Part shown: piece after piece, positions 1-64,000 of the stretch
How positions within the stretch are numbered: position 1 is the first letter of the stretch
Layout of the letters: each line of letters starts with the position of its first letter
Origin: Myxococcales bacterium
GTDB taxonomy: Bacteria; Myxococcota; Myxococcia; Myxococcales; UBA5297
Direction of reading: 5' to 3'
Assembly: GCA_049841135.1 (NCBI GenBank)
Contig: JASGHK010000008.1
Span: forward strand, 339,272 to 403,271
DNA length: 64,000 bases
Notes under the pieces: model-generated
What the model saw: only the letters and a program-made list of their open reading frames with translations
Databases searched by the model: none
Told to the model about the DNA's origin: nothing
Made by a program: the position numbers and the translations under genes

Positions 1-251
1 TCAAGCCCGAGCTGGCCTCGGAGGTCCCCTTCGACCTCGCGCCGCTCCAGCTCGAGAAGGTGCGCTCGCTCATCCCGGCGATGCCGCAGATGCCGAAGAT
101 CCAGATCGTCCCGGCGGGCGAGGAGCCTGAGCCGCCAGGCGCGGCGAAGGAGCCGGGCGGCGAGGTGGTACCGGCGAAGGCCGTGGACGACGGCAAGGCC
201 GCTCCGCCCACGAAGGCCGAGCCCAAGGCTGATCCCGCCAAGGCGAAGTAG
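1..251 (+). CDS. 3' end of a gene that starts upstream of the window; Pro/Ala/Lys-rich low-complexity C-terminal tail, function unknown
   Basis: Open frame runs from the window edge to the stop at 249-251; the listed ORF 60..251 is its tail. No family recognised. Confidence 0.35.
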   Translation, partial: KPELASEVPFDLAPLQLEKVRSLIPAMPQMPKIQIVPAGEEPEPPGAAKEPGGEVVPAKAVDDGKAAPPTKAEPKADPAKAK

Positions 252-264
252 GCCCGCCGCGCCC

Positions 265-1548
265 ATGGCTTCCACTCCTCCCGCCGGCCCGCCCCGGTCC
301 CACGCCGTTCAACGGGGCCTGAACGCGCTCGGCGCGGCCTTGCTCGCCGCCTGGTCCGCGTGGATCCTCGCCAGCGTTTTGTCCCCGCAGTTCCGCCTGC
401 TCGGCGGTAGCCGCGTCTGGTTCCCTGCCTCGCCGTTCTACCCCGGCGCGCCGTGGCCCTACTTCGGCCTCGACCTCCTCCACAACCTCGCGGGCGCGGT
501 CACCTGGGCGCACGAGGCGGAGCCTTACCGGGCGCTGGAGTTCTCTTACGCCGAGCCGGTCTACGTCTACCCCCCCCTGCCCCTGCGCCTCTTCTCCTGG
601 ACGGCGCTCTTCGGCCTCGAGGGCGCCAAGGCGGCCGTCGGGCTCTTCATGGGGCTGCTCACCGCGCTCGGTCTCGTCGCCGGCCTCGCTGCTGCGCGCG
701 CGCGAGTCGCGTTGGGACACACCCGGCTGCCCGCGTCGCTCGTGACCGCGCTCTTCCTGTGCTCCACGCCGTTCCTGTTCAGCTTAGAGCGCGGCAACTA
801 CGACCTGCTCGTCCTCGCCTGCATCCTCTGCGCGGCGCCGCTCCTGCGAGGCCCGTCGCTCGGCGCGGAGCTCGCGGCGGGTGCGCTGTTGGCGATGGCC
901 GCCTGGATGAAGGTCTACCCCGGCCTGCTCCTGCTCCCGTTGCTCGCGCTCGGCCGATGGCGGGCCGCTGCCGCGATGGGGATGTCCGGCTTCCTGCTCG
1001 GCCTCCTGGACCTGCCGCAGGTGCTCGCCTGGCAGGCCACCCTGCGCGCGCTGTACGGAAGCTTCGAGAGCTGGTCCTTCGTCCACTTCGCGCACTCGCT
1101 CACCCAGACCTGGGCCGGCCTCGCACGCTGGCTCCACCTGCCCTCTCCGAGCGGTGCGCTCCGGGCCACCCTCACCGGACTCTTCGTCGTCCCGTCCGTG
1201 GGCTACGTCTGCTGGCAGGTGTACCGGAGCCCCCGGCGCGCCGAGCTGGGGCTGCTGCTGCTCTGCTTCTGCGCCGCGGTGGCGACCTTCGTCCCCAAGG
1301 TCTCGTTCGACTACAACCTCGTCTTCCTGGCCCTGGCGCTGCTCATCGCCTGGGACCGGTCGCTGCCGGGATGGCTGCAGGCCCTCTTCGCCCTGCAGCT
1401 GCTCTGGCTGCAGCCCTTCGCGGTCCCCGGCCTTCCCGGCGCGGTGACGTTCCTGCTCAAGATCGCCGGGGCGGCGGCGGTCGGCCTCGTGCTCGTCCGC
1501 CGCGCCCGGGAGATCGCCACCGCCGACCCGAAGACCGGGGTCTGCTGA
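265..1548 (+). CDS. polytopic integral membrane protein, DUF2029/GT87-like (PMT-type) glycosyltransferase candidate
   Basis: 427-aa ORF with many hydrophobic helices; the WMKVYPGLLLLPLL segment is typical of GT87/DUF2029 membrane glycosyltransferases. Assignment is from pattern memory only. Confidence 0.45.
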   Translation: MASTPPAGPPRSHAVQRGLNALGAALLAAWSAWILASVLSPQFRLLGGSRVWFPASPFYPGAPWPYFGLDLLHNLAGAVTWAHEAEPYRALEFSYAEPVYVYPPLPLRLFSWTALFGLEGAKAAVGLFMGLLTALGLVAGLAAARARVALGHTRLPASLVTALFLCSTPFLFSLERGNYDLLVLACILCAAPLLRGPSLGAELAAGALLAMAAWMKVYPGLLLLPLLALGRWRAAAAMGMSGFLLGLLDLPQVLAWQATLRALYGSFESWSFVHFAHSLTQTWAGLARWLHLPSPSGALRATLTGLFVVPSVGYVCWQVYRSPRRAELGLLLLCFCAAVATFVPKVSFDYNLVFLALALLIAWDRSLPGWLQALFALQLLWLQPFAVPGLPGAVTFLLKIAGAAAVGLVLVRRAREIATADPKTGVC

Positions 1549-1552
1549 CCCG

Positions 1553-2884
1553 TCAGGTCCCGGCGACCTGCGCCTTCTCGAAGACGAGCGTCGGCGTGCG
1601 CAGCGACGAGTACGGGTACGGGTCGTTGCCCACCGCCACCAGGCTCTTCCAGAAATCGAGGTGGTTGCCGGAGAGGTTCATCTCCGAGATGGGCTCGGCG
1701 AGCTTGCCGCCGCGGACCCGGAAGCCCGAGATGCCCAGCGAGAAGTCGCCGGTCGTCGCGTTGGAGTTGCCGCCCAGGAACGAGGTGACGAGCACGCCTT
1801 CCTTCAGGTCGGCGAGCAGCTCCTCCTGGCTCTTGGTGCCGAGCTTCCAGGCGAGGTTGCTCGTGCGCGCGGTGGTCGGGGCCAGCTTCAGCTTGCGGCC
1901 GTAGTAGTTGTCCACGAAGTAGGTCTTGAGCACGCCCGCCTCGAAGACCGGCCGCTTCTTCGCCGCCATGCCCTCGGAGTCGAACAGCTGCGAGGAGAAG
2001 CCCTTGACGACGTGCGGGTCGTCGGTGACGTCCAGGAGCGCGCTGCCGATCTGCGCGCCGAGCTTGCCCTCGAACATCGAGCGCTTCTGCTGCAGCGAGC
2101 TCGCGGAGAGCGGCCCCAGGACCTGCGGCACGATGCGCCCGGCCGCGCGCGGGTCGATGGCCACGGTCATCAGCCCGGACTCGCCCTTCTTGGCGCCAAT
2201 GCGCTGCAGCGCCCGCCGCGCGGCGCCCTTGCCGACGCCGGCCGGATCGGGCAGCTCCTTGAAGAAGCGGGCGCCCGCGTAGTCCCAGTCCTCGGGCTTG
2301 CGGCCGTCGGGGTCCTTCACGCTGACCTCGGCGCTGAGCCAGAACGCGGTGTCGCGCCGCGTCCCCTCGAAGCCGTTGGAGTGGACCTTGAAGGACTCGC
2401 TCTGGTCGTCCGAGAAGCCGGTGGTGACGCTGATGAAGGCCTCGCTGCCCTTCTCGGCGCGGGCGGCGGCCTCCATCGCCTCGGCGATGCGCCGGCGCTC
2501 GACGGCGGTCACTGCGTCGTAGCCCGGGTCCTCGAGCATCAGGTCGAGCTTCTCCTGGCCCTCGTACAGCTTCGGGTCGGGCAGCGCTCGGGCCGGGTCG
2601 GGCGCGAGCGCGCGGGCCAGCGAGACCGCGTTGTCCAGGAACGCCTCGACCGCGTCCGGGCGCAGGTCGCTGGTGGAGCAGGAGGCGTAGCGGCCGTCGA
2701 CGTAGAGCTGCATCGACAGCCCGGCGCTGGTCGCCTCGTGCAGGCGGTCGACGCGGCCGTCGCGCCACTCCACGCTCACCTCGCGCGAGCGGTAGGCGTT
2801 GGCCGCCGCTTCCTTGGCGCCCTTCTTGAGCGCGCTCTGAACGGCCTGGCGCGCGACCTCGAGCATCTTCTGGGTATCTGCCAT
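1553..2884 (-). CDS. pmbA: TldE/PmbA metalloprotease modulator subunit
   Basis: 443-aa ORF with the GGNSNATTGDFS signature of the PmbA/TldD fold. Lies immediately downstream of tldD on the same strand with a 21-nt gap. No signal peptide. Confidence 0.85.
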   Translation of the reverse strand: MADTQKMLEVARQAVQSALKKGAKEAAANAYRSREVSVEWRDGRVDRLHEATSAGLSMQLYVDGRYASCSTSDLRPDAVEAFLDNAVSLARALAPDPARALPDPKLYEGQEKLDLMLEDPGYDAVTAVERRRIAEAMEAAARAEKGSEAFISVTTGFSDDQSESFKVHSNGFEGTRRDTAFWLSAEVSVKDPDGRKPEDWDYAGARFFKELPDPAGVGKGAARRALQRIGAKKGESGLMTVAIDPRAAGRIVPQVLGPLSASSLQQKRSMFEGKLGAQIGSALLDVTDDPHVVKGFSSQLFDSEGMAAKKRPVFEAGVLKTYFVDNYYGRKLKLAPTTARTSNLAWKLGTKSQEELLADLKEGVLVTSFLGGNSNATTGDFSLGISGFRVRGGKLAEPISEMNLSGNHLDFWKSLVAVGNDPYPYSSLRTPTLVFEKAQVAGT

Positions 2885-2905
2885 GGGTAGGTTCCCTCGA
2901 TCCGT

Positions 2906-4468
2906 TCAGGACTTGCGGCCGCCGACGGTGATCGACGCGACGCGCAGGGTGGGCATGCCGAAGCTGACCGGGACGCGCTGGCCGTCCTTGCCGCAGTAGC
3001 CGGCGCTGTTCTCGACCTTGAGGTCGTCGGCCACCAGGTCGATCTTCTCGAGCACCTTGGGGCCGTTGCCGATGAGGTTGACGTCCTTGATGGGCCGGGT
3101 GAGCTTGCCGTCCTCGATGAGGTAGCCGTTGGTGACGTAGAAGCTGAAGTCGCCCGCGCCGATCTGCACCTGGCCGTTGCCGATGTTCTCGCAGAACAGG
3201 CCCTTCTTGACCGAGGCGATGACCTCCGGCGCCTTGTGGGGGCCGTTGAGCATGTAGGTCGCGCGCATGCGCGGCACCGGCGGGAACGAATAGCTCTGCC
3301 GGCGGCCGTTGCCGGTGGGGGCGACCTGGTAGTGCTTGCTGGAGATGACGTCGTGCATGTAGGTCGCGAGCACGCCCTTGTCGACCAGCACCGTGCGCCC
3401 GGCGACCTGGCCCTCGTCGTCGACGTTGATGGAGCCGCGGCCGTTGTCGAGCGAGCCGTCGTCGACGATGGTCACGTAGTCCTTGGCCACCGTCTTGCCG
3501 ACCATGCCCGCGTAGATGGAGATGCCCTTGCGGTTGAAGTCGGCCTCCATGCCGTGGCCGATGGCCTCGTGCAGGAGCACGCCGGAGCTGCCCGAGCCCA
3601 GCACCACCGGCATCTCGCCGACCGGCGCGGGGACGGCGTCGAAGAGGATGAGGGTGCGCGAGAGCGCCTGGTCCAGCGTCTCGGCGACGAGCTGCGGCGT
3701 GTAGAACTCGAACCCGGCGCGCCCCGCCTTGCTGGCCCAGCCCGTCTCGCGGCGCCCGTCCTTCTCGGCGACGATCGACAACGAGAGGTCGGTCATCGGC
3801 TGCACGTCCTCGACGAGCCGACCCAAGCTGTCGGCGATGAGCACCACCCCCGCCTCGTTGCCCAGCGAGCAGTTGACCTTCCTGACCCGCGGGTCGCGCG
3901 CGAAGGCCTTCTGGTTGATCTCGGTGAGGATCGGCAGCTTCTGGGCGGGCTTGACCTCCTCCCAGCGCTGCTTGGCCAAGTAGCGCTGCGGCAGCCGGCC
4001 CTCGACCCGGAAGGTGGCAGGAGCGGCGGTCGCCGGTCCGTCGGCGATGGCCGCGGCGGTGGCGGCGGCGCGCTTGATGGAGTCGAGGACCAGCTCCTCG
4101 GTGTAGGCGTAGCCCGTCTGGTCGCCCTTGAGGACCCGCACGCCCACGCCCAGCTCGACGCGGGTGCTGGCGCGGTTGACCTCGCCGTCCTCCAGGCCCA
4201 CGTAGTCGGTGATGCGGTGCTGGAAGTAGAGCTCGGCGTAGTCGCCGCCGCGCCCGAGCGCCGCGGCCAGCGCCTCGCGGATGGCCTTCTCGTCGATGCC
4301 GAACCGCGCGAAGTAGCCGATGGAGCCCCCGCCCACGCCAGCGCCATCGGGCCTCACCGGGCCGCGCGCACATGCCGCCAACAGCTCGGTCGCCGAAGCG
4401 GCGGCCAGCGTGGCGGCCCCGTAGCCCAGGAAGTCCCTGCGGCTGAGGCCCTCTTTGCTCTTGGTCAT
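2906..4468 (-). CDS. tldD: TldD metalloprotease carrying an N-terminal twin-arginine (Tat) signal
   Basis: 520-aa ORF with the HEAIGHGMEADF zinc motif. N-terminus MTKSKEGLSRRDFLGYGAATLAAASA is a twin-arginine signal (SRRDFL followed by an h-region). Confidence 0.9.
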   Translation of the reverse strand: MTKSKEGLSRRDFLGYGAATLAAASATELLAACARGPVRPDGAGVGGGSIGYFARFGIDEKAIREALAAALGRGGDYAELYFQHRITDYVGLEDGEVNRASTRVELGVGVRVLKGDQTGYAYTEELVLDSIKRAAATAAAIADGPATAAPATFRVEGRLPQRYLAKQRWEEVKPAQKLPILTEINQKAFARDPRVRKVNCSLGNEAGVVLIADSLGRLVEDVQPMTDLSLSIVAEKDGRRETGWASKAGRAGFEFYTPQLVAETLDQALSRTLILFDAVPAPVGEMPVVLGSGSSGVLLHEAIGHGMEADFNRKGISIYAGMVGKTVAKDYVTIVDDGSLDNGRGSINVDDEGQVAGRTVLVDKGVLATYMHDVISSKHYQVAPTGNGRRQSYSFPPVPRMRATYMLNGPHKAPEVIASVKKGLFCENIGNGQVQIGAGDFSFYVTNGYLIEDGKLTRPIKDVNLIGNGPKVLEKIDLVADDLKVENSAGYCGKDGQRVPVSFGMPTLRVASITVGGRKS

Positions 4469-4799
4469 CTGTCCTCTCCTTGGCGGGTTCTTCGGCGAGC
4501 ACGGCCGCTCGACGGGCGCTTGGAAACGCCCGTCGGCACGTTCGATTCCCGACGGCGGCCCATCTTAGCGGCCCTTCCCGGGGAGCGGGGCAGGGTCTTG
4601 CTGCGACGCGTCGCAACCGGAGCAAACGGGGGGCCGGGGATTGCCGATTGCCCGGCCGTGGCTAGTGTTGGCCGGTTCGCGTTCGTCGTCCTCTCCCGGC
4701 CCCGGACAGGCCGGCCGCCGCCGCGGAGGCGAGATGCGTCGCAGCACCGGGAAGGACTTGGAGACGACGAAGGGTGGCCCCCCTGCCAGCGGGCTCGCC

Positions 4800-5180
4800 A
4801 TGGACGGCTACATCCTGGTGGTGGACGACGACGCCGACCACCGCCAGCTGCTGGCCGAGACCATCGCCCTGATGGGCTACCAGGCGGAGCAGGCGGAGAA
4901 CGGCCGGGTGGCACTCGACCGGCTCGAGGACGGGCTGCCCCTCCTGGTGCTGCTGGACCTGAAGATGCCGGTCATGAGCGGCTGGGCGGTGCTCGAGGCG
5001 CTGCGGCAGATGCCGCACGCCTCGGCCATCCCGGTGCTCGTCATCTCCGCCTACGGCTTCGAGTGGGAGGCGGAGCTCATCGGCGCCGCCGGCTACGTGA
5101 GCAAGCCGGTCGACCTCGACGCGCTGCGCCAGAAGATCGAGCGCCTCGTCGGCAGCCCCTCGCCGGCCCTGTTACACTGA
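4800..5180 (+). CDS. single-domain response regulator (CheY-like receiver), orphan
   Basis: MDGYILVVDDDADHRQLL...LLDLKMPVMSG...PVLVISAY are receiver-domain motifs (acidic pocket DD, phospho-Asp in LLDL, conserved K). Start chosen at the internal ATG at 4800; the upstream part of ORF 4641.. is Arg/Gly junk. Confidence 0.75.
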   Translation: MDGYILVVDDDADHRQLLAETIALMGYQAEQAENGRVALDRLEDGLPLLVLLDLKMPVMSGWAVLEALRQMPHASAIPVLVISAYGFEWEAELIGAAGYVSKPVDLDALRQKIERLVGSPSPALLH

Positions 5181-5267
5181 CGCCGCTCGCCCGGTAGTCG
5201 ACAACGTCAGGGCGAGCAAGCCTGGGCCGCCTTCCCTTCCCGCCGCAAAAGCCGCGAACCTGCTCGC

Positions 5268-6458
5268 ATGCTCCGACCGGTCGCCTGCTTGCCGCTCGTC
5301 TCGGCGCTCCTCGTCTCCGCCTGCTCGGCGCAGACCCCGCCGTCTTCCTGGGACGACGGGCTCGACGCCGGCCGGCGCGACGCCTACGTCTTCCGCCGCG
5401 ATGCCGGCCGCCCCGACGCTGCGGCCGGCCCCGACGCCGCGACGGACCGCCCCGACGCCTCCGATCTTGCCGACGACGCCGGAGACGCGGGCCCGCTGCC
5501 TCCCGCGCGGCTGTTCTCGGTCGACCCGCCGCAGGGAGGCTGCTCGGCGACGACCGAGGTGGCGCTCAGCGGCGAGGGCTTCCTCGAGGTCACCCGCGTC
5601 GAGGTCGGCGGCGTCGAGGCGAGCGAGGTGGTGCGCCTGGACTCCCAGCGGATCGTCGCCCGCTTCCCGCCCATCGGCCTGAAGGAGCGCGGCAAGAAGC
5701 TGGTCAGCGTGACCTTCGAGGACCGGTCGGCGGTGACGCTCCAGGACGGCTTCGAGTACGTCTTCGACGAGGACCCCATCGTCTTCGTCCACGGCTTCAT
5801 GCTCAGCCCCTTCGGCACGCTCATCGACCGCTTCAAGGAGGCGGGCTATCCGGACGAGGCGCTGTGGCGCATCGAGTACACCGACGCCTACGGCTCGTCG
5901 CTGACGAACGCCGAGGAGCTGCGGGTCTTCGTGGCCGACGTGCTCAACCAGACCGGGGCGCCGAAGGTGGACCTGGTCATCCACTCGATGGGCGGGCTCT
6001 CCTCGCGCTGGTACCTGCGGAACGGCGGCGACGCGTTCGTGCGCGACTACGTGGGCATCGCCGGCGCCTTCCACGGCACGTCGGTCGCCTACGCCTCCTG
6101 GTCCGACGGCGCCGCGGAGATGCGCCCGCCGTACGCCTGCGAGGGCGAGTCGCTCAACGACCTGCAGTTCAAGCTCAACGGCTGCCTGACCGACGACGGG
6201 CGGGACTTCTTCGTCGACGAGACGCCGTTCGGGGTCGAGGAGGGCGGCACGGTCAGCTACCTCTCCATCTCCTCCGAGCAGGACGAGTTCATCATCCCCA
6301 GCGAGTCCTCCTGCCTGAACCAGGGCAAGAAGAACGACTGCTCGGACGCCGCCAACGTGCGCGTGAGCTGGCTCGGCCACGGCACCATCCTGATGGACGA
6401 GGGCGTCTTCGACACCACCATCGCCCACCTGCGCCAGCGCAACCGCTCCAAGCCCTGA
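5268..6458 (+). CDS. lipoprotein with IPT/TIG-like domain plus alpha/beta-hydrolase lipase/esterase domain
   Basis: Signal peptide with lipobox LVSAC. The middle FSVDPPQGGC...RIVARFPP segment is IPT/TIG-like. VFVHGF and the GxSxG nucleophile elbow IHSMGG are typical of class-2 secreted lipases. Confidence 0.7.
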   Translation: MLRPVACLPLVSALLVSACSAQTPPSSWDDGLDAGRRDAYVFRRDAGRPDAAAGPDAATDRPDASDLADDAGDAGPLPPARLFSVDPPQGGCSATTEVALSGEGFLEVTRVEVGGVEASEVVRLDSQRIVARFPPIGLKERGKKLVSVTFEDRSAVTLQDGFEYVFDEDPIVFVHGFMLSPFGTLIDRFKEAGYPDEALWRIEYTDAYGSSLTNAEELRVFVADVLNQTGAPKVDLVIHSMGGLSSRWYLRNGGDAFVRDYVGIAGAFHGTSVAYASWSDGAAEMRPPYACEGESLNDLQFKLNGCLTDDGRDFFVDETPFGVEEGGTVSYLSISSEQDEFIIPSESSCLNQGKKNDCSDAANVRVSWLGHGTILMDEGVFDTTIAHLRQRNRSKP

Positions 6459-6516
6459 GGGCTGACGCGACTGCCAGGCTGCGCGCTCTCAGTAGGTGGC
6501 TTGGCTGCTCGCGCTC

Positions 6517-7545
6517 CTACTTGGCGGTGACGGAGAAGCCGCCCACGGTGCAGGCGACTTCCTTGGCCGCGCGGCTCTCGTCGTAGACGCGGATGGACTG
6601 GTCGTCGGCGTCGGCGATGAACTCCAGCTTGTTCTCGTCCTCCTCGCCGATGCCCACGCTCAGCGAGCGCGAGCCCTGGCGACCGCCGAACTCCACGCGG
6701 AAGTCCATGCCAAAGACCGATCCGCGCGTGTCGACCGGCTTGACGCGGATGGTGTTGCCGTCCTCATCCAGGAACTCGCGCACCGTCCGGTCGCAGCGGC
6801 CGGTGGCGCGCAGGACGTAGATCTGCCCTTTGACCAGCTTCACCTTGAGCGTCGTGCTTCCGCCCAGGCCGATCGTCTGGTTGGGGAAGCTCGCCACGAG
6901 CTGCCCAGAGTCGTGGCGGCGCTCGGAAGGCTTGGGTTCGACCATCGGCTTCTCGGTGGCATCGGGACGGCGCGGCGGAACGGCCACCTCCTTGCGCTTC
7001 TCGAGGGCCTCCTTGGCCGCGGCCAGGAGCGGCTCAGCCTCCTTCTTGGTCGTGGGCTCGGCAACGAGCGCCGTGAGCAGGCGCATTGCTTCCTCGGAGT
7101 CGCCGCTCTCCTGCGCCATCCTCGCGCGCATCATCCAGGCCTTCGGAGCCTTCTTCGCCGGTTGGGCAGCGACGAGCGCATCGAGCACGCCGGCCGCCTC
7201 GGCCTCTTCTTTGACCGCGACCAGGCCCTGGGCGTGCGCCACCACGACCTCCTCTTCCGATGGCGCCATCCGCACCGCCAGCGCCGAGAAGGTCAGCGCC
7301 ACGACGGGGTCCTGGTCGCGACAGGCTTCGGCGCCCTTGGCCACCGTCTTGGCCGCCTTCAGGCTCGCCGGGGTCGGCGGGCTGGGGACCTCGACCTTGG
7401 CCACCAGCTCGAACGCGTCGTCGCACTTCTTCTGGCCGAGGAGCTTGAGGAGCTGGTCGAGTGCGCCCGATCCGGCGGCAGGAGCAGGAGCGGCTGGAGC
7501 GGCCAAGGCGATGAGGAGAGAGAGGCAGGTCAGGGACGAAGACAT
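6517..7545 (-). CDS. secreted hypothetical protein
   Basis: True start is MSSSLTCLSLLIALAAPAAPA (signal peptide) at 7545; a cat triplet was confirmed there. The upstream part of the 565-aa ORF is antisense of the 7636..8217 gene. Charged Ala/Lys-rich middle, beta-rich C-terminus. Confidence 0.5.
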   Translation of the reverse strand: MSSSLTCLSLLIALAAPAAPAPAAGSGALDQLLKLLGQKKCDDAFELVAKVEVPSPPTPASLKAAKTVAKGAEACRDQDPVVALTFSALAVRMAPSEEEVVVAHAQGLVAVKEEAEAAGVLDALVAAQPAKKAPKAWMMRARMAQESGDSEEAMRLLTALVAEPTTKKEAEPLLAAAKEALEKRKEVAVPPRRPDATEKPMVEPKPSERRHDSGQLVASFPNQTIGLGGSTTLKVKLVKGQIYVLRATGRCDRTVREFLDEDGNTIRVKPVDTRGSVFGMDFRVEFGGRQGSRSLSVGIGEEDENKLEFIADADDQSIRVYDESRAAKEVACTVGGFSVTAK

Positions 7546-7635
7546 GGGCACTCCGGGGCGGTCGGCGAGGCACAGTGTACCCAGTTTGGGGGACGCTGAG
7601 ACCGCGCTGGCCAGGCCTCGCGGCATGGGGTACCC

Positions 7636-8217
7636 ATGGCGGCCCTTCAACGAACAGCCCGGAGGAACCACGTGGACTCTCAAGTCATCAGCGAGCTGGA
7701 GAAGGCCGGCCTCGACCCCAAGCTGGAGAAGCGCTTCTTGACCGTGCCGGTCACGGTCGACGAGGTCACGGGCAAGCCCAAGCCGGTGGGCAAGGACGTG
7801 CTGCTGCTCAACGGCGAGCAGCCGGTGCCGGTGGCGCTCAAGTCCGTCTCCGAGCTCTTCACGGGCAACAAGCAGCCGCCCAGCTTCGCGTCCGGCCCGA
7901 CCAAGGAGTACGTGAACTTCTTCGCGATGGTGGAGTTCACCGCGCTCGAGTACCTGCACGCCGCCGGGCTGGAGCGCGACGAGGAGTTCGTCCGCATCTA
8001 CAACCTGCTCCGCCGGCGCCCCGACGGCACCGACGCCAACCCGCTGTTCTCCTACCTGCAGGCGGCGGCGCGGCTGTACATGTCGCTCTTCGACATCAGC
8101 CAGGCGGAGTACGAGGCGGTCTTCAACCGGCTGACCCGCTCGGCCAAGGGCCAGATGGAGGACGCCGCCTCCACCCACTACATCCGCATGCTGCACGACC
8201 GGCTGCACCAGCACTGA
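7636..8217 (+). CDS. hypothetical protein
   Basis: 193-aa ORF with good GC3 bias and no recognised family. Start codon is uncertain; a GTG at about 7672 is an alternative. Confidence 0.4.
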   Translation: MAALQRTARRNHVDSQVISELEKAGLDPKLEKRFLTVPVTVDEVTGKPKPVGKDVLLLNGEQPVPVALKSVSELFTGNKQPPSFASGPTKEYVNFFAMVEFTALEYLHAAGLERDEEFVRIYNLLRRRPDGTDANPLFSYLQAAARLYMSLFDISQAEYEAVFNRLTRSAKGQMEDAASTHYIRMLHDRLHQH

Positions 8218-8304
8218 GCGGCACTCGAGCCGTTCCTCTCGAAGCCGTCAGCGAGGAGAGGCCTGCCCCTCTCCTCCAGCGCGCCTCTGGGCCATACTGC
8301 TCGT

Positions 8305-9834
8305 ATGCCCTCCGCGACCGCTCTCGCCGCCCCGCTCGCCGCGGCCATCGTTGCCGCTGCCCCGGGACCGGCCTTGCCGAAGTGCGAGAAGTTCGGCGAC
8401 TCCTGGCGGGAGTACCGAACCTCCCACTTCGTCCTCGACACCGACGCCGGCAAGACCAAGGCCTTGGCGCTGGTCACCGAGCTCGAGCGGATGCGCGCGC
8501 TCATCATCCAAGCGGTCCTGGGCGGTCCGGCAGAGGTGCCGGGGACCCTGCGCGTTCTCGCGCCGAACGACCCCGCGCTCTTCACGCAGCTCTCCGGCCG
8601 GCGCGATCAGGTCGTGGGTTACTTCCTTCTTTCGTACCTGCAAGAGCCGACCGTGGTCGTGCAGACCGTGGGACTCGAAGTCGACCCCGAGCTGATCGCC
8701 CACGAGTTGGTGCACCACCTCTCCTGGCACATGTTCCCCCGGCAGCCACGCTGGTTCACCGAAGGCCTGGCGATGTTCATGCAGAGCGTCGGGAGAGAGC
8801 GCTCGGACGTGGAGTCCTCCACCGGCAGCCACCTCTCGCACAGCGGCGCCACCGGTGGCCACTGGGCAGGAGTGCAGCCTCGGTACGCCCTCGACGTCCT
8901 CAAGGTTGCGGGCAAGGTCGACGTCAAGGCGCTGCTCTCTTGGAAGGGCGTCACCGACGACGATATCCCGGAGCGATACCACCTCTGGAGCTGGCTCCTC
9001 TTCCACTATCTCTGGAACCAGGAGTCGAAGCGCTTCACGGCGCTCCAGGAGCGGCTGTCCCGGGCCGAGGATCCCGCCCAGGCTTGGCTCGCCGTCTTCC
9101 CCGAGTACAACCCGAATGATGCCGCCGCGGCCGCGAGGCTCTCGGAGGCGCTGGAGCAACACCGCCTGCACAGCAAGGGCCTCACCTACAAGGTCGAGGC
9201 GAAGGTCGAGCCCCAGGTGACCGAGGCCCCGCTGCCCGCCGCGGACGTCCACGTCCTCACCCTGGCGGTCCGCCGGGTCCGCCCCCTCTCCGTCGCCGTG
9301 GCCGAGCTGGAAGAGTCACTGCGCGAAGACCCTCTCCAGCCCCAGGCGATCGGGTGGCTCTCGACCCTCACGGACACGTCACCCCTCGAGGCCTTGCGCA
9401 ACGCCGTCGCCGCGCGGCCCACCGACGCGCGCGCCTGGCTCGAGCTCGCCTCGCACACCACCGAGCCCATCGAGAAGGAGAAAGCCGTACGCCAGGCTCT
9501 AGCCCTGGAGCCGGCGAACCCGACGTGCCTCAACAATCTGGCCTGGCTCCTCGTGACCACCGGTCGCGCCCGCGAAGCGCTCAAGCACGCCAACCGCGCC
9601 GTCGGCCTCGAGCCTTGGTCCGCCGCGACCATCGATACGCTCGCGGTCGTCGCGCGCGAGCTGGGCAAGTGCCCCGAGGCGCTCGTGCTGCAGCGCCGCG
9701 CCGTGGCGCTCTCCCTCTCCGATGGCGGAGAGACGATCCGCAAGCACCTGGAGGAGTTGGAGGCGCGAAGCAAGACGGCGCCAAACTCCAGCGCTCCGTT
9801 GCCGAGTGCTGCCCCGGCAGGCAAGGCCCCGTAG
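8305..9834 (+). CDS. secreted HExxH metallopeptidase-like protein (DUF1570-like) with C-terminal TPR repeats
   Basis: N-terminal signal-like Ala stretch. HELVHH zinc-binding motif. C-terminal ARAWLELA / NNLAWLL helix-repeat units. Confidence 0.55.
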   Translation: MPSATALAAPLAAAIVAAAPGPALPKCEKFGDSWREYRTSHFVLDTDAGKTKALALVTELERMRALIIQAVLGGPAEVPGTLRVLAPNDPALFTQLSGRRDQVVGYFLLSYLQEPTVVVQTVGLEVDPELIAHELVHHLSWHMFPRQPRWFTEGLAMFMQSVGRERSDVESSTGSHLSHSGATGGHWAGVQPRYALDVLKVAGKVDVKALLSWKGVTDDDIPERYHLWSWLLFHYLWNQESKRFTALQERLSRAEDPAQAWLAVFPEYNPNDAAAAARLSEALEQHRLHSKGLTYKVEAKVEPQVTEAPLPAADVHVLTLAVRRVRPLSVAVAELEESLREDPLQPQAIGWLSTLTDTSPLEALRNAVAARPTDARAWLELASHTTEPIEKEKAVRQALALEPANPTCLNNLAWLLVTTGRAREALKHANRAVGLEPWSAATIDTLAVVARELGKCPEALVLQRRAVALSLSDGGETIRKHLEELEARSKTAPNSSAPLPSAAPAGKAP

Positions 9835-10095
9835 GCGAGCGCCGTGAAACGACTTGCTGCATCACGACGGGGCTCGCGACCCAGCCAAGGGACCGGAGCG
9901 ACCTGCTAAAGATAGGCAGCTACTTTGTGACATGTTCTGCGACCCGGACTGAGCCGCGCGACCCGGAAACCCGAGGCCTTGCCGAAGTACCGCCTGGGCG
10001 ATCTGTCAGACCTCTGATGGAGCTCACCGAGCGCAGCGGCACCGCGCGGCCGGGCAGGCTTGACCAGGTACGAAAGTCGCTACCATATTTGGACC

Positions 10096-10372
10096 ATGAA
10101 GCTCACCGAGGACATCCAGCCCATCACCCAGTTGAAGACCCGCTCCTCGGAAGCTCATCCGTTCGGTCTCCCGCGATCGGCGCACGGTCGTCATCACCCA
10201 GCACGGGGAGGCGAAGGCCGTTCTCCTGGATGTCGCCACCTACGAGGCGCTCCGAGATGCCGCCCTGATGCACAGGCTCATCGGGCAGAGCGAAGCTGCC
10301 ATCCAGCAGGGCCGCACAGTCCCTCAGAAGGCGGTCTTCGAGCGCGTGCGAAGGCGCAAGAGCAAGCCCTAA
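10096..10372 (+). pseudogene. Phd/YefM-family antitoxin, frameshifted in this sequence (about 10153)
   Basis: Frame 1 reads MKLTEDIQPITQLKTRSSE and then degenerates. Frame 2 continues LIRSVSRDRRTVVITQHGEAKAVLLDVATYEALRDAALMHRLIGQSEAAIQQGRTVPQKAVFERVRRRKSKP*, ending at 10372. Together these make a textbook Phd/YefM antitoxin. An extra nucleotide sits in gaaGctc around 10150-10154. Frame 2 has no start codon of its own. Confidence 0.6.
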
Positions 10373-10391
10373 CCGGTCGAGGGCCTTCCTG

Positions 10392-10724
10392 ATGGCGCGA
10401 CGAACCGTCGAGTGGGCGGAGCCCGCAGTCGAGGACCTCCAGCGCATCTACGACTATCTGTGGGGCCTCAACCCCGGGGCGGCCGACCGAATCCTCACCC
10501 GCCTCGAAACAGCGGCCAGCCGCCTCGAGACGTTGGCAGAGCGTGGCCGGCTGGTGCCTGAGCTCGCAGACTCCGGGAACACCGGCTACCGCGAGCTGAT
10601 CGACGAGCCCTATCGAATCATCTACCGCATCCAGGGTAACCGAGTCTTCGTCGTCGCCGCGCTGGACGGGCGTCGCGACCTCGAATCGCTACTCCTCGAG
10701 CGATTGCTGGCTGCGCCTCGGTAG
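10392..10724 (+). CDS. parE: ParE/RelE-family type II toxin
   Basis: 110-aa protein with ...VEDLQRIYDYL...AADRILTRLE...YRELIDEPYRIIYRIQGNRVFVVAALDGRRDL, a ParE-type fold signature. The start overlaps the stop of the upstream frame-1 ORF as TGATG. Confidence 0.8.
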   Translation: MARRTVEWAEPAVEDLQRIYDYLWGLNPGAADRILTRLETAASRLETLAERGRLVPELADSGNTGYRELIDEPYRIIYRIQGNRVFVVAALDGRRDLESLLLERLLAAPR

Positions 10725-10789
10725 CGACTCGCCTCCTTCCCGCAAGGCCCTCCGCACGATCCGGCCCCACGCTCGAAGCAGCGAGGCGC

Positions 10790-11224
10790 CTACTTCTTCG
10801 GCTCTTCCCGTGCCGGCGGCGCCTTCTCCACCATCGGCCGGGTCTCGGGCTTGCCGTCCTTGAACGGCGCGTTCCAGACCGCCGGCCGCTGCCCCTCGAT
10901 GCTCTCGCCGATGCCGCGCGTGGCGGTATCGGCGGAGGTCAGCCCGAACATGATGGCCAGGAACACGATCGAAAGCAGGAAGACCACCGCGTTGAACTTC
11001 CTCTTCTCGAACGCCAGGTGCATGAAGACGGCCGCTACCAGGCCCGCCTTCAGGGTGGCCACGCCCATCGCCACCAGGATGTTCCAGTTGCCGAAGTCGA
11101 GGTAGCTGACGCCGACCGTCAGCGCGGTCAGCACGAGCAGCGTGCCCCACACCCCCAGATAGCTCTTGAGCGGCAGGACGTGCGGGACGTGGTCTGCCGT
11201 GGACGTGTGTGCGTGTTCGCTCAT
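10790..11224 (-). CDS. coxD: cytochrome c oxidase subunit IV (prokaryotic caa3-type small subunit)
   Basis: 144-aa protein with three TM helices. The KSYLGVWGTLLVLTALTV segment is typical of the bacterial COX4 family. Lies directly downstream of coxC. Confidence 0.7.
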   Translation of the reverse strand: MSEHAHTSTADHVPHVLPLKSYLGVWGTLLVLTALTVGVSYLDFGNWNILVAMGVATLKAGLVAAVFMHLAFEKRKFNAVVFLLSIVFLAIMFGLTSADTATRGIGESIEGQRPAVWNAPFKDGKPETRPMVEKAPPAREEPKK

Positions 11225-11290
11225 TGCTCAGTCCTCTCGTTGCGCGGGCGTAAAAGCCTTCCGCTCTCCGACGGGCGTGGAAGCCCGCCG

Positions 11291-11953
11291 CTACCCGACG
11301 AGGTAGAGCAGCGGGAACAGGTAAATCCGAATCAAGTCCACCAGATGCCAGTAGAGCCCCACGCCCTCGACCGGAGAGTAGTAGCGGCTCGAGAACTCGC
11401 CCTTGCGCGCCCGCAGCAGGATCCAGGTGATGAGCGACATCCCGATGATGACGTGCAGGCCGTGGATGCCGGTCATCATGAAGTAGAGGCCGAAGAAGAT
11501 CTTGGCCGCCGGATACGCGAAGCCGTGCGCCGTGAAGTGCGCTCCGGGCAGCAGGCCGTCGGCGAACTTGTGGTGGTACTCGAAGCCCTTGATGACGAGG
11601 AAGGTGCCGGCCAGCGCCAACGTCAGGCCGAGCATCGCCAGCGTCTCGCCCTTCTTCGAGCGCTGCGCGGCCCGCACGCCCAGGGCCATGGTCAGGCTCG
11701 AGCAGATGAGCACCAGGGTGTTCACCGCGCCCATCACCTTGTCGAGGTGGTGGTGCGCCTCCTTGAACGCCTCGAAGTGCCACGACCGGAAGATGGCGAA
11801 GGCCACGAACAGGCCGCCGAAGAGCAGGATCTCGGTGACCAGGAAGATCCAGACGCCGAATTTGTTCGCCTCGAACTGGGTGTCGGCATCGTCGAAGTGG
11901 TGCGCGACCTGGAACTGCGGCGATAGGCTCTGCTCACTCACGTTCGTGCTCAT
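11291..11953 (-). CDS. ctaE: cytochrome c oxidase subunit III
   Basis: 220-aa C-terminal part of ORF 11291..13534 beginning MSTNVSEQ. Has the subunit-III motifs [32 protein letters not shown] and [10 protein letters not shown]. Its ATG overlaps the ctaD stop (ATGA). Confidence 0.9.
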
Positions 11954-13632
11954 GCTGCACTCCCCTGGCCCGGCTCTCCTGCAACCGCTGCGGGCTGCAG
12001 CGCCGCCGCGAAGTCGTAGGGGCCGTGGGTGACGACCGGGCGCTGCGTGAAGTTCTCGGTGATGGGCGGCGAGGCCGTCTGCCACTCCAGCGTCGCTCCG
12101 CCCCAGGGGTTGGCTTCCGCCTTCTTGCCGCTGCGCAGCGAAGCGATGAAGAGGACGAGGGTGACGAGCAGGCCGAGCCCCAGGATCCACGAGCCGACCG
12201 TCGAGAAGGCGTGGAAGAACTGGAACTTCTGCTCGTAGGCGTAGTAGCGCCGCGGCATCCCCCGGCTGCCCATGACGAACTGCACGAAGAAGGTGGCGTT
12301 GAAGCCGATGAACACCAGCGACCACGCGAGCCGGCCGAGCTTCTCCGAGTAGGTCCGCCCGGTGATCTTCGGCCACCAGTGGTGCAGCCCGCCCAGGAAC
12401 GCCATCAGCGTCCCGCCCACCATCACGTAGTGGAAGTGCGCGACGACGAAGTAGGTGTCGGTCAGGTGCACGTTCTGCGCGAGCATCCCCAGGAAGAGCC
12501 CGGTGAGCCCGCCGATGGTGAACAGGAAGAGGAAGCCCAGCGCGTAGAGCATGGGCACGGTCAGCGCGATGGAGCCGCGCCACAGCGTCGCGAGCCAGTT
12601 GAAGACCTTCACGCCGGAGGGGATGGCCACGAAGAAGGTCAAGAAGCTGAAGATGGTCGCCGCCAGGGGGCTCTGGCCGGAGATGAACATGTGGTGGCCC
12701 CAGACCAGGAAGCCCAGCAGCGCGATGGCCACGCTGGAGAAGGCGATGGCCTTGTAGCCGAAGATCTTCCGGCGCGCGTGGACGGCGATGACCTCGCTGA
12801 TCACCCCCATCGCCGGGAGGATCATGATGTAGACGGCGGGGTGGCTGTAGAACCAGAAGAAGTGCTGGAAGAGGATGGGGTCGCCGCCCAGCTTCGGGTC
12901 GAAGATGCCCAGCCCAAAGAGCCGCTCGGCGATGAGCAGGACGAGCGTGATGCCCAGCACCGGCGTCGCCAGGATCTGGATGATGCTCGTCGCGTAGAGC
13001 GCCCAGAGCATCAGCGGCATCTTGAACCAGGTCATCCCCGGCGCCCGCAGCTTGTGGATGGTGACGATGAAGTTGAGCCCGGTGAGGATGCTGGAGAAGC
13101 CCATGACGAACGCGCCCAGCGTGGTGGAGATGACCGGCGCGGAGGTGGTCGTCGAGTACGGCGTGTAGAACGTCCAGCCGGTGTCCACGCCGCCCGTCGC
13201 CAGCGAGGTGAGCGCGATGAGCGTCCCGGTCCAGTAGACGTAGAGGCTCAACAGGTTCAGCCGCGGAAAGGCGACGTCCTTGGCCCCCACCATCAGCGGC
13301 ACCAGGAAGTTGCCCAGCGCCGCCGGGATGGCCGGGATGATGAAGACGAAGATCATGATCACGCCGTGGAGCGTGAACACCCGGTTGTAGGTGTCGGGCG
13401 ACATCAGCGCCTCGCCCGGCCACAAGAGCTTGAGGCGGATGAGCAGGGCCAGGATGCCGCCCAGCGCGAACGCGACCAGCACGCTCACCAGGTACATGAC
13501 CCCGATCCGCTTGTGGTCGAGCGTGAGCAGCCACGAGAGCGCGCCCTTGCGCGCGCTCAGGTAGCTGCCGCCGCCGTCGTGCTCGTGGGCTTGGGGGACG
13601 GGCACCTGCCCGATGACTGCCGTGTGGGGCAT
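11950..13632 (-). CDS. ctaD: cytochrome c oxidase subunit I (haem-copper oxidase catalytic subunit), canonical copy
   Basis: 560-aa ORF with canonical motifs: TLHGVIMIF (haem a His), [11 protein letters not shown] (CuB His plus Tyr), WGHHMF (two CuB His), VAHFHYV (haem a3/a His). Confidence 0.95.
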
Positions 13633-13644
13633 CTCACGCCTCCG

Positions 13645-14583
13645 TCACTTCAGGCTCTTGATGTAGGCGACCAGCGCGTCGAGCTGCTTCTGCGACACGA
13701 GGCCCTTGAAGACCGGCATCACCGGCTGGAAGCCCTTCACGACCTTCGCGTTGGGGTCGGTGATGCTCTCGCGCAGGTACTGCTCGTCCGCCTTCACCGT
13801 GCTGCCGTCGGCGAGCTGGACGTCGTGCTCCGCCAGGCCCTTCCAGGTCGGTCCGGTGCCGGGCTTGCCGTCGGTCGTGTGGCAGGTCGTGCAGGCGAGC
13901 TTGGTGGAGAGCTTCTCGCCGGCCAGGACGGGCGGGACGTCCTTCTCCTCCGCCCCCGACTCCAGCCACTCGTTGAAGTCCTTCTCCGCCATCACCTCGA
14001 GCTTGCCGCGCATGGCCGAGTGGCCGGTGCCGCAGAACTCGGTGCAGGTGATGGTCTTGAGCCCCAGCTCGGTCGCCTCGAACCACGCGGTGGTGTAGCT
14101 CGAGGGCACCACGTCCTTCTTCAGGCGGAACTCCGGCACGTAGAAGGAGTGGATGACGTCCTTGGAGCTCATCACCAGCTTCACCGGCCGGCCGAGCGGC
14201 ACCTTGAGCTCGTTCACCGAGATCGCGCCGTTCGGGTAGGCGAAGGTCCACATCCACTTCTCGGCGGTGACCGAGACCTCCAGCGCGTTGGCCGGGGCGA
14301 TCTGCTGGTTCAGGAACCCCTTGAAGCCGACGACGAAGAGCACCAGCACGATCGCCACGGGGATGGCCGTCCAGACGATCTCGATGCGCGTGTTGTGGTC
14401 GGGCGCGTTCGGCAGCTCCTCCTCGGTGCGCCGCCGGTAGCGGATGGCGAAGAAGCTCATCCCCCCGACCACCAGCACGAAGAAGAAGGCCGAGACCCAC
14501 AGGACCAGGTCCCAACCTGCGTCGACCTGCCCCGCCACGGTCGAGGCCTGCTCCGGGAGCCAGAAGGATCCGCCGCTGCTCAT
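13645..14583 (-). CDS. coxB: cytochrome c oxidase subunit II with fused C-terminal cytochrome c domain (caa3-type), canonical copy
   Basis: CuA site H...CTEFCGTGHSAM and C-terminal CTTCH haem c motif. Start taken at the internal MSSGGSFWLPEQ; the ORF start at 14628 is possible but less likely. Confidence 0.9.
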   Translation of the reverse strand: MSSGGSFWLPEQASTVAGQVDAGWDLVLWVSAFFFVLVVGGMSFFAIRYRRRTEEELPNAPDHNTRIEIVWTAIPVAIVLVLFVVGFKGFLNQQIAPANALEVSVTAEKWMWTFAYPNGAISVNELKVPLGRPVKLVMSSKDVIHSFYVPEFRLKKDVVPSSYTTAWFEATELGLKTITCTEFCGTGHSAMRGKLEVMAEKDFNEWLESGAEEKDVPPVLAGEKLSTKLACTTCHTTDGKPGTGPTWKGLAEHDVQLADGSTVKADEQYLRESITDPNAKVVKGFQPVMPVFKGLVSQKQLDALVAYIKSLK

Positions 14584-14584
14584 G

Positions 14585-15463
14585 TCATCCCGCCCTCTCG
14601 TGCGCCGAGACTCGACCGTCGTCCGCACCCGGCCGAACGGGCCGATCGCGATCTCGGTCAGACGCCTGCGGGCTCCGGTTGAGGCGCCACAGGAACAGGC
14701 CCAGCAAGAGCACGCTCAGGGCGCCGCCGGCCTTCATCAACCGCGTCGCGGCCAGCACATAGCCGCGCGCGTTCGCGTCGTAGTGGAAGCAGAACAGGAC
14801 GACCTTGTCCCAGGCGCTGCCCAGCCTGCCCTCCGAGGCCTCGGTCAGCGCCAGCCGGAGGCTCTTCTCGGGGAAGCTGATGCCATAGAGGGTGCGCGAG
14901 AGCTTCCCGCCCGGGGTCACGACGAAGGCGCCCGCGGCGTGGGCGTACTCCTTCTGCTGCTCGTCCCAGCGGTAGTGGAAGCCGACTGCGTCCGCCAGCC
15001 GCTTCACGCTCGCCGCGTCGCCGGTCAGGAACTCGAAGCCCTTCTCCGGCACCGGGCGGCCGTACTCCTTCAGGTAGTTCTTCTGCTTCTGCTGGGCGAC
15101 CTCGGTCGTGTCCCGCGGGTCGAAGCTCACGACCAGCACGCGGTAGTCCTTGCCCGCGCTCCACGAGAGGTCCTTGAGCCCGTTGGTCAGGCCGTTGACC
15201 ACGAGCGAGCAGAGCATCGGGCAACGGAAGTACGCGAGGACCAGCACCACCGGCTTGCCGTCGGAGAAGTAGTCGCCGAGGGTCACCGCGCGCCCGGCGC
15301 CGTCCTTGAGGACGATCTCACGGGGAAGCTCTGCCCCCGGCTTCTCTTCGATGGCGATGTCCTTGAGCTCGGGAGGCAGCGCCTCCTCCGCTCGGGACTG
15401 GCCGCTCGCCAGAAGAGTCCCCATCATCGCCGCCATCACGGCGACTGCTCGCCACCGCCTCAT
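14585..15463 (-). CDS. sco: SCO1/SenC copper chaperone for CuA assembly
   Basis: Thioredoxin-like fold with CPMLC (CxxxC) and a conserved His region. Start chosen at MRRWRAVAVMAAMMGTLLASGQSRA (signal/anchor); a cat triplet was confirmed at 15461-63. Sits directly upstream of coxB. Confidence 0.8.
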   Translation of the reverse strand: MRRWRAVAVMAAMMGTLLASGQSRAEEALPPELKDIAIEEKPGAELPREIVLKDGAGRAVTLGDYFSDGKPVVLVLAYFRCPMLCSLVVNGLTNGLKDLSWSAGKDYRVLVVSFDPRDTTEVAQQKQKNYLKEYGRPVPEKGFEFLTGDAASVKRLADAVGFHYRWDEQQKEYAHAAGAFVVTPGGKLSRTLYGISFPEKSLRLALTEASEGRLGSAWDKVVLFCFHYDANARGYVLAATRLMKAGGALSVLLLGLFLWRLNRSPQASDRDRDRPVRPGADDGRVSAHERAG

Positions 15464-15562
15464 GCCGCACGCCTCCCGACCGCCTTGTGGCTTTCGGGCG
15501 CTTAGATGGCACATGCAGCGTTTTCGATTCGAACCGGGTGAGGCGGGAGGCGACGAACGCGC

Positions 15563-15597
15563 AAAAATGCAACGGCCCACCCCGAGCGGGGCGGGCC
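15563..15597 (-). terminator. intrinsic-terminator-like hairpin downstream of ctaD2
   Basis: Minus-strand RNA reads ggcccgccccg ctc ggggtgggcc followed by gttgcaTTTTT. A GC-rich 11-bp stem (one G-U pair) with a T-run lies about 120 nt after the ctaD2 stop and ahead of sco. Confidence 0.35.
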
Positions 15598-15720
15598 GCA
15601 TTGAACGGATGCCAGTCGCTGATCATCCGCCGAGCAACTGAGATTCCATCGTCTCCTCAGCCCGCGCAGGCGGGCTTCGCAACGTCAGGCGCGGCTTCAG
15701 CCGCCGGCACGCGGGCCGCG

Positions 15721-17367
15721 CTACGCCGCCTTGGCCTCCGGCGTCGCCGCGAGCGCGGCCCCGAAGTCGTACGGGCCGTGCTCGACCACCGGGGCCTCTA
15801 CGAAGTTCGCGGCCAGCGGAGGAGAAGGCGCGCGCCACTCGAGGCTCGCGCCACCCCAGGGATTGGCGGCGGCCTTGCTCCCGCTGCGCAGCGACTGGAC
15901 GAAGACGCCCAGCACCACCAGCACCCCCAGCCCGAGGATCCACGTCCCCACGGTCGAGAAGCCCTGCAGGAAGCGCAGGCCCTCCTCGTACGCGTAGTGG
16001 CGGCGGGGCATCCCGCGGCTGCCCAGCACGAACTGGACGAAGAAGGTCGCGTTGATGCCGAGCATCAGCAGGCCCCAGCCCAGGCGCCCCAGGCTCTCGG
16101 AGGTCGTCCGTCCGGTGATCTTCGGCCACCAGTGGTGCAGCCCCGCCAGGAACGCCATCGCGGTGCCGCCGACGACCAGGTAGTGCAGGTGCGCGACCTC
16201 GAAGTAGCTGGAGGACAGGTAGGCGCCCTGCGCGAGCATCGCCAGGAACAGGCCGGCGAGCCCGGCGATGGTGAAGAGCGCGACGAAGCCCAGCGCATAG
16301 AGCATCGGGACGGTCAGCGCGATGGAGCCGCGCCACAGCGTCGCCAGCCAGCTGAGCACCAGCACGAACATGGGGACGATCGCCAGCAGGCCGAGCACGC
16401 TGAAGAGGGCCGAGGAGTGCGGGCTCTGCCCCGCCACCACCAGGTGCTGTCCCCAGGCCACCAGGCCCAGCCCCGCGGTGCCGAACGTCGCGGCGACGAT
16501 GGGCCAGTAGCCGAAGCTGCGCCGGGCGTGCACGGCGATCACCTCGCTCACCACGCCCACGCCCGGCAGGAGCGCCAGGTAGACCGCGTTGTGCGCGTAG
16601 AACCAGAAGAGCTGCTGGTAGACGAGCGGGCTGCCGCCCTTGGCCACGTCGAACTGGCCCAGCCCGAAGGCGCGGTCGGCCAGCAGCACCAGCATCGCCG
16701 AGCCCAGCGCCGGGGTGGCGACGAGGTGCAAGAGGCTCGTCGCGTAGAGCGCCCAGAGCGTCATCGGCAGCTTGTGCCAGGAGAGGCCCGGGGCGCGCAT
16801 CCGGTGGATGGTGCCCAGGAAGTTGAGCCCGGTGAGCGCGCCGGAGAAGCCCATCACGAAGACGCCCAGCGCCACCGCCGGCACCGGCCCCTCCGCCGTC
16901 GTCGACCGCGGCGGCGCCAGCATCCACCCGGTGTCCAGGCCGCCGCTCGCGAAGGAGGAGAGCGCGATCAGCGCGCCCGCCCAGTAGAGGTAGAGGCTCG
17001 CCCGGTTCAGGCGCGGGTAGGCGACGCCCTTGGCGCCCACCATCAGCGGGACGAGGAAGTTGCCCAGCACCGCGGGGATGGCGGGCACGACGAAGGCGAA
17101 GCCCATGACCACGCCGTGGAGCGTCAGCAGGCGCAGCCAGGTCGCGGGGTCGATGAGCGCCTCGCCCGGCCAGAGCATCTTCAACCGCACCAGGCCCGCC
17201 AGCGTGCCGCCGAGCGCGAAGATGACCAGCACGCTCGCCAGGTACATCAGCGCGATCCGCTTGTGGTCGGTCGTGAGGAGCCAGGACGAGGGGCCGCGCC
17301 CCGCGTCGAGATAGCTGGGGGCAGGCTCTTTCGCCGATGTCTGGCTTGCGGAGGTGGACTCGGCCAT
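15721..17367 (-). CDS. ctaD: cytochrome c oxidase subunit I paralogue, divergent (ACIII-linked copy)
   Basis: 548-aa C-terminal part of ORF 15721..18285 starting MAESTSASQ; a cat triplet was confirmed at 17365-67. It aligns colinearly with the canonical copy. It reads WGQHLVVAGQSP where the canonical copy has [12 protein letters not shown], and GAYLSSSYFEVAHLHY where the canonical copy has [16 protein letters not shown]. Confidence 0.85.
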   Translation of the reverse strand: MAESTSASQTSAKEPAPSYLDAGRGPSSWLLTTDHKRIALMYLASVLVIFALGGTLAGLVRLKMLWPGEALIDPATWLRLLTLHGVVMGFAFVVPAIPAVLGNFLVPLMVGAKGVAYPRLNRASLYLYWAGALIALSSFASGGLDTGWMLAPPRSTTAEGPVPAVALGVFVMGFSGALTGLNFLGTIHRMRAPGLSWHKLPMTLWALYATSLLHLVATPALGSAMLVLLADRAFGLGQFDVAKGGSPLVYQQLFWFYAHNAVYLALLPGVGVVSEVIAVHARRSFGYWPIVAATFGTAGLGLVAWGQHLVVAGQSPHSSALFSVLGLLAIVPMFVLVLSWLATLWRGSIALTVPMLYALGFVALFTIAGLAGLFLAMLAQGAYLSSSYFEVAHLHYLVVGGTAMAFLAGLHHWWPKITGRTTSESLGRLGWGLLMLGINATFFVQFVLGSRGMPRRHYAYEEGLRFLQGFSTVGTWILGLGVLVVLGVFVQSLRSGSKAAANPWGGASLEWRAPSPPLAANFVEAPVVEHGPYDFGAALAATPEAKAA

Positions 17368-17420
17368 CTCGCGGCTCCTGTTGGGTGCGCAGGCCTTGGG
17401 CAACGCCCGTCGGCCCGGAC

Positions 17421-18356
17421 TCAGTTGAGGCTCTTGATGTAGGCGACCAGCGCGTCGATCTGCTTGGGCGTCAGCTGTGACTTGAAGGCAGGCATCAGCG
17501 GCTGGAAGCCCTTCACGATCTTCGCGTTGGGCTCGGTGATGCTCTCGCGCAGGAAGGCGTCGTCGGCGACGACCCTCGAGCCGTCCGCCAGCTCGACCTG
17601 TGCCCCGCCCAGCGCCTTCCAGGTCGGCCCCGTGCCCGGCTTGCCGTCGACCGTGTGGCAGGTGTTGCAGGCGAACTTGGTGGCCAGCTTCTCGCCGCTC
17701 TGCACCGGCGGCAGCTTGTCGCCGTTGGCGTCGAGCCAGTCGCCGAACTCGCGGGCGTTCATCACCACCACCTTGCCGTTCTGCGCGGCGTGCTTGACCC
17801 CGCAGGTGCCGGTACACGCGAAGGAGAGGGTCCCTTCCTGGGTAGGCTCGAACCAGACCGTGGAGCTCGACCCGGGGACGATGTCCTTCTTCACACGGAA
17901 TTCCGGGACCGAGAAGCCGTGGATGACGTCCTTGGAGGTCATCGTCAGCATCACCGGCTGCCCCACCGGGACGCGGAGCTCGTCGACGGCGGTGGCGCCG
18001 TTGGCGTACTCGAAGCTCCAGGCCGTCTTCTCGGCGGTCACCGAGACCGCGAGCGCGTTCGCCGGGGCGATCTGCTGGTCGATGAAGCCCTTGAAGCCGG
18101 CCAGGAAGAGCACGGCGACCAGGACGGCCGGGAGGATGGCGAAGGCCATCTCCAGCTTGCGCAGCCGCTGCGGCCCCGCGGGGATCTCGCCCTCGTTGCG
18201 GCGGCGGTAGCGGACGACCAGGGCGGCCATCGCCGTCACCACCACCAGGAAGGTCGCCACGGCGACCCAGAGCGCCAGTCCCCAACCCGCGTCGACCCGC
18301 CCGGCCGAGGTGGAGGCCGCTTCGGGAAGCCAGAAGGTGGGCGCGGAGGGGTTCAC
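17421..18356 (-). CDS. coxB: cytochrome c oxidase subunit II paralogue with cytochrome c domain, divergent CuA site
   Basis: 311-aa ORF. DVIHGFSVPEF...FACTGTCGVKHAAQNGKV aligns residue-for-residue with the canonical ITCTEFCGTGHSAMRGKL: both Cys and the His are conserved, Met is replaced by Gln and Glu by Gly. C-terminal CNTCH haem c motif. Confidence 0.85.
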   Translation of the reverse strand: MNPSAPTFWLPEAASTSAGRVDAGWGLALWVAVATFLVVVTAMAALVVRYRRRNEGEIPAGPQRLRKLEMAFAILPAVLVAVLFLAGFKGFIDQQIAPANALAVSVTAEKTAWSFEYANGATAVDELRVPVGQPVMLTMTSKDVIHGFSVPEFRVKKDIVPGSSSTVWFEPTQEGTLSFACTGTCGVKHAAQNGKVVVMNAREFGDWLDANGDKLPPVQSGEKLATKFACNTCHTVDGKPGTGPTWKALGGAQVELADGSRVVADDAFLRESITEPNAKIVKGFQPLMPAFKSQLTPKQIDALVAYIKSLN

Positions 18357-18853
18357 TTCGGCTTCCCCGTCTCGGTCGGCGCTCCCTTGGGAGCTTCGGC
18401 CGGCTTGGTGGTATCAGCTGGCTTGCCGGCGGGCGGTGTCGCAGGCGCGGGCGACGTCGCAGGCGCAGTCGCAGGGACGGCGTCGGGCGGAGGGATCACG
18501 AAGCCGGCGGGACGGGCCGTCCACTCCGCGAGGACGCGCTCCCGGGCGCGATTCGAGCGGGATGCGCAGCACACCGTTCTTCTGGTCGACCCACTGGTAG
18601 CGCGTGAGCTTGGTCTCCTCGTCGGCGCGCAGCTGGCGCAGGACCGGGTTCTCGACCGAGTTCACCTTGGAGTCGATCTCCTCGAGCACCGAGACCTTGA
18701 AGAACTGGTCGACGGCCAGGACCACGCCCAGCAGGACGATCACCGAGGCGAGGACGAAGACGAAGATGAACGCGGTGTTCGGCCGGTCCTGCTCGGTGTG
18801 CCCCTCCGAACCCGGGGAGGGGCTTGGGGAGGGGTTGGGGGAGGGATGGTCGC

Positions 18854-18857
<4 letters not shown>
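18353..18857 (-). pseudogene. small single-TM protein between actF and coxB2 with Pro/Ala/Thr-rich C-terminal tail; possible accessory ACIII/oxidase subunit; apparent frameshift near 18545
   Basis: The ATG at 18857 overlaps the actF stop (ATGA). The N-terminus MSDHPSPNPSPSPSPGSEGHTEQDRPNTAFIFVFVLASVIVLLGVVLAVDQFF...YQWVDQKNGVLRIPLE is in the frame of ORF 18414..19787. A second frame (ORF 18353..18574) continues ...RARERVLAEWTARPAGFVIPPPDAVPATAPATSPAPATPPAGKPADTTKPAEAPKGAPTETGKPK*, and its stop overlaps the coxB2 ATG (ATGA). The two frames are joined by a 1-nt indel in a CCC run. Confidence 0.35.
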
Positions 18858-20049
<1,192 letters not shown>

Positions 20050-20053
<4 letters not shown>

Positions 20054-20667
20054 TTGGCCTCCGGCTCGATCTTGTCCTGGCGGTCCGCGGGGACGTCGGC
20101 AGGGGTCGCGTGCTGCGAGCGCTGCAGGACGCGGAGCCAGGTGACGATGGCCCAGCGGTCCTCCTCGGGCACCTGGACGGCGTAGCTCGGCATGTTGCGA
20201 ACGCCGTGGGTCATGACGTCGAAGATCTGCCCGTCGGCGAAGCCGCGTACCCGCTCGCCGGTCAGGTCCACCGGCGGCGGGAAGCCGCGCTGCACCGTCA
20301 TCCCGCGTCCGCTGCCCGACCGGTCGTGGCAGGAGGAGCAGAAGATGTTGAAGCGCTCCTGCCCGCGCTTGAGCGTGGCCTCGCTCACCTCGATGGGCGC
20401 CTTGGCCACGAAGCCCTGCGCGGTCTTGCCGGTGTAGTAGACCTCGTCGGCCTTGAGCTGACCCTGCGCCACCGTCCCCGCGACCGGCGTGCGCATGCCC
20501 TTGCCGTCCGCGAAGATCAGGCTGGCGGCCTCGGGCTTCACCTTCGGCTGCACGCGCATGTCGGGGATGGGGTGGATGGGCGGGTCGGCCGAGGGCTGGC
20601 CGCGGCAGGCGGACAACGCCAGCGCGGCGAAGAGGATGCCGCGGTTCGCCCAGAGTCGGGAGGTCAT
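20050..20667 (-). CDS. actE: alternative complex III subunit ActE (monohaem cytochrome c lipoprotein)
   Basis: [21 protein letters not shown] lipobox and a single CSSCH haem motif. The ATG at 20667 overlaps the actD stop (ATGA); cat confirmed at 20665-67. Confidence 0.8.
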
Positions 20668-21275
20668 GGCCGCACCTCCTCGATGGTCGCTGCGCCCTTC
20701 TCCTCGAACATCGCCTTCACCTTTGCCAGGTCGAAGCGCGGGTCGCTGGACTCGACGCTCACCAGGAACCGGTCGTCGCTGGCCTTGGGGAACGCCTCGG
20801 CCTGCATCACCGGGTGGAAGAACTTGGGCAGCCGGTTGAGCCCCCACATCCCGAAGAACGTGCCGAAGGCCGTCAACAGGATGGTCGTCTCGAAGCCGAT
20901 GGGCACGTAGGCCTGCCAGGCGACGAACGGCTTGCCGGACAGGTTGAGCGGGTAGTCGTAGCCCATCGTCCAGATCTGCAGGAGCAGGCCGCCGACCAGG
21001 CCCGCGAGCCCGCCCGCGAGCGAGAGGTACGGGACCTTGGAGTCCTTCATCCCCATCGCCCGCTCGATGCCGTGGACTGGGAACGGGGTGTGCGCGTCGA
21101 AGGCCTGGAAGCCCAGGTCGCGCAGCTCCTCGAGGGCGTGGAGCATGGTCTCCGGCGCCTCGAAGGATGCGACCACCGCGAAGGGCTGGTCCGCGGCGGC
21201 CGCGCCCGCCGCCGGCTGGGGCGAAGGGAGGGCTTCGGCGGCGCCGGTGCTCGTCGTCGTCTCAGGCGATGGCAT
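20664..21275 (-). CDS. actD: alternative complex III subunit ActD (DUF3341)
   Basis: 203-aa protein with a C-terminal amphipathic/TM region. Located between actC and actE. The start may be further downstream (for example the M of MLHALEEL). Confidence 0.7.
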
Positions 21276-22697
21276 TGGCGTCCTCGACCTTGGTGGCGGG
21301 GGCGGGCGACGGGCCGGGCTTGGCGCCGTGCGCTCCGTGGGGCATCACGCCCTTGACCTCCGCGATGGCGATCATCGGCATGAAGCGGATGAAGAGCAGG
21401 AACAGCGTGAAGAAGAGGCCGAAGGTGCCGATGAAGGTGGTGATGTCGACGAGGGTCGGCGTGAAATAGCCCCAGCTGGACGGCAGGTAGTCGCGATGCA
21501 GGCTCGTCACGATGATGACGAAGCGCTCGAACCACATGCCGATGTTCACGAAGATGGTGAGGACGAAGCTCGCCACCACGCTGGTGCGCACCTTCTTGAA
21601 CCAGAACAGCTGCGGGGTGATGACGTTGCAGGTCATCATCGTCCAGTACGCCCAGGCGTACGGGCCGAACGCGCGGTTGATGAAGGTGAACTTCTCGTAC
21701 TCGTTGCCGCTGTACCAGGCGATGAAGAACTCCAGCCCGTACGCGTAGCCGACCATGCTCCCGGTCGCGAGCATGATCTTGTTCATGTTCTCGATGTGCC
21801 GCATCGTCACCAGCTCTTCCAGGTGGAAGACCTTGCGGCAGATGATCATCAGCGTCTGCACCATCGCGAAGCCGCTGAAGACGGCGCCGGCGACGAAGTA
21901 CGGCGGGAAGATGGTCGTGTGCCAGCCGGGGATGACCGAGGTGGCGAAGTCGAAGCTGACGATGGTGTGCACCGAGAGAACCAGCGGCGCCGAGATGCCC
22001 GCGAGGATCAGGTAGGCCTTCTCGTAGTTCGACCAGTGCCGCGCCGAGCCGCGCCAGCCCAGGGCCAGGATGCCGAAGATGATCTGCCGGGCCCGGGTCT
22101 TGGCCCGGTCGCGCAGGGTCGCCAGGTCGGGGACCAGGCCGGTGTACCAGAACAGCAGCGAGACCGTGCCGTAGGTCGAGACGGCGAAGAAGTCCCAGAG
22201 CAGCGGCGAGCGGAAGTTGGGCCACATCCCCATCTGGTTGGGCACGGGGATCATCCAGTACGCGAACCAGATTCGGCCGACGTGGAAGCCGGGGTAGATG
22301 AGCGCCGCCAGCACCGCGAAGAGCGTCATCGCCTCCGCGGCGCGGTTGATGGAGGTGCGCCACTTCTGCCGGAAAAGGAAGAGGATGGCGCTGATCAGCG
22401 TGCCGGCGTGGCCGATGCCGATCCAGAAGACGAAGCCGGTGATGTCCCAGGCCCAGCCGACGGGATGGTTCAGGCCCCACTCGCCGGTACCGTTCCAGAC
22501 GAGGTCGCCCAGGCTCCCCGCGAGCACCATCAGCCCGAAGAAGGTGATGGCGATGAGGAAGAGCCAGGGCTTGGGGGTCTTGGCCTCGGTGATGCCGGCG
22601 ACCTTGTCGGTCACCGAGTGCAGGTCGTGGTTGCCCAGGACCAGCGACGGCCGCGCGATGGCGTCGTCGACCACCAGGGTTTCGGGGCGGGCGCCGC

Positions 22698-22701
<4 letters not shown>
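21262..22701 (-). CDS. actC: alternative complex III subunit ActC (NrfD/PsrC-like quinol-interacting membrane subunit)
   Basis: 479-aa C-terminal part of ORF 21262..24672 from [11 protein letters not shown]. Ten-helix NrfD-like hydrophobic pattern. The ATG at 22701 overlaps the actB stop (ATGA). Confidence 0.85.
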
Positions 22702-25750
<3,049 letters not shown>

Positions 25751-25754
<4 letters not shown>

Positions 25755-26401
25755 CGGTGGCACCCCGAGCAGTGCAACGGCGGCTGGACCTCGCGGCCGG
25801 TCGGCGCCACCGCCCTGGGCGGCGACTGGGCCGGCTGCTTCCAGGCCATGTTGGTGATCTCGCTCGCCGGCCGCAGGCTCTTGCCCGGGTCGCGGTGACA
25901 GTCCAGGCACCAGCTCATCGACAGCGGCTCGCGCTGGATGACCTTGGGCATCTGGTCCACGCGGCCGTGGCAGCTCGAGCAGCCGACGCCCGCCGCCAGG
26001 TGCGCCCCGTGGTTGAAGTAGACGTAGTCCGGCAGCTTGTGCACGCGCACCCAGGGGATGGGCGTGTCGTTCGCGAAGCTCTCGCGGACCGGCAACAGCT
26101 TGGCGCTGTCGAGGCGGACCTTGGTGTGGCAGTTCATGCAGACCTGCGTCGGCGGGACCGCCGCCATGTTCGCCCGCTCCACCGAGTAGTGGCAGTAGCG
26201 GCAGTCCATGCCCAGGTCGCCGGCGTGCAGCTTGTGGCTGTACTCCACCGGCTGGTCGGGTTGGTAGCCGACCTCGAGGTGCTTGTTGGTCCCGTAGTAC
26301 CAGAGGGCCAGCACGACGGCCGTCGCCGCCGGCCCGAGGCCGAAGAAGAAGATCCACTTCAGGGCCTGATTGGACCAGCGGGGAAAGAAGTAGCGTGGCA
26401 T
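25751..26401 (-). CDS. actA: alternative complex III subunit ActA (pentahaem cytochrome c, membrane anchored)
   Basis: 216 aa with an N-terminal TM helix. Five CxxCH motifs: CRYCH, CMNCH, CSSCH, CLDCH, CSGCH. Confidence 0.85.
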
Positions 26402-26736
26402 TCGATCTCTCGCGTCCGTCCGCTGTGAGCGCGCCGGCGTCGCCCCTGAAGCAGGCCCGCCCCGCCGCGCCTGTTCGACCGCCTTGGGAAAGCTGGCGCC
26501 GAAATCTGTCGGTGAACCTATAGCCTGTCAATCGTCTCGGTTTCCCGGGACCTGACGCCATCGCTGTGATTGAACATGCCCCTCGGGCACTCTTGGACAC
26601 TCGCTTAGATGATGCAGCGAGCCAAACGTCTCGCGACACTGTTCAAAGACGAACGTCTGGAAGCAGACATCGGCTCCAATCGGCCGGAACTGCTGGCCAA
26701 TTTCGCCGGTGCGCTTCGAGGCGTTATGCCCCGAAC
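26402..26736 (-). promoter_or_regulatory. 335-nt lower-GC intergenic region upstream of actA (act operon promoter/regulatory region; also the 3' end of the upstream radical SAM gene)
   Basis: Only long non-coding stretch upstream of the ten-gene act/cox unit. GC is visibly lower than in flanking coding DNA. No specific binding site identified. Confidence 0.3.
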
Positions 26737-27711
26737 CTAGAAGAGCGACAGCTGCCGCTGGCCGGTTTCGGGCGGCGGGAGCTTGCGCTGTGGGCGGTGC
26801 TGGCTCGCCAGCCCGAGCCTCGAACAGACGGCCTGGAAGTCCGCCTGGAGCCGGTCTGGGAGGGCACGGTCGGACTCCACGCCGCGGGCGAGCAGCTTGT
26901 CGTAGCGGGTCGCCAGTTCCGGGTCGAAGCGCGAGACGAAGCCAACCATCGCCATCCGCGCTGGAGCGGGCATGGTCAGCGGCATCACGGTGGCGAAGGA
27001 CGCGCCCGCGCTCTGGGCCCGGCGCAAGACCTCCTCCAGCTGCTTGTTGCTGTCATTGATCCCGTGCATCACCGGCGCGACCTGCACGCCGACGCGGATG
27101 CCGGCCCGGGCCAGCGTCTCCAGCGCCACCAGCCGGCGCTCGGGAGAAGGAGCCAGCGGCTCGAGCAACTTCGCCAGCTTCAGGTCCAGCGTGGGGATGG
27201 AGAAGGAGACCGACACCTTGCCGCGCCGGCCGATGGCCGCGAGGAGACTGGCGTCGCGCGGGATGAGGGTCGAGCGCGTCTGGGCCCGCAGGTCGACGGA
27301 GCCGTAGCGAGCCAGCACGTCGAGCACGGAGCGGGTGACCTGCGCCTTCTCCTCCGCCGGCTGCCAGGGGTCGCAGTGCGTGCCCAGGACCAGCGGCGCC
27401 TTCTCCAGCGAGCCGTCGCGAAGGGCTCGGGTGATGGCCTCGACCGCATTGACGCGCGCGTGGATGTCGCGTTCGAACAGGCGCGGGTCGGCGTCCTTGA
27501 ACGGCGCCACGTGGCGGCCACGGCACCAGACGCAGGCGAACGCGCAGCCCGAGTACGGATTGAGCGCGAAGTGGCGGGACGGGCCCTCACCGATCGCGAG
27601 GAGCACGTCCTGGCTGCGGGCGGTGCGGACCTCGACGCGCGGGTGCGCGGGCCAGGGCTCGCTGTGGGCGTATCCGGTCGGAATCGTGTTCAGTGCCTTC
27701 ATACTGAACAA
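26737..27711 (-). CDS. radical SAM protein of the spore-photoproduct-lyase/DNA-photolyase-like family
   Basis: NPYSGCAFACVWCRG is a CxxxCxxC radical SAM cluster motif in the context typical of SPL-like enzymes. Confidence 0.55.
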   Translation of the reverse strand: MFSMKALNTIPTGYAHSEPWPAHPRVEVRTARSQDVLLAIGEGPSRHFALNPYSGCAFACVWCRGRHVAPFKDADPRLFERDIHARVNAVEAITRALRDGSLEKAPLVLGTHCDPWQPAEEKAQVTRSVLDVLARYGSVDLRAQTRSTLIPRDASLLAAIGRRGKVSVSFSIPTLDLKLAKLLEPLAPSPERRLVALETLARAGIRVGVQVAPVMHGINDSNKQLEEVLRRAQSAGASFATVMPLTMPAPARMAMVGFVSRFDPELATRYDKLLARGVESDRALPDRLQADFQAVCSRLGLASQHRPQRKLPPPETGQRQLSLF

Positions 27712-27980
27712 GGTTACAGGTCGGGTCCGACATTCCTGTTCAGACCGAGACGAGTTCTCGCCCCAACCTGTCGTTACGACGGCGTTTTCCCCTGGGGCTC
27801 TGCCTGTCGATTGCTGCGTGCCCGGAGATCTGCGGCGACCGCTCGTTCCCGCTGCGCCAGCTTGAGAGCCCTCGTCATCCGTGTCGTCGATCCGGAGGCA
27901 GACGCTCCCTGAGCGATGCGGTGGTCGTCTGGTCGAAAGGCGGAGCCAAGTGGCGGATAGACGCGTTCGCCTCTGCTAGG

Positions 27981-28373
27981 ATGCGCCGCTCTTCCTTCGG
28001 AGCCGTGTACGTGGACCGCATCCTGATCAAAGACCTCTTGGCTCGCTGCATCATCGGGGCGAACGAGTCCGAGCGGCACGACAAGCAGAACGTCATCGTC
28101 AACCTGGTGCTCTGGACCGACCTCTCCAAGGGCGGCAAGAGCGACCGCATCGCCGACACGCTCGACTACCGCAGCGTGCGCAACGCGGTGATGGACATGG
28201 TGGAGAGCTCGAAGTTCTTCCTCATCGAGGCCCTGGCGGAGCGCATCGCCGAGGTCTGTCTGGTCGAGCCCAAGGTGCACAAGGTCCAGGTGACGGTGGA
28301 GAAGCCCTCCGCGCTGCGCTTCGGCAAGAGCGTGGGTGTGGAGATCGAGCGGGAACGCCCTAAGAGCCTTTGA
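27981..28373 (+). CDS. folB: dihydroneopterin aldolase
   Basis: ILIKDLLARCIIGANESERHDKQNVIVNLVLWTDL...DTLDYRSV...FFLIEALAERIA matches FolB. Start chosen at the internal MRRSSFG; the ORF start at 27921 is possible. Confidence 0.75.
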   Translation: MRRSSFGAVYVDRILIKDLLARCIIGANESERHDKQNVIVNLVLWTDLSKGGKSDRIADTLDYRSVRNAVMDMVESSKFFLIEALAERIAEVCLVEPKVHKVQVTVEKPSALRFGKSVGVEIERERPKSL

Positions 28374-30579
28374 GCGCGGTCAGCTTGGCGCGTTCCTCGG
28401 CGTCCATCGCTCGCGTCTCCACGATCGTCATCGCCTTGAGCTGCTCCGGCGGCAGGCGCTGCAGGCCCAGGACGACCGGATCGACGGCCTCGGCGCCCGC
28501 GTGGGCTTCGACCTCGAGGCTCACCTCTCCCCCCGCGGCCTGACGCACGAAGCGGACCTCCCAGCCCTTGGGTTCGAGCAGCGAGTTGGTCTCGGGCGCG
28601 AGCACGCGCAGCGAGAGGAGCCAGGGCATCTCGCGCAGGCGTGCGTGCCAGACGGCGAGCTCGCTCCAGACGTCGTTGGCGGTGAAGTGCGTCAGCCGCG
28701 CCCAGAGGTCCTTGCCGATGGCGTTCGCCCACGCCCGCGCCCGGTCGTCTTGTCCGAAGGCATAGCGATGCCGGATGATCCCCAGCCGCTTGAGCCTGGG
28801 CAGCTTCACCTCAATCGCCCGGGCGTCGCTGATCCACAGGCCAACGTCCTCCAGCGGCGGGTCGGGGCAGAGCTCGAGCAGCGGAGCGACGACCGAAAGG
28901 CGCAGGAAGTGGAAGGCGGTGACATGCCTGCCCGGGCCAAGGAACAGCTTCGCCAGAGTCTGCGCATCGCGCTCGGCGGCGTCGGCCCACTGGGAGATTC
29001 GCAGCGTGCGGACCGTGCCCCAGGCGCTCTCGTCCGTCGCCTTCGCGAGCCTGGGCAGCGCGACGAGCGCGCGCGAGAGGAAGCCCTGCTCGAAGTGCCG
29101 GCCCTTGGCCACGACGTACTGCGCCAGCGGGCCGGCAAGCCGGTCTTCGTGCTCTTCCAGGATCTGGCGCTCGCGCCGCAAGCCCGCGGGAGTCCCCCGC
29201 CCTGCCGCCCGCTCGCACTGAAGCGCGATGAACTCGCCGCGGACGTCGCCGTGCTCGAGCAGCCAGTCGGCGTAGACGCGGCGCAGCTCCTCGGAGTCCG
29301 GGTCGTCGTAGATGCGCGAGAGGAACTCGCCCTCGGACCGTGCACGCTGCCGGACGCCGTCCTTGACCCCGGCCAGGCGCGAGCGGGCTCGGACCACGAC
29401 GGGTTCGTCCTCGGAAACGGCCGTCGCTGGGACCCGCTTGAGCGCCTCCTCGAGCGAGCGCCCCTCGGCGCCGCGCCTGAAGTCTTCGAGGTACGAGTAC
29501 CCCGGGAAGCGCGACAGGAGCGCGGCGCCCACCTGCTTGAGCGGCTCGAGCTGGCGGGCGTCCCGCAACGCGCTCAGATCCCGGAGCACTTCCCGGTAGA
29601 AGTGGAAGGACGCGTTCGAGCGATAAGGCTGGGCCTGGAGAAGCTTCACGAGCGCGGTGGCGATCCGCGGGTCGGCCTGGCCGGCCAGGGCCCGAAGGCG
29701 CCGCTCGGCCTCGCTCCACTGCGACGGCCAGGGCACCGCCAGCAGTGCGGCGATGGCCACCGGGTCGCGCTTCTTGGCGACCTCGTGCCACGCCCTCTCC
29801 TTCTCCGTCTTCGACCGGCCCGCGACGGGCGCGACCCGCACCTGCGACGAGAGCAAGTCGAGGAGGTCGGCGACCTCGGGTGCGCGCGTCTTGCCCCACA
29901 GCTCGAGCAGTCCCGCCAGCAGCTGGACGTCCTCGGCGTCCGGGACGGGCGGCGCATCGGACTCGTCCAGCGGAGCGCCCAGCCGCGCCAGCGCCTCCCT
30001 CGTCAGCTCGAGCCGCTTGCCCGACAGCGCCGGGACAACCTTGGCGAGCGCCGGCTTGGCCCGGTCCTGGTACCGGGAGAGCGCGTCGAAGGCCGCCATC
30101 CGCACATGAACCGAGGTGTCGGCGACGCCGTTCACCAGCACCTCGATCACCGCGTCGTCGACCAACTCCGGGCTCTTTCGCGCAACCGAAGCGAGCGCCG
30201 GAAAGACGCACTTGCGCAGGGCTGGCGTGGGCGAGGCGGAGAGGTGCAGCAGCGGCGGCAGCGCCCGAGCCTCGAAGCGCCACAGATCCATCAACTGCTT
30301 CTTGAGCCAATACGAACCTGACCCCTCGTCCACCAGGCACTGAAGGCCGTGGGCCATCAGCCATGGAGCGAGCGGGCTTGGGTCTTCCTTCGGCACCGGG
30401 AGATGGGTCGGGTGCACGACCGGCCGCTGCGCGACCCGGCCCAGGGCCACCGCGAACGGCACGGGCCCGTGGCCCGAGGCAGGCGGCAGCTCGCCCAGCG
30501 CGGCGATCGCCTCGTCCAACTGGGCGCGCAGCTCCGGGGTCGGCAGGAAGCTGCGGAAGGGCTCGAAGTCGTAAGACAT
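28360..30579 (-). CDS. TIGR02996 (repeat-companion) domain protein with leucine-rich-repeat-like C-terminal region
   Basis: 739-aa part of ORF 28360..32250 from MSYDFEPFRSF; cat confirmed at 30577-79. The motif EELRRVYADWLLEHGDVRGEFIALQCER is the TIGR02996 signature. The upstream 550 aa of the listed ORF is antisense of the 30646..32322 gene. Confidence 0.6.
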   Translation of the reverse strand: MSYDFEPFRSFLPTPELRAQLDEAIAALGELPPASGHGPVPFAVALGRVAQRPVVHPTHLPVPKEDPSPLAPWLMAHGLQCLVDEGSGSYWLKKQLMDLWRFEARALPPLLHLSASPTPALRKCVFPALASVARKSPELVDDAVIEVLVNGVADTSVHVRMAAFDALSRYQDRAKPALAKVVPALSGKRLELTREALARLGAPLDESDAPPVPDAEDVQLLAGLLELWGKTRAPEVADLLDLLSSQVRVAPVAGRSKTEKERAWHEVAKKRDPVAIAALLAVPWPSQWSEAERRLRALAGQADPRIATALVKLLQAQPYRSNASFHFYREVLRDLSALRDARQLEPLKQVGAALLSRFPGYSYLEDFRRGAEGRSLEEALKRVPATAVSEDEPVVVRARSRLAGVKDGVRQRARSEGEFLSRIYDDPDSEELRRVYADWLLEHGDVRGEFIALQCERAAGRGTPAGLRRERQILEEHEDRLAGPLAQYVVAKGRHFEQGFLSRALVALPRLAKATDESAWGTVRTLRISQWADAAERDAQTLAKLFLGPGRHVTAFHFLRLSVVAPLLELCPDPPLEDVGLWISDARAIEVKLPRLKRLGIIRHRYAFGQDDRARAWANAIGKDLWARLTHFTANDVWSELAVWHARLREMPWLLSLRVLAPETNSLLEPKGWEVRFVRQAAGGEVSLEVEAHAGAEAVDPVVLGLQRLPPEQLKAMTIVETRAMDAEERAKLTALKGS

Positions 30580-30645
30580 GCGTGCGGACCATACCCCGCT
30601 AGAATCCGGGCCGCTCCGCCGTTCTCCATCGCAAGGAACCCCTCC

Positions 30646-32322
30646 GTGGCGCTCGACCTGCTGCTCATCTCCCCGCCCGTCGCCAACGTCGGCCAGGCCG
30701 CCGCCAGCATCTCCACCCTCACCGCCTACCTGCGTTCGCGGGGCTGGTCGGTGGGCCAGTGGGACGCCTCCATCGACGCCTTCCACCACTTCCATTCCGC
30801 TTCCCACCTCGGCGCCTGCCGCGACCGCCTGGCGTCCGAAGGCGCCTCTGCCTCGCTCGTCCAGGCTGCGTCCGACGCGGCCTCCGGCATCGAGCAAGCC
30901 AAGGCCTCGCTGCGCTTGTTCGAGACGGTCGAGGACACGGCGGCCATGGAGCGGGCCTTCGCGGTCCTCGAGACGGCCGGCAACGTGCTCTCGGCCTCGG
31001 GGCGCGCGGGGACCGACCACACCTTCCGCCACTTCGACATCTCCGGCGCCTGGCGCGACTGGGACTCGCTCGTCGCCGCGCTCGACGACCCGGCGGCCAA
31101 CCCCTACCTCGCCTGGTCGGACGAGCAGGCCATCCCGCGGCTCCTCGCGTCCGGGCCCAAGGCCGTCGGCATCTCGCTGACCTACTTCTCGCAGATCCTC
31201 CCGGGCTTCACGCTGATCCGGCGCCTGAAGAAGCTCGCACCGCAGCTCGCCGTGGCGGTGGGCGGCGGCTACCTCACGGCGCTGGGCGAGAAGGCCCGCG
31301 AGATCCCCAAGAGCGTGCTTCCCGTCGACCTGCTCGCCACGCACGAAGGCGAAGCCGTGCTCGACGGCTGGCTGCATCGTGTCGCCGACCGATTGACCGA
31401 CCGACCCGGCGCGGAGGCCGGCAGCTCCGTCGCCTCGTGCCTCGACCTGTCCCAGGTGCCGAGCCCCACCTGGCTCGCCGACGGCCTGGACCTCTCGCGC
31501 TACCTCGTGCCGCGCTACGCCGTCCCGGTGCCGGTGACGCGCGGCTGCCACTGGGGGCGCTGCCGGTATTGCAACATCTCCTCGCAGACCTCGTCGTCGT
31601 ACCGCGTGCGGCCGTTCGAGCTGGCCATCCAGGACATCCAGGCGGTGATGGCCGAGACCGGCTCCAACTGGTTCGACCTGCCCACCGACTCCTTCCGGCC
31701 CGACCACCTGCACGCCTTCGCCAAGGCGATCCTCGAGGCCAAGCTGGACATCCGCTGGGCCGCCGAGGTGCTCCTCCACCCGCAGCTGACGACCGAGGTC
31801 ATCGAGGCTCTGGCGAAGTCGGGCTGCGTCTGCCTGCGCTTCGGGATGGAGAGCGCCTCCCCGGAAGTGCTGACCGCGATGAACAAGCCGCGCCCGGCGG
31901 GCCTCGCCGCGCGCATCCTGCGCGACTGCCGGGCGAACGGCATCCGCACCAGCACGATGCTCATCATCGGCTTCCCCACCGAGACCGCACGCCAGCGCAA
32001 CGAGACCTTCGACTTCCTGGCCGACCACCACGACGTCATCGACTTCGTGGCGCTGCACGAGTTCAACCTGGTCCCCGGCTCGCAGATGGCCGCCGATCCT
32101 TCGAGCTGCGGCCTCATCGCGCTGCCCAGCCACGCGGTGCTCCAGCCGTCCATTCCGTACCGCAACGCCAACGGCGTCGGCCTGGACGCGGACCAGGTTC
32201 ACGAAACCGCCGAGGCCATGCGCGACGCCTTGCGCGACTTCTACCCGCACGTGGGCAAGCCCTGGGCGGTGGCCATCGGCGGATGGATGACCTTCCCGTG
32301 GTGCTGCCGGGGACGGCCTTAA
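30646..32322 (+). CDS. B12-binding-domain radical SAM protein
   Basis: GTG start at 30646 preceded by aaggaa. VALDLLLISPPV is a B12-binding N-terminal domain. VTRGCHWGRCRYCN is the radical SAM cluster. CVCLRFGMESASPEVL lies in the TIM-barrel core. The 5' part of ORF 30349.. is non-coding. Confidence 0.7.
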   Translation: MALDLLLISPPVANVGQAAASISTLTAYLRSRGWSVGQWDASIDAFHHFHSASHLGACRDRLASEGASASLVQAASDAASGIEQAKASLRLFETVEDTAAMERAFAVLETAGNVLSASGRAGTDHTFRHFDISGAWRDWDSLVAALDDPAANPYLAWSDEQAIPRLLASGPKAVGISLTYFSQILPGFTLIRRLKKLAPQLAVAVGGGYLTALGEKAREIPKSVLPVDLLATHEGEAVLDGWLHRVADRLTDRPGAEAGSSVASCLDLSQVPSPTWLADGLDLSRYLVPRYAVPVPVTRGCHWGRCRYCNISSQTSSSYRVRPFELAIQDIQAVMAETGSNWFDLPTDSFRPDHLHAFAKAILEAKLDIRWAAEVLLHPQLTTEVIEALAKSGCVCLRFGMESASPEVLTAMNKPRPAGLAARILRDCRANGIRTSTMLIIGFPTETARQRNETFDFLADHHDVIDFVALHEFNLVPGSQMAADPSSCGLIALPSHAVLQPSIPYRNANGVGLDADQVHETAEAMRDALRDFYPHVGKPWAVAIGGWMTFPWCCRGRP

Positions 32323-32607
32323 GCGCGTGGAGGGTCGCGCCCTACCGATTACCGAAGGCGTGTCCCGAGGCCTGCCGCTCGGATCGCCGGGAGATACGCC
32401 TTCGGCAATCGCTCAATCTCATGGGTCGCCTCCAAGGAAGTGAAAGCACTTGGCGACCTTGGCCCCTTGGCGACCTTGGCGAAAAATTACTTCCAAACTT
32501 CAGCCACTTGCCCGACACCTCCCGAAATCCGCCGCTCGAGGCAACTTTGTAAGCTGGTGTGCGACAATCACCCCGTCTTTGAACTCTAGCTTTCGGAGAG
32601 GGATCCC

Positions 32608-33524
32608 ATGCCCGGCCCCATCGGCAGCGCAACGTCCACCACCCCCGTCGCCCCCAAGACCACCACCCCGACCACCTACACGGTCCAGCCGGGCGACACC
32701 CTCTCGAAGATCGCCAAGAACTTCCTGGGCGACTCCAAGCGCTGGCCGGAGCTGCATGGAGCTGCAACAAGAACGTCCTCTCCGCCCCCGAGAAGCTCGG
32801 CGTGGGGATGAAGCTGACGCTCCCGACGGGCGCCACCGCTCCGCAGGCCCCTGCGACGCAGACGACCACGACTCAGCCGCAGAAGCCGGCGACCACGACT
32901 CCGGCCGTCACCCCCAACAAGACCGACGGCTTCCACAAGGTCGTCAACCTCACCTTCGACGACGGCCCGCACCCGGTGAACACCCCCCGCGTGCTCGACA
33001 TCCTCAAGCAGCACGGCGTGAAGGCCACCTTCTTCTGCACCGGCGAGGGCATCCAGAAGAACCCCGAGCTGATCAAGCGGATCATCGCGGAAGGCCACGA
33101 CATCGGTAACCACACCTTCACCCACGCCAACCTCTCCAAGCTGACGCCGGCGCAGGCCAAGGCCGAGCTCGACAAGACCCAGGCCGCGCTGGACAAGGTG
33201 CTGGGCTACCACTACCCGATGTCCACCGTGCGCCCGCCCTACGGCGCCGGCCCCGCGATCGCCAAGCAGGCCATGGAGCCCGGCCAGAAGATGGTCCTCT
33301 GGAACGTCGACTCCAACGACTGGCGCTACAAGAACGACGACGCGAAGATCTTCGCCAACATCTTCGAAGGCGCCAACAGCGTCCACGCCCGCGGCGGCAC
33401 CATCCTGATGCACGACATCCAGCCGCAGACGGTCCGCGTGCTCGACGAGGTCATCGGCCGCCTGCAGAAGCAGGGCTTCGACATCCAGATGGTCTCGCCG
33501 CAGCCGAAGCTGCCCACCATCTGA
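32608..33524 (+). pseudogene. LysM domain fused to polysaccharide deacetylase (NodB/CE4), frameshifted in this sequence (about 32755)
   Basis: Frame 1 reads YTVQPGDTLSKIAKNFLGDSKRWPEL. The LysM domain continues in frame 3 as WSCNKNVLSAPEKLGVGMKLTLP, then NLTFDDGP...TFFCTGEG...HTFTH (CE4). A 10-bp near-duplication ggagctgcat/ggagctgcaa lies at the junction. Good RBS gagaggg before the ATG. No signal peptide. Confidence 0.6.
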
Positions 33525-33637
33525 TCGACCGCTCGTCCATTCGACTTCTCGAGGCCGTCACCCTCCACCGGGTGGCGGCCTCGCCGCTTCCGGTGCCGCA
33601 TGGACTCGGCGTCCGCCGGCTTGGTAAAACGCCCGCC

Positions 33638-35110
33638 ATGCCCTCCTCCCGCTTGCTGCTCGCCGCCCTCGCTGCGGTCTCCGCCGTCTCCGTCGCCGGC
33701 TGCGCCACGGTGCCGCTCTACCCGCCCCGCCCGCCGGCCGCTCCCGGCGCGCCCATGGCCGACCCCGCGCCGTCGAAGGCGGTCGTCCACCTGACCGTGA
33801 CCCCCGAAGGCCTCAACCAGGCCATCGACCTGGCGCTGCCGCTGGAGGGCTCCTCGACCTTCGAGCTGCGCGGGCCGCGCCCCTGGAAGTGGAGCCGCAC
33901 GCCCATCGCCTTCAAGTTCGCCGACGGGAAGATCCAGGCCGCGGCCACCGTCAACGTCAGCGCCGAGCTGCCGATCATCGGCACCCAGTCGCTCTCCATG
34001 GACCTCAAGCTCTCGGGCGAGCCGGTGCTGACGAGCGAGTACAAGGCCAAGCTGCAGTCGGTGCAGGTGGAGCTCTCGTCCAAGGACATGAAGGTCAAGG
34101 CCGCCGACGCGGTGACCAGCGCCCTCAAGAAGCTGCGCGACGAGTTCCAGACGACCATCGAGAACTACGCGTACGACCTCTCGCCGCGGGTGATGGAGTG
34201 GTACGCGCGGCTGGCGGTCCCCATCGAGCTGCCGCTGGGCGAGGCCAAGGGCTGCCTGGCGGTGAAGGTGACCGGCGTCGAGGCCGGGCCCTCGGTGACC
34301 GCCGGCGGCTGGGAGAAGGACCTGGCGTTCATCATCGCGCCCTCGGTGACCCTGCCCTGCAACCCACCGACGCTGCCGCCCAAGCCGGCGCCGCTGGCCA
34401 ACGTCGCGACGCTCCCCTCGGGCCCCTTCACCCTGGTCGCGCCCATCGCCGCCTCCTACGACGAGCTGCAGAAGGCGATGTCCCTGGCGTTCACCGACGG
34501 CAAGCTCTTCTTCACCAAGGACTTCCCGGAGCTGTACCTCGAGAAGCCGGAGATCTACGCCGCGAACAACGAGCTGGTGCTCAAGCTGCACCTGGGCGGC
34601 GTGGCCAAGGCCAAGGGCCTGGCGCTCGACCTCGAGGGCGACATCTTCTTCGCCGGCCACCCGGCGGTGATCGACAACGAGCTGCAGATCCCCGACCTGC
34701 AGCCGACCATCGAGACCTCGAGCTTCCTGCTCTCGCTCAAGGCCAAGCTCGACGGCGACTCCATCCGCGACCAGGCCCGCCGCGCGCTGCGCCTGGACCT
34801 GGGGGAGCGCCTGGCCTCGGTGCGCGGCAAGGTCTCCGGCGACTTCCAGTTCAACCCCGGCTGCCTGCGCAGCGACGTCTCGCGCATCGAGGTCACCGGC
34901 ATCTACCCGCACGGCTCGTACCTGCGCATCTACGTCGCCGCGACCGCCCAGGCCTCGGTGTACGTGCCCTGCCCCACGCTGCCCGCCGAGGCGCCCGAGC
35001 CGGCGCCGGCGCCGGCGCCAGTGCCGACGACCATCCAGGCGCCGCCTCCCGAACCCGGCGCCCAGCCTGCCGCCGCTCCGGCGCCCGCAGCCCCGGCGGA
35101 GAAGCCGTGA
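33638..35110 (+). CDS. lipoprotein, hypothetical (DUF4403-like)
   Basis: MPSSRLLLAALAAVSAVSVAGC lipobox. About 490 aa, beta-rich, with a Pro/Ala-rich C-terminal tail. Family assignment is tentative. Confidence 0.45.
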   Translation: MPSSRLLLAALAAVSAVSVAGCATVPLYPPRPPAAPGAPMADPAPSKAVVHLTVTPEGLNQAIDLALPLEGSSTFELRGPRPWKWSRTPIAFKFADGKIQAAATVNVSAELPIIGTQSLSMDLKLSGEPVLTSEYKAKLQSVQVELSSKDMKVKAADAVTSALKKLRDEFQTTIENYAYDLSPRVMEWYARLAVPIELPLGEAKGCLAVKVTGVEAGPSVTAGGWEKDLAFIIAPSVTLPCNPPTLPPKPAPLANVATLPSGPFTLVAPIAASYDELQKAMSLAFTDGKLFFTKDFPELYLEKPEIYAANNELVLKLHLGGVAKAKGLALDLEGDIFFAGHPAVIDNELQIPDLQPTIETSSFLLSLKAKLDGDSIRDQARRALRLDLGERLASVRGKVSGDFQFNPGCLRSDVSRIEVTGIYPHGSYLRIYVAATAQASVYVPCPTLPAEAPEPAPAPAPVPTTIQAPPPEPGAQPAAAPAPAAPAEKP

Positions 35111-35469
35111 TCCCGGTCGTCAACCTGCGCCAGAAGCTCGCCGGCTTCGGCGAGCACTGGCAGCCGCGCATCGTCGGCGAGCTGAACGGCCAGCACGTCA
35201 AGGTGGCCAAGCTCCTGGGCGAGTTCGTCTGGCACCACCACGAGAACGAGGACGAGCTGTTCCTGGTGCTCCATGGGACGCTCCTCCTCGAGTTTCGGGA
35301 CCGGACGCTGACCCTGGGCGAAGGCGAGGCCTCTGCGTCGTCCCGCGCGGCGTCGAGCACCGGCCGGTGGCGCGCGAGGAAGTCCACGTGCTGCTCTTCG
35401 AGCCGGCCGCGACGCTCAACACCGGAAACGTGGTCAACGAGCGGACCTACGTCGCGACCCGCGGCTGAG
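35107..35469 (+). pseudogene. cupin-domain protein, frameshifted in this sequence (about 35332)
   Basis: GTG start overlapping the upstream stop (GTGA). Frame 1 reads VIPVVNLRQKLAGFGEHWQPRIVGELNGQHVKVAKLLGEFVWHHHENEDELFLVLHGTLLLEFRDRTLTLGEGEA. Frame 3 reads CVVPRGVEHRPVAREEVHVLLFEPAATLNTGNVVNERTYVATRG*. A 1-nt deletion (gcc tTc tgc) would restore a standard cupin. Confidence 0.55.
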
Positions 35470-35490
35470 CGGCACACCCGCTCGCTCCGC

Positions 35491-36595
35491 TCAGCCGACC
35501 GTCTCCCGGAGCGCACGCCGCAGCTCGTCCACCGTCGCGAAGACCTCGACGACCCCCTTGAGGCCCGCCAACAGCTCGAGCAGCTCTTCGGCCTCCTCGT
35601 GCGCGGCCAGCGCCTCGTCGCCACGTTCCCCGAGCAGCGCCGACAGGCCGCGCGAGACGGCCGCCTCGTCCTGCAGCTCGATCAGCGACTGGCCCTTGAG
35701 CCACTCCAGGACCGCGCGGGCCCACGCGAGGTCCTCGTCCCCCTCCTGCAGCGCGGGCGTGTCGGACTCGGGCGTGGGCACCGCGAGGCTCGTCCCCTCC
35801 AGTCCTCGGGGGACGCTCCCCAGCTCGCGCAGGGCGCCGCGCCGCCCCAGCGATGCGAGCTGAGCCAACCGCGGCTCACAGGCCTCGACCACGGGGAGCG
35901 CTCCCAGCTCGCCCGTCTGCGCGAACGCCGCCAGCACCGACGCCACCGGCGCCCACGCGAGCCACTGTCCCTTGCGGACCTTGAAGCGGTCGCCGTCCAC
36001 GTCCTGGGCCTCGAGCTTCGCGCTCCGGCGCGCCGCCGGCCGTCCCGGCGTCGGTGCAGGCGCAGGTGCCGTCGGGGAAGGCGACGAGCAGCGCGCAGCG
36101 GTCGCCGTGGACCACGACGCGCGCCAGGTCGTCCATCCGCGACCAGAGCCGGAAGCTCTGCGGCGTCTCGGCTCCCTGCGCGCGCAGCGCCTCGAGCGCA
36201 CAGGCCAGCTCCTCGCGGTCGCCGGCCGCCATCGCCTCGCGGTTGGTCCGCCCCCAGACGAGGAGCCCTTCGCCACTGGGCCAGCGCTGCGCCTTGCGCT
36301 CCACCTTCTCGATTCGAGGCGTGAGCAGCCGCTTGGCGCCGCTGGCCAGCGCGCGAAGCTCGGCCTCGTCGAGCAGCAGGATCCACCGCTCGCCTCGGCC
36401 CTCGGGGAAGTAGACGAGCCGGAAGCGCCCGCCGCCCTGCGGCACCCAGCCGCCGTAGCCGCACCCCGACTGGAACGCGTCCTCCGCGCCGAACGCCCGC
36501 GCCCGCGCCTCCGGCGGCACCAATCCGATCGCCGCGAGGACCTCGGCGAAGAACCCGCGCAGGTCTTCCGGCGCCTGGAAGACCCACTCCGTCAT
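35491..36595 (-). pseudogene. hypothetical protein (about 367 aa), frameshifted in this sequence (about 36016)
   Basis: N-terminal 200 aa (MTEWVFQAPEDL...VVVHGDRCALLVAFPDG) is in the frame of ORF 35876..36709. The C-terminal 160 aa (LEAQDVDGDRFKVRKGQWLAWAP...RRALRETVG) is in the frame of ORF 35491..36276. Each frame turns to Arg/Gly junk beyond the junction. An extra base lies in cgcgaaGctcgag. Confidence 0.4.
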
Positions 36596-37011
36596 CGCTT
36601 CCCCCGGCGCGGACGCGCCTCCACGCGGGTGCCTGTCTTGGGCTCTCGCGCGTCGAGGCTGGCGACGAGCCGCCGCGGCGCGACGCTGCGGTAGCTCTCG
36701 TCCATCCACGCGAGGAGCATCTTCACCGGCGGCTCGGAGGTCCTCGCGAACGTGCCGGTGACCCAGCCGGAGCGTCCCAGGTTGTAGCCGGTGGGCTCGA
36801 CGCTGGGCAGCATCAGCGCGATGCCGCTCGTCTGCGGCAGCTTCGCCGTGACGTACAGCGCCTCGGCGTCCAACTCGAGGAAGCAGAAGATCTTCCCGCG
36901 GACCTTCATCACCGGCTCGCCCCAGGGGAAGTCCTCGACCGCCTCGGGGTAGGAGAGCGCCGTCTTGCGCAGGTCGCGGTAGGCCTTGCCTGCGGGGCTC
37001 GTCTTCGCCAT
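36592..37011 (-). CDS. MmcQ/YjbR-family protein
   Basis: MAKTSPAGKAYRDLRKTALSYPEAVEDFPWGEPVMKVRGKIFCFL...YVTAKLP...GWVTGTF pattern. The stop overlaps the downstream gene's ATG (ATGA). Confidence 0.55.
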   Translation of the reverse strand: MAKTSPAGKAYRDLRKTALSYPEAVEDFPWGEPVMKVRGKIFCFLELDAEALYVTAKLPQTSGIALMLPSVEPTGYNLGRSGWVTGTFARTSEPPVKMLLAWMDESYRSVAPRRLVASLDAREPKTGTRVEARPRRGKR

Positions 37012-37288
37012 CGCCGTTCCACCTAATCGGGGAATCCGTCGTTCAAAGGGATGGCGGCACGGACGCCGCGCCGCCTTCCCTTCCCACCCAGAACCGGCAA
37101 GAAGCCGGGCCAAGGTTAGCGACCTCGGCTCGCCTGCGCTGCTCAGCCTTCAAATGGCGACGGCGCCCCGTTCGGAGGCTGGAGACGTGCCCCTTTGCGC
37201 TCTCGTCCGCTTCGCGCGAGCCGAGGCCCGGAGACCGTCCACCGTCTCAGCGAGCGGGACGCAGCGAGTCGGCCAGCGCGCCGCGGAC

Positions 37289-37558
37289 CTAGGCCCCGCT
37301 GAGCACCTTGTCGATATAGCACCAGCGCCAGCCCTCCCCGGGCTCGAGCGACTGCATCACCGGGTGGCGGGTCGACAGGTAGTGCCTGCTCGCGTGGCGG
37401 TTCTTCGACGAGTCGCAGCAGCCGACGTGGCCGCACGCCTCGCACTCGCGCAGGTGGACCCACGTGTCGCCCTGGACCAGGCACTCCTCGCAGCCCTGGC
37501 TCTTGGGCGCAACCGCGTGGCTCTGCCTCAGGTGGGCGCAGGCTTGGACGGCGGGCAT
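37289..37558 (-). CDS. UBP-type zinc-finger domain protein
   Basis: HLRECEACGHVGCCDSSKNRHASRHYLSTRHPVMQSLEPGEGWRWCYID matches the zf-UBP Cys/His pattern. Confidence 0.6.
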   Translation of the reverse strand: MPAVQACAHLRQSHAVAPKSQGCEECLVQGDTWVHLRECEACGHVGCCDSSKNRHASRHYLSTRHPVMQSLEPGEGWRWCYIDKVLSGA

Positions 37559-37855
37559 GGCGCTTCCTCCGATGGGCAAAGCTAGGCAGCGCGAGGGCTC
37601 GCGGCGACCGGAGAAATCCAGGTCGGAGAGCTGAGGAGGAAGGGCGTTTTGACGACGATAGTATCCCGCAATCGTTGAACTTTTGGGAGCTTGTTTCTTC
37701 GGGTCCCCGGGCGCTCAATGCGCGGCGTGCGCCCCGCCCTCCCGCCAGCCCTCCCGCCCCGCGACGAGCCTCCTCCCCAGGTTGCCGAGCAGCTGCGCCT
37801 GGGGGCACTGGCCCGGCCGCTCCTTCCCGTCCGCCCGATCCCGTACTTCGGGCAC

Positions 37856-39728
37856 ATGCGCCTCGCGACCGCCTCGGGCGAGCTCGACGTGCTGCTCGCC
37901 AGCGAGACGCGAACGAAGCAGGGCCTCGCCATCATCGACTGGCAGCGCTCTCCGCTGGCGGAGGCCTTCTTCTCGGGAACGGTGGGCGAGCCCTACGAGA
38001 TCCAGGACGGCGCCCGCACGCTGGAAGGCACCCTGCTGTCGCGGTCGCTGGTGCGGTTCGAGGCGGGCGTGCTGGCGGGTGTGCGCGGCGCGGGGTTCGA
38101 GCTGCGAAGGCTCGAGTCCGGCCTCTGGGAGCAGGCGGCGACGGCGGGACGAGCGTCAGCCTCCCCCGGCCCGGCCGGCCGCTCCAGGCTGCGGCCACGC
38201 CCCCGCGGCCAGCGCGAGCGGCAGGGACCCTCGGTCGACTTCGCGCTCGACGAGGCGCAGACCCGCGCGGTCGAGACGCCGGCCGGACAGGCGACGCTCG
38301 TCCTGGGCGAGGCCGGCTGCGGCAAGACGACGGTCGCGCTTCACCGTCTGGTCCGGCTGCGCAGAGCGGCGACCAAGCGGTTCAAGGCCTGCGTCATCGT
38401 GCCCACCGACGGGCTGCGCCGGCTGACCGAGCTGCTCCTGGCGCGCCTCGGCGTCCACGACGTCGAGGTCTGGCTCTACGAGCGGTGGGCGGGGTTCCAG
38501 GCGCGGCGGGTCTTCCCCGACGTGCCGCGCCGCGAGGGGCAGGACGCCTCGGCGGCGACGATGCGCCTCAAGCGCCACCCGGCGGTGCGCGGCGAGCTTC
38601 GAGGCGCTCGCGGCGAAGCCCGCGGCGGTCCCCGAAGAGGAGGACGAGCCGACCATCCCGACCCGCGCGCACGCGCGCCGGCACGACCTGCAGCGCCTGT
38701 TCGGCGACCGCGCGATCCTCGAGCGGGTGGCGAAGGCGGCGGGCCTGCCGGCGGCCGCGGTGTCCGAGACGTTCGAGCACACCCGCGTGCAGTTCAGCCC
38801 GACCGCCGAGGACGAGTTCGCGCACGTCGACGCGGCCCGGCTGGCGACGCTCGACGGCCGCACCCTCGACGACGGCACGCCCATGGAGGATGCGGCCACC
38901 ATCGACGCCGAGGACTTCGCGGTCCTCTTCGAGCTCGACCGGCTGCGCGCGGGGCTCGTCGGCGCCCGGCCCAGCGAGCCCACCTCCTTCGACTGCGTCG
39001 TGCTCGACGAGGCGCAGGAGTTCTCGGCGCTGGAGCTGCGGCTCATCGGGCGCAGCCTCGCGCCGGGCGGGACGCTCATCGTCGCCGGAGACGCCGACCA
39101 GCAGGTCGATCCCACCGCGTGCTTCGAGGGCTGGGGCACCGCCATGGCGGAGCTTGGCGCGCCGAGCTACCAGACCGCGACGCTGGAGGTGAGCTACCGC
39201 TGCCCGCCGCAGGTGACCGAGTTGGCCCGCCGCGTCCTCGACGGCAAGCCGATGAAGCTCCCCAAGCCCTCTCCACGCTCGCCAGTGGCGATCGAACGCT
39301 TCGACCACGACTTCTACCGGGTCGCCTGGCTCATCGAGGCGCTTCAGGATCTGCAGGAGCGCGACCGCTGCGCGGCGGTGGCCGTCATCGCTCGCTCGGC
39401 CGAGGAGGCACGGCGCCTCTTCCCGTTGCTGCGCCGCGGTGTCCTCGCGCGGCTGGCGCTGGATGGCCAGTTCACCTTCCTGGCTGGAGTGAACGTGACC
39501 TGCGTCCCGGAGGTGAAGGGCCTGGAGTTCGACGTGGTGATCCTCCCCGACGCGACCTTGGAGGCCTATCCCGACCTCCCGGCAGCACGGCGCGCCCTGT
39601 ACGTGGCGGTGACCCGGCCGACCGGCCAACTCGTGTTGTCGACCGTGGGCGGCTGGTCGCCCCTCCTCCCCATGCAAAAAACGCCTGAGATTCCGAGCAG
39701 TTGCGAACCACAATCTTCAACCACTTGA
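37856..39728 (+). pseudogene. UvrD/HelD-like superfamily-1 helicase, frameshifted in this sequence (about 38598)
   Basis: Walker A ATLVLGEAGCGKTTVALHRL sits in frame 2. Frame 3 continues EALAAKPAAVPEEEDEPTIP...DCVVLDEAQEFSALELRLIG...LIVAGDADQQV...VEVSYRCPPQV...VTRPTGQLVL, the helicase motifs II through VI. An extra T lies in gagctTcgag. Start taken at MRLATASGELDVLL (atg 37856). Confidence 0.55.
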
Positions 39729-39744
39729 AATCACTGATGTTTGA

Positions 39745-39795
39745 GTTCAGGGGCCCAAGTTAAGGTGCCTTAACTCCAGGGGTCTTGGGCCGCGG
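39745..39795. other. GC-rich stem-loop with internal palindrome just downstream of the helicase gene
   Basis: ggcccaag ttaaggtgccttaactccaggggt cttgggcc forms an 8-bp stem. The loop contains the TTAAGG..CCTTAA palindrome. Confidence 0.3.
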
Positions 39796-40098
39796 TGCTG
39801 GCCGTCGGGGACCGGGTTTTCGGGCCGAACTCGGCCAGGAAGGCACCTGGCAGGCCGCTGGAGAGGAGTCGTGCGGCCAGGCCTATTTCAATAGGACTCA
39901 CCCCGCGAGCAGCGGTCCTGGGCCCAATCTGGGGCTTCCAGAGGCTTTCCCGAGGCCCCAAAACGGCAATGCAAATGCTTGTATTTACTTGGCTTTAAGG
40001 CACCGGCTTTCGGGTGAGCACCGACCGTCCCCTCGTCGCTGCCAGGTCGCCAGGAATGCGAGCCCTCCCTACCCTTGTTGCCAATGTGGGAGGTGGGT

Positions 40099-40920
40099 AT
40101 GGACACGCAGCAAGAGCAGCCGATGGACCCAATGAACGACCCCAGTGAATCGCGCCCCTCGCGTTGGCCGTGGTTGATCGTCGCAGTCCTCATCGCCGGT
40201 GGCGGTGGCCTGTTCGGATACCGCGCCTGGCGAGGCCTGCAGGTGGAGCCCGTCGCAACGCCGTCTCCAGTGGCCGTCGCCGAGGAGCCGAAGCTGCCCG
40301 AGCCACCTGCGCTGCCGCCCGTCGCCCAGGCTGATGGGATGGTTCGCGAGAAGCTGGGGAGCGCGTCGAGCGCGAGCCTGTGGTCGAAGTGGCTGGAGAA
40401 CGAGGACCTCGCCCGGCGATTCGCCTCGGCGGTCAGCGCGGTCGCGGACGGCGAGAGCCCGCGGATGATGCTGGGCTTCCTGGCGCCGCAGGGCTCCTTC
40501 AAGGTCATCACCGACAAGAAGGGCGCGAGCGTCATCGACCCGGCCAGCTACCAGCGCTACGACACCGTCGCCGAGACGTTCGCGTCGCTCGATACGGCGA
40601 TCGCCGCCAAGGCCTACCGTGCCCTCTCTCCCATCTTCGAGGCCGCCTACCGTGAGATAGGCAGGCCCTCGACGACCCTCGAGCAACGTCTGGGACTCGC
40701 CTTCACCCGCCTCCTCTCGACGCCGATCGCGGAGGGCCCCGTGAAAGTGGTCTCGCCCAAGGTCGTCTGGCTCTACGCCGATCCCCAGCTCGAAGCGCTC
40801 TCCTCCGCCAGCAAGCACCTGCTGCGGATGGGGCCGCGCAACCAGAAGCTCGTCCAGGCCAAGGTGCTGGAGCTCCAGAAAGCGCTCGAGCTCCCGGAGG
40901 TGGCTTCGGCTGCGCACTGA
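40099..40920 (+). CDS. membrane-anchored hypothetical protein (DUF3014-like)
   Basis: RBS gggaggtgggt, then MDTQQEQ. One TM helix (WPWLIVAVLIAGGGGLF) followed by a Pro-rich linker and a soluble domain. Confidence 0.45.
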   Translation: MDTQQEQPMDPMNDPSESRPSRWPWLIVAVLIAGGGGLFGYRAWRGLQVEPVATPSPVAVAEEPKLPEPPALPPVAQADGMVREKLGSASSASLWSKWLENEDLARRFASAVSAVADGESPRMMLGFLAPQGSFKVITDKKGASVIDPASYQRYDTVAETFASLDTAIAAKAYRALSPIFEAAYREIGRPSTTLEQRLGLAFTRLLSTPIAEGPVKVVSPKVVWLYADPQLEALSSASKHLLRMGPRNQKLVQAKVLELQKALELPEVASAAH

Positions 40921-40989
40921 GGCACTTCGCTCCCTCCCGACGCTCTTGGGCTATGACCTCCTGGTCCCCTTTCGCTTCCAGGAGGTCGC

Positions 40990-41265
40990 ATGAAGGCTCA
41001 AATCACCACCGTCGCCCTCGCAGCTCTCCTCGGTCTGGCTGGCGGCTTGCTGCTGCAGACCGGGCGTGCCGACGCCCAGGCAGCGACCGGCCCCCGCGCC
41101 TACACGGAGTGCTTCGCGGCGACGCTCTACGACATGCGCGGCAAGGACCTCAACGAAGGAGCCGCGCCCAGCAAGACCGTCAAGATTCCTCCTGGCTGGA
41201 CGCCCATCGGCGGCGGCGGCGGCCTTCGCGGAGATACGACGCCCACCGTCGTCCTCTGCCGCTAA
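40990..41265 (+). CDS. small secreted hypothetical protein
   Basis: RBS caggagg, then a signal peptide MKAQITTVALAALLGLAGGLLLQTGRADAQA. 91 aa. Confidence 0.4.
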   Translation: MKAQITTVALAALLGLAGGLLLQTGRADAQAATGPRAYTECFAATLYDMRGKDLNEGAAPSKTVKIPPGWTPIGGGGGLRGDTTPTVVLCR

Positions 41266-41356
41266 TCCCAACGCTGCACGCTGCGTGACTTGGCCCCCAC
41301 TCGCGTCGGTGGGATGCTCTCGGACTTCTGTTGACCGCCCGACCCGGAGGGAAGCG

Positions 41357-42091
41357 ATGACCATCACCAAGTCCCTGTCGAACATCCGCAGCCTGACCAC
41401 CGCCGAGCGCTCCGCGCTCAAGAAGATCGGAATCAAGGACACCGCCTCGCTCCTCGATGCCGCCAAGGGCGGTGAGAAGGCGCTCGCCACCAAGGCCGGC
41501 ATCAGCACCGACTCGGTGCGCGAAGCCGTCAACCGCGCCGACCTGCTGCAGGTCAAGGGCCTGTCGGCCAAGAGCGCCGACCTCTTCGAGAACGCCGGCG
41601 TCAACTCCGCCAAGGAGCTCGCGCACCGCAACGCCGACTCGCTGCGCAAGGTCCTGGAGAAGTTCGCCGAGGACCACCCGGCCCTCGACATCCACCTGCC
41701 GTCGCCCAAGACCATCGGCTCGCTCATCGAGAAGGCCAAGTCGCTCGAGGTCGTGACCCCGCCCAGCACCACGCCCGTCGACGAGGCCAAGGCGCGCGAG
41801 CTGGCAGGCGCGGCGCTGCACAAGCACATCGACGAGGTGCTCTTCTCGACCGATCCCGCGGGCAAGAGCTTCCGCGACGCCATCCTCGGCTGGCGGCCCC
41901 AGGCGGAGTGGCCCAAGGTCCAGCAGCAGATGCACGACGACGTCGCCAACTTCGTGAAGACCGCGGAGCTCTCGACCGACGAGAACGTGCCCGGCAGCTT
42001 CTGGTTCTCGGGGCGCCTCTTCCAGCTCTACTCCGAGGTGAAGCTGGACAAGACGGGCAAGGCGCTCAACACCTACGTCGAGATCGACTGA
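41357..42091 (+). CDS. DUF4332-like (helix-hairpin-helix-type) protein
   Basis: RBS ggaggg, then MTITKSLSNIRSL...LKKIGIKDTASLLDAAKG...KGLSAKSADLFENAGVNSAKELA, which are HhH-like repeats. Confidence 0.5.
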   Translation: MTITKSLSNIRSLTTAERSALKKIGIKDTASLLDAAKGGEKALATKAGISTDSVREAVNRADLLQVKGLSAKSADLFENAGVNSAKELAHRNADSLRKVLEKFAEDHPALDIHLPSPKTIGSLIEKAKSLEVVTPPSTTPVDEAKARELAGAALHKHIDEVLFSTDPAGKSFRDAILGWRPQAEWPKVQQQMHDDVANFVKTAELSTDENVPGSFWFSGRLFQLYSEVKLDKTGKALNTYVEID

Positions 42092-42163
42092 GCCGGACGG
42101 CCGATCGCCGGCGAGCATCGACCGGGCCTCGGAGCACGCACGTGCTCCGGGGCCTTCGTCTTC

Positions 42164-42391
42164 TCAGCGGTGGTCAGGCGGCACGCCGGTGGGGAGCTTG
42201 CCGTCCTCGGTGCGGGACGGAGCGCACTGGCACACGCGGCAGCCGCGCTCCGCGTCCATGGAGCACTCCGGCGCCGTCGCGCAGCGCAGGTCCCGGTACT
42301 CCGGGCAGACGGTCTTGTCGGACTTCAGGGTCGCGCACCCCGAAAGGCCGGCGGACATCAGCAGCGGCAACGTCGCGGCGATCGTTCTCAT
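42164..42391 (-). CDS. small Cys-rich lipoprotein (paralogue 1)
   Basis: MRTIAATLPLLMSAGLSGCATLKSDKTVCPEYRDLRCATAPECSMDAERGCRVCQCA is a lipobox followed by 6 Cys in a C..EYR.LRCA.APECSMDA.RGC.VCQC pattern. Confidence 0.5.
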   Translation of the reverse strand: MRTIAATLPLLMSAGLSGCATLKSDKTVCPEYRDLRCATAPECSMDAERGCRVCQCAPSRTEDGKLPTGVPPDHR

Positions 42392-42400
42392 GGTTCCTCG

Positions 42401-42622
42401 TCAGAATCCGGGCGGGATGCCGCGGGGCAGCCCGCCTTCTCCGCCGCGCATGCCGTTCAGGCACTGGCAGACCTGGCAGCCGCGGGTCGCGTCCATCGAG
42501 CATTCCGGCGCACCCGCGCAGCGCAGCTCCCGGTACTCGGAGCAGACCGACTGGCTCGACTTGAGGGCCGCGCATCCGGCGAGCCCGACCACCAGCGCCA
42601 GCAGAGCCACGATTCGCCACAC
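42401..42622 (-). CDS. small Cys-rich lipoprotein (paralogue 2)
   Basis: MWRIVALLALVVGLAGCAALKSSQSVCSEYRELRCAGAPECSMDATRGCQVCQCL has the same cysteine framework as its neighbour, in tandem on the same strand. Confidence 0.5.
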   Translation of the reverse strand: MWRIVALLALVVGLAGCAALKSSQSVCSEYRELRCAGAPECSMDATRGCQVCQCLNGMRGGEGGLPRGIPPGF

Positions 42623-42641
42623 GGAGCCTCCTCGAACCGCT

Positions 42642-43016
42642 TCAGCCCATCGAGATCTTCTTCACGCCCCGGCCCTCGAGCCAGGCCTTCACGCGGTCGC
42701 GCTGGTCGCCCTGGACCACCAGGGCCCCGTCCTCCACGGCTCCGCCGCAGCCCAGCGACTGCTCGAGCTCCTTGCCCCACTTCTCCAGCTCGGCGGGCTT
42801 GAGCTCCAGCTTCTCCACCACCGTCACTTCCTTGCCACCTCGGCCCTTGCGCTCCATCCGCACCACGGCGCGGGCTGGCGGCTCCTTTACGCCCGGTGCC
42901 GGCTTCGATTGCGGCGCCTGCCCCGGCGGCAGTCCGGCCTTCTTGTCCGCGAGCGCGGCAAAGGGGTTGTGGCTCAGGGCTGGACCGGGCTCGGTGGTGT
43001 CGATCTTCTTGCTCAA
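42642..43016 (-). CDS. yciH: translation initiation factor SUI1/eIF1 family (YciH)
   Basis: VRMERKGRGGKEVTVVEKL...LKQ/EQSLGCGGAVEDGALVVQGDQRDRV matches SUI1. Confidence 0.8.
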   Translation of the reverse strand: MSKKIDTTEPGPALSHNPFAALADKKAGLPPGQAPQSKPAPGVKEPPARAVVRMERKGRGGKEVTVVEKLELKPAELEKWGKELEQSLGCGGAVEDGALVVQGDQRDRVKAWLEGRGVKKISMG

Positions 43017-43320
43017 GGGGCCTCCATGTCGGCTCGGGCGTCAATCTAGCCCGCCTGCGGTCAAACCGTCGCCTCCGAGGTCCTGCCCTGGCTCGGGCCG
43101 GGCGCGGCGTCGGAGATCGCCTGCCGCGCCGCGGCCTTGCGGGCCGCGCTGACGACGCCGCGCGTGAGCCCCGCTGCCCCGTCCCATCCCTTCGGCGGGG
43201 CGCCGTAACACCCCCGAAATCCTTCCTGGCCCAAAGCTTGGCCCTTTGGTCGAAATCAGGGGAGAATCACGGGCGGAATTCGCCTTGTGTTCGTGAGCGC
43301 CCAGGGAAAGGGAACGAGCG

Positions 43321-46725
<3,405 letters not shown>

Positions 46726-46796
46726 CCGTGACCCTTTCTGAACCTCGAACCTTTTGTCGGGTGGTGCCGGCCGGGAAGGTTTTGCGGAGGATGCCC

Positions 46797-47828
46797 ATGA
46801 GACTCCCGTGTGCTGCTGCGGCCCTGGCCGCGATGCTCCTCACCCTCGCCGCGCGGCCCGCGGCGGCCCAGGACGAGAACCCCTGGGCCAAGGGCGTCAG
46901 CCCCGAGGCGCAGAAGACGGCGCTCGCGCTCTTCCGCGAGGGCAACGCCGCGCTCAAGGACGGCGTGTTCGGCGACGCCGCGGCCAAGTACCGCGAGGCG
47001 CTGGGCCACTGGGACCACCCGGCCATCCACTACAACCTGGCCCTGAGCCTGCGCACCCTGGACCAGCCCCTCGAGCAGCGCGAGCACCTGGTGGCGGCGA
47101 TGAAGTTCGGCGCCGACCCGCTCGACGCCGCCAAGTTCGCCAACGCCAAGCTGATGCTCGAGCTGGTGGAGCGGCAGCTGGCGCGCGTGCAGATCCGCTG
47201 CGACGAGGACGGCGCCCAGGTGGTCATGGACGGCAAGCAGCTGTTCACCGCCCCCGGCCAGTTCGACGACTACGTGCGCCCCGGGCCGCACTCCCTGGTG
47301 GCCACCAAGACCGGCTACCTGACCTACCAGGTCTCCAAGGCCCTGCCCTTCGGCGAGGCGTCGACCTTCGAGATCAAGCTGTTCAAGGCCGAGGACCTGA
47401 CCAAGTACAAGCGCCGCTGGAGCCAGGCGGTGCCCTACGGCGTCCTGGCGGCGGGGCTGGCGGTGGGCTTGGCCGGCGGCGGCCTGCACTACGGCGCCAA
47501 GGCCAGCTACGAGAGCTTCGACAAGATGGTGGAGACCGGCACGGGCGGCCAGCCGGGGATGATCCCCACCGCGGACCTGACCGCCAAGCGCTCGCAGGGC
47601 GACGCGATGCAGGGCATCGCCGTCGGCTGCTACGCGGTGGGAGGCGCGGCGGTCGTCGCCGGCGCCGTGCTGCTCTACATGAACCGCCTCATCCCCTACC
47701 AGGACACCGCACCCGCCCCCGACGCCCCCAAGGGCGACGAGAAGCCCGCCGAACCGGCGCCGCAGCTCTCCGTCCTTCCGCTCCTGGGCCCCGACGGCGC
47801 CGGCGTGTCGGCCACCATCCGCTTCTAG
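46797..47828 (+). CDS. secreted hypothetical protein with C-terminal TM anchor
   Basis: RBS ggagg 6 nt before the atg at 46797. Signal peptide MRLPCAAAALAAMLLTLAARPAAAQ. TPR-like helix pair, then a beta domain, then a TM helix near the C-terminus. Confidence 0.5.
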   Translation: MRLPCAAAALAAMLLTLAARPAAAQDENPWAKGVSPEAQKTALALFREGNAALKDGVFGDAAAKYREALGHWDHPAIHYNLALSLRTLDQPLEQREHLVAAMKFGADPLDAAKFANAKLMLELVERQLARVQIRCDEDGAQVVMDGKQLFTAPGQFDDYVRPGPHSLVATKTGYLTYQVSKALPFGEASTFEIKLFKAEDLTKYKRRWSQAVPYGVLAAGLAVGLAGGGLHYGAKASYESFDKMVETGTGGQPGMIPTADLTAKRSQGDAMQGIAVGCYAVGGAAVVAGAVLLYMNRLIPYQDTAPAPDAPKGDEKPAEPAPQLSVLPLLGPDGAGVSATIRF

Positions 47829-47841
47829 GAGACGAACGACC

Positions 47842-50800
47842 ATGCGAACCGCACAGACCTACCGGATCGTCGTCGCCACCCTCTTCGCGCTCGGCTCCCT
47901 GACCGGCCTGGCCGGCTGCTTCCAGCCCGCCTCCAAGACCTGCGACAACGGCAACTTCTGCCCGCCGAACATGCGCTGCGTCTCCAAGGACGGCTTCGAC
48001 CTCACCCACAAGATCTGCGTGAGCGAGGCCTGCGGCGACGGCGTCATCCAGCGCGACCTGGGCGAGGAGTGCGACGACGGCGAGGAGACCGCCACCTGCA
48101 CCTCGCTGTGCCTGAAGTCGCGCTGCGGCGACGGGCACCCCAACTCCGCCGCCGGCGAGATTCTGCGACCCGGGCGAGAAGGGCGAGACCTCGGAGTGCA
48201 CCGCCAACTGCAAGCTCTCCTCGTGCGGCGACGGGTACGTCAACAAGGCCCTCAAGGCCGACGGCGTCACCCCCACCGAGGAGTGCGACGACGGCAAGGA
48301 GAGCGCCACCTGCACCAAGGACTGCAAGGTCTCCACGTGCGGCGACAGCTACGTCAACAAGACCCTGGTCAACGGCAAGCCGGTCGAGGAGTGCGACGAC
48401 GGCGGGGAGACCCCCACCTGCACCAAGGACTGCAGGACCTCCACCTGCGGCGACGGCTACATCAACAAGGCCGTGGGCGCGGACGGCAAGCCGACCGAGG
48501 AGTGCGACGACGGCCAGGAGACCCCGAACTGCACCAAGGACTGCAGGGTCTCGGTATGCGGCGACGGCTACCCCAACAAGTCCCTCAAGCCCGACGGGAA
48601 GGTCGCCGAGGAGTGCGACGACGGCCAGGAGACCACCATCTGCACCAAGGGCTGCAAGGTCTCGTCCTGCGGCGACGGCTACATCAACAAGGCCCTCAAG
48701 TCCGACGGCAAGCCCTCCGAGGAGTGCGACGACGGCCCCAACGGCTCGGCGACCTGCACCGCCCAGTGCACCGTCTCCTTCTGCGGCGACGGCAAGACCA
48801 ACTCGCTCGCCGTCCCCAAGGAAGACTGCGACCCGGGCGCCCCCGGTGCCGAGACCGCCATCTGCAACAAGGACTGCACCCTCTCCCAGTGCGGCGACGG
48901 CAAGCTCAACAAGGCCCTGCGCCCGGACGGCTCCGCGGAGCAGTGCGACGACGGCCCCAACGGCTCGGCCACCTGCACCGTCAAGTGCACCGTCTCGGCC
49001 TGCGGCGACGCCGTGGTCAACTCGCTGACCGTGCCGCCCGAGGAGTGCGACCCCGGCGCGCCCGGCGCCATGACCCACCAGTGCAACGACAACTGCACCA
49101 CCGCCTCCTGCGGCGACGGCAAGGTCAACCCCAACCACCTGGTGGCGACCTCCGGCGGCTCGCACCCCGAGCAGTGCGACCCCGGCGCCGCCGGCGAGAC
49201 CGCCAACTGCAACTCCGACTGCACCTTCGCCAGCTGTGGCGACGGCGTCGTCAACAAGCACACCGTCCCGCCGGAGGCGTGCGACCCCGGCTCGCCCGGC
49301 GTCGACACCGCGCTCTGCAACAAGGACTGCACCGTGGCGCGCTGCGGCGACGGCTACGTCAACCACGAGCTGGGCGAGGAGTGCGACGAGGGAACCGAGA
49401 CGGCCAACTGCAACGGCCCGGCGGCAGGCGCGGTCGCCTGCCACTTCGCCAAGTGCCACGACGGCTACACCAACGGCCTGGCCGGCGAGAACTGCGACCC
49501 GGGCGGCACCGACCTGACCGAGAGCTCCACCTGCAACAACGACTGCACGACCTCGCGCTGCCACGACGGCAAGAAGAACGTCGCCGCGGGTGAGGCCTGC
49601 GACCCCGGCGGCACGAGCACCACCGAGACGTTCGACTGCAACAACGACTGCACCGCCCAGCGCTGCGGCGACTTCAAGCTCAACAAGGCCGCCGGCGAGC
49701 AGTGCGACGCCCCGATCAACTGCAACGACTGCAAGTCGGCCGACTGCGGCGACGACATCGTCAACCCGGCGGTGGGCGAGGAGTGCGACCCCGGCGCCGC
49801 GGGTGAGACCCCGACCTGCACCTCCAGCTGCAAGATCTCCAAGTGTGGCGACGGCTACCCCAACCATGCCCTGGTCGCCCTGACGGTCACCTGCACCAGC
49901 GCCCCCTGCGACACCGGCGACACCTGCGTCGGCGGCCTCTGCTACCGCCCCGCCGAGACCTGCGACCTGGGCCAGCCGGGCAAGGAGGACGCCACCTGCA
50001 ACAGCGACTGCACCTCCGCCGCCTGCGGCGACGGCACGCTCAACCGCGCCAACGGCGAGCAGTGCGACGACAAGCTCTGCGAGGACCACCTCAAGGCCTG
50101 CAAGGGCGACAGCGACTGCCGCGGCATCGGCGCCGGCGCGTGCCTGTCCGGTTCGGCCACCTGCAACGGCACCGCCGCCAACGCGCTGGCGTGCAAGACC
50201 AGCTACTGCGGCGACAGCTACACCAACGCGCTGGCCAGCGAGGACTGCGACCCCGGCCCGTTCTTCGAATCCGACGCCTGCAACTCGGACTGCACCCTCG
50301 CCCAGTGCGGCGACGGCAAGGTCAACCGCAAGCACGCGCTGGCCGGCGGCGGCTTCGAGGAGTGCGACCCCGGCGGCTCGGCCTCCGTCGACCCCACCAA
50401 GACCTTCCAGACCGCCGACTGCAACTTCGACTGCACCGCCTCGCGCTGCGGCGACTTCAAGAAGAACCTCGACGCCAACGAGGAGTGCGACGACGGGCCG
50501 CTGGGCTCGACCACCTGCACCACCGACTGCAAGCTCTCCAAGTGCGGCGACGGCAAGGTCAACCCCAAGGCCGGCGAGGAGTGCGACGAGGGCACCGCCA
50601 CCCCCAGCGCCCTGTGCAACAACAACGCGGCCGGGGCCATCAGCGCCAACGTGCAGTGCAAGCTGACCCGCTGCGGCGACGGCTGGCGCAACACCGCCAA
50701 GGAGGCCTGCGACCCCGGCGCCGGGCTCATCGAGAGCCCCAGCTGCAACTCGGACTGCACCAGCCACCAGTGCGGCGACAGCAAGCTCAACGTCGCCGCC

Positions 50801-53800
50801 GGCGAGCAGTGCGACGACGGGGCCACCGGGTCGTCCAAGTGCAACGGCAACGACTCCCTGGCCATCGCCGCCGGGGTGCAGTGCAAGTTCGCCCGCTGCG
50901 GCGACGCCTACACCAACGCCAAGACCTCGCCCGTGGAGCAGTGCGACACCGGAGGCGAGTCCACCAACTGCAACCGCGACTGCACCACCGCCTCCTGCGG
51001 CGACGGCAAGATCAACCTCGCCCGCCTCGAGCAGTGCGACGACGGCTCCGCCGGCAGCGCCACCTGCAACCGGCCCGGCGCGGTCAAGGCCTCCAACCCG
51101 ACGGTCAAGGTCGAGTGCCTCATCTCCAAGTGCGGCGACGACTACGCCAACACCGTCGGCAGCGCCGAGGCCTGCGACCCCGGCCCCACCGGCGAGTCCA
51201 ATGGCTGCAACCGCGACTGCACCGCCGCCACCTGCGGCGACGGCAAGGTCAACCTGACCCGCGGCGAGCAGTGCGACGACGGCGCCGGCGGCAGCGCCAC
51301 CTGCAACCGGCCCGGCGCGGTCAAGGCGGCCAACCCGACGGTCAAGGTCGAGTGCCTCATCTCCAAGTGCGGCGACGACTACGCCAACACCGTGGGCAGC
51401 GCCGAGGCCTGTGACCCCGGCCCCACCGGCGAGTCCACCGGCTGCAACCGCGACTGCACCGCCGCCACCTGCGGCGACGGCAAGGTCAACCTGACCCGCG
51501 GCGAGCAGTGCGACGACGGCGCCGGCGGCAGCGCCACCTGCAACCGGCCCGGCGCGGTCAAGGCCTCCAACCCGACGGTCAAGGTCGAGTGCCTCATCTC
51601 CAAGTGCGGCGACGACTACGCCAACACCGTCGGCAGCGCCGAGGCCTGCGACCCCGGCCCCACCGGCGAGGCCACCGGCTGCAACCGCGACTGCACGGTC
51701 GCCTCCTGCGGCGACAACAAGATCAACGTGACCCGCGGCGAGCAGTGCGACGTGGGCGTCAACGGGAGCGCGGCCTGCAACAAGAAGGGCGCGCTCACCG
51801 GCGGCGGCACCAACGTGGAGTGCAGGTTCTCCAGCTGCGGCGACGCCTACACCAACGGCCTGGCCGGCGAGACCTGCGACAACGGCACCTCCAACAACGG
51901 CAACGACAAGGACTGCCTGGCCAATTGCCTCGTCGCCAGCTGCGGCGACGGCTACCTGGAGACCAACGGCACCGCGCCGCACGAGACCTGCGACCAGGGG
52001 ACCGACAACGACCGCACCACCTGCCCGTACGGCTCGGTCTCCTGCACGTCCTGCCGCAGCAACTGCACGCAGCTCATCACCATCAACGGCGCCTACTGCG
52101 GCGACGGCATCGCGCAGACCGGGGAGTCCTGCGACAGCGGCAACAGCCTGGGTTGCGGCCTGTGCTCCGCCGACTGCCAGGACGTCCTCTCGGCAGCAGC
52201 CGCCAAGGGCTACGTCACCTTCCCCGACCGGTGGGAGCTCGACGGACAACATGCTGCTGACCCTCGACGACGGCATCAACGCACCGGTGGTCTTCCAGCT
52301 CGTCCAGAACGGCTCCACCTCGGTCGCCGCGCCGCGCGTCAAGGTGGACATCTCCGGCAGCTCCGGCGACAAGGGCAACGAGATTGCCGGGAAGCTGGTG
52401 ACGGCGATGGGCACGGTCTACGACCGCCTCCGCCTGAAGGCGACTGCGAGCAACAACGTGGTGACCGTCGAGAACGCCTTGACCGGCAAGTTTGGCAACC
52501 GGCCCATGTCGACCACCGACACCGACGTCCACCTCTACAACGACCTCGACAACGCCGACACCCTCAAGGGCGGGGTCGGCTACAGCTGCTCGGAGGGCGT
52601 GGGCTGCGCGGACAGCCGCGACTGCTTCCCCGGGACGGCCTGCGTCTCGAACATCTGCACTGACACCAGCTACAAGCTCACCGTCGTCACCGGCACCTAC
52701 CTCGGCCGCATCCAGGCCGACGTCGGCGCGCTCGACTGCGGCACGGTCTGCGACGACGACTACCCGGCCAACACCCTGGTGGTGCTCACCGCCTCGGTCA
52801 CCGCCCCCGCCACCTGGGGCGGCTGGGAGGCCGGCGGGCCGTGCGGCTCGGCCGGCACGGCCACCAAGTGCACGGTGACCATGGACGCCGCCAAGACCGT
52901 CCGCGGCATCTTCAACGGCGTCAACAAGTACCAGCTCACCGTCACCCGCAGCGGCCTCTCCGGCAGCATCAGCACCGGCGACGGCAAGATCACCGGGTGC
53001 ACCGGCACCTGCACCGCCGCCGACTACGCCGCCAACGCCTCGGTCACCATCACCGCCACCGACGGCGCGACCGACGTCTTCACCGGCTGGGCCGGCGCCT
53101 GCACCGGCACGGTCAACCCCTGCGTCCTGAGCATGGGCACCGCCGACAAGGGCGTCACCGCGACCTTCCTGCCGGGCGCCTCGCTCACGGTCGCCACGGC
53201 CGCCAGCCACGGCGGGCTGGGCACCATCACCACCACCGACGCGAAGATCAGCTGCGGGGCCGACTGCAGCGAGAGCTACACGGTCGGCACCGTGGTCCGG
53301 GTGAGCGCCAACGTGGGGACCAACTCCATCTTCAAGGGCTGGACCTCGACGCCGGCAGGGGTCTGCACGGCCAACCCCTGCGACCTCACCTTGAGCGAAC
53401 CCACCTCGCTCACCGCCACCTTCGAGCAGCCCGAGCTGACCGTCATCAAGGCCGGCGCGGGCAGCGGCACGGTGACCGGCGACGTGGGCGGCGCGCCCGA
53501 GGAGCTGAACTGCGGGGCGAGCTGCGCCCACACCTTCACGCTCAACGACACGGTGAGCCTGACCGCGACCGCCGACTCGGGCTCGCGCTTCGACGCGGCC
53601 ACCGGCTGGACGGGCGACGCCGCCTGCACCACCAACCCCTGCACGGTGAGCATGACCGCCGCCAAGAGCGTCACCGCCACCTTCATCAAGACCTGGACCG
53701 TGACGGTGCAGGTCACGGGCACCGGCACCGTCACCGACAACTTCTCGCACAGCTGCTCGAGCGGCAGCTGCCCCTTCGTCTACGACGCGCTCGCCGACGT

Positions 53801-53927
53801 CACCCTCACGGCCACGACGGGAGGCACCTTCACCGGCTGGGGTGGTGGCATCTGCACGGGCACCACGCCGTGCAGCCTCGTCGACCTCGCCGCCGACCAC
53901 ACCGTCACCGCCACCTTCAGCCCCTGA
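47842..53927 (+). pseudogene. giant (about 2030-aa) lipoprotein with about 40 Myxococcus cysteine-rich repeats and C-terminal InlB-B-repeat-like domains; two frameshifts in this sequence (about 48160, about 52245)
   Basis: Lipobox LTGLAGC. A recurring unit CGDGxxNxxxxEECDDGxxTxxCTxDC occurs dozens of times across frame 1 (47842-48160), frame 2 (to about 52245) and frame 3 (52251-53927). The C-terminal 560 aa contain repeated ...CGxxC...Y..GT.V.L.A....F.GW.G.C....PC.....A....TATF domains. Extra a in gagAttctgc; extra g in gacGgacaac. Confidence 0.55.
50990..51720 (+). repeat. near-identical 237-bp (79-aa) tandem repeats, about 3 copies, inside the giant repeat-protein gene
   Basis: The protein segment CGDDYANTVGSAEACDPGPTGES.GCNRDCTAATCGDGKVNLTRGEQCDDGAGGSATCNRPGAVKA.NPTVKVECLISK recurs three times with only 1-2 substitutions. 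Antisense mini-ORFs at 51142..51366 and 51379..51603 are identical except for 2 residues. Confidence 0.6.
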
Positions 53928-53935
53928 GCGACCCC

Positions 53936-54958
53936 ATGATCCGAACGCTTCTCTCCTCGGCGCTGGCCGTGTGCCTGCTGACCGTGCTCACCCTCCCGGG
54001 GGCGGCGCGGGCGGCCGGCACCTCGTCGGTCACCCTCACGCCGGTCTGCGTCACCAAGTCGGGCGCCTCGCTCTTCCTGGCCGAGCAGAGCGACGACTGC
54101 GCCGGTGCCACCCGGCGCTGCCGCGGGCTGCGCTGGAGCTGGGCGGCGCTGGGCAAGGCGTGGGAGTTCGAGGCGCTGGGCGAGGCGGCCGACGACGAAG
54201 CCGCCTCCCCGGAGAGCAACGCCGGCGCCGTCAAGCAGCTCTTCAAGGCCCCCGCGTCGGCCTCGCTTTCCTGCGAGCGCTACCTGAAGGCCCCCAAGCT
54301 GCGCGAGCCCAACCTCGCCGACTCGGACACCTTCTTCACCTACTCGGTCGAGCGGGGCGTGCTGGTGCTGCACTGGGCCGACCAGAAGGCGACCGTCGGA
54401 GGCGACGTGCGGCTCTCGCGGCTGTCCTGGTGCACCGCCAAGGGCTGCGCCACGCCGAAGGCGGAGGCCAGGGCCATCGAGTCCGGCTTCACCCTGGTGG
54501 AGAAGAAGGGCGGCAAGGAGCTGACCGCCGAAGCCCTGCCCGCCCTCTCCTTCGCGAGCGGCGCCGACGCCGTCCTGGGCTTCGCCGAGCCCTCGCAGGG
54601 GAGCGGCGACACCGGCTTCGTGGTCCTGCAGGTCCCTGAGGCGCGGCTGCGCGAGGCGCAGGCCAAGCTGCTGCACCAGGACGCGCAGAAGCTGCTCGCG
54701 AAGTCGGGCGACCTGCTCTCCGAGTCCAAGGCCGCAGGGCTCCTGGACGCCTCGCTGCAGCTCAACGGCGCCGACGCCGAGGCGCGGCTCGACTACGCGC
54801 GCATCCTGGCGCGGCAGGGCGACGCCGTCTCGGCGGTGCGCGAGCTCGAGAAGGTTCGGTCGACCAAGGACCTCAAGTCCAAGCTCGACTCGGACAAGTC
54901 CTTCGTCCCGGTCAAGGGCAAGGACGCGTACAAGAAGTTCTTCGACAGCCTCAAGTAG
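53936..54958 (+). CDS. secreted hypothetical protein
   Basis: 340 aa from MIRTLLSSALAVCLLTVLTLPGAARAAG (signal peptide). Start derived by codon count from the ORF end. No family recognised. Confidence 0.5.
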   Translation: MIRTLLSSALAVCLLTVLTLPGAARAAGTSSVTLTPVCVTKSGASLFLAEQSDDCAGATRRCRGLRWSWAALGKAWEFEALGEAADDEAASPESNAGAVKQLFKAPASASLSCERYLKAPKLREPNLADSDTFFTYSVERGVLVLHWADQKATVGGDVRLSRLSWCTAKGCATPKAEARAIESGFTLVEKKGGKELTAEALPALSFASGADAVLGFAEPSQGSGDTGFVVLQVPEARLREAQAKLLHQDAQKLLAKSGDLLSESKAAGLLDASLQLNGADAEARLDYARILARQGDAVSAVRELEKVRSTKDLKSKLDSDKSFVPVKGKDAYKKFFDSLK

Positions 54959-54991
54959 GCCCGTAGCAGCGCCCTCGGAAGGGGTGGTTCC

Positions 54992-57319
54992 ATGAAGACG
55001 TTCTCCTTTTGGCGGGCGGCGGTCGCCGCGGCCTGCCTGCTCTCCTCGCTCCTGTGGGCCGGCACCGCGACCGCGCAGTGCCACGGCACCATCGCGCCGT
55101 ACGACGCCTGGGACGGGCTCACCGACTGGAAGAGCCAGTTCAAGACGGGCCCCAGCACGCTTTCGGTGTTCGACAACGGCAACCAACTCCTCGTCGGCGG
55201 CACGAGCAGCTACGGGCTGATGCTGCTGACCAACCCGCTCGCGCCCTTCCCCTCGAAGAAGGAGGACCTGTCCACGCACCAAGATTGCACCGGTAGCTCC
55301 AGCGACTGCAAAGTCATTGACTCCGCAGGGGCGGCGGACGGCTCGTACTTCCTTCTGGGCACCAACGGCTGGGGCCTGGGGGCCTGGGTCTTCAAGCTCT
55401 CCAACGGCACGTACGTCCCGACAGGCCACTTCGACCAGGAAGCCGTCACGGCCGTCGGCGTACACACCACCGGGGCGCGGCACCTGGGCATCTCCAAATC
55501 GGCGATGGCGCCGCTACGCGGCCCCATCGCCGCGGACCTGGACGCGAACCCGGGCAGCCTTGCGACCGCTCTGGCGACGGAAGCCGCCGGCGGCGTCAGC
55601 CAGGCCGTCAGCCCGATCGTCTCCGCCGGGCCCTACATCGTGATGAACGACGGCGCCAACATCTGGGTCGTGAAGGCCGACGAGACGTCCATCGGCGCCT
55701 CGGTGCCAGGCTTGTCCTCGGGGCTGCAGACGCAAAAGATTCAGCACATCGCACTCAACAACAGCGGGGGCGCCGAGTCGATGTCGTCCTTTGCCGTCGT
55801 GGTGGACCCCACCGACAGCTCGCCAACACCCCGGGTCTACCTCTTCACCCGCTGGAAGCACATCCTCAACCACACCTTCACCTTCCGGCTGCACGTGATC
55901 GATTCGAGCGGCCCGACCCTGGTGGGAGAGCACACGCCCGGTGGCATGTGGGGCATGGATAGCAACGGCGCCGGCCCCGAGATCGCGGCGTTGACGGTGG
56001 GAGGCCAGGCCGTGTTCCTCGGCTGGGCCGCGGACGGCGACTCGCTGAGCGGCACGGCTCCGACCACCCTCGCGCTCCTCTCGTTCACCCCCTCGACGAT
56101 GTCGCTCCCGATCGTCACCAACTACGACCGCCTCCAGTCTCCGCTCAAGGTGGTGGCGCGGATGGCCGTCCGCGCCGGCACCAACGACGCCCAGGTCTAC
56201 GTCAGCACCGACAAGTCACTGGTGGTCCTCCCGCTCACCTGCACGGGCCAGGTCACGGACGCCGGCATCATCACCCCGCCCATCGACGGCGGCACCATCT
56301 CCAGGCCCGACGCCTCGACGGTCCCGCCCGACGCCGGCTGCCTCAGCGGCACGGCGTGCACCTCCGCCGACGGTTGCCAGACCGGCAAGACCAACTGCGT
56401 CGGCGGCGTTGCCTCCTGCGGCAGCCTCGTGAACAAGACCGACGGCACCGCCTGCGGCGCGGGGGGCCAGTGCCAGGGCGGCCAGTGCATCGTCTGCCAT
56501 GAAGGCGAGGCGTGCGATGGCCCCGACGGCTGCACCGAGGGCGTGCTCTCCTGCGCCGGCGGCCCCACCTGCACCTCGCTCTCGCCCAAGGCGGACGGCT
56601 CCGGCTGCGGCACCAACAAGGTCTGCTACCAGTCGCAGTGCGTGACCTGCGTCGCCGGCGGCAAGTGCACCTCGGTGGACGGCTGCCAGACCGGGAAGGT
56701 CAACTGCTCGACCGGCCAGCCCGCCTGCGGCGCGCCCTGGACGAACGAAGCGGACGGCACCCTCTGCAGCAGCACCGGCAAGTGCCAGAGCGGCGTCTGC
56801 TCGACCTGCAGCCCGGGCGCCGCGTGCTTCTCGGACAACCACTGCCAGAAGGGCACCATCGCCTGCTCCGGCGGCGCGGTCTGCAGCGGCCTCAAGAACG
56901 TCGCCGACGGCACCGCGTGCCCCGGCGGCCTGTGCAACGCCGGCGCCTGCATCGCCTGTGTCGCCAACCTCCCCTGCGAGACCGCGGACGGCTGCGCCAG
57001 CGGCGCCACCAACTGCAACAGCGGCACCGTCAAGTGCGGCAACCTGATCTTCAAGCCCAACGGGAGCGCGTGCGAGGGCGGCGTCTGCTCCAACGGCATC
57101 TGCAAGATCCCCGCGGACGCCGGCGTCCGGCGAGACGCCTCGATTGCGGCCGGAACGGACGCCGCGGCGCCGGGCGAGGACGCGGGCACGGTGGCGAAGG
57201 CCGACACCGGCGGGGGCCAAGTCCCGGCCCAGGGCTGCGGCTGCCAGAGCGGCATCGGCACCGCCTGGAGCGCTCTCTTCCTGCTGACCGGGGCGACGTT
57301 CCTGCGGCGGCGGCGCTAG
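54992..57319 (+). CDS. secreted protein with six Cys-rich modules and MYXO-CTERM sorting tail
   Basis: Signal peptide MKTFSFWRAAVAAACLLSSLLWAGTATAQ. The C-terminal third holds six modules C..DGCQTGK.NC..G...CG.L.NK.DGT.CG..G.CQ.G.C..C. It ends GCGCQSGIGTAWSALFLLTGATFLRRRR (GCGC, hydrophobic stretch, RRRR). Confidence 0.7.
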   Translation: MKTFSFWRAAVAAACLLSSLLWAGTATAQCHGTIAPYDAWDGLTDWKSQFKTGPSTLSVFDNGNQLLVGGTSSYGLMLLTNPLAPFPSKKEDLSTHQDCTGSSSDCKVIDSAGAADGSYFLLGTNGWGLGAWVFKLSNGTYVPTGHFDQEAVTAVGVHTTGARHLGISKSAMAPLRGPIAADLDANPGSLATALATEAAGGVSQAVSPIVSAGPYIVMNDGANIWVVKADETSIGASVPGLSSGLQTQKIQHIALNNSGGAESMSSFAVVVDPTDSSPTPRVYLFTRWKHILNHTFTFRLHVIDSSGPTLVGEHTPGGMWGMDSNGAGPEIAALTVGGQAVFLGWAADGDSLSGTAPTTLALLSFTPSTMSLPIVTNYDRLQSPLKVVARMAVRAGTNDAQVYVSTDKSLVVLPLTCTGQVTDAGIITPPIDGGTISRPDASTVPPDAGCLSGTACTSADGCQTGKTNCVGGVASCGSLVNKTDGTACGAGGQCQGGQCIVCHEGEACDGPDGCTEGVLSCAGGPTCTSLSPKADGSGCGTNKVCYQSQCVTCVAGGKCTSVDGCQTGKVNCSTGQPACGAPWTNEADGTLCSSTGKCQSGVCSTCSPGAACFSDNHCQKGTIACSGGAVCSGLKNVADGTACPGGLCNAGACIACVANLPCETADGCASGATNCNSGTVKCGNLIFKPNGSACEGGVCSNGICKIPADAGVRRDASIAAGTDAAAPGEDAGTVAKADTGGGQVPAQGCGCQSGIGTAWSALFLLTGATFLRRRR

Positions 57320-57406
57320 CGCCCACTTCGGCTTCCGCTCGTCGAGGGCACAACCCGGCGGTCGTCTTCGCTCCCGTGCTGGACGGGCTCGCGTGAGGAG
57401 CATCCG

Positions 57407-58111
57407 ATGCCAGCCGAAGGAGCGGAATGCGCGGCGGTCGCCTGGCTGCAAGGCACGACGCACGCCGAGTACGAGGACGCCTTCGCGCTGCTCGTTCGGT
57501 CCACGCCCCGGGTTGCCGGCGCCGGTCGCGGCGAGGTCCTGGCAGTCTTCGATGGGGTGACGACGACGCCGATGGGACGGCAGGCAGCGCAGGAGATGGT
57601 CCGCCAGCTCGAGCGCTTCTTCCTCGAGCCGGACCGACATCCAGCGAACGAGGACGGGCTGCGGACGCTCTTGGCGCACGCCAACGACCTCGTCTCAGCG
57701 TGGCAGGCGCCTCCTCAGGTCGCCGGCGCCTGCGCGGGCACGGTGGTCTGGGTCAACGGCCCGTTGGCCAAGGTCTTCCACGCCGGTGACACCGGAGCCG
57801 TTCTGCTCCGTGGCAGCGCCGCCGAGCCACTCGTGGAGAGCGGAGCCAGAGGGGCGCCCCTGCGCCACTTCTTCGGCAAGGGCCCGCTGCTCTGCATGGC
57901 CGAGGCGACCGTCGCCCTCGATGAGGGCGACCTCCTGATGCTCTACTCCGACGGGCTTACCAAGACGTTCGAGCCCGCCGAGGCGGGCCGCCGCGCGATC
58001 GCGCTCCTCGCCGGTGACGCCGACCTCCGGAGCGCCGCTGAGGCGCTTGCGGGCGAGGCCCGCCGATGCGGCTCGCAGGACGACATCACCGTCGCCCTCT
58101 GGGCGGCCTGA
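57407..58111 (+). CDS. PP2C-family Ser/Thr phosphatase (SpoIIE-like)
   Basis: AVFDGVTTTPMGRQAA, GDTGAVLLRG, LLMLYSDGLT and GSQDDITVAL are PPM motifs. Confidence 0.75.
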   Translation: MPAEGAECAAVAWLQGTTHAEYEDAFALLVRSTPRVAGAGRGEVLAVFDGVTTTPMGRQAAQEMVRQLERFFLEPDRHPANEDGLRTLLAHANDLVSAWQAPPQVAGACAGTVVWVNGPLAKVFHAGDTGAVLLRGSAAEPLVESGARGAPLRHFFGKGPLLCMAEATVALDEGDLLMLYSDGLTKTFEPAEAGRRAIALLAGDADLRSAAEALAGEARRCGSQDDITVALWAA

Positions 58112-58144
58112 ACAGCCAAGAACGCCTCGCAAACACCAAAAGAA

Positions 58145-58173
58145 GCGCCGCGGCGATCTGCTCGCCGCGGCGC
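58145..58173. terminator. bidirectional terminator-like hairpin between convergent PP2C and pgk genes
   Basis: gcgccgcggcg atctgct cgccgcggcgc is a perfect 11-bp GC stem with a 7-nt loop. Confidence 0.4.
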
Positions 58174-58221
58174 CTCGATCCAGTCACGCCGGCACGAGGC
58201 CGGCGATCCGTCTAGCGCTGC

Positions 58222-60522
<2,301 letters not shown>

Positions 60523-60896
60523 TTACCTCGCGACTTTCCTTCAGGTTGTGGGAAGAAGACGCGCTGGATGCCTACCGCACTTTGGGCCCGCCTGACAACC
60601 GAGCGCTTGCCTGCCGAAACAGGTCGCCGTTCGGGAACCGAACGATAGGGGCGGCCGTCCAAAAACCCCAGCGGCGGCCACCACTTAGCCTGCCCCCCGA
60701 CGTGCCGCCCGGGGAACACTCGGACGCGCGCGAGGAGCCTGGCTTCTCACGCGGACAGCAAGGGTTGTCGGACGTGAGTCAAAAATGCGGCACTACGCTC
60801 GGCGGGCGGGCCGCGGCGCTCGCTCGGGTGGACGAAGTGGACGTCGTGGACTTGGGTGGACAAGGCCGCGGCACCGACCTCGTCGGCAACGTCTGG

Positions 60897-60935
60897 TCCA
60901 CCAAGTCCACCAAGTCCACCAAGTCCACCAAGTCC
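60897..60935. repeat. 9-bp tandem repeat (TCCACCAAG x4.3) in the intergenic region upstream of gap
   Basis: tccaccaag tccaccaag tccaccaag tccaccaag tcc. Lies about 380 nt upstream of the gap start, between gap and the 3' end of the lipoprotein gene. Confidence 0.6.
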
Positions 60936-60973
60936 TCTCCGTCCACCCAGCCCAGCGCTCTGGCTTCGGGAGC

Positions 60974-62383
60974 CTACGGTCCGTCGTACACGCCGACCGT
61001 CCCGCGCTTGAACGACACGACGATGCGCCGCTGAGCCCCCGAGCGATCGACCTGGATGTCGGGAATTTCGCCGCCTGGGAGGCCAACCACGCTCCAGTCC
61101 GTGAAGACGCCCGCCTGAATCCGCGTGAGCCCGCCCGTTCTCCCGCCGACCCAGACCGAGCCGTCCAGCGGGTCGACCGCGACCGAGGAGACCTGGGCGG
61201 GCGTCTTGAAGAACTCCACCGTGCCGTCCGTCTTGCGATGCGCCAGGCCATTGGTGGACGAGCTTATCCAGAGCGAGCCGTCCAGGCCCATGGCCATCCC
61301 CGAGACGTAATCGTCGGTGCGCTGGCTCGGGCGCGAGTCCGAGGGTAGCGGGTCCTTCCACCAGTCGAGGGAGAACCGGGCTTGTTTGTCGGTTCCCTGG
61401 TCCTCGCAGTCGAAGAAATTCAGGCCACCGACCCCAGCGAAGCAGCTCATCGAGCGGTGGATGCCGCCGATCCACGCCGTGCCGGTGGAGTCCACCGTCA
61501 GGCCGTAGTAGCCGCCGGTAAGCGCGACCTCGGTGGTGCTGTCCTCGTACTTGTAGCCGTTGAGAATCGGGTGGGCGTGCTCCCAAACCTGGGTGCTTGT
61601 GGCATTTCCCCATGCGTAGCCGTGGTTGGCACCGAACCAGACACCATTCGTCTTCTTGTCGTAGCGGATGCGGTAGACCTTGCAGAGCTTCTCGCGGCCG
61701 GCAGGCTCGGCAGGGACGAAGTCGGGCGGGCTGGAGATGTCGTAGTGCGAGACCGCAATCCCGCTTGCGGTGAGGGACACTCGGTCGGCGTCACCGCTCT
61801 TGTAGATGTTCGGGTCCGGGTTCGGGCCGTCCCAGTTGTCCTCGCAGCCCACGGCGCCGGGCGGGTCGGAGCCCTCGTAGCCTACGAACGCCGTGCCAGC
61901 GGGCCCGCCTGCGACCGAGATGACGTTGAGGTCATAAGACGTCACCGGCCCCTGCTTCGAGCCCGGGTAGGGCTCGCCCCATGGGTGGAGCCCCTCCGCC
62001 AGGCCGAAGTGCTGGTAGCGGGTCGTGCCCGACTTCATGACGAACAGGCCGCTCTGCCCGCCGGCGACCCAGAGGTTCCCGCCCTCGTCCACGGTCGCGC
62101 CAAAGACCTGCCCGGGACCTCCGTTGCCGGTCCCAAAGAAGGTCCACCCCTGCAAGGTGGGCTGAACGATGGTCGCGTCCGGACCTGGCGCCGCCGCATC
62201 CGGGGGCTCCTCGGCAGCATCCGGGATTCCCGCGTCGAATCCTGAGTCCACCGCGGGGATTGCGCCGTCCTGCTCGCTGACGATCCCCGCCGCGTCCAGC
62301 GCCCCGCTCGAGCCGCCGGAGCTGCACGCGCCGACGATGACGACGAGCCCGCCCAACGCCGCCCACACCGCTGCCCGCGCCAT
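60974..62383 (-). CDS. lipoprotein, hypothetical (beta-propeller-like)
   Basis: MARAAVWAALGGLVVIVGAC lipobox. Many WxG/G-rich beta-strand repeats. 469 aa. Confidence 0.5.
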   Translation of the reverse strand: MARAAVWAALGGLVVIVGACSSGGSSGALDAAGIVSEQDGAIPAVDSGFDAGIPDAAEEPPDAAAPGPDATIVQPTLQGWTFFGTGNGGPGQVFGATVDEGGNLWVAGGQSGLFVMKSGTTRYQHFGLAEGLHPWGEPYPGSKQGPVTSYDLNVISVAGGPAGTAFVGYEGSDPPGAVGCEDNWDGPNPDPNIYKSGDADRVSLTASGIAVSHYDISSPPDFVPAEPAGREKLCKVYRIRYDKKTNGVWFGANHGYAWGNATSTQVWEHAHPILNGYKYEDSTTEVALTGGYYGLTVDSTGTAWIGGIHRSMSCFAGVGGLNFFDCEDQGTDKQARFSLDWWKDPLPSDSRPSQRTDDYVSGMAMGLDGSLWISSSTNGLAHRKTDGTVEFFKTPAQVSSVAVDPLDGSVWVGGRTGGLTRIQAGVFTDWSVVGLPGGEIPDIQVDRSGAQRRIVVSFKRGTVGVYDGP

Positions 62384-62679
62384 CGCCGCCCTCCCCTGCA
62401 CCTCCCGGAAACCTGTCCCCCGGCCGCGCCGCCGGCAAGCGACGGACCACCTCCGCGGCTGGTCGGCTGCCTGGCTGCCCCGTCCGGTACTCTCCGGTCA
62501 GCCCTCCGCCTCGAGCGAGACAACCACCACCACCCCGCCGAAGACGACCGCGCCCGGGAACGAGTTCCAGCGCACCTGGGAGCGCATCCAGAGATCGTCC
62601 CAGCGCTCGAAGTAGGAGCCGTCCGCTGGGGTCCGCGCGCTACAATGCCGGCCGCTCGACGCCCCGGGGGCCCGCCGCC

Positions 62680-63402
62680 ATGGACATCAACGCGCTTCGC
62701 TGTCGGAACTGCGGAGCGACCATCGACTCGCGCGACGTCCACGAGGACCTCGCCATCGCCAAGTGCCGGTACTGCAGCACAGTGCTGGACCTCGCTCGCC
62801 GTGACCCCGCGGGTGAAGGCCCGGCCACTGCTCGCCCCGGCCGCGCCTCGGTCCCCATGCCCGAGCGGTTCAGCGTGGACGAGGGCCCCGGAGGCCTCTC
62901 CATCGAGTGGCGCTGGTTCACGTTCAAGACGATCTTCCTGATCTTCTTCTGCCTCTTCTGGGACGGCTTCCTCGTCGTCTGGTACCAGTCCGCCTTCACC
63001 GACCGCGAGTGGGTGGCCATCCTCTTCCCCGTCCTCCACGTCGCCGTCGGCGTCAGCATGACCTGGACCGCCATCGCCCAGCTCTTCAACCGCACGCGCA
63101 TCGTGGCCTCCCGTGGCTCCCTGCGCATCCAGCACAGCCCGCTGCCGTGGCCGGGCAACCGCGTGCTCAAGCTCTCCGACATCGACCAGCTCTTCTGCGA
63201 CGAGACCGTGCACAAGGGCGACGACTCCACGACGTACACCTACAACTTGCGCGCGATGCTTCACGGCACCAGCAAGCGCCTCAAGCTCATCGGCAGCCTC
63301 GACCGCCCCGACCAGGCGCTCTTCCTGGAGCAACAGCTCGAGCGCTTCCTGGGCATCGAGGACCGGCCCGTCCACGGCGAGCTGTCCAAGGGCCCGCTTT
63401 AG
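62680..63402 (+). CDS. zinc-ribbon plus two-TM membrane protein, hypothetical
   Basis: N-terminal CRNCGA...CRYCST zinc ribbon. Hydrophobic segments FTFKTIFLIFFCLFWDGFLVVWY and WVAILFPVLHVAVGVSMTWTAI. Confidence 0.5.
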   Translation: MDINALRCRNCGATIDSRDVHEDLAIAKCRYCSTVLDLARRDPAGEGPATARPGRASVPMPERFSVDEGPGGLSIEWRWFTFKTIFLIFFCLFWDGFLVVWYQSAFTDREWVAILFPVLHVAVGVSMTWTAIAQLFNRTRIVASRGSLRIQHSPLPWPGNRVLKLSDIDQLFCDETVHKGDDSTTYTYNLRAMLHGTSKRLKLIGSLDRPDQALFLEQQLERFLGIEDRPVHGELSKGPL

Positions 63403-63724
63403 CGCGCCGGCCCACCCCCTGCCCCTCCCATACTGCGGGAGGGGTTTCGCTCCTCGCCTTCGGCCGCCCTGGCCGGAGCTCTCTACCCACCGGTCCCACG
63501 GGCCCGCGCCAGGCTGACGACGCCCCGGGCAAGCTCCTTTCCGCCTCCCGCTCGGAGCTGTCGAGACTTGAACGAAACGTCGAAGGCCCAGTCGCATCCT
63601 TAGGTGGCAGCAGCGGCGCGCAGCTCCGGTCCAGTCGGACAGGCGCGGCAGCGCGTCGGCTCGTGAGGGGGACCTCGATCTTTCGGCCGCGCGGCAACGC
63701 ACGGCCTGGAGCTACCGGCGCGCC

Positions 63725-64000
63725 ATGAGTTCCTTGCCAAATCCAGAAGCTGATTGGGAACAGCCCGCCTGGGGCCACTCCATCACGCTGGCCGGCATCC
63801 AGGAGCGCATCGGGCCGCTCGAGGATCCGCCCTCGCTCTTGCCTGGCGGTCACACCAACCTGAACCTGCGCCTGTGCCCGTCCAAGGTCCTGCGCATCTT
63901 CCGGCACGACCCCAAGGCCTCGGGCAAGGAGGCCGCGCTCCTGCGCCGGACCTGGAAGCACCTGCGCGTGCCCAGGGTGTTCTCGCGGGGAGCCGACTTC
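63725..64000 (+). CDS. 5' part of a phosphotransferase (APH/choline-kinase-like) family protein, truncated by the window end
   Basis: MSSLPNPEADWEQPAWGHSITLAGIQERIGPLEDPPSLLPGGHTNLNLRLCPSKVLRIF resembles the N-terminal nucleotide-binding region of the APH family. No stop codon before the window end. Confidence 0.35.
   Translation, partial: MSSLPNPEADWEQPAWGHSITLAGIQERIGPLEDPPSLLPGGHTNLNLRLCPSKVLRIFRHDPKASGKEAALLRRTWKHLRVPRVFSRGADF

Follow-up and report, generated by a model that had tools for sequence, protein, structure and literature searches.

A one-base frameshift, most probably an assembly error, in the antitoxin gene of a Phd/YefM-ParE cassette from a Myxococcales bacterium

Antitoxins of the Phd/YefM type bind their toxins through their C-terminal part, and myxobacterial genomes typically hold many toxin-antitoxin (TA) paralogues. 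PaaA2, the small antitoxin of ParE2, lacks a DNA-binding domain. The toxin described here resembles ParE2 of E. coli O157 (PDB entries 5cw7 and 5cze, with PaaA2), a Mesorhizobium plasmid-stabilisation toxin (5ceg) and PfiT (9w3a), with which it shares the ParE/RelE-superfamily fold (PF05016). Its antitoxin resembles RelB (9g12_C) and Rv2865 of M. tuberculosis (3g5o) in the N-terminal Phd/YefM domain. Residual indels cause frameshifts and inflated gene counts in nanopore assemblies of high-GC bacteria (PMC11649196), and two further papers describe such indels splitting genes in long-read assemblies generally (PMC9262707, PMC8011154).

The DNA analyzed here, hereafter the window, is the whole stretch of 64,000 nucleotides from the MAG of a Myxococcales bacterium, and all positions refer to it. 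By its sequence, the locus of interest is an ordinary two-gene type II TA operon that couples a Phd/YefM antitoxin to a ParE-type toxin. The antitoxin gene lies directly 5' of the toxin gene on the same strand, at a distance of 19 nt, and the pair is preceded by a single promoter-like site. As assembled, the antitoxin gene is interrupted by one base.

Layout of the cassette and its surroundings

The antitoxin gene is divided between two reading frames of the forward strand. The frame opened by the ATG at 10096 encodes 19 Phd/YefM residues (MKLTEDIQPITQLKTRSSE, 10096..10152), to which the N-termini of the homologues P0121-P0132 are identical or nearly so, and then runs on through 79 out-of-frame residues rich in Arg, Pro, Gly and Ala to a TGA at 10390-10392 that overlaps the parE ATG (10392) by one base. 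We read this 98-residue chimera (10096..10392), which gave no match in a Pfam search, as reaching parE by an accident of a GC-rich, stop-poor frame. Codons 20-91 of the antitoxin and its TAA occupy the +1 frame (10154..10372), which is fully open, begins with LIRSVSRDRRTVVITQHGEAKAVLLDVATYEAL and ends at the TAA at 10370-10372. Upstream, this frame is closed by a stop at 10133-10135, and it contains no ATG, GTG or TTG before the ATG at 10268, its first start codon.

If one base at 10151-10153 is skipped, the antitoxin becomes whole, with 91 amino acids. By the curated cut-offs the repaired product belongs to the Phd/YefM family, since it scores 51.4 bits (E 1e-13; cut-off 29.8 bits) against PF02604 (PhdYeFM_antitox) over profile positions 2-72 of 74, and 40.6 bits (cut-off 20.8 bits) against NCBIfam TIGR01552 (phd_fam). 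A profile HMM made from the antitoxin homologues finds its match in the window in two pieces, one per frame, which meet at the shift. The Phd/YefM domain is thus split at 10153 in the deposited sequence, a break that is due only to the suspect base and that we judge to be an assembly error.

The toxin gene (10392..10724, forward strand) encodes an intact protein of 110 amino acids that matches PF05016 with 62.8 bits (cut-off 23) over profile positions 1-88 of 89. It keeps 40 of the 44 highly conserved ParE columns, including every invariant residue (R51, G52, E57, E68, R75, R94 and R104), so that score, length and conserved residues place it in the ParE/RelE superfamily. We file it as ParE-type and not as RelE because it falls below the cut-off of the RelE/StbE subfamily TIGR02385 (20.8 bits; cut-off 27.9) and because its best solved relatives are named ParE. 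It is 100% identical to MGC4122227.1, a protein encoded on a 1,652,613-bp contig and annotated in GenBank as 'MAG: ... RelE/ParE family toxin [Myxococcales bacterium]', and the homology database contained no second protein identical to it. A sequence-only reading of this locus had described a complete toxin ORF, an antitoxin in need of a +1 shift near 10153 and a C-terminal antitoxin frame without a start codon of its own. All of this is borne out by the full-length toxin match, by the match of the spliced antitoxin to PF02604 where the as-assembled product matches nothing, and by the position of the first start codon.

Judging by the families to which the two proteins belong, a dimer of the antitoxin, formed by its N-terminal domain, would repress its own promoter, while its C-terminal segment would wrap ParE. 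Loss of the labile antitoxin would leave ParE free to poison DNA gyrase.

The predicted promoter is sigma-70-like (10060..10089, forward strand), with TTGACC at 10060-65, an 18-nt spacer and CATATT at 10084-89. It was the only promoter-like site that a promoter scan returned in 9800-10850, where 0.0 were expected in shuffles. The promoter proposed in the sequence-only reading, TTGACC...TACCAT, therefore stands in its -35 half, which is also kept in the orthologous cassette described below, and falls in its -10 half: the scan gives CATATT, and the orthologous cassette keeps the -35 hexamer, the spacing and a CAAATT -10, not TACCAT. Because 6 nt separate the -10 element from the antitoxin ATG, and because no Shine-Dalgarno sequence precedes that ATG, the TA mRNA is probably leaderless or nearly so. 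The same arrangement of promoter and ATG is conserved in the orthologous cassette, and the annotated start of the antitoxin there (MYQIKGQIWDM...) is probably 10 codons too long. A search of the promoter region for inverted repeats or operators returned only GC-rich palindromes, none of them conserved in the orthologue, and an Rfam scan of 9700-10900 returned no RNA family.

The cassette had also been placed in a pocket of lower GC. There is a small local dip (0.63-0.67, compared with 0.70 for the window), which is marginal and does not set the cassette apart, as its genes, with an overall GC of 0.645-0.67, are no lower than the adjacent cox genes (0.635-0.665). Their GC3 of 0.81-0.86 is slightly below the 0.89-0.97 of the neighbors, which fits horizontal acquisition. 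Downstream, coxIV and coxIII lie on the opposite strand. The upstream neighbor (8305..9834, forward strand), which had been called a DUF1570 gene, does not retain that label. It reaches only 11.1 bits (E 0.51; cut-off 22) over positions 5-123 of the 129-position DUF1570 profile, and scores instead as a TPR protein; an HExxH motif (HELVHH, metallopeptidase-like) is present in it. No close relatives of it were found among 185,579 GTDB species genomes. A terminator-like hairpin, CTGCTAAAGATAGGCAG, with a T-rich tail lies at 9903-9929 on the forward strand, 70 nt past the stop of this gene, and is likely its terminator. The rest of the 261-nt spacer upstream of the cassette has no Rfam match.

An orthologous cassette and selection on the two genes

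The nearest other cassette, L001, lies on a 7.5-kb contig (JACRCT010000110) of the MAG GCA_016218885.1, where both genes are intact. At the protein level, its antitoxin (MBI5542873.1, identical with P0121) is 89% identical to the repaired antitoxin of the window and its toxin (P0002) is 80% identical to the toxin of the window. When the two cassettes were aligned as DNA, the antitoxin genes showed a single gap of one column, exactly at the shift, where the window reads TCGGAAGCTCATC and L001 reads GCTG-AGCTTGTT. A comparison with orthologous loci had been proposed in the sequence-only reading as a way to check the shift; comparison with the orthologous cassette shows an L001 antitoxin in frame and a window antitoxin with exactly one extra base. 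The site itself, GAAGCTC (10150..10156, forward strand), corresponds to GAGCTT in the orthologue. Furthermore, all 30 of the 30 antitoxin homologues read ...R(A/S)xEL(L/V/I)R... in one frame.

The part of the antitoxin gene past the shift has been kept in good order. Over these 72 codons, comparison with L001 gives a dN of 0.062 and a dS of 0.736 (dN/dS 0.084); there are 36 differences, 25 of which fall on third codon positions once the frame is repaired, and the segment contains no stops, no further indels and no other lesion. The repaired protein keeps 33 of 36 strongly conserved columns. Purifying selection thus appears to extend through the part of the antitoxin that has been shifted out of frame. 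Given these 72 clean codons and their dN/dS, any real inactivation would have to be extremely recent. The toxin gene, with a dN/dS of 0.18 in the same comparison, bears no visible sign of decay, and neither gene looks decayed apart from the one extra base.

The two cassettes are alike in the -35 element and spacing of the promoter, in gene order and in their nearly equal gene lengths, and they differ in the frame of the antitoxin and in the spacer between antitoxin and toxin, which is 12 nt in L001 and 19 nt in the window. Their neighborhoods are unrelated. L001 is flanked by UvrD-type helicases and a PNP_UDP_1 gene, and the cassette thus moves between genomes. As delimited by the homology, which extends from the promoter to the toxin stop, the mobile unit is about 670 bp long and consists of the promoter and the two genes. 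The window also contains a helicase gene, which we considered as a sign of shared context with the one beside L001 and rejected, because the two share generic superfamily-1 motifs only. A search for the syntenic locus in the GTDB species genomes, with the upstream neighbor as query, gave only two distant and irrelevant matches, and neither version of the shift site turned up when metagenome contigs were scanned by exact pattern.

Single-base frameshifts elsewhere in the window

We scanned each ORF of the window for jumps of the GC3-based coding signal from one frame to another that coincide with no stop or start boundary, and then checked each candidate by homology. An earlier Viterbi segmentation on GC3 had proven too coarse for this purpose, labeling the TA cassette itself as non-coding. 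With the antitoxin counted in, the 64 kb contain six single-base frameshifts, five of them confirmed and one probable, or about one per 11-13 kb, so that approximately 10% of the genes in the window are frameshifted, each of them otherwise pristine. Frameshifts so dense in genes so clean fit consensus errors; they do not fit the decay of genes into pseudogenes in a myxobacterial genome of large size and high GC. One further candidate, at about 14661, was rejected as the normal boundary between a SCO1/SenC-like gene and coxII. The two genes (13648-15445, reverse strand) overlap by about 44 nt at the coxII start, which is normal.

In a cupin gene (35107..35468, forward strand), one base is missing between 35328 and 35331, inside GAGGCCTC. 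The repaired product matches Cupin_2 across the junction with 46.6 bits, whereas the as-assembled match is cut at profile position 45 of 70 and scores 24.7 bits, which is below the cut-off. A conserved hypothetical protein (35491..36595, reverse strand) carries an extra base at 36016, a +1 frameshift within GAAGCTC. After repair, its 367 amino acids align end to end with three homologues of 362-367 amino acids (100% coverage, 62-70% identity), which pass through the junction segment ELEA.DVDG, while the annotation of the MAG has a stump of 239 amino acids (QM765_48240; 53% coverage). This protein matches no Pfam family, and one of its homologues from JGI, P0155, also looks frameshifted past residue 165 or so. 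The third gene encodes a superfamily-1 helicase similar to HelD/helicase IV (37856..39728, forward strand), with an extra base within 38597-38600, in GAGCTTC. One frame encodes its Walker A motif (GEAGCGKTT), while DEAQ, UvrD_C and the later helicase motifs follow in the next; the match to Pfam AAA_19 runs across the junction, and HelD (PDB 6wvk) matches both halves in order.

The remaining gene encodes a Cys-rich repeat lipoprotein of about 2027 amino acids (TIGR02232; 47842..53927, forward strand) with a +1 frameshift at 48160-48163. Its signal peptide shares one frame with the first repeats and the remainder lies in the next, the repeat unit CGDG...GE-x-CDPG spans the junction, and the downstream frame offers no start codon for 312 nt. 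A second +1 switch in this gene, near 52244 (52225-52251), is probable. The protein has dozens of the Cys-rich acidic repeats of myxobacteria, some of them nearly identical in tandem, and a C-terminal region that resembles InlB-B repeats.

Half of the frameshift sites share a sequence context. Three of the six, those of the antitoxin (10150), the hypothetical protein (36013) and the helicase (38594), fall in the 7-mer GAAGCTC/GAGCTTC, which is the palindrome GAGCTC with one A/T doubled, and in all three cases deletion of one A/T restores both palindrome and frame. The Glu-Leu that the repair yields is confirmed by homologues at two of these three sites, in the antitoxin and in the hypothetical protein. 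The window contains 28 such 7-mers (0.3% of positions) and 40 copies of GAGCTC. The binomial probability that at least three of six sites fall in the 7-mer is 6e-7, or 3e-5 with 10 nt of padding, before correction for the choice of motif. We noticed the association after the fact, and a crude post-hoc correction over 8192 strand-collapsed 7-mers brings the probability to about 0.005 for exact overlap and about 0.03 with 3 nt of padding. The recurrent 7-mer suggests, as its simplest reading, a context-specific error of base-calling or polishing. Such an error is possibly linked to methylation of GAGCTC. The lipoprotein site GAGATTC at 48157 may, by way of speculation, be an analogous doubling in GAGATC.

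The shared context also bears on which base of the antitoxin gene is surplus. Dropping one A (10151 or 10152) gives GAG CTC and dropping the G at 10153 gives GAA CTC, both of which encode Glu-Leu, so the protein is the same either way. The sequence-only reading had taken the G to be the extra base; because the 7-mer points to a doubled A/T in GAGCTC, one of the two As seems more likely.

Readings of the frameshift and comparison with known systems

We consider it very probable that the one-base frameshift in the antitoxin gene is a consensus indel error of the assembly, in which case the orphan toxin would be an artefact. An assembly indel was among the explanations offered from the sequence at the outset, and it is now favored by the in-frame orthologue, by the purifying selection on the segment past the shift, by at least four other frameshifts in the window and by their recurring context. 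The lesion is a single-base indel with respect to relatives and is accompanied by no secondary lesions, and like lesions occur in unrelated and otherwise intact genes of the same contig. The MAG, with its contig of 1.65 Mb, was presumably built from long reads, as judged from the length of that contig. Most likely, the true genome reads GAGCTC at 10150-10156; the antitoxin would then be intact and would neutralize the toxin in the usual way, and the paradox of an orphan toxin disappears if the extra base is a consensus error. Several points count against an artefact: the antitoxin site is not a long homopolymer, the link to the 7-mer was seen post hoc, the searches described above brought to light no independent assembly of the population and no syntenic relative, and a real polymorphism of the population could be masked by the consensus of the MAG.

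It is unlikely that the frameshift is real and very recent, with the cell surviving by means of a Phd/YefM paralogue acting in trans, poor expression of parE or tolerance of the toxin. The deposited sequence does carry the shift, the toxin is intact, and myxobacterial genomes are typically rich in TA paralogues. However, a real shift would require that at least four more one-base frameshifts, all of them fresh and in unrelated genes of the same 64 kb, had arisen alongside it, three of the frameshifts sharing one sequence context, and relaxed selection has left no trace in the gene. Without the autorepressor, moreover, toxin expression should rise, and an HMM search of the 64-kb window found no second Phd/YefM or ParE gene. 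Were the extra base real, the organism would possess an intact, derepressed ParE without its cognate antitoxin, tamed by cross-talk with paralogues or by a 34-residue fragment of the antitoxin, an outcome to which we attach rather little credence. Stranger still would be a variant of this reading in which GAGCTC undergoes single-base insertions by a real and recurrent mutational process in this organism. The fragment just mentioned, MHRLIGQSEAAIQQGRTVPQKAVFERVRRRKSKP, would be a C-terminal peptide made from the internal ATG at 10268 and acting as a mini-antitoxin in the manner of PaaA2. The in-frame ATG is present, the peptide carries the segment that presumably binds the toxin, and the closest solved relative of the toxin is the ParE2 of the PaaA2-ParE2 complex (5cw7). 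We nevertheless regard a mini-antitoxin as very improbable: neither a Shine-Dalgarno sequence nor a promoter lies upstream of 10268, the Met encoded there is also found in the orthologue, simply as a conserved residue in the interior of its full-length antitoxin, and the peptide would be superfluous if the shift is an artefact.

Inactivity of the toxin, which would make loss of the antitoxin harmless and leave the whole cassette to decay, had also been offered as an explanation and finds hardly any credit with us. The toxin does depart from consensus at four of the 44 highly conserved ParE columns (W24, A49, A90 and A107), but all four departures are also found in P0002, which adjoins an intact antitoxin, every invariant residue is in place, and the dN/dS of the toxin is 0.18. 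The least probable reading of all is that the antitoxin is made at a regulated low level by programmed +1 ribosomal frameshifting or by transcriptional slippage. A +1 shift is indeed what is required, and the frame past the shift is perfectly preserved. Against this, one frame suffices to encode the antitoxin in the orthologue and in each of the 30 homologues, and the site, TCG GAA GCT C, has no stop, rare codon, slippery run or upstream SD-like stimulator; the prfB type of programmed +1 frameshift is likewise contradicted by the in-frame orthologues and by the lack of a stop, rare codon or SD-like element at 10140-10156. The other genes with the same lesion, furthermore, have no reason for recoding.

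With an assembly error as the preferred explanation, the organism itself most probably lacks the anomaly seen at the antitoxin, and the biological import of the locus is small. The cassette is of an already annotated kind, the Phd/YefM-ParE class, and offers nothing new biologically; its toxin is already annotated in GenBank. The practical import lies in the sequence: the window, and presumably the whole MAG, bears about one single-base frameshift per 11-13 kb, and no broken gene, orphan toxin or unusually short or long ORF in the window should be trusted before it has been compared with reads. Polishing of the assembly may be helped by the fact that the error recurs inside GAGCTC, which may also hint at a methylated motif.

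The lesions in the window resemble the residual long-read (nanopore) errors of bacterial and MAG assemblies in that isolated single-base indels split intact genes in recurring contexts. They differ from the classic long-read errors, which fall in longer homopolymers, in that the three that share a context are doublings of an A/T inside GAGCTC. As for the proteins, the toxin aligns over its full length (residues 6-96) with the nearest solved ParE toxins (5cw7, 5ceg and PfiT), although the relationship is distant (E about 1e-3), and its partner is of the Phd/YefM type and is neither PaaA2 nor ParD. The antitoxin aligns over residues 7-77 with RelB (9g12_C) and Rv2865 (3g5o), again at a distance (E 2e-3 to 7e-3), and these two antitoxins pair with RelE-type toxins, unlike the antitoxin described here, whose toxin is ParE-type.

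Follow-up and report, generated by a model that had tools for sequence, protein, structure and literature searches.

A divergent caa3-type oxidase gene pair in an ACIII operon has lost a CuB histidine and both proton-channel signatures

Introduction

Haem-copper oxidases (HCOs), which rank among the membrane enzymes studied in greatest depth, are customarily defined by their three CuB histidines and by the D and K channels. In NOD, the putative NO dismutase, an active-site His is replaced by Asn. Murali et al. (2024) presented gNOR as the first HCO in which an active-site His is exchanged, there for Asp, and derived all new HCO families from the B or C families (PMC11214002). On the side of the electron donor, an ACIII-A2 caa3 'superoperon' has been described in Acidobacteria (PMC8407424).

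Here we report on a gene pair, CoxII'-CoxI', found in a 64-kb stretch of DNA that was analysed as a whole (the window). It derives from the A family, has intact reading frames under purifying selection and forms part of the ACIII operon, yet one CuB His is missing, as are both proton channels and the Mg site.

Results

CoxI' (P0001; 548 aa, positions 15721-17367) is a divergent haem-copper oxidase subunit I paralogue, and CoxII' (P0121; 311 aa, 17421-18356) is a divergent subunit II with a cupredoxin and a C-terminal cytochrome c domain. Both are encoded on the minus strand, as is every feature described below, and on translation both reading frames fit exactly the interval 15721-18356 given in the initial annotation. 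Tightly packed ACIII genes (18414-26401) lie directly upstream of CoxII': ActA (25751-26401), ActB (22698-25754), ActC (21262-22701), ActD (20664-21275), ActE (20050-20667), ActF (18854-20053) and an ActG-like gene (18414-18857). They were recognised by Pfam matches to multihaem cytochrome c, 4Fe-4S and molybdopterin-like, NrfD, ActD (208 bits) and cytochrome c domains, and their order is the same in the related loci L001 and L005. The ACIII linkage proposed for the paralogue was borne out, as II'-I' is packed behind ActA-G on the same strand; oxidase II-I genes lie directly downstream of actABCDEF(G), again on the same strand, in the window, L001, L002, L003 and L005. The window is not free of probable indel errors or frameshifts: at least one lies in the ActG-like gene that directly precedes CoxII'.

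Downstream of CoxI' lies a canonical A2-type caa3 set (10790-15463, from translation and profiles), which served as the reference: SCO1/SenC (14585-15463), CoxII (13645-14583), CoxI (11950-13632), CoxIII (11291-11953) and CoxIV (10790-11224). In the gap of about 250 nt between CoxI' and SCO1, some 120 nt past the CoxI' stop, consensus matching located a GC-rich hairpin of 12 bp with 10 GC pairs, followed by TGCATTTTTG (15572-15599). In L001 the hairpin is conserved and the T-run is not; the GC hairpin of L005 is a different one. The element resembles a terminator and would separate the ACIII-CoxII'-CoxI' unit from the canonical cox unit. L005 has the ACIII-II'-I' unit without the canonical set.

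By BLASTP, CoxI' is 63% identical to the adjacent canonical CoxI over 528 aa, with one 1-residue gap, and a single 2-residue gap interrupts the match of CoxII' to canonical CoxII (58% identity over 310 aa); both gaps lie away from the motifs, the regions of which are gap-free. In NCBIfam, TIGR02891 (CtaD_CoxA equivalog) matches CoxI' end to end (positions 1-504 of 504) at 519.1 bits, below the cut-off of 670.75, against 688.4 for the canonical neighbour, and TIGR02866 gives CoxII' 145.8, below the cut-off of 147.7, against 187.6 for canonical CoxII. The top PDB match of CoxI' is 2YEV_A (Thermus caa3; 1.8e-106), and the closest structures are all A-family oxidases. CoxI' is nested within the local canonical clade, its ancestry is A2, and its NCBI pipeline label is a generic 'cbb3-type cytochrome c oxidase subunit I'. 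It had been considered that an indel might have displaced the conserved His, but with no gaps near the motifs the residue equivalences hold. The full-length TIGR02891 match, a profile-HMM comparison proposed at the outset, confirms them, and the 2YEV alignment agrees (wgQh/waHh, gakG/garD, fvLv/gvKl and lSSsyf/fHDsyf). A register shift at CuB is impossible because the spacing to W-G on the left and to G-Q-S-P on the right is identical.

At the CuB pair, Q307-H308 (16444-16449), the canonical WGHHMF reads WGQHLV, as the initial annotation had it, and the colinear alignment, TIGR02891 and 2YEV all agree. The first His is thus Gln307, whose codon (16447-16449 in the window) is CAG in the window, L001, L005 and L004. 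Five of the six invariant A-family His (H84, H395, H393, H259 and H308) are present, the sixth being Gln307 in the orthologues too. The reported retention of the haem ligands (H84, H393 and H395) and of the CuB His-Tyr pair (H259 and Y263) is likewise correct. Around A258-H259-N260 (16588-16596) the A2-type YSHP reads YAHN, with the inner-end Ser of the D channel lost, Pro changed to Asn, and the CuB His and Y263 kept. In H259-N-A-V-Y263 the Tyr stands one turn past the first CuB His, an HPxVY-type arrangement from which the cross-link is predicted. CoxI' keeps the haem-propionate Arg R455 and R456, and this remainder of the binuclear site (two CuB His, cross-link Tyr, haem a3 His and both propionate Arg) is kept across the window's clade, including P0008.

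Both proton channels are altered. The D-channel entrance Asp, equivalent to R. sphaeroides D132, is G114 (17026-17028) in the segment AKGVAYPRLN, at a column that is 100% Asp in 161 canonical relatives. A further D-channel Ser is G176; the two D-channel Asn are kept in the window's CoxI', and one of them is Gly in P0003. In the K channel, IPSGVKVF has become VPMFVLVL (within VPMFVLVLSW in CoxI'; M333 to L336, 16360-16371), so that Ser/Thr is Met, and the Lys equivalent to K362, also 100% conserved in the canonical relatives, is Leu. No conserved acidic, basic or His residue that might compensate for the lost channel residues was found in P0001-P0003. The missing K362 is not decisive by itself, because the canonical Lys is also missing from some A-family cluster representatives that otherwise seem intact, for example with Lys to Gln and all six His kept. 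The conserved Tyr of GWTFY, a neighbour of the active site present in 99% of the canonical relatives, is A151 (16915-16917), and it is absent from nearly all other lineages with the His-to-Gln change too.

In the Mg/Mn site, S385-S386...E390 (16198-16215), LTDTYFV has become LSSSYFE (more fully, AYLSSSYFEVAH in CoxI'): the Asp equivalent to D412 is S386 (codon 16210-16212), and a new Glu, E390, lies four residues or one helical turn past S386 and three before the haem a3 His, H393. The change from Val to Glu is fixed in P0001-P0003 and is seen again in 5 of the 19 other lineages with His to Gln, with Val to Asp in one more. Of the Mg-site losses claimed initially, those of this Asp and of the subunit II Glu stand, but the His cited from 'VHLTD' is at the wrong position (-3) and is kept in the orthologue P0002. 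The Mg-ligand His position is the residue directly before the Asp, Thr in the canonical paralogue and Ser in CoxI'; because it is already Thr in the canonical copy, only the losses of Asp and Glu count.

In subunit II the CuA loop, C181-T-G183-T-C185-G-V-K-H189-A-A-Q192 (17781-17816), changes from the canonical CTEFCGTGHSAM to CTGTCGVKHAAQ. As claimed, both Cys and both His of CuA are kept (His146, Cys181, Cys185 and His189), the axial Met is Q192 and the Mg-bridging Glu is G183, whose backbone carbonyl is still available. The change from axial Met to Gln is confined to P0121-P0124 within the 120 closest subunit II proteins. The first Trp of the KWMW motif, which from work on P. denitrificans and R. 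sphaeroides we take to be the electron-entry Trp to CuA, is T111 (18024-18026); it is present in 111 of the 120 relatives and absent in all members of the CoxII' clade. The haem c site, C230-N-T-C233-H234 with M288, is intact (17493-17669; motif and Pfam PF00034/PF13442). CuA is eroded in the window's wider clade, with His to Tyr in L004 and His to Gln, His to Asn and Met to Pro in P0125.

The changes are more numerous than chance would give. At 110 near-invariant columns (at least 93% conserved in the 161 canonical relatives), P0001-P0003 deviate at 23-26, against a mean of 1.1 and a maximum of 5 in 24 canonical enzymes of the same overall divergence. All substitutions are fixed in the orthologues P0002 and P0003 (subunit I) and P0122-P0124 (subunit II), so that every change is kept in three or four orthologous lineages from independent assemblies. 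At least seven independent datasets yield four sequence variants in which the frames are intact and the key residues the same, and the clade extends, still intact and still with Gln307, to P0008, which is 60% identical. The dN/dS values are 0.17-0.24 for CoxI' and 0.28-0.35 for CoxII', compared with 0.16 and 0.33 for canonical subunits I and II and 0.24-0.28 for ActF; GC3 is 0.97 for CoxI' and 0.96-0.97 for the pair, like that of the neighbours. The question of whether orthologues carry the Gln substitutions is thus answered, as all do and under purifying selection, and sequencing error is ruled out by identical key residues in orthologues from NCBI, JGI and Logan assemblies. Because the changes are shared by orthologues and dN/dS (0.17-0.35) resembles that of the neighbours, the genes are neither an error nor pseudogenes; CoxII'-CoxI' is selectively maintained, under purifying selection.

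The top 150 cluster representatives include 19 others (clusters at 50% identity) with Gln at the same CuB position, so that at least 19 such clusters exist. The K-channel Lys and the D-channel Asp are replaced in 19/19, the Mg Asp in 18/19, and the haem a3 His is also absent in 9/19, with the gene persisting. ACIII genes are linked in 7 of the 10 lineages examined, the window's own counted, and P0243, P0244, P0245, P0247 and P0255 lie directly behind them. In the subunit II partners the loss of CuA ligands is variable, whereas CxxCH and the Met are conserved in every one examined. These lineages appear to have arisen independently. The initial annotation saw the Mg-site losses in both subunits as the kind of pairing that co-evolution would give; the paired loss occurs only inside the window's clade and so does not demonstrate co-evolution, since elsewhere among the His-to-Gln lineages the subunit I Asp is lost and subunit II retains its Glu (or Asp). 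The subunit I pattern thus recurs in many metagenomic lineages, several of them also without the haem a3 His or CuA, and for this reason a loss of catalysis is favoured over new chemistry.

Discussion

Altered redox tuning or different chemistry had been expected of this oxidase at first. The substitutions at the CuB, CuA-axial and Mg-bridging sites on which that expectation rested are real, but it overlooked the loss of both channels; because both proton-input channels, the GWTFY Tyr and the entry Trp are lost, the fitting description goes beyond altered redox tuning to 'no longer a pumping oxidase'. Judging from its residues, CoxI'/CoxII' is almost certainly no longer an energy-conserving oxidase. 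Mutagenesis of the R. sphaeroides, P. denitrificans and E. coli oxidases has shown almost no activity for K362M, slow turnover without pumping for D132A/N, and loss of both CuB and activity when the HH pair is mutated.

We suggest, giving it about an even chance, that CoxII'-CoxI' has been de-energised and, without pumping protons, serves ACIII as an electron acceptor or relay and as a scaffold. The pair would be an old tandem duplicate of an ACIII-linked A2-type caa3 oxidase that was selected for within the ACIII operon. Electrons from ACIII (ActA/ActE) would still enter the haem c domain of CoxII' and would probably go on to CuA, which as a Gln-capped site would have a lower potential, and to haem a. 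Cytoplasmic protons would be cut off from the CoxI' binuclear site, and because no cytoplasmic route would lead there, no pumping or charge separation would be expected; coupled O2 reduction would be left to the neighbouring, presumably separately transcribed SCO1-CoxII-I-III-IV set. ACIII-linked caa3 modules may follow a common trajectory in which the His becomes Gln, buried charges are replaced, and the haem a3 His or CuA is then lost. That haem c is always kept along it suggests that selection preserves electron handling and ACIII association rather than catalysis. The retained binuclear-site residues, the replacement that is always Gln and the fixed new Glu are more constraint than a relay or scaffold would obviously need; such constraint fits a modified but working site and counts against a relay or scaffold and nothing more. 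As for the need of a scaffold, the ACIII of R. marinus is reportedly stable without the oxidase, which speaks against it.

A working site is the basis of a second, more doubtful reading, in which the pair is a neofunctionalised reductase with a catalytic site of haem a3 and a His2-Gln non-haem metal, NO-reductase-like and non-electrogenic. It might take periplasmic protons through the vacated Mg site, with E390 as the relocated carboxylate, and reduce NO, O2 (as uncoupled overflow or scavenging) or peroxide. The retained H259, Y263, H308, H393, R455 and R456, the Gln307 invariant in P0001-P0003 and P0008, and the fixed Glu at i+4 from the lost Asp, with its recurrence in five other lineages (Asp in one more), are as this reading would have them, as are a CuA that keeps Cys2His2 and has a clade-specific Met to Gln. 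The cNOR and qNOR enzymes are likewise without cytoplasmic channels, and gNOR is a precedent for a replaced active-site His; the loss of the GWTFY Tyr fits an O-O splitting given up, Trp/Tyr chains being absent from sNOR and nNOR (PMC11214002). Yet CoxI' keeps the cross-link Tyr, which marks O2 reductases and is missing from NORs, and has no NOR-type Glu cluster; nir, nor and nos genes are absent from the 64-kb window; and the electron-entry Trp of CoxII' is lost. Sister lineages, moreover, lose CuA ligands, and subunit I lineages of the same pattern lose the haem a3 His while the gene persists. The wider proposal, that ACIII-linked A2-type oxidases repeatedly and independently became a new, NOR-like class of His2-Gln, channel-less, periplasm-protonated and non-electrogenic NO, O2 or peroxide reductases coupled directly to the oxidation of quinol by ACIII, we consider unlikely.

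That the pair is an ordinary second caa3 isoenzyme, performing coupled O2 reduction through substitute proton residues and a Gln-ligated CuB with only its redox tuning altered, is highly improbable. It would account for the full set of haem ligands, the His-Tyr pair, the CuA Cys and His and the adjacent SCO1, and some seemingly intact A-family representatives have Lys to Gln with all six His; but the D-channel Asp and Ser, the YS Ser, the K-channel Lys and Ser and the CuB His are lost together, P0001-P0003 have no conserved compensating residue, both equivalog cut-offs are missed, and near-invariant columns deviate at 23-26 places where true isoenzymes that have diverged as far show 1.1. That the genes are decaying pseudogenes or arose as an artefact of assembly or sequencing, for which one could cite the probably flawed ActG-like gene and the origin of the contig from a MAG, is effectively refuted by intact orthologous frames down to 60% identity (P0008), key residues shared by four variants from at least seven datasets, and neighbour-like dN/dS and GC3.

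Should the pair serve as a relay or scaffold, it would be a dedicated partner of ACIII not recognised before, and gene-based tallies of 'aerobic respiration' that count coxA/coxB matches would be too high. Should it still catalyse a reaction, it would be the first HCO derived from the A family in which the non-haem metal site is modified, and a natural experiment on the residues required for pumping as opposed to chemistry. Surveys that demand six His ligands would miss CoxI'-type proteins.

The closest described system is the A2-type caa3 encoded downstream of ACIII, with the Thermus thermophilus enzyme (2YEV) as its structural model; the fold, the full-length collinearity and the fusion of subunit II to cytochrome c are shared. 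CoxI'/CoxII' differs from it in the CuB His to Gln, in the lost D- and K-channel, YS, Mg-site, GWTFY and entry Trp residues, in the axial Gln of CuA, in having no dedicated subunit III or IV, and in scoring below the NCBIfam equivalog cut-offs. The ACIII-oxidase supercomplexes of Rhodothermus and Flavobacterium are related known systems. The position of CoxII'-CoxI' right after ActA-G matches that of the oxidase in the Acidobacteria superoperon (PMC8407424), and a partnership is predicted from the gene order.

Other counterparts resemble the pair at single sites. The Gln amide in place of a weak axial thioether is found in Thermus CuA engineered from Met to Gln and in the natural Gln-axial type 1 copper of stellacyanin, where the reduction potential is lowered and the site still forms. 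Unlike in the engineered variants, the change in CoxII' is natural; it is fixed in a clade of four subunit II lineages and goes together with loss of the Mg-bridging Glu and the entry Trp; such a naturally Gln-capped CuA, as predicted here, would be of interest to copper-site chemists. With cNOR and qNOR, CoxI' shares the lack of conserved cytoplasmic proton channels, so that no pumping is expected. Those C-family enzymes have three His and a Glu at FeB, no Tyr, and a cytochrome c subunit or quinol rather than CuA, and CoxI'/CoxII' has none of these features; NOR families are absent from its NCBIfam matches.

We found no published description of the pair and no characterised HCO family in the literature with its combination of residues, in line with the initial annotation; the subunit I pattern, though, is not unique, being shared by the 19 or more other clusters. 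No sequence relationship to gNOR or NOD appeared in the BLASTP, NCBIfam or PDB-match results. The likeness to these two lies in one of three His of the non-haem metal being replaced by an oxygen or amide type of ligand and in a coupling machinery that is altered or absent. While gNOR and NOD are of B-family or qNOR ancestry, CoxI' is an A2 derivative, its replacement is Gln, and it keeps the cross-link Tyr and, in its partner subunit, the Cys and His of CuA.

Divergent subunits of an ACIII-linked oxidase

The segment at 15721-18356, initially annotated as an oxidase paralogue linked to alternative complex III (ACIII), corresponds exactly to two minus-strand genes, one for a divergent subunit II with a C-terminal cytochrome c domain (CoxII', P0121, 311 aa; 17421-18356) and one for a divergent subunit I (CoxI', P0001, 548 aa; 15721-17367). 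Across 528 aligned residues, CoxI' has 63% identity to the adjacent canonical A2-type caa3 subunit I and a single 1-residue gap; CoxII' is 58% identical to the canonical subunit II, with one 2-residue gap. The reported change of WGHHMF to WGQHLV, which places a Gln (Q307) at CuB, and that of the CuA loop from CTEFCGTGHSAM to CTGTCGVKHAAQ are both present in these alignments, as is the change of the Mg-site motif to AYLSSSYFEVAH. The Asp of this motif is indeed lost, but the His claimed as a second lost Mg ligand had been placed at the wrong position: the His that would bind Mg belongs immediately ahead of the Asp, where the canonical enzyme of this lineage already has Thr, and the orthologue P0002 still carries the His located three residues N-terminal to the Asp. 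The Mg-relevant losses are those of the subunit I Asp and the subunit II Glu only. An end-to-end match to the profile TIGR02891 (1-504 of 504) upholds the positions, and alignment to the Thermus caa3 structure 2YEV gives the same residue equivalences; together with the gap-free flanks, these rule out a register shift or indel.

The three differences noted initially stand, but further losses in the same alignment had been overlooked. In CoxI', the D-channel entrance Asp is Gly (canonical AKDVAF, here AKGVAY), a D-channel Ser is Gly (GFSSIL, GFSGAL), the inner end of that channel has lost its A2-type Tyr-Ser (YSHP, YAHN), the K-channel Ser and Lys are Met and Leu (IPSGVKVF, VPMFVLVL), the Phe between the two haem His is Leu (AHFHY, AHLHY), and the conserved Tyr of GWTFY is Ala; in CoxII' the first Trp of KWMW is Thr. 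A new Glu, E390, has appeared at precisely the fourth residue past the vacated Mg Asp position, three positions ahead of the His that ligates haem a3. The A-family residues delivering protons from the cytoplasm are gone, an amide now occupies one CuB ligand position and the Mg site has been taken apart; what remains is the haem c site, the CuA Cys2His2, the ligands of haems a and a3, and the His-Tyr pair.

At 110 near-invariant columns (conservation of 93% or more among 161 canonical relatives), P0001-P0003 deviate 23-26 times, compared with a mean of 1.1 and a maximum of 5 in 24 equally diverged canonical enzymes (60-66% identity to the canonical copy). The divergence has therefore been aimed at the functional core rather than spread at random. 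Against TIGR02891, CoxI' reaches 519 bits (cut-off 670.75; canonical copy 688), and against TIGR02866 CoxII' reaches 145.8 (cut-off 147.7; canonical 187.6); because these scores fall below the cut-offs, the NCBI name of CoxI' is simply generic.

Conservation and selection

A search of 5.8 billion proteins identified two close orthologues of subunit I, P0002 (89%) and P0003 (82%), and three of subunit II, P0122-P0124 (75-80%), from NCBI, JGI and Logan assemblies; the Gln and all other listed substitutions are kept in them. P0008, a distant subunit I relative (60%), has the Gln, Gly, Leu and lost Mg Asp in common with CoxI'. A generic-pattern scan (GNFLVPLM) of GTDB genome contigs for orthologues gave only canonical oxidases among the matches listed.

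The pair is under ordinary purifying selection: by the Nei-Gojobori method, dN/dS is 0.17-0.24 for CoxI' and 0.28-0.35 for CoxII', compared with 0.16 and 0.33 for canonical CoxI and CoxII and 0.24-0.28 for ActF of ACIII. Its GC3 (0.96-0.97) matches the rest of the operon. Sequencing or assembly error and pseudogene decay are ruled out by the independent assemblies, dN/dS and GC3, and the divergence of the pair is real, conserved and unusual.

Genomic context

In the window (G+C about 70%), ActA through CoxIV form one minus-strand block. The ACIII genes ActA (25751-26401), ActB (22698-25754), ActC (21262-22701), ActD (20664-21275), ActE (20050-20667), ActF (18854-20053) and an ActG-like gene (18414-18857) are abutted or overlapped by CoxII'-CoxI', and the canonical set comprises SCO1/SenC (14585-15463), CoxII (13645-14583), CoxI (11950-13632), CoxIII (11291-11953) and CoxIV (10790-11224). 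A GC-rich hairpin (15572-15599; 12 bp, 10 of them GC), followed by TGCATTTTTG, lies in the gap of about 250 nt between CoxI' and SCO1; beyond it, SCO1 is preceded by a conserved upstream region and a ribosome-binding site. The hairpin marks only a putative boundary, since the orthologous locus L001 (GCA_036504155.1) keeps it without the T-run.

L001 has the full arrangement of the window in the same order. In L005 (Logan ERR14947305; also L006 and L007), genes of 181 and 342 aa, those found 3' of CoxIV in L001, directly follow ACIII-CoxII'-CoxI', and the SCO1-CoxII-CoxI-CoxIII-CoxIV set is absent from this locus of the organism carrying P0003. The constant companion of ACIII in the window's clade is the divergent pair, not the canonical one. 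As functional context, no denitrification or haem A genes were found within the window.

Three other features of the window may be recorded here. The ActG-like gene has an apparent frameshift near 18545 when compared with its orthologues: past '...VLRIPLE' its product in the window turns into an Arg/Pro-rich tail, and the sequence seen in L001, L005 and L008 ('RARERVLAEW.ARP.GFV.PPPD...') goes on in another frame. The cause would be an indel in the assembly or a genuine truncation. A stop-free frame of 766 codons at 58222-60522 (minus strand; GC3 0.98) encodes complete GAPDH N- and C-domains (residues 3-333) and then a complete phosphoglycerate kinase domain (366-755), and is either a gap-pgk fusion or the product of a lost stop codon. 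Just beyond CoxIV, on the opposite strand (10060-10724, plus), are two adjacent small ORFs of 110 aa each, the second of which (MARRTVEWAEP...YRIIYRI...VFVVAALDGRRD) resembles by eye a ParE/RelE-type toxin and is a candidate for one.

Other His-to-Gln lineages

A profile of P0001, P0002, P0003 and P0008 was searched against 1.84 billion representatives clustered at 50% identity, so that counts refer to clusters and close members of the window's clade could not be enumerated there. Among the full-length sequences in the best 150 representatives, 19 further clusters carry this CuB Gln. The K-channel Lys is replaced in all 19 (by the hydrophobic residues Val, Ile, Met or Leu in 16), as is the D-channel Asp (by Asn in 8 and Gly in 7); the Mg Asp is retained in one and is Gly in 8, the Tyr of GWTFY is missing in nearly all, the haem a3 His is missing in 9, and 5 have Val replaced by Glu at the E390 position.

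Linkage to ACIII is found in 7 of 10 lineages, the window's own included. ACIII is followed by the divergent pair, the hairpin and the canonical set at the P0001 and P0002 loci, and by the divergent pair without that set for P0003. It is followed by a subunit II with intact CuA, a fusion of divergent subunit I with III, and IV for P0243; by II-like, divergent I, III-like and IV-like genes for P0245; by a II-like gene with the CuA Cys lost, a fusion of divergent I with III, and IV for P0247; by II and divergent I for P0244; and by SCO1, II and divergent I for P0255. ACIII linkage is absent for P0248, whose II-like partner lacks CuA, for P0008, and for P0300, an orphan subunit I. The haem c CxxCH and Met are kept in all eight subunit II-like partners inspected, with CuA ligands variably missing.

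CuA has also eroded within the window's wider clade. At L004 (5492-9174; Logan SRR26347933), P0008 lies beside a subunit II-like gene with Tyr for the second CuA His (CAEYCGAGYSQM); next come a 260-aa secreted-looking protein and a 93-aa Cys-rich ORF. On a 2-kb contig (L008, 624-2041; ENA ERZ27257342), the subunit II P0125 has in common with the CoxII' clade the 2-residue deletion and a number of derived motifs, and it has lost both CuA His (to Gln and Asn) and the Met (to Pro); the subunit I N-terminus 3' of it looks canonical, and here a degenerate subunit II therefore pairs with an apparently intact subunit I. P0300, which also has Gln for the CuB His, is surrounded by housekeeping genes (L095, 7421-8953; JGI 3300037048), and neither ACIII nor genes for subunits II, III or IV lie close to it. 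Finally, eight subunit I(+III) representatives of about 790-855 aa (P0295, P0312, P0313, P0325, P0340, P0347, P0363 and P0374) retain the six His and an acidic D-channel residue (Asp; Glu in two) and have Gln for the K-channel Lys; A-family-like enzymes that look intact can therefore lack the canonical Lys.

Origin of the divergent pair

A single ancient, monophyletic Gln family would account for the neighbor-joining tree, in which all degenerate sequences group together, and for quartet site counts, which find many derived states shared among them. It is disfavoured, however, by the 20 residues diagnostic of the local myxobacterial canonical clade, of which CoxI' carries 8-10 and P0008 11, compared with 0-3 in the other degenerate representatives. 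Also against it, the ranking of canonical enzymes by identity is the same for CoxI' (falling from 0.62 to 0.45) as for the canonical copy, most degenerate representatives are at least as near to a canonical sequence as to one another, and a profile of 19 degenerate sequences retrieved only canonical oxidases in its top 120. Long branches, together with convergent substitutions at the same sites once these were released from constraint, provisionally suffice to explain the tree and the excess of shared states. These comparisons give good support for the window's clade having arisen separately from the other His-to-Gln lineages; independent origins among the remaining ones are suggested provisionally.

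Recent gene conversion with the canonical copy is rejected as the source of the 63% identity, as a sliding window revealed no high-identity DNA tracts. We conclude that CoxI' arose long ago by duplication of the local ACIII-linked A2 caa3 enzyme, passed through a burst of functional-site change and then came under renewed constraint.

Proposed function and relation to known systems

The pair had been read initially as a retuned oxidase; we propose in its place an oxidase-derived, non-pumping partner of ACIII. Electrons from ACIII would enter CoxII' via haem c and then probably pass a lower-potential, Gln-capped CuA and haem a, in a module that would neither pump nor create charge separation. 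In model oxidases, changing the Lys or the Asp alone abolishes or uncouples activity, and mutants of the HH pair lose CuB. That CoxII'-CoxI' acts as a de-energised electron-accepting or relay partner and scaffold of ACIII is a reading to which, from sequence, we give about even confidence, and we favor it because elsewhere the haem c domain and membrane body always stay while the catalytic ligands erode further, and CuA is being lost in the window's wider clade too. The main rival is that the site still turns over, in the manner of NOR, with periplasmic protons; down to 60% identity every other binuclear-site residue is strictly kept, only Gln ever replaces the CuB His, and one turn below the missing Asp a Glu has become fixed, all of which speak for such turnover, but we consider it rather unlikely. 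That CoxII'-CoxI' is a normal pumping isoenzyme seems to us quite improbable. An artefact or pseudogene is hardly credible for genes conserved across independent assemblies. There is a modest chance that the pair represents a new catalytic class.

In the open-access literature we found no A-family haem-copper oxidase with a CuB His-to-Gln change, no ACIII-linked degenerate oxidases and no natural CuA Met-to-Gln change. The gNOR family, described as the first haem-copper oxidase with a replaced active-site His (Murali et al., PMC11214002), and the NOD family derive from the B and C/qNOR branches (PMC11214002), and their sole likeness to CoxI' is a replaced metal-ligand His; that of cNOR and qNOR is the lack of cytoplasmic channels. 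CoxII'-CoxI' is structurally an A2-type caa3 and occupies the same operon position as in the ACIII-A2 caa3 superoperon (PMC8407424), yet CoxI' departs from the A2-type family in four defining respects: the six His, the D channel, the K channel and the equivalog cut-off.
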